DNA from: Octopus vulgaris | Lineage: Eukaryota | Length of the DNA stretch: 64,000 bases | Assembly (NCBI GenBank): GCA_951406725.2 | Contig: OX597820.1 | Coordinates: forward strand, 104,470,001 to 104,534,000 | Direction of reading: 5' to 3' | In this document: piece by piece, positions 1 to 64,000 of the stretch | Numbering within the stretch: the stretch's first letter is position 1 | Layout: each line of letters begins with the position of its first letter | The notes under the pieces: model-generated | The model's input: only the letters and a program-made list of their open reading frames with translations | Told to the model about the DNA's origin: nothing | The model's database searches: none | Position numbers and translations under genes: made by a program

Positions 1-134
1 ATAAAATTGCTACCGTTGTTTGTCAACAACAACTATCGGCGGTGTATTTTTCGTTTGTCACTGTTATTTATGACAACGTTTGTGCGTTTGTACTGGTTTT
101 AGCTTTAAGGTTAATGTTTTAGGGTTAGGGTTAG

Positions 135-344
<210 letters not shown>

Positions 345-354
345 AAGGTTTGAA

Positions 355-923
355 AATGCAATTTTAAAGATGATTATTCACTTAACCGGTTTCACTTTTT
401 TAGAAAAAGATTGTCAAAAGTAAAATGTAAAGCTTTGTAGAAACAAAAAAATCCTTTCAATTCCACATTGCTCTTCCTTCCCCCCACCCAACCAACCTCC
501 CACACTGTCCCTTAAAATAGCAAACAACCCTTAGCTTCACACAAAATAAAAAAAAGCTAAAACAGGTCAAATTCCTAAATATATCTCCTGTGTGTATATA
601 TATATATATATACTACCAAATATGACCTTTTCGAACTCCTAATACTTTTCTGTGTATGTATATAGATACTTTCAAACAAACATGATTTTTAATGAACTCT
701 TAATATTTTTATTGAACTTTTTGTTTAATGTTTTCGCAAGATGGTAAACTGTTTTTAACATTTTCTTATTATTATCTATCTATGTATAAATGTATCTTAA
801 TATTTTGTGACAACTAGTACTTAACACAACAAAGCTTATACAAAGCTTTACATTTTACTTTTGACAATCTTTACCTAAAAAAGTGAAACCGGTCAAGTGA
901 ATAAACAACTTTAAAATTGCATT
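355..923. mobile_element. Non-coding element bounded by ~85-bp inverted repeats (355-439 / 839-923), each arm with a degenerate hammerhead-like motif
   Basis: The arms are reverse complements with a few mismatches. The right arm reads TTTACTT-TTGACAA-stem-GAAA-CCGG-TC-AAGTGAA. Confidence 0.6.
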
Positions 924-1014
924 ATATATACATGTGTATGTATGTATGTATGTATGTATGTATGTATGTATGTATACGCGCGCACGCACACACACACAAA
1001 TACAATATGTGTTT

Positions 1015-1205
1015 GTGTTTGTATTTGTCTCCTGCAGCCAATTCATGACCGATGTTGCTGTACTTATGTCCTGTAACTTAGTGGTTCGGCAAAAGAAACA
1101 GATAAAATAAGACAGAAAAATACTGCTTTCAGTACGTTCGATTAATATTCTTCGAGGCAGTGCCCCCCCCCCCAATATGGCTGCAGTCTAATAACTGAAA
1201 CAAAA
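1015..1205 (+). mobile_element. SINE family A, 3' half (diverged)
   Basis: Matches the tgtttgtc...gtaacttagtggttcggcaaaag...gcagtctaataactgaaac tail seen in full copies at 9871 and 32155. Confidence 0.75.
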
Positions 1206-1240
1206 GATACACTTATATACATTCACGCATACATACACAC

Positions 1241-1324
1241 GTACATACATACATACATACATACATACATACATACAGACAGACAGACAGACAGACAGAC
1301 ACAGATAGATAGATAGATAGATAT
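1241..1324. repeat. (ACAT)n/(ACAG)n/(ATAG)n compound microsatellite abutting the LINE 3' end
   Basis: Seen directly in the sequence. Confidence 0.95.
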
Positions 1325-2772
1325 GTTTCTTTATTAGCCACACAGGGCTGCACACAGATAGAACAAATTACAAGGTAGAGCTTTTCTTTTGAATGTTTAA
1401 AAAAAAAAAAAAAAAAAAAAGTAAGGGGGAGTTTCGATCAAAAGGGATCGTAAAAGGAGAGAAGGAGGACAAAAAAGGGGGTTAAAAAAAGGGGAGAGGA
1501 AAAAAAAAAAAAAAAAAATTGATCAATAGGGATCGTTATCACAGAAATGTCAATATGAAGTGTAAAGGGGAGGACAGGTGAGGTTTACCCCGTGGAAAGA
1601 AAAGCCTACGGAAAAGACCACGGTAACCTCGGTCAATGAAGTCACATTTTATATTTCTTTTTTTTTTTTTTTTTTTCAAATAAGCAACTCTCTGTTTTCG
1701 ATTTCTGGGTTCATAGGACTATGCTCAAGGTGGCTTCGTCATTCATACGTGCCATTCTTGCTACATTCACCCATCTTTTTTTAAAACATTCGCTAGACAA
1801 AACTTGCCTCTCTACTCTCACTTTCCTTTTCAAGTGGTACTTGAAGAAGTTGATGAGAGATTGACCAGAGAGGAAAGTGTTTGTCTCCAATCCTTTCAGA
1901 CGCGTCCACCAGATACATTCTTTCGCCATAGCCACAAGGATGATGAAAATAGCTCTTCCTTCCCGTTTGAAGGAAGGAGGCGTGACAATATTGACGATAG
2001 ACTCAGCTGATAAACCGACTCGTCCCACACGTGACAGCAGTTGTTCGACATAAGCCCACAGGTCGGAAATGTTGGACACTGAACGAGTGCGTGCAGAACG
2101 GTTTCGTCGCTCTGACCGCATCTCGGGCAGGTCGGCCCCGTGTTTCTCGAGCCGTGTCTGTAGAGCTTATCCCGGAACGGGTAGCGCTTCTCGGTAGCAC
2201 TGCCAGGCCAGGGATCTCTGGAAGTTGTCCATGGGCCCTGGCCCGAAAGTCGTCCCGAACAGGCGGGTCAGGTACTCCTCGTCGACGTCCAGGTTCGCCC
2301 CGAGCTCGTCGTCGTACCTCCCCTCCACTAAACCCCTATAGAATGCTTTGGTTGTGTTGAAGTCACTTAAGGTCGACCCAGGACGGCAGAGTTGCTTGAG
2401 AGCAACGCGACACTCGCGGTGCCATTCGCCCTTCCTCGGCCTCTTTTTGATCCACGACTGCAGTTCGGTCATGGAGACGAGCTGCGGGAAAGCGTGCCTC
2501 ACAAACGGCGACCACACCTGTTCACCGTCGTCTACATAGAGCCAGAGATGTCGCAGTCTCAGCGCGTGTCTGCGCATCATCAACCACGGCATGCCCAGCC
2601 CTCCTTTTAACGGGTGTTGACAGCAAATGGATCGCCTGACCATCGGGACGCATCCTTTCCACAAGAAGCGAAAGAGGATGCGTTGTAGTTTGGTGATGGT
2701 AGGGTCGGGACAAGGTACGACGGTCAGGCGGTAGTAGATGACGGACGCGATGTACGTGTTCGCCACCTCCGC
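1325..2772 (-). mobile_element. L1/Tx1-like LINE, 5'-truncated copy 1 (ORF2 C-terminus with frameshifts plus 3' UTR)
   Basis: Translation includes FRFLWKG..VRR....P..GGLG, a post-RT motif of L1/Tx1, and KECIWWTR. The region collinear with copy 2's C-x2-C...H...C knuckle is present but frameshifted. The 3' end is ...agccctgtgtggctaataaagaaac followed by (TATC)n. Confidence 0.9.
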
Positions 2773-2773
2773 T

Positions 2774-2825
<52 letters not shown>

Positions 2826-2830
2826 GTAGG

Positions 2831-2884
<54 letters not shown>
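2773..2884. repeat. (GATA)n array between LINE copies 1 and 2
   Basis: Seen directly in the sequence. Confidence 0.95.
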
Positions 2885-2885
<1 letters not shown>

Positions 2886-2886
2886 A

Positions 2887-3900
2887 GTTTCTTTATTAGC
2901 CACACAGGGCTGCTCACAGATGGGTCAAATTACAAGGTAGAGCTTTTCTTTTGGGGGGTGAAAAAAAAAGTGGCGTAGATTTTCGATCAAAAGGGATCGT
3001 AAAAGGGGGGGGGGTGAAGAAACAAAAGAAGAGAAAAAGAAAAAAGAAGAAAAAGAAAAAAAGGGGGAAGAGGAAAAAAACGATCAATAGGGATCGTGTA
3101 TCACAGTGTCATGATGTACGGTGTAAAGGGGGAAGCAGATAAGATTTATCCGTGGGAAGAAAAACCTACGAAAAAGACCACGGTAACCTCGGTCAATATT
3201 GTTATATGTTACCACATTTGTTTGCAAGTGGGTAAGCCTCTGTTTTTAATTTCTGGGTTCATGGGATTATGCTCAAGGTGGCTTCGTCATTCATACGTGC
3301 CATCCTTGCTACATTCACCCATCTTTTTTTAAAATATTCGCTAGACAAAACTTGCCTCTCTACTCTCACTTTCCTTTTCAAGTGATACTTGAAGAAGTTG
3401 ATGAGAGATTGACCGGAGAAGAAAGTGTTTGTCTCCAATCCTTTCAGACGCGTCCACCAGATACATTCTTTCGCCATAGCCACAAGGATGATGAAAATAG
3501 CTCTTCCTTCCCGTTTGAAGGAAGGAGGCGTGACAATATTGACGATAGACTCAGCTGATAAACCGACTCGTCCCACACGTGACAGCAGTTGTTCGACTTA
3601 AGCCCACAGGTCGGAAATTGTTGGACACTGCACGATTGCGTGCAGAACGGTTTCGTCGCTCTGACCGCATCTCGGGCAGGTCGGCCCCGTGTTTCTCGAG
3701 CTGTGTCTGTAGAGCTTATCCCGAACGGGTAGCGCTTCTCGGTAGCACTGCCAGGCCAGGGATCTCTGGAAGTTGTCCATGAGCCCGAAAGTCGTCCCGA
3801 ACAGGCGAGTCAGGTATTCCTCGTCGACGTCCAGGTTCGCCCCGAGCTCGTCGTCGTACCTCCCCTCTACTAATCCCCTATAGAATGCTTGGTTTGTGTT
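2887..3900 (-). mobile_element. L1/Tx1-like LINE, 5'-truncated copy 2
   Basis: Collinear with copy 1 and has the same 3' end. Encodes CPRCGQSDETVLHAIVQCP (CCHC zinc knuckle). Confidence 0.9.
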
Positions 3901-3935
3901 ATGGATGGATAGATCGAAGAATAGATGGGTGGATG

Positions 3936-4000
<65 letters not shown>

Positions 4001-4012
4001 GTAGATAGATAA

Positions 4013-4074
<62 letters not shown>

Positions 4075-4127
4075 CGGTAGATAGGTAGGTAGGTAGATAG
4101 ATAGATAAATAGATAGATAGATGGATG

Positions 4128-4192
<65 letters not shown>

Positions 4193-4270
4193 GTAGATAT
4201 GTAGGTAGGTAGGTAGGTAGGTAGGTAGGTAGGTAGGTAGGTAGATAAATAGACAGTTAGATAGATAGAT
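3901..4270. repeat. (GATA)n/(GGTA)n array between LINE copies 2 and 3
   Basis: Seen directly in the sequence. Confidence 0.95.
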
Positions 4271-4435
4271 GTTTCTTTATTAGCCACACAGGGCTGCACA
4301 CAGACAGGACAAAATTACAAGGTAGAGCTTTTCTTTTGGGGGTAAAAGAAGGGGGTTTGGTTTTCGATCAAAAGGGATCGTAAATGGAAAGAAAGTGGAC
4401 AAAAAAAGGGGGCGTAAAATAAGATTTTTAAAAAA
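4271..4435 (-). mobile_element. L1/Tx1-like LINE, copy 3 (3' UTR only)
   Basis: Same gtttctttattagccacacagggctgc...caaggtagagcttttc...ttcgatcaaaagggatcgtaaa sequence as copies 1 and 2. Confidence 0.88.
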
Positions 4436-4460
4436 TAGATAGTTAGATAGATAGATAGAT

Positions 4461-4551
<91 letters not shown>

Positions 4552-4552
4552 C
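4436..4552. repeat. (GATA)n array
   Basis: Seen directly in the sequence. Confidence 0.95.
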
Positions 4553-4947
4553 AGAAGCTTTTGTTATCTAAGGAGTCAGACGATCAGACGCTGTTAAATC
4601 CTGTTTTGAATTGGACCAAACTCGTGACTGACCGATTAAAGGGAACTAATAAGAGTTATTAACTCGTGTTTAATCTGAAATAAATAGAAATAAGATTGGA
4701 AAGAAAATGGTGGCATTAGGTGTGGGATAGATGCTGGTGGATTAGTATAAATCAACAATGACTTCTATCCTATTCAGTACCGTAATGGGATTGTGTGTGT
4801 GTGTGTGAAGGAGAAATTGAGACGGTACAAAGGTATGATGGAAGTAATGAGTGAGTGGGAGTGACTTTGTATTTAGAAGGGTGTAAGGGAGAGGGAAATT
4901 GTGTGAGTGGAAGAGAAAGAAAGCCTGGTAAACAAAAACTAAAGAAG

Positions 4948-4988
<41 letters not shown>

Positions 4989-5343
4989 GCAGACAGACAG
5001 GTTAAACAGACGAAAAGAAAGACTGGGAGAAAGAGAGTGAAGGATGCTGGTAGTCAGGGAAGGTAATAAAAAAGGACAGAATGTTCAAGGAGCGTGTGAA
5101 AGAGAATGCGACAGAGCATTATATGGAATAGTATAGAAAAGGCAGACAGACAGATAGATAGATTGAGAAAGAAAGAGGGATAGAGTGGATAAATTAGATT
5201 GTCAGAGAGTAAAGAAACGTGAAAAGAATAGATAGATGTCAAACAGCGATTTCAAATTGAGAGACCAGCGAAGGGGAATATTATGAGTTTGTGCAGTGCC
5301 TTCGTAAGTAAATCAGTGCTGTTTCCCAGCGAGTAGAAAGCGA

Positions 5344-5756
5344 GGATCTTTTCGGTTTGAACGGCAGTTTTTTCTAGCGGTGTCATATGAAATTGTCACC
5401 CATAATTATGACCCTAATATCGATCTATTGCATTTCAATGTTTTAGGGTTAGGGTTAGGGGTGGGGGGAAGGGTATCTTTTTTTTCTTCTCAAATGTAAA
5501 TAAACCCAATCTGTTTCTTAAACGAGGGCATATTCATACGGCACAGAATGTTTTTACCTCAATAGACGTCATTGATTGGTTGAAATTGTGGAAATTGAAG
5601 AAAAAACAACAAATATCTTACAAACTATAGAATTTTCTCAATAATACCAAGAGAAAAAGATGTTTTATAAACACATTCTACCAGTATACGAAGTTTAAAA
5701 GTTTTTAGTTACGTGGAAATTATTTTATAAAATTGCCCTTCAAACCGAAAAGATCC
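5344..5756 (+). mobile_element. TTAGGG-containing MITE (TIR GGATCTTTTCGGTTTGAA...), complete copy
   Basis: Terminal inverted repeats at both ends and internal ttagggttagggttaggg. Flanks gaaagcga / gagagcgg match at 6/8, a degenerate 8-bp TSD. Confidence 0.9.
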
Positions 5757-5944
5757 GAGAGCGGTTTAGAGGCTTGAAGAGAGAATGGACAATTCAACAT
5801 GTTTCATAAATTTAGACGGTTTTTAACCGCATTTTGGAAAGTTTATCAAAATTGGGGGGGGGGGGATTTAAAGATTTCACTAATGTGTGTGTGGCGGGAT
5901 GTGTATCATCTTTTATCTTTAACTTATTTCTGTAATTAGGCAGT

Positions 5945-6160
5945 GGACATGATGCTGGGACACCGCCTTGAAGAATTCTTTTTTTTTTTTTTAGTCGAAT
6001 GAATCGACTTATTTTTTTAAAGCCTGCCACTTATTCTAGTGGTTTCTTCCTTTGCTGAACCACGAAGTTACGGGGATATAAACACATCAATGACCAATAG
6101 AAGAAGTACAGCGTCCGAATAACGGTTGGCAATCGGTTGTGGGGGACAAACACAGACACA
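5945..6160 (-). mobile_element. SINE family A, 3' half (diverged)
   Basis: Reverse complement of the family A tail (catgatgctggg..accgcc...aagttacggggatataaacac). Confidence 0.7.
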
Positions 6161-6232
6161 AAGACACACTCACTCACACACATACGCACGCGCACATACA
6201 TACATACATACATACATACATACATACATACA

Positions 6233-6266
<34 letters not shown>

Positions 6267-6360
6267 CATACATACATGCATGCATGCATGCATGCATACA
6301 TACATACATACATACATACATACATACATTTACATACATATATATATGTAAATGTGTGTA

Positions 6361-6513
6361 GCGTAGGAGTGGCTGTGTGGTAAATAGCTTGCTTACGAAC
6401 CACATGGTTCCGGGTTCAGTCCCACTGCGTGTCTTCTAGTGTCTTCTACTATAGCCTCGGGCCGACCAAAGCCTTGTGAGTGGATTTGGTAGGGGGAAAC
6501 TGAAAGAAGCTCG

Positions 6514-6558
<45 letters not shown>

Positions 6559-6592
6559 TGTGTTTGTCCGCCCAATATCGCTTGACAACGAT
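6361..6592 (+). mobile_element. SINE family A (tRNA-derived head, CORE-like), partial
   Basis: Head gcgtaggagtggctgtgtggtaa with box-B-like ggttcagtccc, and an internal (TG)n. Confidence 0.85.
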
Positions 6593-7526
6593 GCGTGGTG
6601 TCATCCTTGTTAGATGATATGTTAGTGTGAAAGTGTGGTAGTGTTGTTAATATGGAGTGAAAGGACGTACCTAAAATATGAGGAACTTAAATCCCCTAAT
6701 GCAAGAATATGCTAATGTACAGTGTTCCTATTAGAGGTGAGATGTCGTGGGCTTTGTAGCTAACTTACGCAGTGACTTACGTGTGTGCTATTGGAGTTAA
6801 AGAGGTCAACAGGGCAACAGGGCATAGATTCATGAACTGGAGAGGGAAACAAAAAATGCTTCATCTTGGATGTGGCAGACGCATGAGAAAGACCAAAGGC
6901 GAAAGCAAATAATAAGTTATCAGAAAGTAGTAAAATATAATAGCTGCAGGATTGAAATGGCAACAGCTGAACCTGGGTTGATACTGTGGTTGATGGATGA
7001 CTGAGAGTTTAAAAAGACACACACGCGCGCACGCACAAACACACACATACACATACACACAGACACACACACACACACACACAGAAAAAAAAAAACACCC
7101 GGATATTCCCTTCTAACATAAAAGCTTCTCGATACAGCTAAAAAAGCGATACTGTCGGAAGGTACCGAAACCGTGGTGTTTTCCTGTCAGCAGCTGATGA
7201 AGGGAGACTGTGTAGAAGGGCAAGCTATAAGTAAAATAATATAGGTGTATGCACTTGTATATGTGTACTTGTATGTAAGTGCCTAACTGTGCATTGATAT
7301 ATGTAGAGGTATATATATTGACGTTGCTCAATGTTATATATTTGTGTCGATGCATAAATTGGTACAACAGTGAATATTTCTTTTCACTCTTCGACGAAAG
7401 GCTCCGTTCTATTCGTTTGGTTTCTCTTCTTTCTCACGGTATAAAATTCCTTCCACGGGTTGAGCTATATATATATTTGTGTTCGTTAATGTATTTATAT
7501 ACTTATGGTAGCGGCGGCGACGGCTC

Positions 7527-7563
7527 CGGTGGTGGTGGTGGTGGTGGTGGTGGTGGTGGTGGT
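7527..7563. repeat. (GGT)n microsatellite
   Basis: Seen directly in the sequence. Confidence 0.95.
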
Positions 7564-8367
7564 ATTGGTAGGGGAGGGATTGGTGTTTGTGATGGTAATG
7601 TAAGTCTTACAAACAACAACAATCATTAAATAGCCATATTTATTGTTGCTGCTATTTACACAACAATGGCAATTCACAACTACTGTTCCCTATTATTTGT
7701 AAAACGTCTGCAAACAAGAACGGTGACCCCTTAAATCTTTGTTGATCCACGCCCCCTCTACACCTCTTCCACCTTCTGTTATTCACCTCAAAAGGGTCCA
7801 GTGATTCAACCCTTTTTGTACAACTCAGTAAAACATAAGTATTTTTTGTTTTTGTTTTTGTTTTCTGACAAAGGACTCTCAACTCTTTCACCAGGTCCCT
7901 TAGTGTATATGTGTGTGTATATGTATGTGTGTCTGTGTGTGTGTGCGTGTGTGTGAGAGTGCGCGCGCGCGTATCTGCATATGAATGTCTATTTGATTTT
8001 GGCTTTCTGCGCGCGTTTCGATGTGTGTATGCGTGTTCATCTCCGTGTATACGTGTGTATGTATGTGTTTGTACATGCGTATGTGTATGTGTGCTTGTCT
8101 GAGCATCTGTCTCTTCGCAGGTGTGTTTATGTATGTATGTATGTATGTATGTATGTATGGATGGATGGATGGATGGATGGATGGATGCATGCATGCATGA
8201 TGTATGTCTTTATCTATCTGTGTATATGTGTGTGCGTGTGTGTGCAGACCTGTATGTATATTTGTATGTTGTGTGTTGGCTGTACATGTGTAAAAGTGTT
8301 GGTGTATCTATGCGCGCACATGTCTATAAAATTTGCATAATCTTAGTGCAGATTCCGTATGGGTCTC

Positions 8368-8460
<93 letters not shown>

Positions 8461-8539
8461 CAACAATTTAATAAATAAAACATATGCATACATAGATATA
8501 TGTACATACCGACATCTATATGTACATATACATGCATAT

Positions 8540-8713
8540 ATGGATACAGGACACCACAAAAAAGAAAGTAGAATACAACGAGAAACGAAAACATAAAAAC
8601 AAAACATGGAAACGGAATTTTTTTAACAACGAAAAAACAGAGTACAAGACATACAACACAAGCAACATTCCCCTTCTTCAGCTGCCCCTGTTTCGACTTA
8701 TTGCGTGTTTCGA
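8540..8713 (-). mobile_element. Interspersed repeat related to 13110-13280; carries a CTGAAGA-AGGG motif
   Basis: Both copies start gg(a/g)tacaggac and end near cccttc(t/a)tcag...tttcga. Confidence 0.55.
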
Positions 8714-8742
8714 ATATATATATAATCGTTTGTTTGTGCGTA

Positions 8743-8777
<35 letters not shown>

Positions 8778-9181
8778 GTAACTGTCTGCCTTTGTGTGTA
8801 TGTACATACCGAATGCGACACTTGTGACATAACCTGGAGCATGCACTTCAAAAACAACATAAAATTGAAATAGAGTCCATGTAGTATATATGAAACCCCT
8901 TGGCGGTTTTTTTTCCATAACAATGAAAGATTTATAACAAAATCTGATTTGTTTGTCAGATTCATTTATGTATCTAAGCATGCATTGTCTACCTTGTATT
9001 GATGCGAGAGAGGCCATTGGTAATTAGGCATGTGTCTGATAGTCTATCATTTTCAGATCTGGTACGCACAGGTAAGCCTATGCTTCCCTGAGGAGATCTA
9101 ATAACAAAGATATGATGTCTTTGAATTTCTTGTCTAGTATTATCATAAAACTAATGATTTAGCTTAATAATAATTACTCTT

Positions 9182-9212
<31 letters not shown>

Positions 9213-9213
<1 letters not shown>

Positions 9214-9620
9214 ACTCTTTTACTCATTTCAGTCATTTGACTGCGGCCATGCTGGAGCACCGCCTTTTAGTCAACCAAATCGACCACAGGACTTATTGTT
9301 TGGAAAACTAGTACTTATCCTATCGGTCTATTTTGCCGAAACGCTAAGTTACGGGGACGTAAACACACCAGCATCAGTTGTCAAGCGATGTTGGGGGGAC
9401 AAACACAGACACACAAACATACTCACTCATATATATATATATATATATACATATATACGACGAGCTTCTTTCAGTTTCCGTCTACCAAATCCACTCACAA
9501 GGCTTTGGTCGGCGCAAGACTATAGTAGAAGACACTCGCCCAAGGTGCCATGCAGTGGGACTGAACCTAGAACCATGTAGTTGGTAAGCAAGCTACTTAC
9601 CACACTGCCACTCCTGCGCC
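9213..9620 (-). mobile_element. SINE family A, full length
   Basis: tRNA-like head, CORE-like ccttgggc-agtgtc segment, internal (TA)n and a gtaaaaga-repeat tail. Confidence 0.92.
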
Positions 9621-9870
9621 TAAGTTGTCCTGGAATGCTTGATGTAGTCAAAACAGAAATATGTACAAACGAAATATACTGAAGAAAATAAAAAGAATTT
9701 TATGTTTGTAAAGTCGCGTAGTAATATATTGAATTCTATTCATCGAACTGCTAAAATACAGATTTCAATAAAATTACTTCGCAACTGGAATCGATGCTGA
9801 TTTCCTTATTTTCAAACAATTTCACCGAACGCGGTGCTTCTGTATAGTCATTGTGTAATTACTAAAGACA

Positions 9871-10283
9871 GGCGCAGGAGTGGTTGTGTAGTAAGTAGCT
9901 TGCTTACGAACCACATGGTTCCGGGTTCAGTCCCACTGCGTGGCACCTTGGGCAAGTGTCTTCTACTATAGCCTTGGACCGACCAAAGCCTTGTGAGTGG
10001 ATTTGGTAGACGGAAACTGAAAGAAGCCCGTCGTATATATGTATATGTATATATATATATATGTATGTGAGTGAGTATGTTTGTGTGTCTGTGTTTGTCC
10101 TCCCAACATCGCTTGGCAACCGATGCTGGCGTGTTTACGTCCCCGTAACTTAGCGGTTCGGCAAAATAGACCGATCGAATAAGTACTAGGCTTCCAAAGA
10201 ATAAGTCCTGGGGTCGATTTGCTCGACAAAAGGCGGTGCTCCAACATGGCCACAGTCAAATGATTGAAAAAAGTAAAAGAGTA
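9871..10283 (+). mobile_element. SINE family A, full length
   Basis: ggcgcaggagtgg...ggttcagtcccactgcgtggcaccttgggcaagtgtc...catggccacagtcaaatga...gtaaaagag. Confidence 0.93.
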
Positions 10284-10321
10284 ATAGTAATAAAGAAACG
10301 ATAGTATATTTATCGCTTTTA

Positions 10322-10487
10322 GGGTGGCGAGCTGGCAAAATCGTTAGTATGCCGGAAAAAAAAAGCTTCACAATATTTCTACCAATTTTACGTTCTGAGT
10401 TCAAATTTCGCTGGGGTTGACTTTCGAAATCGATAAAACAGTTAGGCACCCTAGATTTATCATGCCTTCTTCCTATAGTAGAAATAA
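10322..10487 (+). mobile_element. SINE family B, tail type 2, internally deleted
   Basis: Head ggcgagctggcaaaatcgttag, then ttctgagttcaaatt, then tail cctatagtagaaataat. Confidence 0.75.
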
Positions 10488-11055
10488 TATACATGTTGCT
10501 TTTTATCAGACACCTATTATATATGTCACTGAGGTCATTTGGGGCGTTTTTTTTTTTTCCTTCCTTTTTTTTTTTTTTTTTGTCTTTTGATATTCTGTGA
10601 GGTGTTTGATTACCATTAATGTTTTTGTAAGAGCATATCTCGTCACGCTGGCTGTTTGTATAAGTGAAAGTATGTCTGAGAAATCCATTAGAAACGGTAA
10701 GGGCACCAGCATCGTTTCCCTGAGATATTCACACCACTTAGAATTCAGTCTCTTACAAAAAAAACCCATCCCCCCCCCCCAAAAAAAACCCCCAGAAAAG
10801 AGTAAAAGCAGTTTAGGTCCCAGCATGTTATCACTCCTGTTTCGTATAATGTCATGTAGCCTGCCTCCTACTGTTCCAACTCTGCCGAGATCACGGGTGA
10901 CATTATTTCAGTCATAACCAAGCTTTTTTTTACTTGACTGTATGGTTGAAATTCTCGTTTCTTTCATATTCCAGTTATTAGAGAGTGTCTTGTACTTTAG
11001 TTTTATGTATTCTATAATCAACTTCGTAGAAATCTTTTGCAAACTATTATGCTTC

Positions 11056-11203
<148 letters not shown>

Positions 11204-11329
11204 TATATATATATATACACACGCACACACACACACACATATACACACATACATATATAATATATATATTTATATATATCACCGTGACCGACCAGACTAT
11301 CATCGCTGGTCACAATGTGCTTCGCATTG

Positions 11330-11563
11330 TTTTAGCCTTCAAATGACGCCACCCGTCTGGCTAAGCGAGCAGACCAACAGAAGAAAGGGTGATAGAAAGT
11401 TGTGGCGAAGGAGTACAGCAGGGATCGCCACCATGCCCTACCGGAGCCTCGTGAAGCTTTAGGTGTTTTCGCTCAATAAACACTCACAACGCCCGGTCTG
11501 GGAATTGAAACTGCGATCCTACAACCGCGAGTCCGCTGCCCTAACCACTGGGCCATTGCGCCT

Positions 11564-11565
<2 letters not shown>
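11330..11565 (-). mobile_element. SINE family D (tRNA-derived head)
   Basis: Reverse complement reads ggaggcgcaatggcccagtggttagggcagcggactcgcgg..., homologous to 63513-63808. Confidence 0.85.
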
Positions 11566-11607
<42 letters not shown>

Positions 11608-11660
11608 GCATACATATACATACATACACACATAATATATGTATATATATTATTTACTGT

Positions 11661-11908
11661 GAAGGCGCGTGGCTTAGTGGTTAGGATGTCAGCAACATGA
11701 TCGTAAGATTGTGTTTTCGATTCCTGGACCGGGCGACGCGTTGTGTTCTTGAGCAAAACACTTCATTTCAAGTTGATCTAGTCCACTCAGCTGGCAAATA
11801 TGAGTAATGCTGCGATTGACTGGCGTCCCGTCCAGCTGGGAAACACATACGCCATTGAAACCAGGAAACCGGGCCTATGAGCCTGGCTAGGCTTTAAAAG
11901 GGCGCGTT
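11661..11908 (+). mobile_element. SINE family C (tRNA-derived head, V-domain-like 3' part)
   Basis: Box A tggcttagtgg, box B ttcgattcc, then gtgttcttgagcaaaacactt and ctgcgattgactggcgtcccgtccag. Confidence 0.85.
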
Positions 11909-12011
11909 TATTACTTATTATATTATTTACTAAACACAGTATATATTTTTATGAGTTAATAGTAGTTTTATGCGATAAAAGCCACTGAGACAGCATTTTA
12001 TAACACGTCAG

Positions 12012-12243
12012 GTGCCGTATGAATATGTCCCACCTTTAAGAAACAGATTGGGTTTATTTACATTTGTGAAGAAAAAAAGATACCCTTCCCCCACCCCTAA
12101 CCCTAACTAATCCTAACCCTAACTCTAACTCTAACCCTTAAACAGATTGAAATGCAATAGATCGATACTAGGGTCATAATTATGGGTGACAATTTCAAAT
12201 GACACCGCTAGAAAAAAAACTGCCGTTCAAACCGAAAAGATCC
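12012..12243 (-). mobile_element. TTAGGG-containing MITE, one-ended partial copy
   Basis: (CCCTAA)-like run and terminal ...ttcaaaccgaaaagatcc. Confidence 0.88.
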
Positions 12244-13109
12244 AATACGGTAAATGATTTAGCCCATAATCTCTCGTTTTTAGGGGTTCTTTTACGAGAA
12301 AAGGTTATCGGTCGTAAGACGTATGTTGACCGGCAGTGTTGACTGAAGTGTTTTCAATGGCCAGGGGAAGAGATACCTTCTTCGAAAATCCCCTTAATGC
12401 TTTCAACTCAACGCCACTGTTTAGTACCATGACGGCTCTGATCAAGTAGAATTATGATGAAAAGCATCCCATTCTTTTGTGGGATATTTTCGATTACATC
12501 ATGTAATATATCATTATGTCCTTCCTTTTTTCTTAAGACAATATGTACTTCGAAGGAGATTTGGCTGTTATTTCCAGCACGGCAAATGACCGTGTAGAAG
12601 CTCTTTTGTAGGCTCGTTCTGTTGACTAGAGAACAATTCGTTTGTTTAAACAGCGATTCGTACTTTACATTCCAACAAGTCAATACATTATACGTCCATT
12701 GTATGAAACTTTAGTCCTGGAATTTCACAAAATCCAGTAAACCAGGAAACAAAATAGAAACAAGGAATGGCATTCTTCAACGTGTGAGTGTGGGGCGAGG
12801 GGTCATAGTTGGGGCGAGGGGGTCATAGTTAGAGCAAGGGAAATATAACATTTCTTTTAAAAGCAATTTTACTAACAACTTAACTTTAATTACACACTCG
12901 CTCACACATATTTGTATATTTATTTGTATACATACATACATATACATGTATATATGCATATATATACTTACTTGGAAATAAATGCGTGGCGTTCAATCAT
13001 ACAATAATATAAATAATATATAATATATACACGCATATATACATACATATATACATACATATATACATACATATATGTACATACTTACACATATATATGT
13101 GTGTATATA

Positions 13110-13280
13110 TGGGTACAGGACGTCATAAGACGTAAACAACAGGAAATACGAAATACGAAAACATAGAATACGAACTTTTTTGCGAGCAACAAAAGAAACA
13201 AATGGAAAACAAGACAAGTAACATAAAGAACGACCCTTCATCAGTTGTCGGCTGTTTATCTACTCCGCATTTCGAGCAAT
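13110..13280 (-). mobile_element. Interspersed repeat related to 8540-8713; carries a CTGATGA-AGGG motif
   Basis: Similar to the 8540 copy. Confidence 0.55.
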
Positions 13281-13564
13281 TACATGACCATTGGCCATCT
13301 TTCTTTTCCTAACTTGAGCTTCTTTCTTTCTTTTTGATCTGCCACACAGATCAGACGCATTCTTGTCTGTCTCCTCTCCTATATTTTATCCTGTCAAAGT
13401 TTGTTCCTCCAGCGTTCGCCACCTCACCTCGTTATGGCTTAGCAGCCCCTACTGTTTGTTTTCACTGTCCTGTTTTTGTTACCAGCTTTGACCCTCCGCA
13501 AATCCCAAATTTTATTTTGCTTTGCGGGAGTAACTGCTTTCTCGAAGACACATTTTGTCGTAAT

Positions 13565-13800
13565 TAAGGGTGTTGCAGTCACGATCGCGAAATCGTAGTT
13601 TCAATACCTGGACCGGGTGGTGCGTTATGTTGTGTTCCTGAGCAAAACACTTCATTTCACGTTGCTCTGCGATTACTTCGATGCTTGACGTGTGGTACAC
13701 TGAGCACTTGTTCAGGCAAGCGTGAACTAATGTACAGCACAAACATTTGGTTACTATAAACAAATCATTCGTGCAGGTTGTTCAGCAAGAAATTGCAGGT
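13565..13800 (+). mobile_element. SINE family C variant
   Basis: cacgatcg..aatcgtagtttcaatacctggaccggg...gtgttcctgagcaaaacacttcatttcacgttgctc. Confidence 0.75.
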
Positions 13801-14049
13801 CCATCTATCTCAGACGACGAGAGACTACCTAAAAAAGAAAAAAAATTGTCTCGATATAAAACAATATCAAACTACCTCCGTTCTAACTGCTCTTTTTTTC
13901 TTTTTTTTTTCCAGAAAAACGTATCCAACAGACAAGAGGCTCCAGAATGAAATACCAAACATATCAGACAGTGAGTAATGTAACTTCTGTTTGCTTTTCA
14001 TTTACTTTCTTGCCATTTATCTATATTTTCGCGCGCACACACACACATG

Positions 14050-14104
<55 letters not shown>

Positions 14105-15469
14105 TGCCCAAACTGAAATGCTGGAGTTATTTCATTTTTTCCAGAAAAATGTCTTTTTAAAAGTTATAGAGGTTTAATCATTTTGATCATTTTCACCCAG
14201 TCAGGAAAAAGGCTTTGTAATCTACCGTTTTCTGTGTGACTGCACATTTTGTCAACATCCTGAAAATAGCATCGTATTGTCAATATTAGTAAACACCACT
14301 TGTTATGTCCTTGGTAATTTTCTTTCATATAAATAAATCTTATTTAGCTGTTACTTTTGGCATGAAAGTTCTCCGGTAATTTTTTTTCTTGTAAAAAAAA
14401 TGTTTATGTTAATTTAAAGCACAAAACCAGTTAGTTTTAAATCATTGAGAGAGATGTTGGCAAATAAATTTTAATTTAAAAGCTTCATCCAAAAAATCTT
14501 ATTTAGCTGTTAATTTTAGCACACTTCGCAACCACCTCAATGCTCAATGATAAAAAGAAACAAACATTAAACAAACAATTTAAATATATCTAATTACAAT
14601 TTAAATATGCATACAGAAAAACCTGTCTGGTCTCGCGATACATTCCTCCGAAAACCCAAAGCTCAAGTAGGACCCTTCCTTGGTTGAGTGCCGTCAACAC
14701 GTGCTTCCTCGCAGACTTTTCAAAGACTGTTACTGTGGCAACAGGCAAAAGAGTTCTTGTTACTATCGAAACAGACTTGAATGTGTCTGTGGCTTACGAT
14801 TGGCTAAAATAAATAAAATTTTTAAACTTTAATTACTAATAACTCTTTATTGATTTATAACGAAAATTACTTTCACGTCATTAATTAGCCTATAAAAGTG
14901 TATCATTACACTGAAAATGGAATCAATTCGAAAAGAAAATTGACACTCGCCCCTCCTTAATTCTTCTGTCCCTCTGCCTCTACTTCTCTCTCTTCTCTTC
15001 CCACGTGGCCCGCGTTCGGCCAAGCCTGATCTTTCTTTCTTGGTCTGGCCGTGCAACATCTATATTCCTCCCTGTGCCTGTGAAAACTTGTATCCCTGCC
15101 GTAAGGCTTTATTACCACACACGCCAGCTTAATTTAATTCGTCCTTACACGAAAGACACCTGTTGTTTTGTCCTGGTATTATTTTTATTGCGTTTGTGTA
15201 ACATTGTCCGTTTTTTCCCCATCCTTGTTTTTGTATACATTCGCTGCTTCCTTCCAAGGAAACTAATGCTCTTAGCTTAGTTTTTCCTTGGGGCTAGTCA
15301 GATTGGAGCAATCTCGAGTATAACCAGCCGAAATTGCGGAGATAATCTGGTAATCGACTGAAGAAAGAAAACTTCGAATGACCCGTCCTTGGTTTCTTTG
15401 TATCGTCTATCAGGATGTTTTCTTGTATCACTTAACTGTCCGGATGTTTTGTGTTCTTGTCCTATTTTG

Positions 15470-15500
<31 letters not shown>

Positions 15501-15581
15501 CTTCGATGTAGCGATTGACTTTTACTTTTTAGTATAGTTACTACTCTATTTCTGGAGATTTTACAACTCGCTATTTGCTTT

Positions 15582-15615
<34 letters not shown>

Positions 15616-16142
15616 TGTATGTATGTATGTATGTATGTATGTATGTATTGTCAGTGATGTGTATTCTGAGAATCTTCCGTCAAGTAGTTGTAGTAGTAGT
15701 AGAGATACAGAGTGGACAATCCTTGACAATATTCCATTGGATGTGGAATATTTTTGAGTGAAACCTTGTCAAGCAGAGATGGCTTCTTTCTATTTATTTA
15801 TTTATTTACCTGCCGTTGCTGCAGTTTGGATTATTTTTGAGTCCCAAATGTGTTTATGCGTGCGTGAACGCTTATTCGCGCGCGTGTGTGTGTGTGTGTT
15901 GTGATTGTTGTTTCTATTCATGTTTGTCTGTCAGGGCTCGTATGGGTTCCCTATAATAACTCAGAACAATGTAACTGAAATTCAGTATACGGGAGCCATC
16001 AGGTACATATCAGCTCATAATAAACAGATTTCTCTTCCACTGCTGATACACATAAACAAGCATACACATACGTATGCACAATCATATGTATATACACACA
16101 CATGTCGTCGCACACATACACACATATATATCATACATACCA

Positions 16143-16372
16143 GCGGCGAGCTGGCAGAAGCGTTGGCACGCCGGGTGAAATGCGTAGCCGTAATTCGTCT
16201 GCCGTTACGTTCTGAGTTCAAATTCCACCGAGGTCGACATTGCTTTTCATCCTTTCGGGTCAATAAATTAAGTACCAGTTACGCACTGGGGTTTGATGTA
16301 ATCGACTTAATCCGTTTGTCTGTCCTTGTTTGTCCCCTCTGTGTTTAGCCCCTTTGTGGGTAGTAAAGAAAT
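16143..16372 (+). mobile_element. SINE family B, tail type 1 (Tx1-like 3' end), full length
   Basis: Head gcggcgagctggcagaag, Nin/Deu-like core cttttcatcctttcgggtcaataaattaagtacc, tail tttagcccctttgtgggtagtaaagaaat. Confidence 0.92.
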
Positions 16373-16400
16373 ATATATAACATACATACCATATATACTT

Positions 16401-16712
16401 CATCTTTTATTTTTTACTTGTTTCCATCTTTAGACTGCGGCCATGCTGGGGCCTGGAGGAGTATTTAGTCGAACGAATCGATCTCAGTACTTTTTGAAAG
16501 TCTGGTACTTATTCTATCGTAAAAAAACCCAGCACACGCATACACATATTCGACGTGCTTCTTTCAGTTTCCCTCTACCAAATCACCTCACAAGGCTTTG
16601 GTCAGCCCGGGGCTATACTAGAAGACAGTATCCCAAAGTGCCACGCAGTGGAACTAAGCTAGGAACCATGTAGTTGGAAAGCAAACTTCTTACCATTCAG
16701 CCACGCCCGCGC
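16401..16712 (-). mobile_element. SINE family A, internally deleted
   Basis: Reverse-complement head and tail are both present. Confidence 0.8.
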
Positions 16713-16762
16713 ATATATACATACATACATACATACATACATACATACATACATACATACAT

Positions 16763-16797
<35 letters not shown>

Positions 16798-16939
16798 TGT
16801 ATATATATATATATATACACTGGGTAAAAATTATCAAACTTTAAACCTCTGTAATATTTTCTAAAATTTTTCCGGAACTAGTGAACAACATCAGATTCAG
16901 CGTGAAAAACTACATTAATATACCTAATCTGAAAATTTT

Positions 16940-17298
16940 CACATGCTTCCGGATTCAGTCCCACTGTGTGGCACCTTGGGCAAGTGTCTTCTAGTATAAC
17001 CTCGGGCCGACCAAAGCCTTGTGAGTGGATTTGGTAGACGGAAACTGAAAGAAGCCCGTCGTGTATATGTATATATATGTATGTGTGTGTATATGTTTGT
17101 ATGTCTGTATTTGTCCCCCCAACATCGCTTGACAACAGATGCTGGTGTGTTTATGTCCCCGTAACTTAGCGGTTTATCAAGAGAGACCGATAGAATAAGT
17201 ACTAGGCTTCCAAAGAATAAGTCCTGGGGTCGATTTGCTTGACTAAAGGCGGTGCTTAAGCATGGCCACAGTCAAATGACTGAAACAAATAAAAGAGA
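16940..17298 (+). mobile_element. SINE family A, 5'-truncated
   Basis: Matches the 9871 copy from ttccgg.ttcagtccc onward. Confidence 0.9.
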
Positions 17299-17784
17299 TC
17301 CTAGAAAGATGACAGGATTAGTTGGCCATGACGTGATTTGAACTGAAAACGAAAGGCGCTGGAAAACCACCACAAGCTATTATTGTCCTGCACTCTAACG
17401 ATTCTGCCAACTGCTGTTGTTTAAAATGACACACGCTGACTCAGTGACGAATTTACAATGAACCAGTTCCTGTGTATATATATGTATATATATGTGTGTG
17501 TGTGTGTGTATGACCTGTCTTCAAGGTTGAATCAGGTGAAACCAACCTCTTGAAAACGTGTTTGTCGTTAATGGCGACCATATTGTTTCGGGTTTGTTTC
17601 AGTAAAAAAAAAAATAGTTTTAATAACGTGAGAGGGAGAAAATATTAAACGTCGAAGATATTGTTGTTGCTATCATTGCCGTTGTTGTCACTACTATTGT
17701 TGTTGCTGTGTGTGTTGCAGTATGGGCATTGGTGGTGGTGGTCGTAATAGAGCAGTCACATGTTTTATGGGTGATGTTTATTGA

Positions 17785-18340
17785 GGTGCTTTCTCTTCCT
17801 CTTTCTTCCGTCTTTTCCTAAACACCTTCTTTTTTCTGACTTGATCATTCTTCTTTCCCTTGGCTTCTTTTCTTTCTTTTCCTTACTTCTATCTTCCTTT
17901 TTATTATTCTTTCTTTTATTTCTTTTTTGTTCATGTCATTTTCCTTCCTTTTCCTTTTCCTTGTTTAGTTTCTACTTGTCCTGTCGTCTCTTGCTGCTCT
18001 TTCTCTTTTTTATCTTCTATCTGCAACTTGTTGTTCTTGCTCTCCCCTCTGCCCCTTCATCTTGCACCTCTTCTGACTCCTCTTCCTCTTCTCTTCTCAT
18101 CTCTTGTTCCTCTTCTTCCACCTCTTACCCCTCCTTCTCCTCACCTTCCACTTCTCTCTCCTCCTCCTTTTCTTCTTTTTTTCTTCCTTTCGTTCTTTCT
18201 TTTTTATTCCTGTTTCTCTTCTTCTTCTTCTCCTCCTTTTTCTTCTTCTTCTCCTCCTCCCCCTCCCCCTCCTCGTTCTTCTTCTTCTTCTTCTTCTTCT
18301 TCTTCTTCTTCTTCTTCTTCTTCTTCTTCTTCTTCTTGCT
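17785..18340. repeat. Long polypyrimidine tract ending in (TTC)n
   Basis: Seen directly in the sequence. Confidence 0.9.
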
Positions 18341-18557
18341 GTTGTTTTCCTTAATCCCTATAGCCATTATTGTCATTATATAGCTTGTTTTAATCCTATA
18401 AATATCAGTCCCCTTTTTCCAAAATTTCTTATGGACCTTGTGAGAAAGCCACGTGTTCGACATCATTTTCATCCATACTTGCGTCATAAATTTATTCTAT
18501 TAACAACCCCCACCCACCTCGATTTTGGGGGTTAATAGAATAAATACCAGCCATATA

Positions 18558-18730
18558 ATATTCTTTCTACTATAGGTACAAGGCCTGAAATTTTGTGGGA
18601 GAAATTTTGTGGGAGAAATTTTGTGGACTCCAGGGCGCAACTGGTATTTAATTTATCGACCCCGAAAAGATGAAAGGCAAAATCGATCTCGGCGGAATTT
18701 GAACTCAGAACGCAGCGGCAGACGAAATAC
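18558..18730 (-). mobile_element. SINE family B, tail type 2
   Basis: Tail ttctttctactataggtacaaggcctgaaattt plus the core. Confidence 0.82.
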
Positions 18731-18732
18731 CT

Positions 18733-18958
18733 ATTTCTTTACTACCCACAAGGGGCTAAACACAGAGGGGGCGAACAAGGACAAACGGATTAATTCGATA
18801 CCATCGATCCCAGTGCGTAACTAGTACTTAATTTATTGACCTCGAAAGGATGAAAGGCAAAGTCGACCTGGGCGGAATTTGAACTCAGAGCGTAACGGCA
18901 AACGAAATACCACATAGCATTTCGCCCGGCGTGCTAACCTTTCTGCCAGCTCGCCGCC
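18733..18958 (-). mobile_element. SINE family B, tail type 1, full length
   Basis: atttctttactacccacaaggggctaaacacagag...ctgccagctcgccgcc. Confidence 0.92.
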
Positions 18959-19127
18959 TTACCAGTTATATAATATCGTCAGCTAATCAGCAGTACTATT
19001 CACATTCTAATTTACAATTTTGCATTATTGTAGAAATTATCATCGTAGGTTAGTAAACATGTATCAAATGCATTTGGCGTAAGTGACCGTTGAGTACATC
19101 TGGTTATCAGCCGAGTCGATGCTTAGT

Positions 19128-19715
19128 TTTGTGTATGTGTTCTTTATCTTTGTATATGTATTCCTTATCCTTGTGCATGTGTTCCTTATGTTCGTGTATG
19201 TGTTCCTGATCCTTGTGTATGCGTTCCGTATGTTTTTGTATGTGTTCCTTATCCTTGTGTATATGTTCCTTATTGTGTATGTGTTTTTTATGTTTCTGTG
19301 CATGTGTTCCTTATGCTCGTGTATGTGTTCCTTATGTTTGTGTATGTGTTCCTTATGCTTATGTTTGCACTATTTATCTTTGTGTATGTGTTCTTTATCT
19401 TTGCGCATTTGTTCCTTATCCTTTTGTATGTGTTCCTTATGTTTGTGTATGTGTTCCTTATGCTTCCGTATATTTTTGTATGTGTCCCTTACCCTTGTGT
19501 TAATGTGTTTCTCATCCTTATGTGTATGTGTTCCTTATGTTTGTGTGTATATGTTCCTTATTGTGTATATGTTTCTTACGCTCGTGTATGTTCCTTTTAC
19601 ATATATTTATATTCTTTATATTTGTGAATGTTTTCTTTATATTTGTGTACATGTTTCTTATCTTTGTATATCTGTTCCTTACCTTTGTGTATGTGTTCTT
19701 TATCCCTGTGTATAT
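19128..19715. repeat. Degenerate ~21-bp minisatellite (consensus approx. tgtgtatgtgttccttat(g/c)(t/c)t)
   Basis: Periodic recurrence; the ORFs show a 7-aa period (FVYVFLM / RNTYTRI). Confidence 0.9.
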
Positions 19716-19796
19716 GGTCCTTGTGACAATCACTCTCACAAGCTTCCTTTGGCAAGGAAAGACATGCATTTTGCTTTTTTCTGGTGTCTCCGTTGA

Positions 19797-19987
19797 GACA
19801 AACAAGGACAGACAAACGGATTAAGTCGATTATATCGACCCCAGTGCGTAACTGGTACTTATTTGATCGACCCCGAAAGGATGAAAGGCAAAGTCGACCT
19901 CGGCGGAATTTGAACTCAGAACGTAGCGACAGACGAAATAGCGCTAGGCATTTCGCCCGGCGTGCTAACGTTTCTGCCAGATCGCCG
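19797..19987 (-). mobile_element. SINE family B, tail type 1 (extreme tail missing)
   Basis: Near-identical to other B copies. Confidence 0.9.
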
Positions 19988-19997
19988 TCACACACAC

Positions 19998-20130
19998 AGT
20001 TTCTGTCTACCAAATCCGCTCGCAAGGTTATATAGTAGAAGACACTTGCCCAAGGTGCTACGCAGTGTGACTGAACCCGGAACCATGTGATTGGTAAGCA
20101 AGCTACTTACCACACAGCCACTCCTACGCC
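19998..20130 (-). mobile_element. SINE family A, 5' part
   Basis: gacacttgcccaaggtgc...cacacagccactcctacgcc. Confidence 0.88.
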
Positions 20131-20940
20131 TTAATTGCTGAAAAGAAAAAGGTTGCACCTGCAAATACCGTAAGCTGCAAATATTTAGTCAAGAAGAATA
20201 ACCGTGGCTTTCAGTTGTTTATTTTCAATTTCCTGTCATGAAGAATTAATTATAACAGATTTATGCGCAGAAGGACAATGAAGTTGTAATAAATTACTTG
20301 TGCGCATGCCCCTTTGTGCCTGGAGGAGTTTGATTGATGTGTGAGCATGCATTTGTGTTTCTGTCTTTGCATGTGTGTATGTGTGTGTGTGTGTGTTTGT
20401 GTGTGCATATGTGTGTGCGTATGTATGCAGTGTATGATTTGTTCTGATATGTGTTTGTATATACCAGTATGTTTTATGTGTGTGTGCGTGTATGTGCGTG
20501 TGTGTGTGTGTATTCACACCGTGCGATCTACTTGAGAAATAGGTAAGTAAAAACATACACACCACGCCCAAAATGCATAGGCACGTCTGTGTGTGTGTGT
20601 GTGTGTGTGCGTGTGCGTGTGCGTGTGCGTGTGTGTGTGTGCGTATGCGTGTGCGCTTGTGTGTGTGTGTGTGTGTGAAAACGTGTTTTTCGTACGGAAT
20701 GAACTGAATATTTCAAGAAAATGAAAGCTAGTAATTACTATTCCAACATATTTCGCGGAATCTTTGTTGAAGACATCGTCTCCTATGTGAAGTTCTGAGA
20801 ACGAGTAGCGTTGTCAGAATCCATCCTACTCCAAACTACATACATGCGCGCACGCACACACACACACACACACAAACGGAAGCACGCGCACGCACACGCT
20901 TGCACGCTACAGTACGTTCGCACGAACGTGTATATTGTCT

Positions 20941-21107
20941 ATTTCTTTACTACCCACAAGGGGCTAAACACAGAGAGGACAGACAAACGGATTAAGTCGA
21001 TTATATCGACCCCAGTGCGTAACTGGTACTTATTTAATCGACCCCGAAAGGATGAAAGGCAAAGTCGACCTCGGCGGAATTTGAACTCAGAATGTAGCGG
21101 CAGGCGA
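20941..21107 (-). mobile_element. SINE family B, tail type 1, 5'-truncated
   Basis: Tail and core present. Flanked by the direct repeat cgaacgtgtatattgtc, a likely TSD. Confidence 0.9.
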
Positions 21108-21301
21108 ACGTGTATATTGTCATTGGTTTAAACCCCCCACTCCATGCTCATCATACACCAAGTAGACTTACGTTCAAACATGTTCCAGCAGTGACCAGTC
21201 GGCCTATAATTAATTATTCAGCCATAATGTATTTAGGGCTAGACTATATAATCCAAGATACATTATCTCTTCCCGTATTTTTTTAAAGCCCTTGAGGTGT
21301 G

Positions 21302-22134
21302 GGCGGAGGTAAAGAATGTGTACACCACCCGTTTCGAGGGGATTTTTTTTTTCAAAAATGTTTTCGGATATAGGAGAATATGATTTTGCCCCCAAATCAC
21401 GTTTCCAAAATTATATTTTCCCCTCCACCCCCACCCCACCCCACCCCAATTTCTTAATTTTAAACTTTTTTTCGAATTTTTTTTAATCCACGTGGAAAAA
21501 TACAGAGATTACGAATCTGGGATTTTAAAAAAAACCTTTTAAAATTTTTCCGAATTTTTTTTTTTTTTAATCCACGTAGAAAAATAGAGATTACGAATCT
21601 CCAAGAATTTTAAAAAGAATTTTTCTCCATCCGTCAACTCCGAACGTTTTATTTTTAGCTTTTTTGAAAGCGAGGAAGTTTTTTCAGAAACAATGTCGTT
21701 TTGGTGTTATTTCTAGCATGTCGGGATTTCTGGTAGTGGTCTGATATTTACAACGTCAGTTATTTCAATAGAATTCTACGCATGCGTGAAACATCAATTG
21801 AAAGTTAAACATTCTGAGTTATTATTTTTTTTTGAAAGTAGTGGAGGAGGGGATTGATGGGTGGATGATGGGTGGGGCGGAAGAGACATTGCGTGTTTCT
21901 TAGAGAAAAATTTTTTTTTAAATTCCCAGATTCGTAATCTCTGTATTTTTCTCCGTGGATTAAAAAATATTTCGAAGAAAAGTTAAAAATTAAGAAATTG
22001 GGGTGGGACGGGGAAAATTATGATTTTTTAGGCAAAATCGTATTCTCCTACATCGAAAACATAGAAATCTGAAAAAAATTTTTTTTTAAATCCCCCCCCG
22101 TAAACGGGTGATGTACACATTCTGTACCTCCGCT
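21302..22134. mobile_element. Non-autonomous foldback DNA transposon with long (>200 bp) TIRs
   Basis: Ends ggcggaggtaaagaatgtgtacaccacccgttt / aaacgggtgatgtacacattctgtacctccgc. Subterminal tccacg...gagattacgaatct units are mirrored. Flanks gaggtgtg / gggatgtg match at 6/8. Confidence 0.88.
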
Positions 22135-22609
22135 GGGATGTGATTTCAGGGAGACTTGGCTAATACTTCCATCAAATTGAATGGCCATACATATATAGGT
22201 AGATACACCCTTGTCAACTTGTGTATGTATGTGTGTGTGGTCAGGTCTGTAAATGTCTGAGGCGATAATGTTTTGTTACTAAAGCGACACCAATTCGGTT
22301 TTTGCTTTTCAGTCTTTTCATTATCTATCGGCAAGAAACCACCTTACAAAGTGATTTGGACTCAAGGGAGGAGAGACAAACTATTTGGAATAAAAAATTA
22401 TATTTATTACCAATAATGTTTTAAGTTCTATTTATTCGTGTCTGTAATTACTCAAACCAATACATACATACATGCATATGTACGTAAGTATATATATATA
22501 TGTATGTATGTATGTATTTATGTATGTATTTATTTATGTATGTATGTATGTATGTATGTATGTATGTACATATATATATATATATATATGTACATACATA
22601 CATACATAC

Positions 22610-22648
<39 letters not shown>

Positions 22649-22649
<1 letters not shown>

Positions 22650-22952
22650 TAGCAGTATCGCCCGGCGTTGCTCGAATTTGTAAGGGAAATAACTATATAA
22701 GCATTTTTAGAGAGTTACTTCCCTTATATAACCCGAGCAGAAATCATTAATAATGCGGAAAAATGATGGTAAATTTTTTTTTAAATCGTAGACTCATCGT
22801 AGACTCGCGCTAATACCCAGAAGGGCTCGATATGAATGACGACTATAAGATACCCGCTTTTAGTTAAACTGCACCGCAAAATGTGGGAGTAGTTAGGAAT
22901 CTAAATCGGAGGAGACAGAGTCTCACACACACAACTTCAATTTTATATATAA

Positions 22953-22955
<3 letters not shown>
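22649..22955 (-). mobile_element. Non-autonomous Helitron
   Basis: Minus strand reads A|TCTTTATATATAAAA ... cgagcaacgccgggcgatactgCTAG|T: TC start, subterminal GC-rich hairpin, CTAG end, A|T target, no TSD. Confidence 0.85.
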
Positions 22956-23003
<48 letters not shown>

Positions 23004-23053
23004 CGGCATCACCGCAATACATGTAAATATATACGAACAAGAGAGTAAAGATT

Positions 23054-23574
23054 AACATAATATGGCTGTCCTGGTTAAGACGAGTTGCTACTGTTATTTA
23101 GCTCATGGAAGCATCGTCTCCAGTGGTTATACGACACACTAATCTGCGTCGCAAATAGTCTTTACTCTAGAGTACTGTTACTGAATGTCTCTCGTTCAGA
23201 GATTTATAAATAATAATTTTCTATTTATTAGATCAGTGATTGTGTGTCACTTTGAAAAGTATATATTTCGAACAAGAGTTTAGTGGCGCCATCTCTAACC
23301 GAGCAGTTATTCTGTGCTGATGAAGAGAAATAACCCTGAAATCATTGCTACGCAGATATAGTTTTGAACTGAGTGGGGACGTTAAACTCCCTTGTTCGAA
23401 AATATAAGGACGCAGATAATGTGTCGTATTGCCAGCTGGAGACGATGTTTCCTGGGGTTAAATAACAGCAACAATCGTCGTAACCAGGACTACCATATTA
23501 TGTTGGAAAATGATCTTTACTCTAGAGTACTGTTACTGAATCTCTCGTTCAGAAATTTAGAAATAATAATTTTT
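23054..23574 (+). mobile_element. Penelope-like non-coding element (inverted plus direct terminal duplications)
   Basis: Inverted repeat 23054-23150 / 23409-23504, direct repeat 23159-23220 / 23514-23574, and an internal hammerhead motif. Confidence 0.7.
23311..23356 (+). ncRNA. Type I hammerhead ribozyme motif (slightly degenerate)
   Basis: TCTGTG-CTGATGA-AGAG(AAATAA)CCCT-GAAA-TCATTGC-TA^CGCAGA. Stem I has 6 bp; stems II and III each have one mismatch. Confidence 0.7.
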
Positions 23575-23629
<55 letters not shown>

Positions 23630-23632
23630 ATG

Positions 23633-23713
<81 letters not shown>

Positions 23714-24152
23714 GATTATTAGAAGACAGCTTCTCCTGGTCACGTGAATGTAACACTATATTGCTGCGTTTGTCATCAATTATTGCTGGACGTCATCGAC
23801 ACAAATCAATATGAAATGTCCGAGACTAATCCATATCAGATCATAAGTATTTTATGAACGGCAAATTTCCAGTGACTATTGAGGAGATGGTAAGAGGGAG
23901 CGGAGCAGAGTTCCCAGTGGAACAGGTGGGGAGTGTGGTTGATACAATGAAATGGGGATAATGTGGTTGTTGCTGTTATTGTTGGCGCTGGTGGTGGTAG
24001 TGGTGGTGTTGTTATATAGCCCCAGGTCAGCCCTAGTTAAGCAGACCTATGAGCGGACACGTATGAACATCTAGAGACAGACGGGCGGACGAACGGACAG
24101 CCAGACAAACAGACAGGCTGATAGATAGACAGACAGACAGACAGGTAGATAG

Positions 24153-24226
<74 letters not shown>

Positions 24227-24234
24227 CGTATATG

Positions 24235-24347
24235 TGTGGCTATGCTGTAGAGGCTTGTTTCGCAAGCACCTGGTTCAGTGTCACTGCCTGACGCCTTGGG
24301 CAAGTATCTTCTATTACAGCCCCAGGGCATGTAAAGCCTCATGAGCG
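24235..24347 (+). mobile_element. SINE family A head, diverged
   Basis: ggttcagtgtcactg...ccttgggcaagtatcttctattacagcc. Confidence 0.7.
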
Positions 24348-24361
24348 GCAGTGATAAATAT

Positions 24362-24580
24362 ATTTCTTTATTGCCCACCAGGGGTTAAACACAGAGTGGA
24401 CAAACAAGGACAGGCATAGGTATTAAGTCGATTACATCGATCCCAGTGCGTAACTGGTACTTAATTTATCGACCCCGAAAGGATGAAAGGCAAAGTCGAC
24501 CTCGGCGGAATTTGAACTCACGACGTAACGACAGACGAAATACGGCTACGCATTTCGCCCGGCCTGCTAACGTTTCTGCC
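24362..24580 (-). mobile_element. SINE family B, tail type 1
   Basis: atttctttattgcccaccaggggttaaacacagag plus core and head. Confidence 0.9.
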
Positions 24581-24842
24581 GTGATAAATAGAAAAGTGCT
24601 TATAGCCCACCAGCACTTGCGGTTTGTTTATATCCCTAAAATTTTGTGGTTCGTATATGAGAACGAAAGAATAAGTACAAATACTTTTTAAGAAATAGGT
24701 ATTCGGGTTAATTCATTCGACTAAAAATTCTTTAAGGCGGTACCCCAACATGGCCGCAATCCATTTTCCCAAATTTTAAGACCCAAAAATTAAGAGATTC
24801 CTTATACACGTTAAAATACGGTATACACACACACAAACACAA

Positions 24843-24879
<37 letters not shown>

Positions 24880-25519
24880 CATACACACATGCACACTCAA
24901 ACACCTATTTAGATGCTTGAATGTGTGTGTAAATGTTTATGTTGAAACTGAAACGATTGGTGTGCAAGTGTTTTAACAGCCATTCAAAGCCCGCGAACGC
25001 ACACACGCACATACGCATACACACACACATACATAGTCACATGCAAAATCATGTGACATATACGCACGCTATCGCGATATCGATGTACACTATGAAGTGC
25101 GAAACGGTTTCGTCGTACATATGCGATTGAGTCACTGACAGAATTCCAAACTTTACGTTTCTGTTTGCCGAATGAAGTTGGGACCTAGGGGGATGGTGTC
25201 TTCTTTTAACATTCTTGGCTAAGCTTTTTCGTGAAATTTCCAGGAGAATGATCCAACGCAGTCGCTTGGTTTGCTAAAAACAGCAGCAATTTCTCACTGA
25301 GATCTACCGCTTTTAAAAAAATCTAAGAATACAATAATGTAATAAAGCTTTATTATTTTTCAGTCATTTTTTTTAATCACATTTCTAATTATTTTGTTGA
25401 AAATGAAATTATAAAAATTATTTGTATACGGTTGCACATATGCACATGCACACACGTACACTCGTGCACACACCGCTCTCTCTCTCTCCCTCTCCCTCTC
25501 TCTCTGTATATGTGTGTGT

Positions 25520-25737
25520 GTGTGTTTATGAGCGAAACACCTAAGCTGCACGCGCCTCCGGCAGAAGGTAGCGGCAAACTTCTGCTGACTCTTTCACCAC
25601 AACTTTCACTCTTTCCTCCTGCATCTTGCAGCTCATCTGCGACGGACCGGCGTCCCGTCCAGGTGGGGAGCCTACACGCCTAGGAAACCGGGAAACCGGC
25701 CCTATGAGCCAAGCATGGCTTGAGAAGGAACAAACAT
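25520..25737 (+). mobile_element. SINE family D, 5'-truncated
   Basis: Collinear with the reverse complement of 63513-63730. Confidence 0.87.
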
Positions 25738-25767
25738 AAAGTATATATATATACATATATATAATAT

Positions 25768-25801
<34 letters not shown>

Positions 25802-25946
25802 TCATGTGTGTGTATGTGTGTGTGTGTGTGTGCATACATGAACAAACGCATCAATAAATGCTTATATGCACGAGCTCGTGCGCAGACACTACTACATTTT
25901 ATGCATATGCTGTCTCTTTCTTTCTCTCTCTCTCTCTCTCTTTCCC

Positions 25947-25977
<31 letters not shown>

Positions 25978-27490
25978 GTCTCTGTCTCTGTCTCTGTCTC
26001 TCTCTCTGTCTGTCACACACACACACACACACATACACACATGCACAGACGCACACACGCTTGCATATACATCCCATTTTCCATATTTGTAATCTTTTAC
26101 TTTTATACATATCGACACGTGTATTCGCACACATGCACGCTGACATACACAAAAATATTAAGTAACTCTAACAGACTGCATCCTCATTAATCCATATAAT
26201 GCGCATGTTCAATCAAACAGACGAACACTAATCAACGTAGCAGCCGGTATTCGGTGACTTGACCGGTTATAGATAATAATCAAATTTCTGTCAGATCCAG
26301 ACCATACTATTGTGAAAAAAGCGAAGTATATATTATAATGTGGTACTGGATACCATTAACGGTCGGAATATTTTTAAAAATGCATCTGCTTATACGATTA
26401 TGCAAATAATGTTAAGTCAAAACGTAGATATCTAATAAAAAGTAAATATATTTTCAGATGTTCATACAAATGCATACATTCACCCATATATTTCTAGGAG
26501 TACAATGACATATAATTATATTCATTCAGATATAACGATTTTAGTCTGTGCAGACGCACACCTACGCCCACATAATCAATACAGTGGCTCACACGAAAAC
26601 GAATCAATATGATTTCCTCCGTACAACAAGTTCAGACACATCCCTTGCATTGTTTTTAATTTTCTTTGTTTTCTTTTCGTAATTTCAGTATAAGTACTGT
26701 ACTGCTGAAGCATACTGTATCAGTAATTCACAAAATGCTGACTTTATTTGCATGTCAGCACCAACTCCATTTGTATTTCATTACGCTGCCAGTAATTTAG
26801 TGCGAAATTTGAAAGTCGTTAAAAAGAATATTAAAGTCACTGAAATTTGAACCAATTAAAAAGCAAAATGAACAAAAGCTATATTTCCTCCACTGGTCGT
26901 TTATTATTTCATTTAGTTCATTTATCCATTTGACTAGTTTAATTCTCATAAAGGTAAAAATAATACAGAGTAGATTCGATAAAATATGGTTGACATACAT
27001 CGTGTCAACAGTCATAAAATTTGAATAAAATCTTCTTATAACTGCTATATTAAACTTCAAAATGATATTTTATATATTTCAGTTAATATTTTGTATCGTA
27101 CGAGGCGAATGAATATATTTATCCCTTGTTCATTGCCTAAAAGATTGCTTGAATTGCATGTTTTCTCTGAAATGGAGATTTTCAAAAGTCTTTCATTTCT
27201 GATATCAAACACGCCAGATTCAATTACATGAACAACGCAGCTTCCTATTGCTATTATTTCTTTAAAAACTTGTGGATGTTGTCGGTCTAATGCTATAACT
27301 TGAATTCGATTTGATGAGAACAAAACCTATAACTAAGCGTGTGTTTGAATAAAATGTAACGGTAATTACGTCATACGAATCCAAAGTTTACTTATGCCTC
27401 TACATAATGTCTATGTAAATGCATACACAGCTATAGCATTTGTTTTGTGTGCAAGAGTGTTTGTGTATATATATGTGTGTGTAGAAGCTG

Positions 27491-27557
<67 letters not shown>

Positions 27558-27594
27558 TTATATACATACATACACACACGCACATATAAATATA

Positions 27595-27673
<79 letters not shown>

Positions 27674-27736
27674 TATATATATATGTGTGTGTGTGTATGT
27701 ATATATATTTATGTATGTGTTATATATTTATATATA

Positions 27737-28450
27737 CTAGCATATGGGATCATATGATTCTTCGTTAATTTCCGTAAAACTACTTTATATCTTTATGCTT
27801 TGTAGAGAGCAGGAATGAAAAGAGAGAAGAAAGTGAAAAGGTGACATTTGTTTTGAAGTGAGAGCAGAAAGTGAAAGTGAAAGATGTATGTACGTGTATA
27901 TAAAATGGACGTGTGTGCGTGTGCGTGAGAAAGAGAGAGAGAGAGATAGGGAGAGTGAGTGAGTAAAGGTGTGTGTTGTCATGTATATATTTTTTTTTGT
28001 ATGTATGTGCAAGTGGCACTCACTCTCCCCCTCTCTCTCTCTCTCTCACGCACACACCTCTTTCATATACACGTACATGAATACATATGCATACATCTCT
28101 TTTGTATGTATGTGTGCGTGTGCATGTGTGTATGTGTGAAAGAGAGAGAGAGAGAAAGAAGGGGAGAGTGACTGTATTTCCTCATAACATTGCGAAATGG
28201 ATGTCTTTTTAATGGATTTTTTGGGTCGTGGCTTATTTTAATACAATATTTATGTTTACATTTTCATAAATATTTGTCTGAGTAGAATTCTACGCATGCG
28301 TTAAACATCAGGCGAAAGTAAAACATTAGGAGCAAATCGAAATATTGCCCGAAAATGACCTCAAAATTGTGCGACCGCGGTTATTTTAATAGTAAAAACG
28401 AGTTATTGTACCAAAAACATTGTTTATTTGGTAACCTTTATATATAGAGA
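27737..28450 (-). mobile_element. Probable non-autonomous Helitron
   Basis: Minus-strand 5' end A|TCTCTATATATAAAGG matches the other two Helitron starts. The candidate 3' end ...catatgatcccatatgCTAG|T at 27737 is less certain. Confidence 0.55.
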
Positions 28451-29237
28451 TAGATGATAAGCAGCTTTTTTTTTTTTTATTATAGTACAGATGTGACTAA
28501 TTCGGAGAAACATTACTTTCATTATTGACACATCGTCACTGTCGTCATGCAACACGTTGTAATTTTAGCTCAAATTGGAAGTGTGAAACTATTTTCACTT
28601 TCTAATGAAATCTGGTCGTAGTAGAACAGTGTATTTCAAATAACTATATCTGGTTGTTGAGATAACATAGAAAATATGCAAATAAAAATAAAGTTTATTT
28701 GGTAGACGAAAGATTACTGAATCTCTTGATACCCCATACGTCAAAATCGGCATCTCAGTTTTTAAATGCATAAAGAACATACGCACGCGGGCGAGCACAC
28801 ACATACAAACTGTCTTGTATATATATAGATAATACACACATACATACAAACAAATATATTGATGTGTATGTGTGTTTGTACACATGTACATTTGCATGCG
28901 TACGACTTAGTATATTTTTATGTTTGCATGTTTGTTTGCAGCATGCATGCATGTATATGTAATATTCATGCTGTAATCAGGGCACGTGGTTTCTGTCCAC
29001 GTGTTTGAGAAACCCAGTAATGAAGGTCACACACACCCTATGATAACCATTAAAATTAGATCCCTTTGTCAAGGTGATTGCTATCTAATTCATTGAACTT
29101 GATGTCTAAATATCCAGAGGAAGTCAATGAAAATCGCCTCCTGAGGGTTATATTATGCTTATATATGCATGAATATATGTATATAAATGCATGTGTATAC
29201 CGATGTATATATATGTATAAGTGTGTGTATGCATGCA

Positions 29238-29280
<43 letters not shown>

Positions 29281-29827
29281 GCATAAACATACACACACCA
29301 CATACACATAGATGCACACACACACACACACAAGATGGTAGCTATGGATTTATATGTAAGCCAATCTATTTATGTCCAGTAATGCATAATGTATATTAAT
29401 CCTTGAATGTTTGCAAACATGCATGCGTGTGTGTGTGTGTGCGCGCGCGTGGGTGCGTGTGTAGCCGTGAATTAAAAACCGACTGCCTTAAGCACAACAA
29501 CCCAACAATGTTGCCCCGTCCACCCCTCGGCCTTCGAACCCCTCACTGCCCAACTAACAAAACATTACGACATATCAAGTGTTGACAGTGAAATAATAAA
29601 AATTCAGTTTTCTTCAACATGATCCCTCCAGGCCAAATCCCACCCGAAGCTGTATTAAATATAACCAGCATTTTGTGTTTTAATTATATAACAGTAAGTA
29701 ACTGTAAGCGATACAAGCAAATTATGTACCTGTAACTAGGGCAGAAACAAATGCAAATTGAAAGAAAAAAAATGCCAATTAACAATACCTGTTTGTATTA
29801 TATAAAATAAATGAAAAAAGAAAAGAA

Positions 29828-29992
29828 ACGTCCGTCTTTATATCCTGAGTTCAAATTTCGCCGAGGTCGACTTTGCCTTTCATGCTTTCGGGCTCGATTA
29901 ATTAAGTACCAGTGAAACACTGGTGTCGATGTAATCGACTAGACCCCCACCCCCAATGTTTCAGGCTTGGTGCCTATAGTAGAAAGGATTAT
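29828..29992 (+). mobile_element. SINE family B, tail type 2, 5'-truncated
   Basis: Core plus tttcaggcttggtgcctatagtagaaaggatt. Confidence 0.87.
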
Positions 29993-30007
29993 TTTTTTAT
30001 AAAAAAG

Positions 30008-30171
30008 CGTCTGTCTTTACGTTGTGAGTTCAAATTTTGCTGAGGTAGACTTCGCCTTTTATCCTTTCGCTGTCGATAAATTAAGTCCCAGTCAAGTACA
30101 GAGGTTGATGTAATCGACTTTTCCCCTTCCCCAAAATTTCAGGCCTTGTGCCTATAGTAGAAAGGGTTATT
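30008..30171 (+). mobile_element. SINE family B, tail type 2, 5'-truncated (tandem with the previous copy)
   Basis: Core plus aaatttcaggccttgtgcctatagtagaaagggttatt. Confidence 0.87.
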
Positions 30172-30363
30172 TAAAAGAAAGCCAGTTATAATTTATTTCC
30201 TCCGTGGTAAATCCACCATTGGAAAAAGCTTTTGTTCTGTTCCCTTCCTTTGATGCTCAAAGTAACGGTTAATCTCATTTAATCCTTAATTCGACCTTCA
30301 TGCATGCATGTATATTTATTGAAAGTGGAACGCGTCATGTCGACTCTGTCTCTCTCGATACAT

Positions 30364-30591
30364 GGCGAGCTGGCAGAGACGTTAGCTCGCCGGGCGAAAT
30401 ACGTAGCCGTATTTCGTCTGCCGTTACGTTCTGAGTTCAAATTCCGCCGGGGTCGACTTTGCCTTTCATCCTTTCGGGGTCGATTAAATAAGTACCAGTT
30501 ACGCACTGGGGTCGATATAATCGACTTTATCCGTTTGTCTGTCCTTGTTTGTCCTCTCTGTGTTTAGCCCCTTGTGGGTAGTAAAGAAATA
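30364..30591 (+). mobile_element. SINE family B, tail type 1, full length
   Basis: Near-consensus copy with CpGs intact. Confidence 0.93.
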
Positions 30592-30611
30592 GATACATAC
30601 ATACGCGCACG

Positions 30612-30654
<43 letters not shown>

Positions 30655-30711
30655 CCATTTCCATAAGTCAGAAAGACAGGTATGCGTATAATTGCCAGTA
30701 GAGTATGTTAC

Positions 30712-30941
30712 TCAAAGTATGCAGTATTATAGATCCATTATAGCCTGATCTTACTAATCGGTTTCGTGTAAGATATTAGGTAATCTAATAACAGTGTTCG
30801 TCATAGAGAATTCTACTCTCTAGTCAATGCAGGCTGACTCTGACGGGTGCAGTTATTAGATAATTGGTTAATTCCTAATATCTTGCACAAAAATAATTGG
30901 TAAGATCGGTTCTAATGAGCCCATAATACTGTATACTTTGA
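30712..30941. mobile_element. Imperfect ~230-bp foldback (MITE-like)
   Basis: Left arm tcaaagtatgcagtattat...gatcttactaat...gtgtaagatattagg...atctaataac is mirrored by gttattagat...cctaatatcttgcac...attggtaagatc...ataatactgtatactttga. Confidence 0.75.
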
Positions 30942-31103
30942 TTCTTTTGTTCTCTTTATTCACTCTTGTTCTTGAAAAATCAACTAATATTGTGGTTTAT
31001 GATGTATTCGTTTTTATATTTTGTTTTAACTGATATAATGAAATTATAATAACGTGAGATATATATTCTATGGAATAAAGCTCAGTTTAGTAAATCGTTT
31101 GTT

Positions 31104-31235
31104 CATATATCTGAAGAATTGCCACTTGCTAGTATTGCTGGAATAATACAGATACGATGTATTATCACATCTATTATACAATATTTCAACAATGATCTTC
31201 TGGTAAAATGGTGATGAAACAATTGTAGTATTATG
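31104..31235 (+). ncRNA. Type I hammerhead ribozyme motif with extended stem II
   Basis: CATATAT-CTGAAGA-ATTGCCA...TGGTGAT-GAAA-C(AATT)G-TA^GTATTATG. The core is intact and loop III is palindromic. Confidence 0.6.
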
Positions 31236-31519
31236 CAATAATGTTGCAATAAATTCCTAATATTATATTTATACAGATATTGACAGATTTCCAGATGTGT
31301 CCTCAGTAAGACGATTGATATTCCCTATAAACTCGCGTATTATAGCCGATACTCGTTGGCGAGCTTTCTAAAGCTAACTACAAGGTTATTAACCGAACTG
31401 AATATATACATATATATGCATGTTTAGTCAATTTAAATTAAAAAACGATTCAAATACACGAATAAAAAAATGAAAGAAGTAAAATAACGAATATATATGT
31501 ATACACACACACACACACT

Positions 31520-31556
<37 letters not shown>

Positions 31557-31579
31557 TTATATATATATATACACACACA

Positions 31580-31748
31580 GGTGGCGACCCCTGTTGTACT
31601 CTTTCGCCCCGACTTTCTCTCACTCTTTCTTCTTGTTTCTTGAGTAACGCTGCGATGGACTGGCGTCCCGTCCAGCTGGGGGGAACACATACGCCACAGA
31701 AACCGGGAAACAGGGCCCATGAGCCTGGCTAGGCTTGAAGGGCGCATA
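31580..31748 (+). mobile_element. SINE family C/D 3' half
   Basis: gctgcgatggactggcgtcccgtccagctgg...gaaaccgggaaac...catgagcctggctagg. Confidence 0.8.
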
Positions 31749-32154
31749 AATATATACATATATATATGTATGTGTCTTTGTGTCTACGTTTGTCTCTTCC
31801 TCAACCATCGCTTGGCAACCGATGATCGTGTGCAAAAGACACATATAGATAGATAGATAGATTGATAGATAAATAAACAGCAAGGTTCATACAGGGGAGG
31901 TCTCAGTACACTTGATTGTAGTGTAAAAAATCATTATCTATTTATAGATAATTCAATTGTAGTTTGTTTGTTTCGAAAGCAGTAGGCCAAGGACTGTCAA
32001 TAACTCAATCAGGGACGCTGATGGAGAATCGATTGGCCTTGACCTACCCGTTTTGATAGTGTTGCGTAATTGTGAGGTGTTACTTATTTATACCTAAGTA
32101 CATATAGACTCATATATGTATACACACACACACACACATATATATATATGTATA

Positions 32155-32370
32155 CTCTTTTACTCTTTTACTCTTTTACTTGTTTCAGTCATTTGACTGT
32201 GGCCATGCTGGAGCAACGCCTTTAGTCGAGCACATCGACCCCAGGACTTATTCTTTGTAAGCCTAGTACTTATTCTATCGGTCTTTTTGCCGAACCGCTA
32301 AGTAACGGGGACGTAAACACACCAGCATCGGTTATCAAGCGATGTTGGGGGGACAAACACAAACTCATAA

Positions 32371-32407
<37 letters not shown>

Positions 32408-32578
32408 CATATATACGACGGGCTTCTTTCAGTTTCCGTCGACCAAATCCACTCACAAGGTTTTGGTCAGCCCGAGGCTATAGTAGAAGACACTTGCCCA
32501 AGGTGCCCCGCAGTGGGACTGAACCCGGAACCATGTCGTTGGTAAGCAAGCTACTTACCACATAACCACTCTTGCGCG
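32155..32578 (-). mobile_element. SINE family A, full length
   Basis: (tactctt)n tail, internal (CA)n(TA)n, and head. Confidence 0.93.
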
Positions 32579-32579
32579 A

Positions 32580-32633
<54 letters not shown>

Positions 32634-32689
32634 TGCAAATATTATTATTCCTAAAGGAGACTACGGCAGCGGTACCGGAGTACTGGATA

Positions 32690-33901
32690 TTAGTGATCCC
32701 ATAAATAATGCAGTTTTTTATACTTCTTTTATTTTTCAAACAAAGTTCTTTTTCATCTAAAATATACTCTCCTTCATTTTCTACAATGTTCTTACATCTA
32801 TCTGGTATACTAACAAGGCCCCTCTTCCAAAATTCTCTTGTCCGTGACGAAAAATACCCCTCCTGTACTGCTCTGACATCGTCTACAGAATTCATATTTT
32901 TTCCGTCCAAATGATCTTGAAGACTGTGGAATAAATGATAATCAGATGGCGCAATGCCCGGCGAATATGGTGGGTGGGACATCGTTTCCCATTCAAGCTG
33001 CTTCAACCTTTGGAATGTCATCCTCGCTATATATGGCCGAGCATTATCCTGATGGAAGAACACCTTTCGTCCTGAAACCAGGAACGGTCGTTTTTCTTCT
33101 AGCTCTGACATAGGTCGCTCAAGCTGCTTACAGTGGAATAAATCTTTCATATCCCACCAAACAGATAACACCTTACGTGAGTAAAGACCTTCTTTAGCCT
33201 GGGGTACCAGTGTTTCTCCTTTCCCTACAAACTATCTTTGGTGCTTGACATTTTTATAGAGAACCCATTTCTCGCCACCAGTCACTATTCAGTCCAAAAA
33301 ATATTCATTCGTGGGATATGGCAGCAGAGAAGAGCACATATTCATTCTCTGCGCGCGATTAGACTAGGAAAGTGTGTGAGGAACCCACTGACACAATTTT
33401 CTGACTTTTCCGATGGCACGCAGGTGTCGATGAATAGTTGAATGACCAAATCCAAGCTTCTCTGTTGGTTCCTCAACAGTTACGATGGGATTTTGTTTTA
33501 TCAGGGTTTCCAGCATGTCCTCGTCGAGCTCTACAGATCTTTCAGAAAGAGGCTCGTCTTCTAGGCTCGGAATTTCTAGAGCCACCGTTGACACTGGCTT
33601 ACGCTTATTGTCCGATCCCCATATACTACATTAATATTCCTCGCACTTACCGTTGCGTTGTTGCCTTTATTGAACTCATAAAGCCAAAATATGCTGAATG
33701 TATTCCTTTGTCACTTCCATTATAGCTTTAAAAAAATAACTGTTAAAATCGAACTGCACTCTTCAAAAACTTGCACTAAGAATAAGTACAAGATACAATT
33801 ACTACCTGCTTTTATAGCAAGTTGAAAGAAGTAGTTTTTCCCGTCCTCCGACTTTAAGTTCATGCAATTGAAAATACCGCATTATTTATGGGATGACCCA
33901 A
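32690..33901 (-). mobile_element. Mariner (DD34D-type) DNA transposon, full length, decayed
   Basis: Imperfect TIRs (ttagtgatcccataaataatgc / gcattatttatgggatgacccaa), TA TSD on both sides, about 1.2 kb. Confidence 0.93.
32750..33720 (-). pseudogene. Mariner transposase pseudogene
   Basis: Starts MEVTKE at 33720. Motifs WVPHTL, MLSVWWD, HQDNARP and HPPYSPGIAPSDYHLF are split across frames by stops and frameshifts. Confidence 0.93.
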
Positions 33902-33936
33902 TATATGTATGTATACGTGTATGTGTATATATATGG

Positions 33937-33998
<62 letters not shown>

Positions 33999-34015
33999 AT
34001 CTATATCTGTTGTGC

Positions 34016-34071
<56 letters not shown>

Positions 34072-34126
34072 CTACTTATATGAGGCATACTCACATACTG
34101 ACAGACACGCACACTCACACACACAT

Positions 34127-34356
34127 ATTTCTTTACTACCCACAAGGAGCTAAACACCGAAGAGACAAATAAGGACAGACAAACGGATTAAGTCGATTAT
34201 ATCGACCCCAGTGCGTAACTGGTACTCAATTTATCGACCCCGAAAGGATGAAAGGCAAAGTCGACCATGGCGGAATTTGAACTCAGGGCGTAACGGCAGA
34301 TGAAATGCTGCAAAGTATTTCGCCCAGCGTGCTAACGATTCTGCCAGCTCGCCGCC
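34127..34356 (-). mobile_element. SINE family B, tail type 1, full length
   Basis: Head, core and tail all present. Confidence 0.92.
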
Positions 34357-34555
34357 TTTTGTACACACACATACAAACCTGTATGTAAGTGTGTAAGTTT
34401 ACATGTAAGTTCTCCATGTAGAAACGCCTTTTGATCCGATATCGGAGTTTCTAGTTGGTCGCTCGATCTGCGAGCTATCGCAGCCAAATCTCTCTTAATT
34501 CATATCCTACCGTTTTAAATACGGAAGGTACATACTGGATAATCACGTAATCGTG

Positions 34556-34586
34556 GTCATCATCGTCATCATCATCATCGTCATCG

Positions 34587-34651
<65 letters not shown>

Positions 34652-34712
34652 TTCACCCTCATCATCATCATCAGCAGCATCACCATCATCATCATGGTCG
34701 TCGTTATCATCT
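34556..34712. repeat. (CAT)n microsatellite
   Basis: Seen directly in the sequence. Confidence 0.95.
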
Positions 34713-35054
34713 TCCTAATTATTCTGGGTCCTTTGTTCGCGAGTCTAAACCACAAATACGCCCCCTCCACTAGCACCCAGTGCGTCTAAGGTCACATATT
34801 TTATATCTGTTAAATACTCACAACATAGTCCAGTGATAAGAGCGGCCTCTAACACATAAGAGCCTAAGAACCTAATAAAGCAAGGCCACTTAATTGATAC
34901 TATGTCAATTACCTTGTGAAACAGCGACCTATATAGAGGCAAATTCGTTTAAAGTGTTTGTATTACTGTTTGCCGACAGGCATCGTCGCTACTTTCCTTG
35001 GATTCAGTAGTTTTATTATGTAAGTAAAAATTGTCCATCATATAGAGATACACA

Positions 35055-35510
35055 AGCATCGGTTGTCAAGCGATGGCGGAGGGACAAACTCAGACATACA
35101 TACACATAAATATATATACATACATTTATATATACGTCGGGCTTCTTTCAGTTTTCGTCTGCCCAATCTTAGCCCGAGGCTATATTAGAAGACACTAAGG
35201 CGGCGAGCTGGCAGAACCGTTAGCACGCTGGGCGAAATGCTTAGCGGTATTTCGGCTGTCGTTACGTTCTTAGTTCAAATTCCGCCGAGGTCGACTTTGC
35301 CTTTCATCCTCTCGGGGTCGATAAATAAAGTACCAGTTTCGCACTGGGTCGATGTAATCGACTTAATCCCTTTGTCTGTCCTTGTTTGTCCCCTCTGTGT
35401 TTAGCCCCTTGTGGGTAGTAAAGAAATATATATTAGAAGACATTTGCCCAAGGTACCACGCAGTGGAACTGAACCCGGCACCATGTGGTTGGGAAGCAAG
35501 CTTATTACAA
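35055..35510 (-). mobile_element. SINE family A interrupted by a family B insertion
   Basis: Family A sequence resumes after 35428, across the duplicated tatattagaagaca. Confidence 0.85.
35199..35428 (+). mobile_element. SINE family B, tail type 1, full length, with 14-bp TSD
   Basis: tatattagaagaca occurs at 35181-35194 and 35429-35442. Confidence 0.93.
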
Positions 35511-35528
35511 CAAGGAAGCTTTCTACAT

Positions 35529-35782
35529 CAGTGGTTCTCAGCCGGAGTCCTTATGACCATTGGGTATGCATAAAAGATTTTATTTTTAAAAGTTATGTGC
35601 ACTAGAATAGCTTATATTTCGTCAATACACAAAACATTTCAACAACTTTTTATACAATTCCTAAAAATATCCAATTATAAAAATATAACAGGATTTTTCA
35701 AACATCGACTGGTTACGAGCTCCCTCCCGAGTTAAACAGGAATGAAAGGATTATATAGGTAAGAAGGAGTTGAGAACAACTG
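35529..35782. mobile_element. hAT-type MITE
   Basis: TIR CAGTGGTTCTCA / TGAGAACAACTG; 8-bp TSD ttctacat / ttctacaa. Confidence 0.85.
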
Positions 35783-36199
35783 TTCTACAATACATAATCG
35801 TTCAAATTGTTAGAAATAAAAGTTAAGTCCCCCCTCAGATTACAGCTTAAGATCTATAAATGGCAAGGACATATTGAATAATTTAGTTCTTTTTATAGAT
35901 AAAAGCTGATCACAGTGAGAACATCTTTGATCGTTTGTCTGTTCCATAGTGGTTGGTCGATCACCTGAGAATACACAACGACTGCCGCAGGGTCTAGTGA
36001 AACCAAGTTATTTAGGTTATTTTTGTCATCAAAAGTAGCAATTCTCAAACTCACAATTACCAAAACCTTCTATTTTGCTCCTCTGCCTTCTTTATTAATG
36101 AGAAAACAATATAGTGTTTACAGCCGTAAACTTTTTACCAGATTTCTCAGTATTAATGCTTTAAGAAAAAAATATATATATAATTCGACCCTCTTTCTT

Positions 36200-36480
36200 C
36201 CTTCCCATTCTTTGATAATTTTATGGATGCAAAAGATGTTGTATCCAAATAATTCTTCGTTCTTTGTCATGGCGTTGGACAAATTAAAAAAATTCAGATG
36301 TCATTTCAATTATATTAAACTTAGCAGTTTGTCCTTCGTCTTCTCGATCCTCGCAGCCATCCCTGTCCCATAAGAAACACCGATCTAAAGACACTAGAAT
36401 CTGTGGATGAGACCTGATGAAACATGCAAATGTTATCTTCTCATTCAATCCAAAGAACACAAACATCATCCAAAACTTTT
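36200..36480 (-). mobile_element. Possible highly decayed Gypsy-type RT fragment
   Basis: VFFGLN..ITF..QILVSLDRCF and a downstream ELFGYNI loosely echo MPFGL.NA..TF and FLG..I. No intact YxDD. Confidence 0.3.
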
Positions 36481-37454
36481 TTTTTATTCAGAAGCCGTCA
36501 GATGCTTCCAGGAACCACTGTAGTAAACAATATAAGTTTTATATTTGACAATTTCTCATAAGGACTTATTTAGAGATTTTACTGAAGTTTCTTCCAGGGA
36601 CAAATCATCATGAGCCGTTGTCAAGCATATACAAGAACATAAACGTATATATATGCACAAAAGTGCGTTAATATACAGTTTTGTGGCATACGCGCATACT
36701 GACAGACACACACCAGTGTAGTAGTCACTCTTAATGTCTCATGCACATACACAGTCTCTCATACACGTACCTGCACACGCATTCACAGTTGCGTACAGGC
36801 GTACATTTACACAGATGGACATTCAAAACCAAAATTATCAAATTTCAAACGACCAACTGATTGTGTTGCCCTCCACAGATATTTACGACAGTAAACAACC
36901 ACGAAATAAAATTTCTTCCCATTGGTCTTACACGTATAACTACGTCGATCAATAAACAGGCTACTCATAGAGTTATATGACTATGAAACTTCAGAGAGTT
37001 CTGTTTTTGAAAAAAAAAACCTCAATCAAGATTCATATCCTTGAGAGGTCGCACGTGCTCAGCAAGAAGCGCAGCCTCATCTCTCTATCGTTTCCAATCA
37101 TGAGCCAACCTCATTTTCCCTTCTGTCTTTCTCGCTTCCGAGTCTTTGATGTAACTCAAGCACCAACCCCTTATAGTCTTTTTATACTTCTTTGTACCCG
37201 TATTTTTTAATAAAACCATCTCTATATTCTGTAAGTTAACAAATGACAGCCGATTGGTCAGAACCACTACAATATCGAACGAAACATCATGAGGCATTTA
37301 GTTATGGACTTTATGTTTTAAGTTAAGATCCCGCTTGAGATCAACTTTACCATTCATCATTTTGGATTCGATAAAACAAACTACTCGCTCCCCCACAAAC
37401 GTTTGTAACTTTATGCCAATATTAGATATCAATATTATAATTTAACAAGTTGAG

Positions 37455-37631
37455 GGAGTGTGTGAGTCGATTACATCAATCCCGGTACTTGACTGTTACT
37501 TTATTTTATTGACACCGAAAGTATGAAAAGGAAATTTGAGCTCGTCGAGATTTAAACTCAAAACATGAAGAATCAGAAGAAATGTTGCTAGGCAATTTGC
37601 CCGACGTGCTAATGATTTTGCCAGTTTGCCA
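37455..37631 (-). mobile_element. SINE family B, diverged
   Basis: agtcgattacatc...ggtactt...ccgaaagtatgaaaagg...cgtgctaatgattttgccag. Confidence 0.75.
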
Positions 37632-37996
37632 CATTAAAATAACCAATAACAAATACAGTTCTAACTATATTTGTACTTTTTTTCTATATATAAATCAGGG
37701 AAGACAGATATGGCTAATTTGTCTTAAGGTAGGTGCTTACAGGTATCACCGCACAACAGCCCATGACGGTCGTGGTCCCATGAATAATATAGTGTCGTTA
37801 TATTTCATTTGAAATGATACCCACTTCTTCAGTGAAGTTCCCTGACCCATAAGAATCTGAATATCACTCTCAGTATAACTTATGACCTAAGCAGGTTCTT
37901 CCATATTTGTGAGACTGATGTAGCCGATGCCCAGCTTGAACATTTGCAAATAAATGTCTGCAGGAAAATAATAATACTAATAACCGAGCAGTGGCT

Positions 37997-38510
37997 TTTA
38001 TGGATTCTGATCTTAACTGATTGGAAGTGTTATCATGTACGTGTTTTGTCTTGGTGTAAAAGATGGGCCACAGCAAATATTCTGCTCAGTACTGCAGATT
38101 TGCTTGTCAGTTGCTTGATCTTCACCAGTTAAGCATGACCCTTGGTGGCTGACAGTATGTACATCTCTGATCACGAGCAGGAGTAGTAGGGGGAGCATCA
38201 TAATCATGTGCTGAGAGGGATTCTTTGGGGTTTTAATTATTCACCTCAGGAAACATGGATGTTTTGTTCATCATCCTTAAATAAGGGGCTTTTTGAACGG
38301 GATGGCTCACTCGACCTGATGAAAATTCTAACTGGGTCATGCACTTTTTATCTTGATATGAGATCACTATGTCGCATACATATGGTTGTGATGCGTATAC
38401 CTAGCGTAACCTTATCAGATGGGTAGTCATGATGGGTGTATTGGGCTTCGTATATTTGTACCCCAATGTCACTTTGATAGCATGCGCTGCTCTTCCGTTC
38501 AATAATAATA
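37997..38510 (+). mobile_element. Probable retroposon 3' region ending in (AAT)n
   Basis: GC-richer block with a sharp end in aataataataa. Only one copy in the window; family not assigned. Confidence 0.35.
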
Positions 38511-39233
38511 AAAACTCTGGTAATAGATTATGTCCTTTAATGATAGCCAATGCCTAGATATTAGCATTAACTGGGTGGTAATTTATGTTTATTATTCAAG
38601 GGTGGAAAAGAAGGGTTTAAAAGAAATAGGAGCGATTATAGTGGCTGTGACAAAAAATGAAAAACAAAAACAAAATTAGACTTTCCAATGCACGTTGTTT
38701 GGCCATGTGATGGTTGGGATTAGCAACATTGTGTATCCTATGAACGTATTTTATAGATTAGGATCAAAACAGCTTGAGTGATTTAGACGGATTAATCAGA
38801 TTAGGAACATATCCTTCGTTAGTCCATTCACTTTTCGATTTGGTGTGGTGTTGATTCCTCTGTTATGTCGGAGCGGCGAGAAAGAGAACAGAATTTGTGT
38901 TTAGATGTGATAGATGTGAACTCAAGCGTGATGAATTTACTTCAGAGACTGGAATCCACTGAAGTTGGCTTCGATTGGTGAAACCGCATTCGGTGAGTTA
39001 TGGTTTAATCCCCTTATTTTGATTTTGTTGAATCTGTTGTGACCATGTGAGAAAACAAAGCAAAAATTGGTGAAATAGTAAAGCAGGTGTATATATTTGC
39101 ATTCATCTGGTGGGTAACTTTCTTATGGAGAACTAGGGTACGCCACGATACACTAATTACTATACAGTACTAGTGGGTAAATCTTTAACTATTGTAATAA
39201 CTGTATAGGGATAATGACTTTTACAGCGAAGAA

Positions 39234-39234
<1 letters not shown>

Positions 39235-39269
<35 letters not shown>

Positions 39270-39455
39270 CCCCAATCTTCGCTTGACAACCGATGTTGGT
39301 GTGTTTACATCCCCGTAACTTAGCGGTTCGGCAAAAAAAACGATAGAATAAGTACCGAACATACAAAGAATAAGTCATGGAGTCGATTTCTTCGACAAAA
39401 AGGCGGTGCTCCGGCATGGTCCAGTCAAATAGCTGAAACAAGTAAAAGAGAAAAA
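39235..39455 (+). mobile_element. SINE family A, 3' half
   Basis: (TG)n then cgcttgacaaccgatg...ctgaaacaagtaaaaga. Confidence 0.87.
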
Positions 39456-39660
39456 GAATATATATATAGGATAATAACTAGATTGAGTGATGGATTAAAC
39501 CAATATGTTTTCCTTTATTTATGTTTCTTCTGAATGGGTGGAGGGACCGTCTCAGTACTTTAAGTTTCTTGCTCAAGACGCTTCTCACTAATGTTTGGTT
39601 GTAATGAAATGTATCTCTGTCGACGATATTTCTATCTTAAGATAAAATGAATGCGAAAAA

Positions 39661-39980
39661 GTGGTTAGAGCGTCGAACTTACGATCGTGAGGTTGTGAGC
39701 TCAAATCCCAGACCGGGCTGCGTGTTGTGTTCTTGAACAAGACACTTTATTTCGCGTTGCTCCAGTTCACTCAGCTGTAGAAATGAGTTGCGACGTCACA
39801 GGTGCCAAGCGGTATCGGCCTTTGCCTTTGCCTTGGATAACACTGGTGGCGTGGAGAGGGAAGGCCGGTATGCATGGGCGACTGCTGGTCTTCCATAAAC
39901 AACCTTGCCCGGACTTGTGCCTGGGAGGGTAACTTTCTAGGTGCAATCCCATGGTCTATGTCATGACCGAAGGGGGTCTC
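39661..39980 (+). mobile_element. SINE family C variant with a different 3' part
   Basis: gtggttagagcg...cccagaccggg...gtgttcttgaacaagacacttt...cactcagctgtagaaatgag. Confidence 0.75.
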
Positions 39981-40353
39981 AGAAGATAAAATTAATATTA
40001 TTCAACTGACATTGACTACTAGGTTCCTACTTATAACTGGGATCGGATGGAATTCTTATGAATATTCACTCTTTTACAAATAGAGATATAATCAATATTC
40101 TAAACAACACATTCAAGATTCTTCTATTTGAACATGGCACCTTTCATTGTGTTCGTGGTGTATCTTTTAAATAAGCCACTTTCGTTCTATTTGTTCCAGG
40201 TGCTTGCAATGATATTTAAAATTTTCGACTGTATGTCCATTATATAACATTTTTATGTTCCATTTTTCACAATCGTCTGAAGCTCGGAAGTGAGAAACTC
40301 GGAGTAACGACTAGTGAAGTTTCAGCTTCCAATAAATTACACACACACACACG

Positions 40354-40399
<46 letters not shown>

Positions 40400-40759
40400 C
40401 GGGTGTGTGCAAAAGTAAATATACAGTTATGAAAAAGAGAAAACACGTACAATACTGATATATTTTTATCAAACAAATTAAATTTTAGCCTCATATTTTA
40501 CATATTCAGTGTCATTAATCATAATAATACATTTAACATAACTCTAATAATACTTTTATCGTAACTTAATTTTGGGGATAAAAATGAGTATTTTACGGGT
40601 TTTCTTTTTTCATATGTACTTATCAAACTAAGTGCCAACGCACGAAACTCTCGTACCATGAGTCTGCTTCTGCTATATAAATAAATATATGGATGCAACT
40701 ACACACCCATACACGGACATACTCGTGTATATATTTACATGAATATAAGCATACAACTA

Positions 40760-41044
40760 TATGCATGTATGTATGTATGTATGTATGTATGTATGTATGT
40801 ATGTATGTATGTATGTATGTATACGTATGCATGTATGTATGCATGTATGTATGTATGCATGTATGTATGTATGTACGTATGTATGTATGTACGTATGTAT
40901 GTATGTATGTATGTATGTATGTATGTATGTATGTATGTATACGTATGTCTGTATGTATATATACATTTTGCCGTTTATTTCTTCCTTGTGCAACATCTTT
41001 TGTGTGTGTATGTGTGTGTGGGGTGAGAGAGAGAAAGAGGAAGA

Positions 41045-41110
<66 letters not shown>
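40760..41110. repeat. (ATGT)n and (GA)n microsatellites
   Basis: Seen directly in the sequence. Confidence 0.95.
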
Positions 41111-41112
<2 letters not shown>

Positions 41113-41325
41113 AAGAAAAAGTTTTTGCATTTTGCCTCGTCTGCTTCGTAAATTATATTCTCAGTCAAAAAAAAATTATGGTTTGTGACTGTAACTTCTA
41201 TTTGCTGTTGTTGTTACCATCTTCATAATCGGAGGGTTTTTTTTTTAGTGTGTGTGTGTCAAGTTATTTTAGACTTCAACAGGACGAAAATGTTTGTTTT
41301 TGTATTAATATTATTACTATTATTA

Positions 41326-41457
41326 GGTGAGTTGGCAGAATCGTTAGCACGCCGGGAAAAGTGCTTAGCGGCATTTCATGTCTTCACGTTCTGTGTCCAA
41401 ATTCCGCCGAGGTCGATTTTGCCTTTCCTCCTTTGGGGGTCGATGAAATAAGTACCA
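41326..41457 (+). mobile_element. SINE family B, cut at its 3' side by the MITE
   Basis: Head and core up to aagtacca. Confidence 0.85.
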
Positions 41458-41462
41458 TCTTC

Positions 41463-41903
41463 GGATCTTTTCGGTTTGAACGGCAGTTTTTTCTAGCGGT
41501 GTCATATGAAATTGTCACCCATAATTATGACCCTAGAATCAATCTATTGCATTTCAATCTGTTTTAAGGTTAGGGTTAGTTAGGGTTAGGGTTAGGGTTA
41601 GAGGTGGGGGGAAGGGTATCTTTTTTTCTTCAGAAATGTAAATAAACCCAATCTGTTTCTTAAGCGAGGGACATATTCATACGGCACAGAATGGTTTTTT
41701 TACCTCAATGGATGTCATTGATTGGTTGAAATTGCAGAAATTGAAGAAAAACAACAACAAATGTCTTACAAACCATAGAAGTTTCTCAATAAAGCCAAGA
41801 GAAAAAGATGTTTTATAAACACATTCTACCAGTATACGAAGTTTAAAATTTTTTAGTTACCTAGAAATTATGTTAAAAACTGCCGTTCAAACCGAAAAGA
41901 TCC
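41463..41903 (+). mobile_element. TTAGGG-containing MITE, complete copy
   Basis: Both TIRs and several TTAGGG units; no TSD recognisable. Confidence 0.92.
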
Positions 41904-42201
41904 CGGTAGTGTAATACACACCGCTGTTAAATAAACCGAAGCATTCTAACAACACGTCACCGTTAAACACACCGGAGTACACTACCAACACTTCCTTTTA
42001 AGGACAGCGTTACAGATAAAAAGCTTAATGACACAAGAAATTTTCAGGTCATGCGCGCCCTAAGGCATTTAGTGACCGAAAAATATAGGAATGGGGATAA
42101 TGGAATAAAACCGTTAGGCTTCCACGAGATAATCAAAGCCTCGTTATGAATGTACAGAGCAGTAGCCGTACAGGTGAAGTAAAATAATTTAACGTACGAA
42201 C

Positions 42202-42560
42202 TTTCGGTTTGAACGGCAGTTTTTTAAAATTATTTCCACTTTTAAACTTCATATACTGGTAGAATGTGTTTATAGAACATCTTTTTCTCTTGGCTTTATT
42301 GAGAAAATTCTATAGTTTGTAAGATATTTGTTGTTTTTTTTTCTTCAATTTCTGCAATTTCAACCATTCTGTGCCGTATGAATATGTCCCTCGTTTAAGA
42401 AACAGATTGGGTTTATTTACATTTCTGAAGAAAAAAGATACCCTTCCCCCCACCCCTAGCCCTAACCCTGAAACAGATTGAAATGCAATAGATCGATACT
42501 AGGGTCATAATTATGGGTGACAATTTCATATGACACTGCTAGAAAAAACCGAAAAGATTC
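42202..42560 (-). mobile_element. TTAGGG-containing MITE with clipped TIRs, flanked by a 24-bp duplication
   Basis: Reverse complement of the 41463 copy with small deletions. Confidence 0.9.
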
Positions 42561-43881
42561 AAATAATTTAATGTACGAACTTTCATATTGAGAAATTATG
42601 TCCACGATGGCATTTTCGGCAGCCTAGGGTAATACCGAACCGATCCTGTTTCATTGTTATTTAAAAATTAGCCAGTATTTCTTCACCTCTTCTTTACAAA
42701 CCTACCAGCGATTACTAATTCAAATGGAAACAAAATTTGTGACTGGAACAGCTAACAGCTCATTTACTCGACTGTTATAATGAATCCACATTCAGCTGGA
42801 GTTTATTTCTTTTTTCATACCCGGGCTCCACGTTGCTTTTCATGCCACTAGGTACTCCAATAAAATAATTACATGTTGTATGATGTCAAGTCATTAACTT
42901 TTTGCTTGCAAAAAAGAGGAGTCTTCGAACCAACGAGGAAACCTATACATGATCGTTCGTCCTGCAAGAAATAGGAACCAAATCTCCCTCAAATCGCCCC
43001 CTACCGTCTTTAAAAGGAGTCATGTTGGATAATCAGGATTGACCTAGAGGCTAGACGTCGACCATGTCTTTTGTATGGCTATCTTGGAATACATTATACA
43101 ATGTGTCATTTCCTGATGTAAGGCGTTAGGGTGAAATACGAGAGAGATTTGGCTTCCATTTCTAACAGATTGTGTGACCACGTTAGTTCCTCCCTCGTTG
43201 GTTTTATAGATGATGTAGAGGTTGGTAAGCGTATAGAGACTACTTGCTTTCCTATTAATATGCTGTGAATCTACTTGCAAATAACTTTAGAAATATCTGC
43301 TGAATTTTGGGGAAGATAACTTTTAACTCTCACTTTTGCATTAACAGAAACATAGACCGACTTGAATTTCTAGACGAAGGGTTAGACAATGAGCTTGACC
43401 TGAAGGGAAGGGTTCAAGTGATGTATAGCCATCAGTTAAGTCATCTACGGTGGTCTGTTATTTTAAGATTATTTCTCCTGTTCTTTCAGTTGGTGAGCCC
43501 GCTTCTTCTTTTTTTTTTTAAAGCTAAATATTAATCTCGTCCAACTCAACAAGTCTGTAAGTGTCAACAAAGTATATGAGTTATGCTTCTTCTCTGAAAC
43601 TAGAATGTAAAAACAAGAAAACGATATTTCAGATGTTTTAATCTCAAATAGAAAGTACAGCGTACAATGAAAATGACGTAACACATATCGTTAGAATTAA
43701 TATCAAAGGAAATAATTGTGTATAAAGAGATTGCTTTAATTACATTTAAGTAGTCTAACAGAGAAAACCTGAGAAGACCTGTCTGGTTCTAAATTAAAAG
43801 TGAGCGCTAACAAATTCGAAATCGCGATGCTTCGGTTGTCTAGAGATTATACAGAATTGTATAGTGGCTGATTAATTAAAC

Positions 43882-44170
43882 CAGTGGTTGTCAACCGGGG
43901 TCCATATAAGATTTTAGGGGGCCCACAGAAGCAAAACAGTCCATGAAAATATTTTGCAATAGATGTATTTATTGCAAGAAACAGCTAGGTTTCTTTCTCT
44001 AACGTTTTACATAATTCGACCTACACAAGTAATTGTGTGATGGACAAAATAGTAATTTTGGAAGAAGTATCTATAAAATTAGTTTTTAAGCTTTGAATGG
44101 CTATGAGGGACCACCAGAATAAAATAATAACCAAAGGGGTCCATAGACAAAAAATGGTTGAGAATCATTA
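43882..44170. mobile_element. hAT-type MITE (related to 35529-35782)
   Basis: cagtggttgtcaacc...ggttgagaatcatt; flanks aattaaac / aaacaaac match at 6/8. Confidence 0.75.
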
Positions 44171-44229
44171 AAACAAACATTACAAATGCTTTGCTTCCTG
44201 CAAAAACTGCAAAAACTATTTAGAGATAT

Positions 44230-44668
44230 TGCACGCTTTTCGTCTGATGATGACTAAACCCACTGCAACGTAGGAAACTCTTCCGCCACGTTAGCACGTA
44301 TCTCAGGGTCACAAAGCGTTTCGCTCCTCAAATTTATGCTTCGCCAGAGTTGGGCAGTGAGGACTAAATTAGCTTTCGCTTGCAAGAGGGATCCAGCTGC
44401 AGTCTCTTGTCAATCACAACCACCTTGAGCTAGTTTCAGCTGCCATGCCTATCTCCTTGCTAGCTTTCTCCACTTGTGTGAATTCCAAACCAATCTTCTG
44501 CAGAAAGAGTGCATTGAACTTGCGTTAAAACCGCGGCAGCCGACTTCAAAAGTGAATGCTTTTCATAAGAGCCTCCTCAACTAAATCCTGGTATTTGACT
44601 TTCTTCAGTTGGGGAAAAATGTGAAGTCTATCCTCACGGGGCATTGTGAGTTCAGTCACATATAGTCA
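44230..44668 (-). mobile_element. HERO-like (R2 group, RLE-encoding) non-LTR retrotransposon 3' fragment
   Basis: Manual minus-strand translation across two frameshifts gives ELTMPREDR..KKVKYQDL..FEVGCRGF..AAETSSRWL*L, typical of the C-terminal restriction-like endonuclease. A putative 3' UTR follows. Confidence 0.75.
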
Positions 44669-45190
44669 CCCACCGCAACGTTACAAATATTTTCATCTAG
44701 AGAATTGTACAATTACAGATTTCTTTAGAAATTTATGTATCGTGTGGCAGATTCTCTTATCTTTTCATGGGTGATTAAATCAGCTACGCTTTGTGTTATC
44801 CAAACTCTTGTCTGAATGTTTTTGGCTCTAGTAATAAAAAGGATGGGAGAAGATAAAAAAAAACCCAAAATCCCAGTTGAGGTAACGTGACCTTTTAAAC
44901 TAATGGTTTCGTATCGTATAGTTCTTCTCTATCTTATCAGTCCATTCATATTGGATTATTTGTATTTTTCTTCTTTTTACATTGTTTCTTAATGGCTATT
45001 CATCTTCAGGTACCAGTGTGAAAAATAAGACACAAACAAATTTAGGAAATAAAAGCCAAATTCGTGAGTGACAGATAAACTGACAGACATTCGTCTATTT
45101 TATATGTTAACCGTTCATCAAAGCTTTGCCACTAGTGGAAGGTTATTTGGTTGTAAACACCATAGCACTGTAATGTTTATGTGACTATGT

Positions 45191-45256
<66 letters not shown>

Positions 45257-45509
45257 CCGGGAAAAGAGCCATTAATCAAAATTCACGCTAGGAGAGCGCA
45301 AAAAGAAGGCAGAAAAAATATCCATCATTCCCCTCGATTTTATCGTTCAGTACAAGGTTACTTGTGCCTTGCCCCCCCATCCCCCTGGCAGTTTTGAACT
45401 TAACCTGATACCTTCTTTCCTACTCCCTTCCTGTCGCACTCTCATTTTGACAGTTCTGTCCGGGAGGTAACTGGAAACGGTTCTACGCATGTGTGCGCGA
45501 GCGGCGATG

Positions 45510-45598
45510 GGTGGCCGTGTAGTAAGAAGTTTGCTTTCCAATCGCAAAGTTTCAGGTTCAGTCACACTACGCGGCACCTTGCGACAGGATCTTCGACT
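45510..45598 (+). mobile_element. SINE family A head
   Basis: gtggccgtgtagtaagaagtttgct...ggttcagtcacactacgcggcaccttg. Confidence 0.75.
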
Positions 45599-45616
45599 GT
45601 ACGTATATGTGTGTAC

Positions 45617-45681
<65 letters not shown>

Positions 45682-45682
<1 letters not shown>

Positions 45683-45807
45683 TTTATTTAAAGCGGCAGA
45701 AAATTCAACAAAACCTGTTACTCTAAGTTTCCCGTTGCCGTTCATGAACGGCAACGGGAAACTCAGAGTAACAGGTTTTGTTGAATTTTCTGCTGCTTTA
45801 AATAAAG
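45682..45807. repeat. 126-bp spacer-less palindrome (63-bp arms, 2 mismatches)
   Basis: Centre at ttca|tgaa (45744/45745); arms compared by eye. Confidence 0.95.
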
Positions 45808-45875
45808 CATATTACTCTACCACTGGTATTTGAGTACTCTGTTTCCACCTTGTTTCACATTTATGTGTTTACTCC

Positions 45876-45952
<77 letters not shown>

Positions 45953-46130
45953 GTGTGTGTATGTATGTATGTATGTATACATATATACATATATACATAG
46001 ATAGATATATACATATACAGAATGAAGAGAAAATGGAGAGGTAATTAATATAATTATTAATTAATAACCTTCAAAGGTAATAATTATTAAAATTATAAAT
46101 TAGGGTATCTACGAGATACAATCATGCTGA

Positions 46131-46443
46131 AAATAGCAGCCATGATCTGACTCTAAAACCACCTTAATTTGAACTGGCCATGATGCATACGTGCATATAT
46201 ATGTGGGTATACGTTCGTATATGTAAGTATTCGTATGCTGTGCTTTTATATATATATATTTATGTTTCTCTTCTGTGTGTATTCTACTGACGAGGCAAAG
46301 CATTACTAAATGCTAGGTCAGAAATCCGAGATCTAGAATTATCCGGTAATTTTTTACTAGTTTCATCTTGTCTCTCTGTTTTATCTCCGTGTTGATATAT
46401 GGACAATTAAGGTGGTTTTAGAGTCAGATCATGGCTGCTATTT
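46131..46443 (+). mobile_element. Non-coding element with perfect 39-bp inverted repeats enclosing a hammerhead
   Basis: aaatagcagccatgatctgactctaaaaccaccttaatt (46131-46169) and its reverse complement (46405-46443). Confidence 0.75.
46281..46339 (+). ncRNA. Type I hammerhead ribozyme motif
   Basis: ATTCTA-CTGACGA-GGC(AA)AGCATT(ACTA)AATGCT(AG)GTC(A)-GAAA-TC(CGA)GA-TC^TAGAAT. Predicted cleavage is after C46333. Confidence 0.8.
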
Positions 46444-46543
46444 ACATCAACCCCAGTGTTCAACTGGTCCTTATTTTATCAACCCCGAAAGGATGAAAGG
46501 TAAAGTTAATCCTGTAGTTGCCTAGAAAGCACACGCACGCGCG

Positions 46544-46591
<48 letters not shown>

Positions 46592-47230
46592 ATACATATA
46601 TAATACCCAAAATACCCTGCAGACTGCGACATTCAAATAGAATAGAAATAAAATTTTAAAAGCTATTCTTTCTTTGCTACCCAGTGCTTGGGGTCCCTAC
46701 ATCAATAGGCTATGATGACACAAAGCTTGGCTAAAACATGACTTAATACATTCTAACAGGTGGAGTTAATAAGTTAGGTGTAGCCTGAGCCAATTTTGGT
46801 CGAAACGTATCTAAGTTTAAGAAATTACCTTTGTCTTTATATGTTAACGAGTAGAAAGTGATATTCTACGACCAGCTCAATCGTTCGAATTTTCGGCTTG
46901 TGAGCATTGCCTTGATGCCCCCTGAAGGGGAAAATGTATGTCAAAACCCGGATAAACTGAAAACTGCTATGAGTAAGTAAGGAAACTTCGGCAGATTCTC
47001 AAGACATGATGTAATGAGTAATGCAGGACTTCTAGGTTAGGTTTACAAGTACGTGGGTGAAACAATGGGAAAATTTGGGTGACATTATTTTAAAAACTAA
47101 ATGAACAGTTACCTATGTGTTAGTAATATCGTAATAAATAGCATACATTGTTCTGTACACTTAAACAATAGAAGTTGCTAACATCCTATATTTACCAACA
47201 TTGTATTCATTTAAACACCATCAGATTTCG

Positions 47231-47276
<46 letters not shown>

Positions 47277-47307
47277 TATATATGAACACATTCATACATA
47301 TATATAT

Positions 47308-47367
<60 letters not shown>

Positions 47368-48124
47368 GTATATATATATGAACACATACACACACATATA
47401 TATCATATATATATATATGAACACATACATACACATATATATCATATATGCAAATCCACATACAGTCACATATACCGTTCTTGTCATTTATCCTCAGTTA
47501 AGAAGGATATTCTAGTAGCAATGACTAACTGCTTCGTCTATTTTTTAAAAAAAATCATATATCTATTTCTTGGCTTATATTGTATCTTTTAGCATACGTC
47601 TATACCTTGGCTTACATTATTCAATAAATCCTTCCTCCTTTAAGACGACTGGATATGTTTCTCTGGCGATTCGACGGCTATTTCCAGTAAGTAGATCAAC
47701 CGGGTAGAAAGTCCTATCTTAGTGGCTCCTAACCACAATCTGTTTACGTTGTTGCTGGTGTCCCGTCGGCCATTAAGAAACATTTAGACAATATCTCCAA
47801 ACTCATTTATAATTAGCTTCGACTGACAACCTGTGTTCATTAAAATAAAATAAAAAAACAAAGGAATGGCTAAAGAATTCTCCCGGTAATTTGTGGTTTA
47901 TCAAACGATCAAATCACTCAACATGTTTGATTAAAGTTAATTGAAACGAACTACGATACAGCCTCTTTTCCTTAGATTGCTTTTCATTTCAATCTGTTAA
48001 TTATTAAGTACATGTTTGGAATACTAATAAAACTAACAAAAATAGTCGTTTTCGCCTCAAATTGAGTGTAGTGGAACGAAACCTGCTTTACTCAATCTCT
48101 TTTTTTTTATCGTTTATCTTGGCT

Positions 48125-48456
48125 CAGCCATTAGACTGCAGTCAAGCTGGGGCACCGCCTTGAAGAATTTTAGTCGAACTAATCGACCCCGGTACTTTCT
48201 TTTTAAACCAGTTACTTATTCTATGTCTCTAAATTCCGGTGACGTAAGCACAACACCGTATTGTCAAGAGGTGGTGGAGAACATAAACACATATACGACG
48301 GGTTTCTTTCAGTTTCTGTCTATCAAATCCACTGAAAAGGCTTTGATCGGCTCGAGGTTATGGTAGAAAACACTCGCCCGAGGATTCACACTGTGGGACT
48401 GAACCCGGAACCATGTGGTTGGGAAGCAAACTACTTACCACACAGCCGTGTCTGCA
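48125..48456 (-). mobile_element. SINE family A, diverged
   Basis: Head (gggactgaacccggaaccatgtgg) and tail recognisable. Confidence 0.82.
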
Positions 48457-48552
48457 CTATCTGTACTGACCTAGAATATAGATGACACAGGAAAATATAT
48501 TTTGGCTGAGTGGGGCGTCACTTAAATCGATTTCAATTATTGACTGTTACCA

Positions 48553-48733
48553 GGCGCTGAGCTGGCAGAATCGTTAGCACGCCGGACAAAAGTGCTTAGC
48601 AGCGTTTCTTCTGGCTTTACGTTCTGAGTTCAAATTCTGCAGAGGTCGACTTCGCCTTTCATTCTATCGAGGTCGATAATAGACTAGCCCTCTCTCCAAA
48701 ATGTCAGACCTTGTGTCTGTAGTGGAAAGAAAT
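48553..48733 (+). mobile_element. SINE family B, tail type 2
   Basis: gagctggcagaatcgttagcacgccgg...caaaatgtcagaccttgtgtctgtagtggaaag. Confidence 0.85.
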
Positions 48734-48834
48734 CACTGACTGGCACTTTGATTAACATGCAGTTTAGGGGTTTAAACAAATGTAAATAAATTGACCGGAG
48801 GTGACGATAGTAAAACCTAATAATTTTATGTAAA

Positions 48835-49230
48835 GGATCTTTTCGGTTTGAACGGCAGTTTTTTCTAGCGGTGTCATATGAAATTGTCACCCATAATTAT
48901 GACCCTAATATCGATCTATTGCATTTCAATCAGTTTTAGGGTGAGGGTTAGTTAGGGTTAGGGGTGTCGGGAAATGTATCTTTTTTCTTAAACGAGGGAC
49001 ATATTCATGCGGCACAGAATGTTTTTTCACCTCAATAGACGTCAGTGATTGGTTGAAATTGCAGAAATTGAAGAAAAACAACAACAAATATCTTACAAAC
49101 GATAGAATTTTCTCAATAAAGCCAAGAGAAAAAGATGTTTTATAAACACATTCTACCAGTATACGAAGTTTAAAATTTTTTAGTTACCTAGAAATTATGT
49201 TAAAAACTGCCGTTCAAACCGAAAAGATCC
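48835..49230 (+). mobile_element. TTAGGG-containing MITE with both TIRs
   Basis: ggatcttttcggtttgaacggcag...ctgccgttcaaaccgaaaagatcc. Confidence 0.92.
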
Positions 49231-49934
49231 CAGCTCATTAGTCGTGCAGGATTATTGCATTGCTCACATGCAGTTGTGTTAGCTATCACGTTTCGATACG
49301 TAAGCCACTATTGTGTTCGTTGTTGAATGTAGTACGTTGGAACAGTCTACCTCAGCTCCTATTTCGGAAACTACATAAGATATCACTAGAAAAATTTATC
49401 AAGTTCCATCCTTCTGCTTACCTTTAAAGAGGATATTCTCAGAAAAGTAAAATTCTCAAAATGTCGAAGAATATGTTTTAAATATTATTCACTAAACAAG
49501 ACCAGAAACAGTATATTGGCCATTTACCCCTCCTCCACCTCAAAACAAAAAGTGAAAGGTGAAGTGATCACATTTTAGACACCCTCGATCAAATATCTCC
49601 TCTAATCAACGACAGCCTTTTTAGATTTTGTAATTTATGTAATTTAAAAACTGTAGAGCTGCTTTTCTGAGATACTTCGACGTCAAAAGATAATTATAAA
49701 TCAAACAAATGAATTATAACTTTAGATGTTATCCAGAATGGAACATGGGATTAAAGCTTCCTATGAACAACTTTTTTTAAGCAGCTCCTTTGTGTATTTT
49801 GCTATCGGCAATACATTTTATTTACTGTATTTTGATTGATTAAGCTTTTAATCTTTTTTCAGTCCAACGCGCTCTGAGTTTCGTGTTTCAACGGTTATCA
49901 ATAGTTTAATCTCTGTCTAGCAGAGCCCGAGTAA

Positions 49935-50300
49935 TCTCTATATATAAACGGCAAAATGTCTGTGTGTGTATGTGTCCTTTATACAAATCCACAATTTTTC
50001 GGTTAGAGGGCTCGCACTTTCTATGGTCATTCAAAACCGTCCAAGTGTGGTCGTGCACATCTTTACATTTCCCCAGTCACCCTGCAAAGCCATTAAAAAA
50101 CCAGTAGAAGTGACTTTTTTGTGAATTTTCTATCCAAAACCCAATCAAAATGGCCAAAACTTGATATGCAAATTGAATGCCAGCTAGCTGTATGTGATTG
50201 GTCGGAGATTTGGACAGTACTCGCGTGTATGTGCGCACGCACGCAGCTGTATATGCATGCACTAGCACTATGACCCGGCAACGCCGGGTCATAGTGCTAG
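49935..50300 (+). mobile_element. Non-autonomous Helitron
   Basis: A|TCTCTATATATAAAC ... hairpin ... CTAG|T. Confidence 0.88.
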
Positions 50301-50539
50301 TACTTAAATATTAGTCATCAGAAACTTTTTATTGTTGATGTTCAGACACTGATTAGCCCCGATCGAACAGAATAAGGATCAAAGCCAATCCAGCTGTAAC
50401 CATCCTGTTGTTTTAGGTGTTTCAGCGATTATGAACATTTTGATCTTTGTGTGTGTGTGTGTGTGTGTGTATGTGTGTGTGTGTATGTATGTATGTATGT
50501 ATGTATGTATATGTAGGCACTCTTTCGTTTTGACCCAAG

Positions 50540-50720
50540 TGTGTGTGTCGTTCCACTACTGTTTGACAACCAGTGTTGGCGTGTTTACAACCCATAATTT
50601 AGCGTTTTGGCAACAGTTTGCTAGAATAAGTGCCAGGCTTTAAAAAAATTAGTACTGGGGGTCAATTCATTCAAATAAAAATTCTTCAAGGCCGCAGTTT
50701 AATGACTGAAACAAAGATAT
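50540..50720 (+). mobile_element. SINE family A, 3' half (diverged)
   Basis: ttgacaaccagtgttggcgtgtttac...gccgcagtttaatgactgaaac. Confidence 0.75.
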
Positions 50721-50923
50721 AAATGAATATTTTTTTTTGTTTCTTCTTCTTGTTATGTCGTATTTTCATATAAGTCCCACATCATGGAATCGACTTCCGA
50801 CGTAAGTTGAGATATGTCTGTACTTTCATTCATCACGACGTATTTGAAACATTAATTTTCGTAATTTTTAATGGGGAAAATAAACAAAAAAGGGCGAAAG
50901 TAAAGAATACGAACATCCGGTGT

Positions 50924-50962
50924 TTAGGGTTAGGGTTTAGAGTTAGGGTTTGGGGTTAGGGT
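50924..50962 (+). repeat. Degenerate TTAGGG run inside a CpG-rich block unrelated to the main MITE
   Basis: ttagggttagggtttagagttagggtttggggttagggt. Confidence 0.8.
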
Positions 50963-51651
50963 TTTTGCTATGCCGAAAACGGGTGGTGTACGTATTCTTT
51001 ATGTCCGCCCCAAAAAGAACGTTCCTTAAGAGTTGTTACAGAAAGACACGTTGGTGCGGCTGCAAGGTGGGGCACAAAGCTTTGCCGCCGCATTGCGTGT
51101 GTGCTCAGCCGGTTGCTTGTAAGCAAAACTTTCCGCAACTGTCGATTTACAAAAGGTACACACACGGTGCACTGGAGAGAGAGAGACAGAGAGAGAGAGA
51201 AAGAGAGAGAGAGAGAGGATTAATGTAGAGAAAAGCAGACATCTCCGTACCCCACTCTCAGTTTTTTTTCACACATCCTCTTCTCTGCAAAAAATGTATA
51301 ACTGTTCTCTTTAGTAAAGCAGTAGACATGCAGAGGGAAAGACAGAGGTGGGATCGATATAAATGCGTGTGTATGCACACGCGCGCACACACACATATAA
51401 GAGAGATGAAAGCAATTTCATTCAAACATCGCTCCAACACAGATATGCTCTCGCTCTGTCTGTCTCTCTCTCTCTCTCACCGTTTACTTTATCATTCATT
51501 CTCTTTCTATCGAGAGCACATTTTCTATTTCGCGTTCTGTATCGACTCATGTATTCTGTTAGCATATTTATATATAAATAAAAACCTACAACCCGAACCC
51601 CACCCATCCATATATATATATGTGTGTGTGTTTATATATGTGTTATATATA

Positions 51652-51858
51652 CATACATAAAACTGTTTATATATACGTGTGTGTATAATACACACACACA
51701 TATATATAGGCATGCTTATATATCAGCACATATATGTATATCTATAACTATATATATATATACATAAAACTGTTTATATATACGTGTGTATAATACACAC
51801 ACATATATATAGGCATGCTTATATATTAGCACATATATGTATATCTATAACTATATAC
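51652..51858. repeat. Tandem duplication of a ~100-bp unit
   Basis: atacataaaactgtttatatatacgtg...ggcatgcttatatat.agcacatatatgtatatctataacta occurs twice. Confidence 0.9.
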
Positions 51859-52899
51859 ATATATCCATTAACGGTCAAAGGCATCCACAGTCGTTACTCA
51901 GAATTTCTTGACTGTTAAAAGTACTCCACAAAACGTGAGCACTCGTCCGCGCGCGCACACACACATAACAGTGAGTGTAGCATTGTAATCGATTGCATTA
52001 GAAAACAGACGACCGACACATTCTCTTTAACCGACCTGTTGAGTTGCTGCTGTCACTGCTGCTGCTGTTAATAAATTTTACCTGCTCGTGTCTCAGAGAA
52101 CTTCATACTATCTTAGTTTTGTTAGCCGACCCTGTTCCCTTTCTCTTTTTCTACCTCAGCAACAGATACGAAGTCAGGGAAGACAGCCTTAGTTCCTTTC
52201 CCTAGAAACAAGCATGAGAGTCCCTTAAACTCCCGCCGTTACTTAGTAAATGAAAGAGAGAAGGCGGAAACTATGAAAAACGGGGACAAGTCAGGTCGTC
52301 ACTGTGGTTATGATAGCAAGGTGTAGTAACAGCAGCAGTGCTGGATATATTGGCTTGCTGCTCAGTTGTTAGTTTAGTTTCTTTCTTCACTTGTAAATCA
52401 GCCATCAAAGATATAGGTTGTGTTTTATTAATATTATTATTATTTTAAGCACGAAGTAATAATTAGACGGCTGATTTTAAATTATGGTTATAAAACACTG
52501 ATATAATGAACAGTTTAACGAAACTTTTCATGAGTGCCCTATAGAGTTTTTAGTTCGGTTAGAACCTCAATATAAAACAGAGGGAATGGACTGAAAATAA
52601 GTTGGGGCTTTTCCCATACCATTTAATACTATCCTGAAGCTTTACAAGGAAATCATTTTTATACATTTCACGTGTGGTAAAAGAAAGAAAACAAAAACCA
52701 ACAGAAAAATATGCTTTCCATTATTAATTGTTAAAACGATATTTTAGTTCAAGGAATTAACATTAAGGATTTCTGTATAACAACCTGTAGCAGAGAGAAC
52801 AGGATTAGGCCAAACTTCTAACGTTTTATTGGCCAAAACTTGGAATACATACAAAACTATGATAGTATCTAACGAACACTATTTGAGTCGTCAATTAAA

Positions 52900-53115
52900 A
52901 TGTCCACCAGTCCCGTCTCCTCTCACCTGTATCCCGCTACTATGCTGTCGTCACCTGGACATGTTACCGGCCATCAGCAGCAGCAATATTTTCAGCAACA
53001 ACATCAACAGTATTATGTTGTCTCACGGCCTACAAACACTGTCATACCACCACAAAGTCGGAATATAGCCGCACCATACAACTACAAACCTGTAGATCAG
53101 GGCAGCAAGAATATG
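52900..53115 (+). CDS. Candidate first coding exon of a host gene (72 aa, S/P/Q/H-rich N-terminus; product unknown)
   Basis: Start context aaaATG; non-repeat ORF MSTSPVSSHLYP...QQQQYFQQQHQQ...DQGSKNM ends exactly at a consensus donor ATG|GTGAGT (phase 0). Preceded by about 1 kb with no recognisable transposons. No downstream exon identified. Confidence 0.62.
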
Positions 53116-53360
53116 GTGAGTTAAAAACCTCATCTATCTATCTATCTAACTATATATATATACACATGTATATACGTGTGTTTATATATATATATATGTA
53201 TATATATATATACTTATATGTATATATACATACATGTATATACGTGTTTATATATATAGATGTATATATACACACACTTGTATATACGTCTTTAAAAACA
53301 TTTATACATGTAGGTATATGTTTACATATATCCTATATAGATGATTTACACGCTTGTGTG

Positions 53361-53406
<46 letters not shown>

Positions 53407-53503
53407 TATATTTGTATAGAAATATATGCCTGTAATGTACACACGCTAATTTATACCAAAATATATACATATATGGGGATGTTTGTAAATAGATGTATAC
53501 ATT

Positions 53504-53539
<36 letters not shown>

Positions 53540-54197
53540 CTCTGGATAAAATCATTTCTGTTATAATATTCAGACTAGAGAAATACTCAGTACACAAATT
53601 AATTATAGTAATTATTATATACAACTTTTTATACATTTATTTAAAGTTTAAAAAGTTACACCCTTCTTCCATTAATTGCCAGTAATGATCAGTCTCTACG
53701 ACCAGGTGTGCATTTGTCTGTTTCAATATTCTCTTTTATGTCCAGTAATATTTACCTGAACAACACACCATTGTAGTCAGATTTGGGTGTAAAAAGAAAA
53801 AAAAGAAAACCCACACACATATTTATTACCTCGTTCACTTCCTTTTAAACTGTTTCTTTCACGTCGCCCATCCTCGTGTTAGTAATTTGTTACATTGGTC
53901 GTTTTATATGTACAAATTTTAAAACTAACTGTTTGTTTGACAGGGCGAGGGCGGTGACAGTGAGAAATAGGGGGTCCTAATTAAAGCAGTAGCGAAAGGT
54001 GTCAATCTTTTCATTAAATTTTTTTCTGTTTTCATCACAACCACCATGTCACTTAACTCTCGCAGTGTATGTAATATTTATGTTTCTCCCTTTCATACAC
54101 ACCTATATCGATTAATTGTGTAGGTGTGTGTGAATATATATACATACATATATATATACGTGTGTGTGTGTAGACATATGGTGGAAACCTCTTAGAA

Positions 54198-54345
54198 CTT
54201 TTAAATTCTGGTGCGAGACCGGCAATTTTAAGGGGAGAAGTTTAGTCGGTTACATCGGCCCCAGTACTTGACTGATGCTTAATTTTATTGATTCCCTTAA
54301 GGGTGAACGGCGAAGTTCACGTCGGCGATATTTGAACGCAGAAGA
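54198..54345 (-). mobile_element. SINE family B, tail type 2, diverged
   Basis: agtcggttacatcggccccagtacttgactg...ggcgaagttcacgtcggcgatatttgaacgcagaa. Confidence 0.7.
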
Positions 54346-55800
54346 TATACCACTAAGAATTTTATCGGTGAATGCTATCAAAATTACTCTGACTTTTTAA
54401 TTGCTTAATGTTATCCCCCTGTTAATTTGTCATCTAAAGGATTTCGTTTAAAGTGTTCCCAATATTCGGGGATACACACAAATATATATACATATACACA
54501 CACACACACACCCCAGCATTTAAGCAAAATAAGGTACATACTAAAGGCATTTACAGAGTTTCAGAGGTTTTTGCTTTTTTCAAATTCCAGATTTACTGTG
54601 CTGTAAAAAGCCTAAAAAAGTATTGAAAATTTCTATTTTCCCTATTGCCTTTGTTATATATAAATAGACAATTTGTTTGTATTACTTTCTGTTAGTTAAT
54701 GTAAATACAATTTAAAAACAAAACTCGTAATATTTAATGTAACTATATATGAAATATAAACCTGTTTTCACCGCATTCAGTACTGCGTTTTGTCAGTTGA
54801 ACAATGGAAGGGTTGAAAGGGTACCGTCATGAAGATGTAGTTAGAGTACCTGTTGGCACGTACACACACACACAAGGTTCAACTCAGTACTACAAACAGA
54901 ACATTCGTTAATTTTGAACTGTTGTCTTTGCTTACAACGAGTCATTCAAACAAGAGAGCTTCCGCGTTGTCGCTCGACTGCTAGAACAAAAGCCAAAATT
55001 TCCCTCAAATTAACCTACTCGTCTCTTAAACTGATACATTGGATAATCAATTCCAGAGTTATCTTGTACGGCTGCAGTGGCTTTGATCATATATTTGCTC
55101 GATCGGAGATTTTAGTTAAACAACAAGGAGATAGTCCACTCAGGTAGACCGGTAATGGCTCACTAGTGTGTTTAAGCAACGTTGCAATTAGAAGTATACC
55201 TGCGTCCAAAATTTATGTGTATGTCACCGGTAATTCCTTAAAGAATAGGATACCTGGAAGCCTATGCTGGATCCATTATCTGGAGGGCATCTGTTTTTGG
55301 TTAGCGTGGAGAGGCTGCTACACTTCAGTCCTTCGTCACGATTTTGTAATGGCTATGAGTTCAAAACGATTAAAGGTAGCATCTTTTCTCCCCATCATTC
55401 ATCCACTCTGATAGCCGTTGAAACTATGTGACCCCTTCCTGCCTGTTCTGCCGGGCCTTGGAAGTTCATCGTAACCCTGACGTAGGTAGCAAGAAAGCTT
55501 GTTAGTGTTTGCCCAAGGTGCCGCCTCGAGTCATCGGTTGGAAGAAAGGGTGACTTAATGTTTTTTTCACAGATTGATTTGCGAGGCGTGTCCTGCACCA
55601 CACTCATGTCTGGGTGTATGCATGCATGCTCTAAAAGCCAAACTCGTCTCTAATCTCGAAACTCCTAATATAATATTCGTGTTTGGGTACTATTTAAGAA
55701 CAGTGGTCCCGGTGCGCGCACTCGCATAATCGCGCATCCGCGCTAGCTAGTCATGACTTACTTTGCGTTTTTGTTTTATTTACTTTGTTTAAAAAATTTA

Positions 55801-56205
55801 GGATCTTTTCCTTTTGAACGGCACTTTGTAACATAATTTCTAGGTAACTAAAAAGTTTTAAACTTTGTATATTGGTAGAATGTGTTTATAAAACATTTTC
55901 TTTTGGTTTTATTGAGAAAATTCTATAGTTTGTAAGATATTTGTTATTTTTTCTTCAATTTCTGTAATTTCAACCAATCAATGACGTCCATTGAGGTAAA
56001 CAACATTCTGTGCCGTATGAATATGTCCCTCGTTTAAGAAACATATTGGGTTTATTTACATTTGTGAAGAAAAAAAGGATACCCTTCCCCACCCCTAACC
56101 CTAAAATAGGTTGAAATGCAGTAGATCGATATTAGGGTCATAATTATGGGTGACAATTTCATACGACACCGCTAGAAGAAACTGCCGTTCAAACTGAAAA
56201 GATCT
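55801..56205 (-). mobile_element. TTAGGG-containing MITE
   Basis: Both TIRs; one is the variant ggatcttttccttttgaacggcactttg. Confidence 0.9.
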
Positions 56206-56597
56206 GATGGACACATTGGATAATGTAGTCAGAGATGGGGGAGAGATCCCCTTCATTCAGGACTCCAGGCTAACTTGTTGCTAAATAAAGCAACAATAAC
56301 AATAATTGTAGTGGCGTTTTCTTACGTAAGTACTAGTCCAGCTAAAGCAGCCACAGCGAGATAAGTTGCTTCTTTGTTATTACTCCTCCACATTGCATGT
56401 CATTTTTTTCATTGGCTTTGTGTTGACATGACTAAATATAGACTGTCATTTCAAATAATAATTTCCTGAGGATATATTTGAAAATTACGGACATTGACCC
56501 TGCAATAGATATTTTTAAAAAGATAATCGGATTGTTGTTTTCCAATCGAACATTTGATTACATGTGGATGTGAAATGAGTGAATCAATACAGAATCG

Positions 56598-57400
56598 GGA
56601 TCTTTTCCTTTTGATCGGCACTTTGTAACATAATTTCTAGATAACTAAAAAGTTTTAAACTTCGTATATTGGTAGAATGTGTTTATAAAACATCTTTTTC
56701 TCTTGGCTTTATTGAGAAAATTCTATAGTTTGTAAGATATTTCGTCTGAAATTACTTGCATTTCGGCAATTTTAACCAATCACTAGCGTCCATTTAGGTA
56801 AATAACATTCTGTACCGTATGAATATGTCCCTCCTTTAAGAAACAGATTGGGTTTATTTACATTTGTGAAGAAAAAAGATACCCTTCCCCCACCCCTAAC
56901 CCTAACTAACCCTAAATCTAAAATAGATTGAAATGCAATAGATCGATACTAGGGTTATAATTATAGGTGACAATTTCATTCGACACCGTTACGGAAAATG
57001 GGATTTTTTTCTAGCAGTGTCAAATGAAAATGTCACCCATAATTATGGCCCTAGTATCGTTCTATTGCATTTCAGTCTATTTTAGTTTTAGGGTTAGTTA
57101 GGGGTTGGGGAAGGGTATCTTTTTTTCTTCATAAATGTAAATAAACCCAATCTGTTTCTTAAAGGAGGAACATATTCATTATGCACAGAATGTTATTTAC
57201 CTAAATGGACGCTAGTGATTGGTTAAAATTGCCGAAATGCAAGTAATTTCAGACGAAATATCTTACAAACTATAGAATTTTGTCAATAAAGCCAAGAGAA
57301 AATGATGTTTTATAAACACATTCTACTAGTATACGAAGTTTAAAACTTTTTAGTTACCTAGAAATTATGTTACAAAGTGCCGTTCAAAAGGAAAAGATCC
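56598..57400. mobile_element. Palindromic head-to-head dimer of the TTAGGG MITE with a perfect 8-bp TSD
   Basis: Arms of about 400 bp; cagaatcg at 56590-56597 and 57401-57408. Confidence 0.93.
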
Positions 57401-57649
57401 CAGAATCGTGGGGGTAGTAGAGGTGGTTGCCAATACCTATCAGAAAGCATCTTTCGTAAGAGTAAAATGAAAGGCAATCCTCTATTTATAATCTCAAATT
57501 GAAAGTGGAAAATTAACGAACGAAAATTAACATTGGCATTGTTACCTTGGAAACATTGAAATTTTGACCTAAAAGCGTGTTGCAGAATCGTAATCAACAT
57601 ATGAAGGTGTGTGTCCAGGTGGTTAGGGTATTGCACTCACGATCGCAAG

Positions 57650-57955
57650 TAGTGTAAGTAGTTTGCTAACCAACCACACAGTTCTGGGTTCAGTCCCACT
57701 ACATGGCCTTGTGAGTAGATTTAGACAGAAACTGAAAGAAGACTGTCGTATATATATATATATATATGTGTGTGTCTGTTTGTCCCCTCACCATCGCTTG
57801 ACAACCGATGCTGGTGTGTTTATGTCCCCGTAACTTAGCAGTTCAGCAAAAGAGACCAATAGAATAAGTACTAGGCTTACAAAGAATGTCCTGGGGTCGA
57901 TTTGTTCAACTAAAGGTGGTGCTCTAGCATGACTGTATTCAAATGACTGAAAAAT
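57650..57955 (+). mobile_element. SINE family A (partly CpG-decayed)
   Basis: Collinear with the 9871 copy. Confidence 0.87.
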
Positions 57956-58389
57956 ACAAAAGAATACTGTGTATGTATGTATGTGTATATATATATATAT
58001 ATATATAATGTATGTATATATGTGTGTATATATGTATATATATATATATATATATAATGTGTATATAAAAGTACAAATGCTCATACAAAAATCAGGTTTT
58101 TACTTTACAATACAGATCTAGTGGCCAGCTTTATTGCATGCATGGAAAAAGCAAATTTCGACAAGGTCGTTTAAATCATGGTTTTGTTTGTTTATAATTT
58201 CCATATATAAATGATATCTATTTGGGGTTTGCTTATTTACTTCCCCACATTTCAAAGTCTAATGTTTTTATTGTTATTATTGTTATTGCTGTTGTTGTTT
58301 AGATAGTAGCTAACATACAGTTTATCATAGTGTTAGATTAAAATTCCTTTTTCAAGTTAATATTTTGGTTGGAAATAAAAAAATGCTGT

Positions 58390-58763
58390 GGAAGCGTGGA
58401 TGTGTGGTTAGAAGCTTGCTTCCCAAACATATAGTTCTGGGTTCAGTCCCAATTCATGGTACCTTGAGCAAGTGTTTACTATAACCTTGGGCTAACCAAA
58501 GCCTTGTGTGTGGATTTAGCAGATGGAAACTTTAAGAATCCCTGTGTGTGTGTGTGTGTTTGTCCTCCACCACTGCTTAATAACTGGTATTGGTGTGTTA
58601 ACATCCCTGTAACTTAGTGGTTCAGCAAAGGAGACTTATAGCATAAGTATCAGGCCTTAAAAAAAATAATAAGTACTGGGATTGATACATTTGATTACAA
58701 ATTCTTCAATGTGATGCCCCAGCATGGCCACAGTCTAACGACTGAACCAAGTAAAAGATAAAA
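58390..58763 (+). mobile_element. SINE family A, full length, CpG-decayed
   Basis: Collinear with the 9871 copy; nearly all CpGs converted to TG/CA. Confidence 0.87.
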
Positions 58764-58856
58764 GACTGCTCCCCATATCCACTCCTTGGTCCCCACTACT
58801 GCTATAAAATTTTTCTCTGTCTTCAGGAGGTGGTACCACTCACTACCAGAAGAACT

Positions 58857-59064
58857 TTCTGTTACTGTATTTATTTTGAGATGTTCTGTGTTTCTTTCAA
58901 TTATTTTAAATATAACAAAGAATTTAGTAAAATAACTTAGTTATCAGTAAGCTAGTGTTAGGAACATTAATTGTGACTAAGGTTTGGTGAAAGATTTTAA
59001 TTCAAAACCTATGAAAACAAGATATTTGTACTACAGAGCAAGAGCCGGGTTGGTAACAAAAGGG
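58857..59064. mobile_element. piggyBac-type MITE, right end only
   Basis: Ends ...aaaaGGG|TTAA; left end not found. Confidence 0.5.
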
Positions 59065-59725
59065 TTAAAGTCTATGTACTTGTGTTGAGGGAGGGGCTGG
59101 GAAGAGACCAGTGAAAATGTAAGGTTTCTGATTCCACAAGTGGTTTTAATATCCCTAATGTGTGTATATTTGAGTGGCATCCTACTGATTTGTTTTTAGG
59201 TCAAAGGTCAGCTCTTTGATTCTCTGGGTTTTTTTTTTTCTTTTCCAGTGGAGAAGCAAAGCACCAATGAAACCAAACTACTTAGGAATTATAAAAGAAT
59301 TTCTCCATAAATGTGTACTAACCGGTTCTTATTTTATTGAGAATAAAGTGATTTGGTCTTGTAACAAGACACCTTACCCTCTAGCAAATATCCGGTTTGC
59401 TTCTTCCATTAAAAGGGGCTACTAAGCTGGTGGTTGAGAAACACCAATTAATGGGGCTGGGAGGAAGGTAGTGGAAAATGTGAGGCTGGTCAATGACCAG
59501 GAATTCTATAGGGAAGGGGTTATGTCTTTGAGCTGTGAATTTTGATGAAATTTATTGTATCTCAGAAAGATGAAAGACAAAGTCTGCTTCAGCAGGGATG
59601 GAATTGAGAATAAAATTCCAAGAAAAATATAATTGAAAAATAAGTTGGGAGGTGGGAACTGCTAAGAGGAATTTCATATTCATGATATCAGCATTGAAGG
59701 ATATTTGTTGTTTTAAGTTTTACTA

Positions 59726-59800
<75 letters not shown>

Positions 59801-60292
59801 GTGCAAAGGTTACAAAAAGAACAACACAAAGATGAGGTAAAAGATGTTGATATTAGCCTGATGCTCAGGAAGTAGAGTAAAAAGAAGGAAATATCTTTTA
59901 ACATTTTAAGTATTCACTCATCTTTCAAAAAATAGGTGAGAAGAATGTGTAGGGTGAAGCTTTTTGATAAGAGGAGGACTGAGGATTTGATGGGGATGCT
60001 GAGGTTGGAGGAATCATTGGCAAAGACAATGGAATGAGGTGGTATGAGAATGTGTTGAGAATGGATGTCTGAGGAGGAAGATTGCATTTGAGGTAAATAG
60101 AGCATGAAAACGAGGTAGACTGAAGAAAAGGTGGAAGGGACAGGTGGCGGAGGAGGATTGGGAGGGTTGGTTTGAAAAAGGAAGACACCCAAAACCAGGC
60201 GAGATGGTGTAAGGGCAGTTGCTATGGCATTAAGGTAGATCCAGCCACCCCTGTTTACAGTGACAAAACCTGAATTTAAATCACTGGATGAT

Positions 60293-60545
60293 GATCATCA
60301 TCATCATCGTTTAACGTCCGCTTTCCATGCTAGCATGGGTTGGACGATTTTGACTGAGGGCTGGTGAACCAGATAGCTGCACCAGGCTTCAATCTTGATT
60401 TGGCAGAGTTTCTACAGCTGGATGCCCTTCCTAATGCCAACCACTCTGAGAGTGTAGTGGGTGTTTTTTACGTGCCACTGGCACGGGGGCCAGTCAGGTG
60501 GTACTGGCAATGACCTCACTCGAATCTTTTTTACTCATGGCACCA
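60293..60545 (-). mobile_element. SINE family E with (GAT)n tail (RTE-like 3' end)
   Basis: Reverse complement reads ggcattaggaagggcatccagctgtagaaac...ccaacccatgctagcatggaaagcggacgttaaacgatgatg; homologous to 62121-62348. Confidence 0.82.
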
Positions 60546-60671
60546 GCACAGGTGCCAGTACCTGTGCTGGTGGCATGAGAATAGAACAGAGAAGGAACAT
60601 AGGAAAAATTGAAATGTACACATGTCCAACCACCAGAACATGGTAATAAAAATAAAAGACATCATTATTTT

Positions 60672-60880
60672 GGTAGTAAGCTGGCAGAATTGTCAGCGCA
60701 CCAGACAAAATGCTTGGCCTGTCTTTATGTTCTGAGCTAAAATTCTACTCAGGTTGACTTTGTGTTTCATCCTCTCGGTGTCGCTGAAATAATTATCATT
60801 CAAGTACTGGGTCAATGTAATTGACTAGCTCCCACTACCAAAATTTCAGGCCTTCTTCCTGTTGTAGAAAAAATTATTAT
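60672..60880 (+). mobile_element. SINE family B, tail type 2, CpG-decayed
   Basis: Head, core and aaatttcaggcctt...gtagaaaaaattattatt tail. Confidence 0.82.
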
Positions 60881-61650
60881 TAAGGTTAATTAACACCATC
60901 CTTACCCAAAACAAAAACATGCAACAATGATATCTACACCATCTCAAATGTCAACATGAATTACCTTAGCTTGGATTAACTGAAACGGTATCTTAATTTT
61001 TTTTTTTTTTCAATCCTGCAAAAATTAATTACAATTAGAAAGTCTACAAAGACTGAAGTGTTAGTTTCCAGGTGAGAACGTGGGACTGACAAATCCCATA
61101 CATTTAAAAAAAATGCAGTTTTTAACACACATAATTCCTGTCGACTAAAATGAGAGGTTTAGTTGGACAAAATAAACGAGATCTCTGTCAGGGCTTCTAC
61201 CTGGAATATATCTAAATTTGAATAATTTTCTATTTATTGGTCTCTCTCTCTATCTCTCCTCTTCCACATCTCTCTCTCTCTCTTTCTATGTGTACACACA
61301 TGCACACACACACACACACTCAAAGTATGCAAGCATGTGAAACACACTCACACGTGAGCATGCACATATACACATGCAGACATATAGTTGTGTGGTTAAG
61401 AAACTCACTTTGCAACCATGTAGTTTTAGTTTCAGTCCCACTGCATGGTAGTCCCATTGCATGGATCTACAGTAGTGTTATGTGTGTGTGTGTGTGTGCA
61501 TGCATGCATGTGTGGTTGTGAGTGTGCAAATGTGCATGAATGTTGAAATTTCATGGCTTTTCTTGAACACAATAGTGAATGGGCTTTTATATTCCTTGAA
61601 TTCATTATGACTGGTCACCCTGCAATTTTGAAGACATGTAGAATAAAAAA

Positions 61651-61809
61651 ATTCTTTACTTGAAAAACAAGTAAAGATAGAAGGCTGGAATAGCATCCAT
61701 CTATAAAATCCTTTTCGTGTACCCCATGCTAGCAAGGGAAAATTAATTATAAAAGAGCTAATGATATATACCATCCTCATTTAATGTCCCTTTTTACCAT
61801 GCTTGCATG
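61651..61809 (+). repeat. 159-bp segment duplicated at 62348-62506 (1 mismatch seen)
   Basis: Direct comparison of the two segments. Confidence 0.93.
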
Positions 61810-62061
61810 GTTCATATAGAATTTGTTGAGGCATATTCCCTAATGTTGGATGCCCTTCCTGTCGCAAATGCGCTTGTATAAATAGATATACAGATATATT
61901 ATTCAGTTGTCACTTATTGTGACTGAGGGTACAGTGTAGCACCTACATTGCTAGAAATAAGAGTTAAAAAACACTTAGATCCACATGCTACCCTGCACCC
62001 TCAGTCTCAATTAGTGACAATTGAATTTTTCCTTTTTGTCTTTATATTGCATATAGCTGCC

Positions 62062-62120
<59 letters not shown>

Positions 62121-62123
<3 letters not shown>

Positions 62124-62348
62124 CCTCTGTGCCAGTGGCACGTAAAAAGCACCAACCGATCGTGGCCGTTGCCAGCCTTGCCTGGCACGTAAAAAGCACC
62201 CACTACACTCACGGAGTGGTTGGCATTAGGAAGGGCATCCAGCTGTAGAAACATTGCCAGATCAGACTGGAGCTTGGTGCAGCCTCCTGGCTTCCCAGAC
62301 TCCGGTCAAACCGTCCAACCCATGCTAGCATGGAAAGTGGATGTTAAA
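62121..62348 (+). mobile_element. SINE family E, 5'-truncated
   Basis: gtgccagtggcacgtaaaaagcacc...ggcattaggaagggcatcc...catgctagcatggaaagtggatgttaaa. Confidence 0.85.
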
Positions 62349-63236
62349 TTCTTTACTTGAAAAACAAGTAAAGATAGAAGGCTGGAACAGCATCCATCTA
62401 TAAAATCCTTTTCGTGTACCCCATGCTAGCAAGGGAAAATTAATTATAAAAGAGCTAATGATATATACCATCCTCATTTAATGTCCCTTTTTACCATGCT
62501 TGCATGATGATGATTACTACTTACCGTGGCAGTATTGAGTTTACAATATTAATCTTTGAACTGTAATGCTATCATACAACTTGCTCCATCTAAACATTGA
62601 ATATAGAGCTTTACAGTGACTCTGTAATAGTTTGGTCTGCTGGAAATGACAGTGAAATCTACCTCAAATTGTACCCTATTGTCTTTTAGAAAACAGAAGA
62701 ACACTTTGGATAGTGAAAGCTGAAATATAACATGCTTAATGGGAAAAAAAAAAGAATGAGATAGTCACAGCTCCAACGTTTGTTCAACCAGGCCCAATGT
62801 GGCAGTAAAGAACAACATGAAACACAATGCTTGTTTATGTTGTACAGTTGGAGATTCCAGCAGCAGTTGCCAAGTTGCACTCTTATTCATACAGTTCAAT
62901 ATTAATATGCTGTAATGCCATAGGTAAATCCTCCACTCACTACTAATAAACAATCTCTGTTGAATCAATTACATCAGAACTGATATTCGTCCCAGCTGGA
63001 CTGTGCTCAATTTATTTTACTGCAAAATTTCAAGTGATGGTCATGGTGGCTGTTTGTTTCATTGTAATTAACATAAAATAACCTGGTATTTCTTTCCTTG
63101 ATACAATTGTGGTAGGAATTTTAAACTTTATTTATATATATTTATTTGTCATTAGCTAGCTATGAAGTTAATTAATTTCTTAGAGAAGGTAATCACCTAG
63201 TTTCACACAATACCAACTGGTCTTTAAGAGATTTAA

Positions 63237-63453
63237 CCCTTTAGCACTTAAACTGGCCATATCCGGTTCCAAATATTCTACTTGTTTTATGCTCAACCTG
63301 ACTAGATCCAGTCTTTCACACCTACCCTACAATGTCAGTCTAAAAATAAACACTCACATCATTGAAATCTTAAAGCTTTGAGAGAATGCATGAATAATTC
63401 AAAACAATGTGAATAAGCATTACATTTGATAGAGTAATCTGAATGTTTAAGGG
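63237..63453. mobile_element. piggyBac-type MITE
   Basis: TTAA|CCCTTTAGCA ... tgtttaaGGG|TTAA. Confidence 0.9.
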
Positions 63454-63512
63454 TTAAGCTGATTTTATTCTGTGCAAGCATTTGAACCCGACCTTTGCTT
63501 TCTCCCTATTCA

Positions 63513-63808
63513 TGTTGTTTGTTCCTTCTTGAACCATGCCTGGCTCATAAGGGCCGGTTTCCTTGGCGTATTGGTTTCCCACCTGGATGGGACACTGGTC
63601 CATTGCAGGTGAGCCGCAAGATGCAGGAGGAAAGAGTGAGAGAAAGTTGTGGCAAAAGGGTCAGCAGAAGTTCACCATTACCTTCTGCCGGAGCTACATG
63701 GAGCTTAGGTGTTTCACTCATAAACACACAATGCCCAGTCTGAGATTCAAACCTGCAATCCCTCGACTGCGAGTCCGCTGCTCTAACCACTAGGCCATGT
63801 GCCTCCCC
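63513..63808 (-). mobile_element. SINE family D, full length, CpG-decayed
   Basis: tRNA-like head ggggaggcacatggcctagtggttagagcagcggactcgc and an (aac)n-like tail. Confidence 0.88.
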
Positions 63809-63820
63809 TATTCACATTAA

Positions 63821-64000
63821 CCCTTTAGTATTTAAACTGACCCAGGTGTTCTACTTGTTTTATGTTCAAACTGGCCAGGTCTGGTCTCTCATACCTATCC
63901 CACAATGTCATTGTTAAAAATAGTCACATCATCATCAAAATATTGAAGCTACAAGATAATGCATGAATGTGAATAAATAATACATTTGACAGTAATCTGA
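63821..64000. mobile_element. piggyBac-type MITE (same family as 63237), cut by the window end
   Basis: TTAA|CCCTTTAGTA; collinear with the 63237 copy. Confidence 0.87.

Follow-up and report, generated by a model that had tools for sequence, protein, structure and literature searches.

Retrotransposons that insert into simple repeats are known from the Tx1 clade of LINEs, with families that target TC, TTC, TTCC and TTTC repeats, and a family is counted as target-specific when the same target type is found in more than 20% of its flanks (available text of PMC4494074). The microsatellite targets reviewed in the accessible part of PMC3812793 are ACAY, AC, TC, TTC and TAA, a list in which GATA does not appear, and the same source calls the mechanism by which elements read microsatellites not well understood. 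GATA is also not among the targets given in the available text of PMC4494074, the Fig. 3 labels and Fig. S5 of which could list one. The accessible portions of PMC4758252, PMC4824008, PMC8869645, PMC5786205, PMC9115989, PMC5203782 and PMC3747384 name neither a GATA-targeting LINE nor a LINE that partners any octopus SINE, and no GATA-targeting LINE was found in the literature searched, Repbase, Dfam and Kojima and Fujiwara 2004 lying outside that search. GATA is likely to be a new target for a known kind of element, the microsatellite-targeting LINE, and a prior description is possible. Here we describe a locus within a 64-kb stretch of octopus DNA (the window) for which we favor, as reasonably probable, the reading that an abundant LINE of the L1 group (probably its Tx1 branch) was likely inserted three times in succession into an existing (GATA)n array, and that the family likely prefers GATA.

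The minus strand of the window carries the three copies, all 5'-truncated and all copies of one LINE, inside a single (GATA)n array at positions 1217-4555. Copy 1 (1325-2772; 1448 nt) comprises the C-terminal ~350 codons of ORF2 (1711-2772, with the reading frame lost between about 2174 and 2069) and a 3' UTR (1325-1710) in which AATAAA lies at 1330-1335 and the element ends 5 nt beyond. Its 5' junction is exact, with 40-42 contigs from two of four sequencing runs extending past position 2772 into ORF2. Copy 2 (2887-3900; about 1014 nt) consists of an ORF2 remnant, containing a zf-RVT zinc finger (PF13966, E 3e-08) and one in-frame stop, and a UTR of a type unlike that of copy 1; copy 3 (4271-4432; about 162 nt) is the final ~160 nt of the 3' UTR and nothing else. 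In all three copies a variable 5' truncation is combined with an intact 3' end that stops 5 nt past AATAAA, the orientation relative to the repeat strand is identical, and a poly(A) tail is lacking (0/3). The terminal ~45 nt (1325-1370 in copy 1, minus strand) are conserved in all three, with a small predicted hairpin ahead of AATAAA.

The host array begins on the left with a compound microsatellite, (TACA)n-(GACA)n-(GATA)5 (1217-1324), that borders copy 1 on its 3' side. Between copies 1 and 2 lie ~28 units of nearly pure (GATA)n (about 2773-2886; 98% matches), between copies 2 and 3 a degenerate (GATA)n array of ~92 units with GGAT and GGTA blocks (about 3901-4270), and the outermost (GATA)n array, of ~30 units (about 4433-4555), is the 5' flank of copy 3. 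The first-pass annotation had described three same-orientation copies with a common 3' end and unequal 5' truncation, and an outermost array that is not the tail of any visible element; both descriptions are borne out, LINE-unrelated sequence following beyond 4433-4552 with no element upstream. Its statement that (GATA)n borders every copy on both sides holds in that GATA-type repeat is contacted at six of six junctions, but needs qualifying, since the left flank of copy 1 has five GATA units and then GACA and TACA units, and the 5' side of copy 2 is only a degenerate GGAT/GATA edge. Similarly, its statement that no further copy lies in the window stands for the LINE body, which neither blastn nor tblastn found elsewhere in the 64 kb, but not for its terminal ~42 nt, which do recur as the tail of a SINE.

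A target-site duplication around copy 3 had been overlooked in the earlier reading. The 24 nt past the 3' end of this copy (4247-4270), which contain a GTTA variant unit, are repeated, apart from a single mismatch, at 4433-4456 on its 5' junction (23/24 nt identical; the first two to three A's of the 5' copy possibly belong to the element). This was the single best match among the 1,319 24-mers of the GATA-type arrays of the window, and the GTTAG variant has exactly two occurrences in the window's seven GATA arrays, one on either side of copy 3. Pure GATA alone matches the duplicated 24-mer at 21 of 24 positions, so the case for a duplication depends on two diagnostic letters, and its real length is 12 to 24 nt, the exact length not being fixable inside pure repeat. 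The candidate duplication of copy 1 is pure repeat and hence uninformative, and none was seen at the junctions of copy 2. Because the array at 4433-4552 has no upstream element and shares the variant unit across copy 3, the array predates copy 3, and there is good support for this copy having been inserted independently into a (GATA)n array already present. No two copies have the same letters from the element end to the first TATC (offsets of 1, 2 and 3), which is better explained by a target than by one encoded tail.

Homology supports the assignment of the element to the L1 group, as the first-pass annotation had proposed, because zf-RVT is present in copy 2, a close relative combines APE, RT and zf-RVT, and the best solved match of that relative is L1 ORF2p. 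Seven longer homologs with 62-73% identity all contain zf-RVT, four of them RT as well, and the nearest named eukaryotic homolog is from Argonauta hians (63%). The APE and RT domains are absent from the truncated window copies themselves, and the domain layout was read from protein P0129 (APE, RT and zf-RVT), which clusters at 90% with one of the seven homologs; where it overlaps the window copies, the identity is 64-67%. Against the solved structures of L1 and R2, the only two compared, P0129 matched human L1 ORF2p at E 1e-50 (residues 38-829) and R2 at E 4e-22. A 3' poly(A) tail is typical of vertebrate L1 (available text of PMC5203782) and was seen in none of the three copies; an L1 of the vertebrate type is thereby excluded, but the L1 group as a whole is not.

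Membership of the Tx1 branch is likely. Homolog searches returned no proteins named Tx1, and an Atlas search returned unnamed RT/APE/zf-RVT clusters only. The tree recovered only a 10-row clade that includes the Argonauta protein (support 100/100) and an unnamed sister group; in it, the row for the window has ~33 residues read in the wrong frame, and the outgroup drew long-branch warnings. ORF1 proteins of the CCHC type (Type I) are linked to the Tx1 clade. A CCHC knuckle was found in the ORF1 of a sister lineage only (L099, PF00098, E 1.5e-4); Type I ORF1 is defined by a CCHC zinc knuckle rather than Transposase_22 in the available text of PMC5203782, and L1-Tx1 elements are described as expanded in coleoids in that of PMC8967140.

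Related loci were sought in metagenomes, genomes and viral contigs, where neither the window protein nor alignment A1 recovered any; alignment A2 recovered none in viral contigs and 80 loci in metagenomes, nearly all with 24-33% best-segment identity and one with 45%. Among 124 related loci, a GATA run of three units was present in one, at a contig end, and none had a match to the LINE UTR. The sister lineage (37-42% identity) is known from loci of one bacterial assembly, likely host contamination. It forms head-to-tail arrays, and its ends follow AATAAA without poly(A) or microsatellite in 40 of 40 loci (40 of 44 in all, four short loci of 28-32% identity being excluded). Therefore the lack of poly(A) is a trait of the lineage and GATA is not, and stacking alone needs no repeat target.

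By analogy, the favored reading would proceed as follows. ORF2p would bind the conserved RNA 3' end (hairpin and AATAAA, no poly(A)), the APE endonuclease would nick the (GATA)n strand, and reverse transcription would be primed at the nick and halt early at differing points. A second-strand cut would then generate a duplication of 12 to 24 nt, and each insertion would split the array and leave fresh target on both sides, leading to same-orientation stacking. The preference for GATA, drawn from one locus with three readable copies, is likely; that it is family-wide, that events took this order, that the element belongs to the Tx1 clade and that the endonuclease, rather than the RNA 3' end or local chromatin, is the determinant of the target are points that we infer.

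Among the alternatives, the one that survives best, though we regard it as unlikely, is that a poly(A)-less transcript reads on into the flanking (UAUC)n, which anneals to nicked (GATA)n and primes reverse transcription, the endonuclease being only weakly specific and the preference being inherited via the RNA end. The SINE bears on this directly. It is ~230 nt long, gave 17 blastn matches in the window and is presumably of tRNA origin; ARAGORN found no tRNA genes in the window. SINE and LINE ends are identical at 33 of 42 terminal nt (79%), with a score of 49 vs a maximum of 24 in 1,000 shuffles. None of the seven SINE copies that have a 3' end lies in GATA, which comes no closer than 137 nt; their landing sites are mixed AT-rich sequence, some in or near TA, TACA or TG repeats, and six of the seven have candidate duplications of 9-19 nt. 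A SINE that shares the tail and avoids GATA weakens the endonuclease as target determinant: either the SINE depends on a sister LINE family for its mobility, or more than the nuclease is needed to specify GATA.

Guidance by the RNA end also draws on the lack of poly(A) in the three copies and all 40 sister-lineage ends, on the slippage of repeat tails described for UnaL2 (available text of PMC3747384) and on the copy 3 duplication, some units of which may be tail given that its length is not fixable in pure repeat. Against it, the 3' junctions vary by 0-2 letters before the repeat, where perfect annealing would keep register, the SINE tail at 79% identity may belong to a sister family, and the endonuclease is held mainly responsible for target choice in this group (available text of PMC4494074). 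Extended to the whole LINE radiation, the proposal that RNA and not nuclease sets the target would accommodate a near-identical ORF2 with fast-changing 3' UTRs, in that a UAUC-ended transcript would propagate its own address and a SINE moved by the same machinery without a UAUC tail would land elsewhere; in this general form we consider it quite unlikely.

A preference broader than GATA, by which the family would favor simple repeats or AT-rich DNA and an accessible array would have gathered three copies, appears decidedly unlikely. It can draw on the SINE copies in or near TA, TACA and TG repeats and on the GACA and TACA units of the left flank; the GACA-then-GATA order of that flank was also seen in empty arrays at about 11056 and 24096. 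However, TA (31 runs), CA (32) and TATG (15) arrays outnumber those of GATA in the window without containing a copy, and GATA-type units are present at six of six junctions; nine GA runs and one TTC run likewise hold none. Three further GATA arrays (about 11056-11058, 24096-24153 and 27493) have no element inside, and these cover 175 of the 60,685 bases outside the locus (0.3%; 1.3% when the locus's own arrays are included). With rough inputs (1e4-1e5 copies, a genome size that we take to be 2.7 Gb, four arrays per 64 kb and an array length of 100-625 nt), random insertion would produce 4e-7 to 0.09 same-orientation triples per genome, an expectation below 0.1, and a strong local preference is needed.

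At least 0.86 of the sampled words were present in 20 of the 24 public sequencing runs listed (12 studies), 26,002-38,887 contigs per run fitted copy 1 in three large runs, and the summed depth of ORF2 was 0.3-2.5 million vs mostly 20-90 for single long contigs, a figure that is not a copy number. The family appears to be very abundant, with a rough estimate in the order of 10^4 copies. The contig comparison masked the UTR end (1318-1528), with 3' flanks outside its scope, and GATA was found at none of the 22 loose ends among the rows listed (of 2,353). Ten of those listed are on the 5' side, and of these seven run on in the element and three (at 1884, 2631 and 2734) enter non-GATA sequence, as a broader preference would have it. 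This absence of GATA counts weakly against a GATA preference, because GATA junctions may have been lost to the run filter or to the breaking of contigs at repeats.

It is very improbable that the arrays are mostly tails of the elements, and that copies 1 and 2 arrived through template jumping or were inserted into the expanded (TATC)n tail of a neighbor. Such an origin would suit the length and near purity (98% matches) of the array separating copies 1 and 2, the lack of a duplication at copy 2 and the head-to-tail arrays of sister elements; against this, the outermost array (4433-4552) has no upstream element and a variant unit matched across copy 3, and three GATA arrays of the window are free of elements.

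Sequential insertion is further addressed by the divergence among the copies. The differences between copies 1 and 2 number 16 in 631 ORF2 positions (2.5%) and 67 in 356 UTR positions (about 19%, a figure inflated by low-complexity tracts), and the UTR of copy 3 diverges from those of copies 1 and 2 by 11% and 18%, in keeping with the earlier description of the UTRs as different. At 22 family-polymorphic sites in the span common to copies 1 and 2 (taken from 40 of 80 such sites in sequencing-run contigs), copy 2 carries the other family letter at six, and the agreement at the remaining 16 points to copies 1 and 2 as close relatives. Loose-end consensuses at 1590 and 1702 are, by eye, nearer to the UTR of copy 2 than to that of copy 1, and the UTR types therefore represent family-level variation. 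Because their 5' ends, UTR types and family-polymorphic letters differ, copies 1 and 2 are likely also independent insertions into the existing array; the first-pass claim of independent insertions is thus well supported for copy 3, by its duplication and diagnostic units, and likely for the other two. Tandem duplication through unequal exchange between GATA arrays with deletions afterwards, an origin that the annotation had named as one that would refute its reading, is hardly credible and was rejected, for despite 97.5% ORF2 identity and 16 of 22 polymorphic letters alike in copies 1 and 2, the three 5' ends are different, the UTRs are 11-19% apart, copy 2 has family alleles absent from copy 1 and copy 3 has a duplication of its own.

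If the preference is family-wide, GATA joins the short list of LINE-targeted microsatellites, Tx1-type microsatellite targeting extends to molluscs, and GATA markers in these animals will often be split or flanked by one repeat family. Perhaps 10^4 copies, as a rough figure, would then be a large natural resource for studying how simple repeats are read by APE elements, and whether nuclease or RNA controls targeting can be tested directly with a LINE and a tail-sharing SINE that land at unlike sites. What Tx1-type elements are known to be capable of is unchanged by the finding.

Waldo, Mino and Dong belong to the R1 and R4 clades, and the Xenopus Tx1L makes a target duplication near 23 nt. Waldo (ACAY), Mino (AC) and Dong (TAA) also insert in simple repeats, the unit of Waldo being 4 nt as here (available text of PMC3812793), and differ from the octopus element in repeat unit and clade. 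UnaL2, on (TGTAA)n, and the octopus RTE-2_OV resemble it in a 3' end that abuts a microsatellite without poly(A) (available text of PMC3747384 and PMC9115989) but are of other clades, whereas here the repeat also lies 5' and includes a duplicated variant unit. A repeat-tailed LINE of the L2 or RTE type is ruled out by the two-sided repeat, the three different 3' junctions and the duplicated variant unit of copy 3. Tx1L, with its target Tx1D, and the crocodilian Tx1-Mar with SINEU share with the octopus locus a SINE linked to a LINE, and SINEU-3 shares sequential insertions that produce tandem copies around a duplicated target; in contrast, the target of Tx1L and Tx1-Mar is a DNA transposon and not a GATA repeat, and SINEU has the target of its LINE and poly(A), whereas the octopus SINE has a different target and no poly(A) seen (available text of PMC4494074). 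Kibi on (TC)n, Koshi on (TTC)n and crocodilian Tx1 elements on (TTCC)n/(TTTC)n are likewise APE-type L1-group LINEs with microsatellite on both sides (available text of PMC4494074). The octopus element is set apart from them by its host, a cephalopod and not a vertebrate, and by its repeat, which is GATA, the GATA-type flanks placing it outside Kibi and Koshi, whose membership by target is (TC)n or (TTC)n.

An abundant SINE of approximately 230 nt occupies positions 30362-30592, 35202-35428, 16145-16373, 34126-34353, 24361-24580, 18731-18955 and 20939-21108 of the window, with 10 further partial matches. Its terminal 42 nt are identical to the 3' end of the L1-group LINE at 33 positions, and the two elements are a candidate LINE-SINE pair. 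Among the seven complete SINE ends, every 3' junction begins with the letters TA, candidate duplications of 9-19 nt were identified at six, and none lies inside GATA repeats. At 18618-18955, a second SINE fragment, beginning near position 48 of the unit, immediately adjoins the end of a complete SINE.

The 3' UTRs of the first two LINE copies (1325-1710 and 2887-3258) diverge by 19%, compared with 2.5% for ORF2, a roughly sevenfold excess. Within this UTR, variable linkers separate conserved blocks folding into small hairpins, two of which have stems of the CGATC/GATCG type and another of which lies near 1611-1640.

On the GATA strand, GACA units lie 5' of GATA at three of the four GATA loci in the window (1241-1323, 11056-11204 and 24096-24227), in identical order each time. 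A minisatellite of about 29 degenerate 21-bp copies spans 19128-19722. Two MITE-like elements were also found: one at 355-923, with 88-nt inverted arms (93% complementary) spaced 393 nt apart, and a second at 5344-5756, whose inverted arms measure 28 nt and whose interior contains TTAGGG units. TTAGGG-bearing pieces resembling the latter occur at 104-130, 12095, 41564 and 50922.

Two proteins of the window LINE's lineage (P0006 and P0133) were deposited as belonging to a bacterium, Herbaspirillum sp., a label that likely reflects contamination. Full-length LINEs of the sister lineage (loci L081-L118, L121 and L124) are arranged head-to-tail on many contigs of an Arenicella-labelled bacterial assembly, where no poly(A) was present at their ends. 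Each unit contains ORF1, with a CCHC knuckle, and ORF2, repeating with a period of ~6.4-6.9 kb; these contigs are likely host contamination.

Follow-up and report, generated by a model that had tools for sequence, protein, structure and literature searches.

Architecture of the repeat locus

Within the window (the whole 64-kb stretch of DNA that was analyzed), positions 23042 to 23575 hold a composite repeat of ~530 bases with the order of parts A′-B-X-HHR-C-A-B, in which HHR is a hammerhead motif (Table 1). Positions 23054–23150 were identified as an inverted copy of A with 82 of 98 alignment columns identical, 13 substitutions, and three gaps; BLAST recovered the pair within the 64-kb window with an E value of 9e-22 (9.9e-20 with simple repeats masked). 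The inverted segment of ~97 bp reported in a preliminary description of the locus is thereby confirmed, but that description missed the extension of the arm to 23042, where beyond a 7-nt gap an 11-nt exact match links 23042–23052 to 23513–23523. The two B copies form a direct repeat with 63 of 70 identical columns and a spacing of 355 bp (353 bp after a 2-nt indel); a direct terminal repeat of ~60 bp had been described correctly here, except that it starts ~6 nt further left.

Table 1. Parts of the composite repeat and adjoining segments (positions refer to the window)
Feature	Positions	Strand	Remarks
Piece of 39 nt between the upstream (TA)n run and A′	23003–23041		right end similar to X in direct and to C in inverted orientation
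A′, inverted arm	23042–23150	−	tail-less copy of A, extended by 11 nt from the start of the B motif region
B1, upstream direct-repeat copy (motif and likely tail)	23153–23222	+	63/70 columns with B2
CTCT..GAGYACTST motif inside 12-bp palindrome (23163–23174)	23165–23178	+	by-eye likeness to Hydra-clade consensi
AT/TG-rich stretch after B1	23221–23247	+	similar to the (TA)n(TG)n sequence that follows B2
X, predicted 5′ rod arm	23260–23295	+	pairs with C
Type I hammerhead motif	23311–23356	+	core letters intact, helices II and III mismatched
C, predicted 3′ rod arm	23371–23406	+	pairs with X
A, forward copy of the inverted arm	23409–23504	+	BLAST and alignment
B2, terminal copy	23508–23575	+	motif 23520–23533; the following 41 nt, likely the tail, reach the (TA)n(TG)n run

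Substitutions amounted to 13 of 95 positions between A and A′ and to 5 of 68 between B1 and B2, together 18 of 163 aligned positions. The two divergences did not differ significantly (Fisher p = 0.31); separate insertion ages for the two pairs were therefore unsupported, and the values are compatible with a single old event. A start of the inverted arm at the hammerhead cut site was ruled out, as its inner end scored 28 against A and 17 against the 3′ strand of the hammerhead.

The 3′ end of the element abuts a (TA)n(TG)n run, and the 5′ end lies either at 23003, beside a (TA)n run, or at 23042. Other than TA runs, no target-site duplication of at least 6 nt was found at the flanks. At the end of the segment 23003–23046, 17 of 20 nt agree with C read in inverted and with X read in direct orientation (p ~0.004, 2,000 shuffles), and this piece is perhaps a template-switch product. 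A further short repeat of 9 nt (23350–23358 and 23410–23418, direct, 60 bp apart) places a repetition of the 3′ helix I strand of the hammerhead at the start of A, which could compete for this helix.

No ORF was found at the locus: the longest stop-free frame comprised 74 codons and the longest ATG-initiated ORF 52. A Pfam search of 150 frames of the window (149 of the 160 listed plus 23386–23574; 11 overlapping frames in dispersed repeats were dropped) gave no PLE (Penelope-like) reverse transcriptase and no GIY-YIG domain, the only matches being a zf-RVT fragment (1899–2267) and five weak ones. The 74-codon minus-strand frame yielded no candidates among proteins of 40–128 aa. A match of a 63-codon plus-strand frame to P0001, an Ig V-set repeat protein (E 2e-4), was weak and taken as chance. 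The layout had been described as PLE-type without an ORF, and it agrees indeed with the published layout, which combines an inverted pLTR with a partial tandem and a tail on one side, and to which the hammerhead and the (TA)n 3′ flank are added.

The hammerhead motif and the predicted rod

The core letters of the motif are CTGATGA (23317–23323), GAAA (23338–23341), and TA (23349–23350), as in the CUGANGA/GAAA/UH consensus, and cleavage is predicted after A23350. Helix I has six of six pairs, one of them G·U, and is predicted to continue past a bulge. Helix II has three of four pairs, with A-U followed by G-C at its base and a mismatch A23326·C23335, and helix III, one substitution short of a palindrome, carries a T23342·C23348 mismatch at 15.2–16.2, beside the core. 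The hammerhead had been described with an intact core, which is true of the core letters, and the 6-pair helix I is likewise complete; the motif as a whole is not intact, given the A·C and T·C mismatches of helices II and III, nor is it matched by an Rfam hit. A single hammerhead is present, in the unduplicated middle of the locus; whether it lies inside the pLTR depends on where the unit is cut.

A hammerhead descriptor, drawn up after the motif had been seen, was matched in 5 of 20,000 dinucleotide shuffles of 23043–23575, and in the window it found two matches versus 0.023 per shuffled 64-kb window (300 shuffles). The bare core pattern was not above chance (19 overlapping matches in the window, a number reached by 9 of 100 shuffles). 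With a stricter descriptor demanding four uninterrupted helix II pairs, no match was obtained in the window, the motif at 23311–23356 included. Rfam gave no gathering-level match in the window and no hammerhead at E ≤ 10 in 22600–24000 or 23230–23420. The catalytic fold was calculated at +2.6 kcal/mol versus −8.1 kcal/mol for an alternative structure in which the core is paired with helix III; this comparison is only suggestive because energy models handle hammerhead motifs poorly. Pairs invading the core were predicted at probabilities of 0.78–0.88. The hammerhead is mutated and likely no longer active.

The segments X and C pair with each other in a predicted rod of ~147 nt (23260–23406) that carries the hammerhead at its tip, a feature missed earlier. 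The local score of X against the reverse complement of C was equalled in none of 20,000 shuffles. Folding of 23255–23410 gave a z value of −2.9 (1 of 200 shuffles). The plus strand had the more stable fold (−41.1 versus −34.7 for the minus strand). For the circular 355-nt unit, z values of −2.4 for the plus strand (2 of 150 shuffles) and −0.6 for the minus strand (33 of 150) were determined. This unit, with a GC content of 37%, was 64% paired, mostly owing to one rod. Much of its fold signal is due to this pairing of X with C, a structure that might equally occur in a 3′ UTR, and in one calculation part of it came from the palindromes in B.

A second hammerhead-like motif is located at 46281–46339, with a core, a 6-pair helix I, a longer interrupted helix II, and a short helix III. 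It sits within a 45-bp inverted repeat (46125–46169 and 46405–46449) and resembles the first motif in the core only. Rfam showed no hammerhead at E ≤ 10 in 46220–46400.

End motif, flanks, and search for further copies

The 12-bp palindrome in B has ends that resemble by eye the CTCT-hairpin-GAGCACT(C/G)T motif of three of the six Hydra consensi in File S7 of PMC8557442; a fourth of these consensi holds a variant, and by eye the motif is absent from those of Hydra-1_Obim and Hydra-1_Amil. The pattern used for searching was widened to fit B, so matches within B are not independent. At the locus, the motif follows the hammerhead by 163 nt, versus roughly 30–40 nt (by eye) in the Hydra consensi of that source. 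The sole independent match in the window was at 45815–45840, with 0.05 expected per shuffled window; a looser pattern was weaker (three matches, equalled in 2 of 100 shuffles).

This independent match belongs to a segment (45681–45880) consisting of a head-to-head palindrome with 68-bp arms (94%), followed by the CTCT..GAGYACTST motif with an inner hairpin and 37 nt, with (TA)n on both sides. It is likely a fragment of a PLE from another family, made up of an inverted arm and a tail. Although the two elements are unrelated, their end geometry is the same: the inverted arm stops at the motif (just before it in the 45.7-kb element, within it in the 23-kb element), from which 37 nt versus 41 nt (in the 23-kb element) lead to (TA)n.

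Downstream of B1, a stretch of 27 nt is similar to the (TA)n(TG)n flank of B2, with a score reached by 22 of 20,000 shuffles and by 20 of the 16,395 unmasked 27-mers of the window. This likeness, weak and noticed post hoc, would fit a template that continued from B into X and base-paired with the target. Such target pairing is not favored by PMC11167929, in which the RT start was found to lack homology to the DNA that is cut.

The sequence of the window contains no N and is of animal type, rich in AT, microsatellites, and dispersed repeats. Close to the locus, an element of ~300 bp (22648–22955) lies between TA runs; it has a short internal inverted repeat, occurs once in the window, and resembles a non-autonomous element of Helitron/HINE type. 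A LINE-like 3′ fragment with a zf-RVT domain occupies the minus strand at 1690–2892 and 3238–3900, including a near-duplicate of 670 bp (92%); its frame 2170–2892 is 65% identical to an Argonauta hians protein, the sole organism-named entry among 32 matches, and this one entry points to an octopod as the likely host; the dispersed repeats also seem similar to those of Octopus. Three abundant dispersed repeat families represented by 30364–30595, 9230–9402, and 41604–41903 gave 17, 8, and 12 BLAST segments in the 64 kb, respectively, partly as inverted pairs (e.g., 9230–9621 with 9870–10266, and 56597–57401). A degenerate palindrome of ~230 bp (67%) without flanking TA runs was found at 30712–30941, and a MITE-like 71-bp inverted repeat (93%) encloses 427 bp at 355–425 and 853–923. 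Minisatellites are present at 19128–19722 (21-bp unit, ~29 copies) and 51644–51868 (103-bp unit, ~2 copies).

No second copy of the element was found in the 64-kb window by blastn or nhmmer, and none in phages. The sole match in prokaryotic genome contigs, 25 aa from Streptomyces, was attributed to chance because the DNA matches over only 9 nt. An 11-nt piece of the hammerhead gave no exact match, which line breaks could hide, in the text of the PMC8557442 supplement with its Naiad, Chlamys, and Hydra consensi. Among titles and abstract beginnings of the literature on octopus or cephalopod hammerheads, retrozymes, and Penelope, which included few subscription papers, no paper on a cephalopod retrozyme was found.

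Proposed origin of the locus

The standard PLE layout comprises an inverted 5′-truncated copy, a partial tandem, and a one-sided tail of 30–40 bp (PMC8557442; PMC3846280). As described in PMC11167929, the two internal start sites of the RT delimit the tail; in vitro, RNA that has not been cut serves as the main template, and insertion does not depend on hammerhead cleavage. PLE hammerheads are weak and dimer-dependent according to PMC4209133, in which more-than-unit copying from circles was already proposed. With EN+ PLE insertions the locus shares an inverted arm without the terminal extension, a direct terminal repeat, a hammerhead, and what may be an AT-rich target without a clear target-site duplication. 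It differs by the missing RT/GIY-YIG ORF, by a hammerhead outside the duplicated part, and by an extension of about 41–52 nt versus the usual 30–40 nt; moreover, a canonical inverted arm copies its neighbor, whereas A′ adjoins B but mirrors A.

A likeness to the Hydra clade would lie in the (TA)n target, the motif ends (by eye, three of six consensi), and the near-palindromic helix III with a 1-nt loop; many hammerheads of this clade have a palindromic helix III with a 1-nt loop (File S2 of PMC8557442). On the other hand, the motif at the locus has no inner hairpin and is 163 nt away from the hammerhead, Hydra-1_Obim gave no by-eye match and has a different hammerhead sequence, and the clade is defined by the protein motifs RWK, DKT, and CxCX5C, whereas the locus has no coding sequence. 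Insertion at (TA)n and a hammerhead near the 3′ end are consistent with the Hydra clade but not exclusive to it. Non-autonomous Chlamys elements such as MRC1 (PMC8557442) are likewise protein-less PLE derivatives with pLTRs and head-to-tail insertions, but these are green algal, and most Chlamys elements are without canonical hammerheads.

Metazoan retrozymes are made of tandem units of 150–450 bp (350–390 bp in mussel) with a GC content below 50% and are expressed as circles, and PLEs are their candidate mobilizers (PMC7229834). Non-LTR retrozymes form multi-copy families whose highly self-paired monomers are expressed in linear and circular form. Solo ("monomer") copies related in sequence to pLTRs are reported as common, and an active retrozyme is defined by two consecutive HHR-bearing units (bioRxiv 10.64898/2026.07.22.740005); 235 hammerhead-1 loci are annotated in the giant squid (PMC6962438). 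With a non-coding unit of 355 bp and a GC content of 0.37, the locus falls within the size and composition range of metazoan non-LTR retrozymes, with which it may also share the self-paired fold, besides the proposed mobilization by PLEs and a type I hammerhead with a 6-bp helix I and a 4-bp helix II (here three of four paired). In contrast to at least two consecutive HHR-bearing units, it has one hammerhead, a mismatched one, and ~1.5 units with an inverted 5′ arm instead of an array.

We favor, with moderate confidence, one old insertion of a protein-less PLE derivative of ~355 nt (of non-LTR-retrozyme type) that was copied in trans next to a (TA)n run. Such an insertion is probably inactive and an ordinary kind of animal repeat. 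All enzymatic steps of the following mechanism are taken over from the cited PLE work. A master locus would produce multimeric or circular RNA of the unit B-X-HHR-C-A. A PLE protein, perhaps of the Hydra clade, would nick AT-rich DNA, and reverse transcription would start internally at the end of B. Copying would then extend beyond one unit, reading through a hammerhead that is uncut or re-ligated and re-entering B. A second, inverted cDNA would start ~50 nt upstream at the CTCT motif, which would give an inverted arm without the tail. This cDNA might directly have taken the place of the forward A; alternatively, a head-to-head palindrome might have lost its forward A by a later deletion. The copy would subsequently have decayed to the 18 substitutions in 163 aligned positions that now separate the duplicates. 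The 355-nt unit had earlier been interpreted as the monomer released by ribozyme cleavage, and as such it is putative; release needs two hammerheads, so the locus with its single one cannot itself release a monomer.

The published PLE layout, the 355-bp period and GC content in the retrozyme range, the near-palindromic helix III, the plus-strand fold, and the shared end geometry argue for a trans-copied derivative, as do the reported commonness of solo retrozyme copies and, weakly, the stretch after B1. Against it stand the single hammerhead, the extent of ~1.5 units, the unfavorable catalytic fold, and the lack of a second copy in the 64 kb, of an Rfam match, and of a target-site duplication. 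Further points against it are two departures from the canonical PLE arrangement, in which the hammerhead is part of the pLTR, namely the position of A′ beside B and the hammerhead in the unduplicated middle, as well as the distance of 163 nt from the hammerhead to the motif and the missing by-eye match to Hydra-1_Obim.

A locally ORF-less full PLE fits nearly as well as the trans-copied derivative. With somewhat lower probability, the locus could be what is left of an autonomous PLE of Hydra, Neptune, or a similar type; the 355-bp spacing would then be peculiar to this one site, and no RNA of 355 nt would ever have existed. Either internal deletion removed the ORF from a pLTR-ORF-pLTR insertion, or a 5′-truncated 3′ end (X-HHR-C-A-B) became linked to an inverted arm and to a tail (B) that had been primed separately. 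Most PLE insertions are 5′-truncated and form partial tandems (PMC8557442), and many copies were disabled through microhomology-mediated deletions (PMC3846280). From the cut site to the end of the element there are 225 nt, to be compared with hammerheads about 90–210 nt from the 3′ end in the Hydra consensi (PMC8557442, Files S1 and S2); the ~80 nt upstream of the hammerhead are too few to show an ORF, and the absence of a second copy within the window is in line with a remnant. Its cost is an extra event, and it does not predict the flank-like stretch after B1 or the better-than-shuffle fold of the unit, which are both weak signals.

We consider it improbable that the structure arose by local DNA rearrangement of an older sequence, i.e., an inversion plus a short duplication with template switching among microsatellites, the hammerhead being a passenger or a chance motif. 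Microsatellites and other repeats are indeed frequent in the window (masking covered 10,180 of 64,000 bases, and 15 inverted-repeat rows were listed), Rfam shows no hammerhead, and the piece 23003–23046 hints at template switching, but the descriptor result (5/20,000), the position of the hammerhead at the tip of the rod (0/20,000), and the end geometry in common with the 45.7-kb element speak against it. Very improbable is an active, self-cleaving copy producing a 355-nt monomer or circle: the core letters and helix I are intact, and dimerization or assistance by proteins can render PLE hammerheads functional (PMC4209133; PMC11167929), yet there is a single hammerhead with mismatches at 15.2–16.2 and in helix II and with core-invading pairs (0.78–0.88), and only one of nine Xenopus retrozyme dimers was reported to be cleaved in vitro (bioRxiv 10.64898/2026.07.22.740005).

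For the preferred trans-copied derivative, the PLE layout and the proposal of more-than-unit copying were known before; the rod, the extension of the arm to 23042, the motif at the arm end, and the abutment to (TA)n are new. By itself, the locus is a single decayed repeat out of many; the same 64 kb also contain another hammerhead-like motif and another PLE-like end. A bolder suggestion, which we put forward tentatively and regard as unlikely, is that it represents the first described cephalopod non-LTR retrozyme family, mobilized by Hydra-clade PLEs, with the motif shared with Hydra elements marking the RT start. Should the B-X junction be family-wide, the locus would be of modest importance: a retrozyme insertion with the inverted arm and tail of PLEs would be a footprint of mobilization, and the end motif in common could be considered a candidate for a recognition signal. 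If the suggestion is true, one insertion would record more-than-unit reverse transcription round a 355-nt circle together with the inverted arm and tail of PLEs. Mobilization of animal retrozymes by PLEs has so far been argued, in the sources cited, from co-occurrence and pLTR similarity; the locus would then provide direct genomic evidence of PLE machinery moving retrozymes, and CTCT..GAG(C/T)ACT would make a cis-signal testable.

Follow-up and report, generated by a model that had tools for sequence, protein, structure and literature searches.

The hammerhead-bearing repeat at positions 46063 to 46443 of the window (the whole 64,000-nucleotide stretch of Octopus vulgaris DNA analysed here) is probably a worn, truncated copy of a many-copy hammerhead family, a retrozyme-like unit inserted by Penelope-type enzymes. 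The window is microsatellite-rich, non-coding DNA of animal type, with about 37% GC. Judged from its letters, the segment from 46281 to 46339 is a real type I hammerhead motif, for which self-cleavage is a prediction. The parts of the motif, all on the plus strand, are as follows.

46273 to 46346, plus strand: type I hammerhead including its closing stem, predicted by folding
46281 to 46339, plus strand: minimal type I hammerhead, read from the sequence and matched by a descriptor
46273-75 with 46344-46, plus strand: closing stem beyond loop 1, from folding
46276-80 with 46340-43, plus strand: predicted internal loop 1, from folding
46281-86 with 46334-39, plus strand: helix I, 6 bp (ATTCTA/TAGAAT), from the sequence
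46287-93, plus strand: core CTGACGA, from the sequence
46294-96 with 46317-19, plus strand: helix II (GGC/GTC), from the sequence
46299-304 with 46309-14, plus strand: distal part of stem II (AGCATT/AATGCT), from the sequence
46300-04 with 46309-13, plus strand: distal 5-bp hairpin, from the sequence and folding
46320, plus strand: extra A between C11.1 and G12 (an N11 insertion), common to the whole family
46321-24, plus strand: GAAA, from the sequence
46324-32, plus strand: helix III region (ATC 46324-26 with GAT 46330-32, loop CGA)
Ending at C46333, plus strand: cleavage triplet A-U-C, from the sequence
46333 to 46334, plus strand: predicted cut site, 3' of C46333 (in hammerhead numbering, U16.1 is 46332 and H17 is 46333)
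46287-91 with 46317-21, plus strand: rival 5-bp helix covering both catalytic strands, a predicted pairing

The CUGANGA, GAAA and NUH elements are all present in type I order together with three helices, both by eye and by descriptor, and every hammerhead part that an earlier note on this DNA had listed was found in the sequence. That note took the extra A as the sole deviation, which understates the case: stem II of this copy is also broken by an internal loop, and the rival helix wins in folding. The G10.1-C11.1 pair does not directly adjoin G12 in this copy or in the family, A46320 intervening. A register in which G46294.A46320 closes helix II was considered and rejected; it offers 1 standard pair against 3, and the variants found at 46295/46318 fit the three-pair register.

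The segment from 46063 to 46443 as a whole is, on the evidence of contig alignments, one many-copy family. Part of 46030-46445 is contained in 20 of the 24 public contig runs listed, and in four runs with four organism codes 2636, 2028, 1391 and 848 contigs aligned to 46030-46470. Summed from loose ends, the family is at least about 380 bases long. Compared with the family majority (the letter carried by more than half of the depth in runs X1 and X2), this copy differs at 16 of 381 places, or about 4%, and 5 of the 16 differences lie within the ribozyme and its closing stem. By this measure the copy is not pristine. The majority letters are A at 46314 (97-98%), A at 46316 (99%), G at 46329 (97-98%) and A at 46345 (99%), and 46305 also differs; at 46314 and 46316, at most 50 of 8195 of X1 depth could match this copy, which is about one contig's depth. 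Both the A46299-T46314 pair and the A of the stem III loop are accordingly departures of this copy from the family design. In that design helix II is interrupted by an A-rich 3x3 internal loop, the closing stem beyond loop 1 is of Watson-Crick type, and helix III is near-palindromic, with 4 bp on either side of one central base. The closing pair 46274-46345 is U.G in this copy and U-A in 99% of the depth. Among the sites changed in this copy are thus 46329, in the palindrome, and 46316, probably the A of the loop contact and here G; the suggestion that this site is the best candidate for an active ribozyme does not hold with five changes in ribozyme and closing stem.

Variation among copies fits the proposed helices I and II. 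Pair 46295-46318 occurs as G.U, as G-C, which in four runs has 11-17% of the depth, and as A-U, which is rare; pair 46285-46335 as U-A or U.G (9-13%); and pair 46294-46319 as G-C or G.U (4-5%). A few per cent of the depth has lost the third helix II pair (46317 G>T 2.7%, 46296 C>T <1%, with loose ends at 46313). It should be noted that these shares describe a biased subset of contigs, because depth falls where the changes of this copy cluster. A46320 is family-wide, with no indel or other letter listed there at a 1% threshold (361 X1 and 376 X2 contigs), and no indel is listed anywhere in 46262-46404 at the same threshold, an unlisted variant being no proof of absence, as two earlier differences near 46376-46383 do not appear in a second listing. 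Conservation of the core among copies, on which the earlier note had let its claim depend, stood in one respect, in that no change is listed at the 14 core places; the contrast with the other places, where changes are listed at 8 of 45, is weak (p = 0.10).

The arrangement of the insertion was read from contig cover and from the loose ends of aligned contigs, as follows.

46063 to 46169, minus strand: left arm, an inverted, 5'-truncated copy of the family's 3' part, from contig depth beginning at about 46063 and loose ends
46131 to 46169, minus strand: left 39-bp repeat, the part of the left arm still partnered in the forward copy
46166 to 46169: head-to-head junction, AATT being assignable to either copy, from the sequence set against loose ends before 46184
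46170 to 46443, plus strand: forward family copy, truncated at both ends, continuously covered by family contigs
46405 to 46443, plus strand: right 39-bp repeat, the last remaining bases of the forward copy
46442 to 46506: 65-base internal piece of a different repeat, replacing the forward copy's 3' end, from blastn

Segments 46131-46169 and 46405-46443 are, as the earlier note had observed, perfect inverted repeats, their 39 bp being exactly reverse-complementary and the match extending no further outward. Contig cover begins near 46063, not at 46131, and the loose ends before 46062/46063 show one common sequence in all four runs; the left arm lacks about 22-25 terminal bases that are present in other copies. 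Behind 46167 the loose ends (27, 21 and 14 contigs) match, in reverse complement, about 46372-46404 as it reads in the family, and behind 46443 family contigs continue with the reverse complement of 46113-46130 (run X5, 6 contigs). Taken with the loose ends before 46184, those behind 46443 indicate that the family extends in both directions beyond the forward copy. Since family contigs run past all ends of the 39-bp arms, 46063-46169 is an inverted piece of the forward copy's own family, and the arms are, by these alignments, the overlap of an inverted and a forward copy and not the ends of an element. Their perfection was previously taken as the mark of a young insertion, a reading that is not supported for an inverted-duplication overlap in a copy about 4% away from its majority; insertion of the retroelement probably produced the flanking inverted repeats as a side effect. 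The AATT at 46166 to 46169 may represent microhomology at the junction. Among the 15 joints listed, with 39 further ones outside the listing, the left arm is joined to the forward copy at other points in 9, each of the 9 being represented by one contig per run and 6 having at least 30 letters on the shorter side. The repeat piece at 46442-46506, which we take to be SINE-like, matches about ten other sites in the window at 77-86% by blastn, in both orientations and between 16237 and 37537; those copies are longer on both sides, and two bases (46442-43) are shared by the piece and the hammerhead element.

For Penelope-like elements (PLEs), Craig et al. 2021 describe a neighbouring copy that is inverted and truncated at its 5' end, together with an extension on one side only (PMC8557442). 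To judge from its sequence, the inverted/forward arrangement at the octopus locus is this known Penelope-type insertion layout: in both, an adjacent inverted 5'-truncated copy forms the inverted repeats, with the extension at one end only. It differs in that here, so far as observed, the unit carries no coding sequence and the forward copy has lost its 3' end. The same likeness, in inverted truncated arm and one-sided terminal extension, favours a second explanation, in which an autonomous Penelope-like element with the same ribozyme and layout has the repeat as its 3' end (pseudo-LTR). Depth also climbs toward the family 3' end, as that explanation would have it: in X1 it is about 40,000 at 46287-96, 131,000-148,000 at 46342-61 and about 500,000 at 46090-46119, where summed contig depth is not to be equated with copy number. 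Also to be recorded in this region are the segment 46090-46135, which draws about 10 times the contig depth of the ribozyme part, and loose ends at 46119 that point to a second subfamily with the same 3' end.

Published PLE hammerheads permit a closer comparison. In Cervera and de la Pena 2014 (PMC4209133), PLE pseudo-LTR hammerheads share with the octopus motif the type I order, a palindromic helix III and U-rich 5' and AU-rich 3' flanks, the agreement of the flanks with the PLE consensus being a further point for the pseudo-LTR explanation. The same paper reports PLE minimal hammerheads with an extra base between A9 and G10.1, a helix I of 4-5 bp and a helix II of 7-8 bp. None of these three features is found in our motif. 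The family is without the extra base at 9/10.1 and has a longer helix I (6 bp), a broken helix II and a longer palindrome (4+4 bp), and, unlike the pseudo-LTR hammerheads, no linked ORF was found for it. No match to RVT_1 or GIY-YIG, and more generally no host gene and no PLE domain, was found by Pfam in 229 filtered segments of the window (those of at least 55 aa and not of low complexity); only zf-RVT was matched, 44 kb away. This last match (1899-2267, minus strand, E 2.7e-5, below the curated cut-off) is likely a LINE remnant. We regard the pseudo-LTR explanation as less probable than the retrozyme-like unit, and as the most probable of the alternatives considered.

Among known elements, the non-LTR retrozymes described by Cervera and de la Pena 2020 (PMC7229834), for which PLEs have been proposed as mobilisers in metazoans, are close to the family in several respects. 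Animal retrozymes typically carry canonical type I motifs, and the family shares with them type I order, a 6-bp helix I, loop 1/loop 2 signatures, a dimer-type helix III and low GC. Mussel retrozyme units of 350-390 in that paper are also close to the family's length. The family differs from them in its head-to-head insertion, in the extra A before GAAA, and in helix II, which is made up of 3 bp, a 3x3 internal loop and a 5-bp hairpin in place of 4 bp with an apical loop. The majority has the 6-bp helix I and loop 1/loop 2 signature of a canonical type I hammerhead, and this copy is without the loop-2 A46316. In sum of features, the majority appears closer to the canonical retrozyme type I than to the PLE minimal motifs. 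In the majority, loop 1 starts with U46340 and ends with U46280, and the internal loop has A46297 as its first base and A46316 as its last; by analogy, loop 1 may contact A46316. In the analogous case studied by Dufour et al. 2009, the Chrysanthemum chlorotic mottle viroid (-) hammerhead, an internal loop replaces loop 2, and loss of the 3' A of loop 2 almost abolished cleavage in one viroid ribozyme (PMC2632901). The family majority likewise has an internal loop for loop 2 and follows the purine...A rule; the differences are that the known case is a plant viroid RNA and that here the loop contact is conjectural and this copy has G for A. Non-circularly permuted hammerheads (Eckert et al. 2023, PMC10085705), whose strands are in shuffled order, have the core in common with our motif, which is in ordinary type I strand order from 46287 to 46333, with no GAAA-then-CTGANGA site nearby. 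Elsewhere in the window, GAAAC followed after nine bases by CTGAAGA (8694-8675, minus strand) presents the core strands in reverse order, and further CTGANGA sites in repeat-like context, none of which satisfies the type I descriptor, are located at 7194 (plus), 13244 (minus), 15358 (plus) and 23317 (plus).

The extra A is not new in kind. In PMC4209133 the Fig. S7 descriptor makes room before GAAA for 'a possible extra N11', and among the 56 Fig. S3 entries one, which by row order appears to be the Cotesia congregata bracovirus PLE, reads AGAAA; this example belongs to a PLE hammerhead alignment and so counts for the pseudo-LTR explanation. No assay of an N11 variant was seen in the sections consulted. 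Perreault et al. describe other core insertions, not N11, some of which are tolerated, and rejected candidates with mispairs adjoining the core (PMC3088659, in the part available). We found no paper on the family or on an assayed 11.1/12 insertion; the work of Lunse, Weinberg and Breaker on PLE hammerhead variants cleaving as dimers, known to us as cited in PMC6765202, may cover such variants.

We used computed folding to examine how the extra A might act. The rival helix has a pair probability of 0.95 in this copy, 0.98 in the majority and 0.00 with C at 46318; A46320 takes part in one of its pairs, and 46318C abolishes it. The rival fold is predicted to lie 2-5 kcal/mol below the hammerhead fold in both this copy and the majority. 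Because the computed energies omit core and Mg2+ contacts and the gap is small, a lock of the catalytic strands by the rival helix is a prediction of the model. In dimers, the helix III self-duplex is worth -9.9 kcal/mol in the majority against -3.3 in this copy, the majority having the weak helix III with dimer-favouring palindromic loop that in this copy is broken. When two copies were co-folded without constraints, the majority exchanged helices I and III between the strands and the 46318C variant formed a complete double hammerhead. This copy did neither, the double hammerhead being at -16.5 and two monomers at -23.6, and with longer flanks the probability of helix I was 0.00 in three contexts. 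These predictions suggest that the family ribozyme would cut as a pair and that this copy, which is very probably less active than the majority, likely no longer cuts. The monomer construct 46270-46350 that the earlier note had proposed for transcription is predicted to misfold, so that its failure to cleave would be poor evidence on the family.

Two readings of the family-wide A follow. We advance tentatively, as something that would be more a surprise than an expectation, that the A is functional: together with the G.U pair of helix II it would complete the 5-bp lock on both catalytic strands and make the ribozyme off by default and dimer-gated, and the 46318C copies (11-17%) would be the unlocked form that spread alongside. 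Conversely, the extra A and the rival helix could mean that the majority never cut. A ribozyme dead already in the master copy through the extra A, the element having spread as a passenger of Penelope enzymes, would agree with the presence of both features in the majority, with the rejection of mispaired candidates by Perreault et al., and with the finding that contig ends are not piled at the cut site. We nevertheless regard it as unlikely, in that the majority core, both loops, the closing stem and the palindrome are all intact and common variants preserve or improve pairs; moreover, the tolerated core insertions (PMC3088659) and the N11 of the published descriptor (PMC4209133) count against it.

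No piling of ends at the cut site was found in the contig alignments, and among 11 left-arm-to-forward joints listed none begins at 46334. A threefold rise in depth over 46327-46356 was considered as a sign of copies starting at the cut and rejected; it is gradual, tracks the cluster of changes in this copy and has no pile-up of ends. Metazoan retrozymes are further marked by short head-to-tail tandem units, the feature that defines them, and by abundant circular RNA. Tandem units were not seen for the family, which counts against a retrozyme-like unit: the window holds a single copy and each loose end gives 30 letters, though one noisy X5 consensus hints at a 3'-to-5' join. Runs X16 and X13, whose RNA nature is a guess, yielded 34 and 3 contigs. 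A single one of these extends across the cut site, differing at 18 letters, and we count these contigs neither for nor against expression.

It is very improbable that the element is a young DNA transposon of MITE type, bounded by 39-bp terminal repeats and carrying an active monomeric hammerhead, which is the reading implied by the earlier note. The arms are indeed perfect, and none of the 16 differences falls in their 78 bases, for which the chance is 1.5-3.5% at the copy's mean divergence; given such low odds, some of the divergence of this copy may predate insertion. Yet family sequence passes both outer and both inner arm ends, junctions vary between loci, no target duplication of 2-12 bp was found at the three boundaries tested, and the copy has 16 differences from the majority.

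Chance likeness to a hammerhead within an ordinary repeat is the least probable of these explanations, since the motif was absent from all 150 simulated windows and since palindrome, closing stem and loop-2 A are each independently better in the majority. In favour of chance, Rfam has no match, the motif folded alone does not outdo shuffled sequences (z -0.56 and -1.69) and core conservation reached only p = 0.10. In detail, a type I descriptor allowing the extra A, with an extra base permitted on either side of helix II, had the 46281-46339 site as its sole match in the window (both strands, four stringencies), and no second copy of the motif was found there. In 150 simulated 64-kb sequences there were 0 matches at a helix I of at least 5 bp and 2 at one of at least 4 bp, with a third-order Markov model and a descriptor composed after the motif had been seen. 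A core-like pattern gave 35 matches in viral contigs and 53 in metagenome contigs, and all 88 were set aside as chance, helix I being at most 3 bp in every one. Scoring against hammerhead models, which had been recommended for this site, lent it no help, with no Rfam hammerhead match at the gathering score across the window or at E<=10 within 45700-46900.

If the family is a retrozyme-like unit inserted by Penelope-type enzymes, the following sequence of events may be proposed. A two-unit transcript would fold into a double hammerhead via the near-palindromic helix III and cut after C46333; the released unit would be circularised or directly used as template, by comparison with known retrozymes; and a Penelope-type reverse transcriptase and endonuclease would insert it. 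Insertion would often leave a truncated forward copy head to head with an inverted truncated copy, a layout that was seen at multiple loci. The present locus would then have diverged from the majority and lost its 3' end to the other repeat, changes that the alignments display, with a 39-bp overlap resembling terminal repeats as the result.

Several further features of the window were recorded. A 126-base near-perfect fold-back (45682-45807, 96.8% self-complementary) lies between TA tracts 250 bases to the left of the element and may be another head-to-head stub or a MITE. Long inverted pairs at 56597-57401 (300 bases, 93%) and 9266-10231 (190-223 bases, 89-92%) are possibly more head-to-head insertions. 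At about 50261-50301 there is a perfect 19-bp hairpin with a 3-base loop, with a similar start near 22648, which we presume to be reminiscent of Helitron-type ends, and 19080-19766 is a minisatellite with a 21-base unit.

These observations add one more family to a known class of element and show that perfect inverted repeats round such motifs can be by-products of insertion and not marks of youth. In its design the family brings together a fixed base before GAAA, an internal loop for loop 2, a long palindrome for dimer pairing, and a blocking helix that is predicted to form in most copies and to be absent from one natural variant. PMC7229834 leaves open by what means the circles of animal retrozymes escape self-cleavage, and if the family cuts it would offer a direct test of this. 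Should the lock reading be true, the family would provide an active N11-insertion hammerhead fixed family-wide, with a natural pair of locked and unlocked variants.
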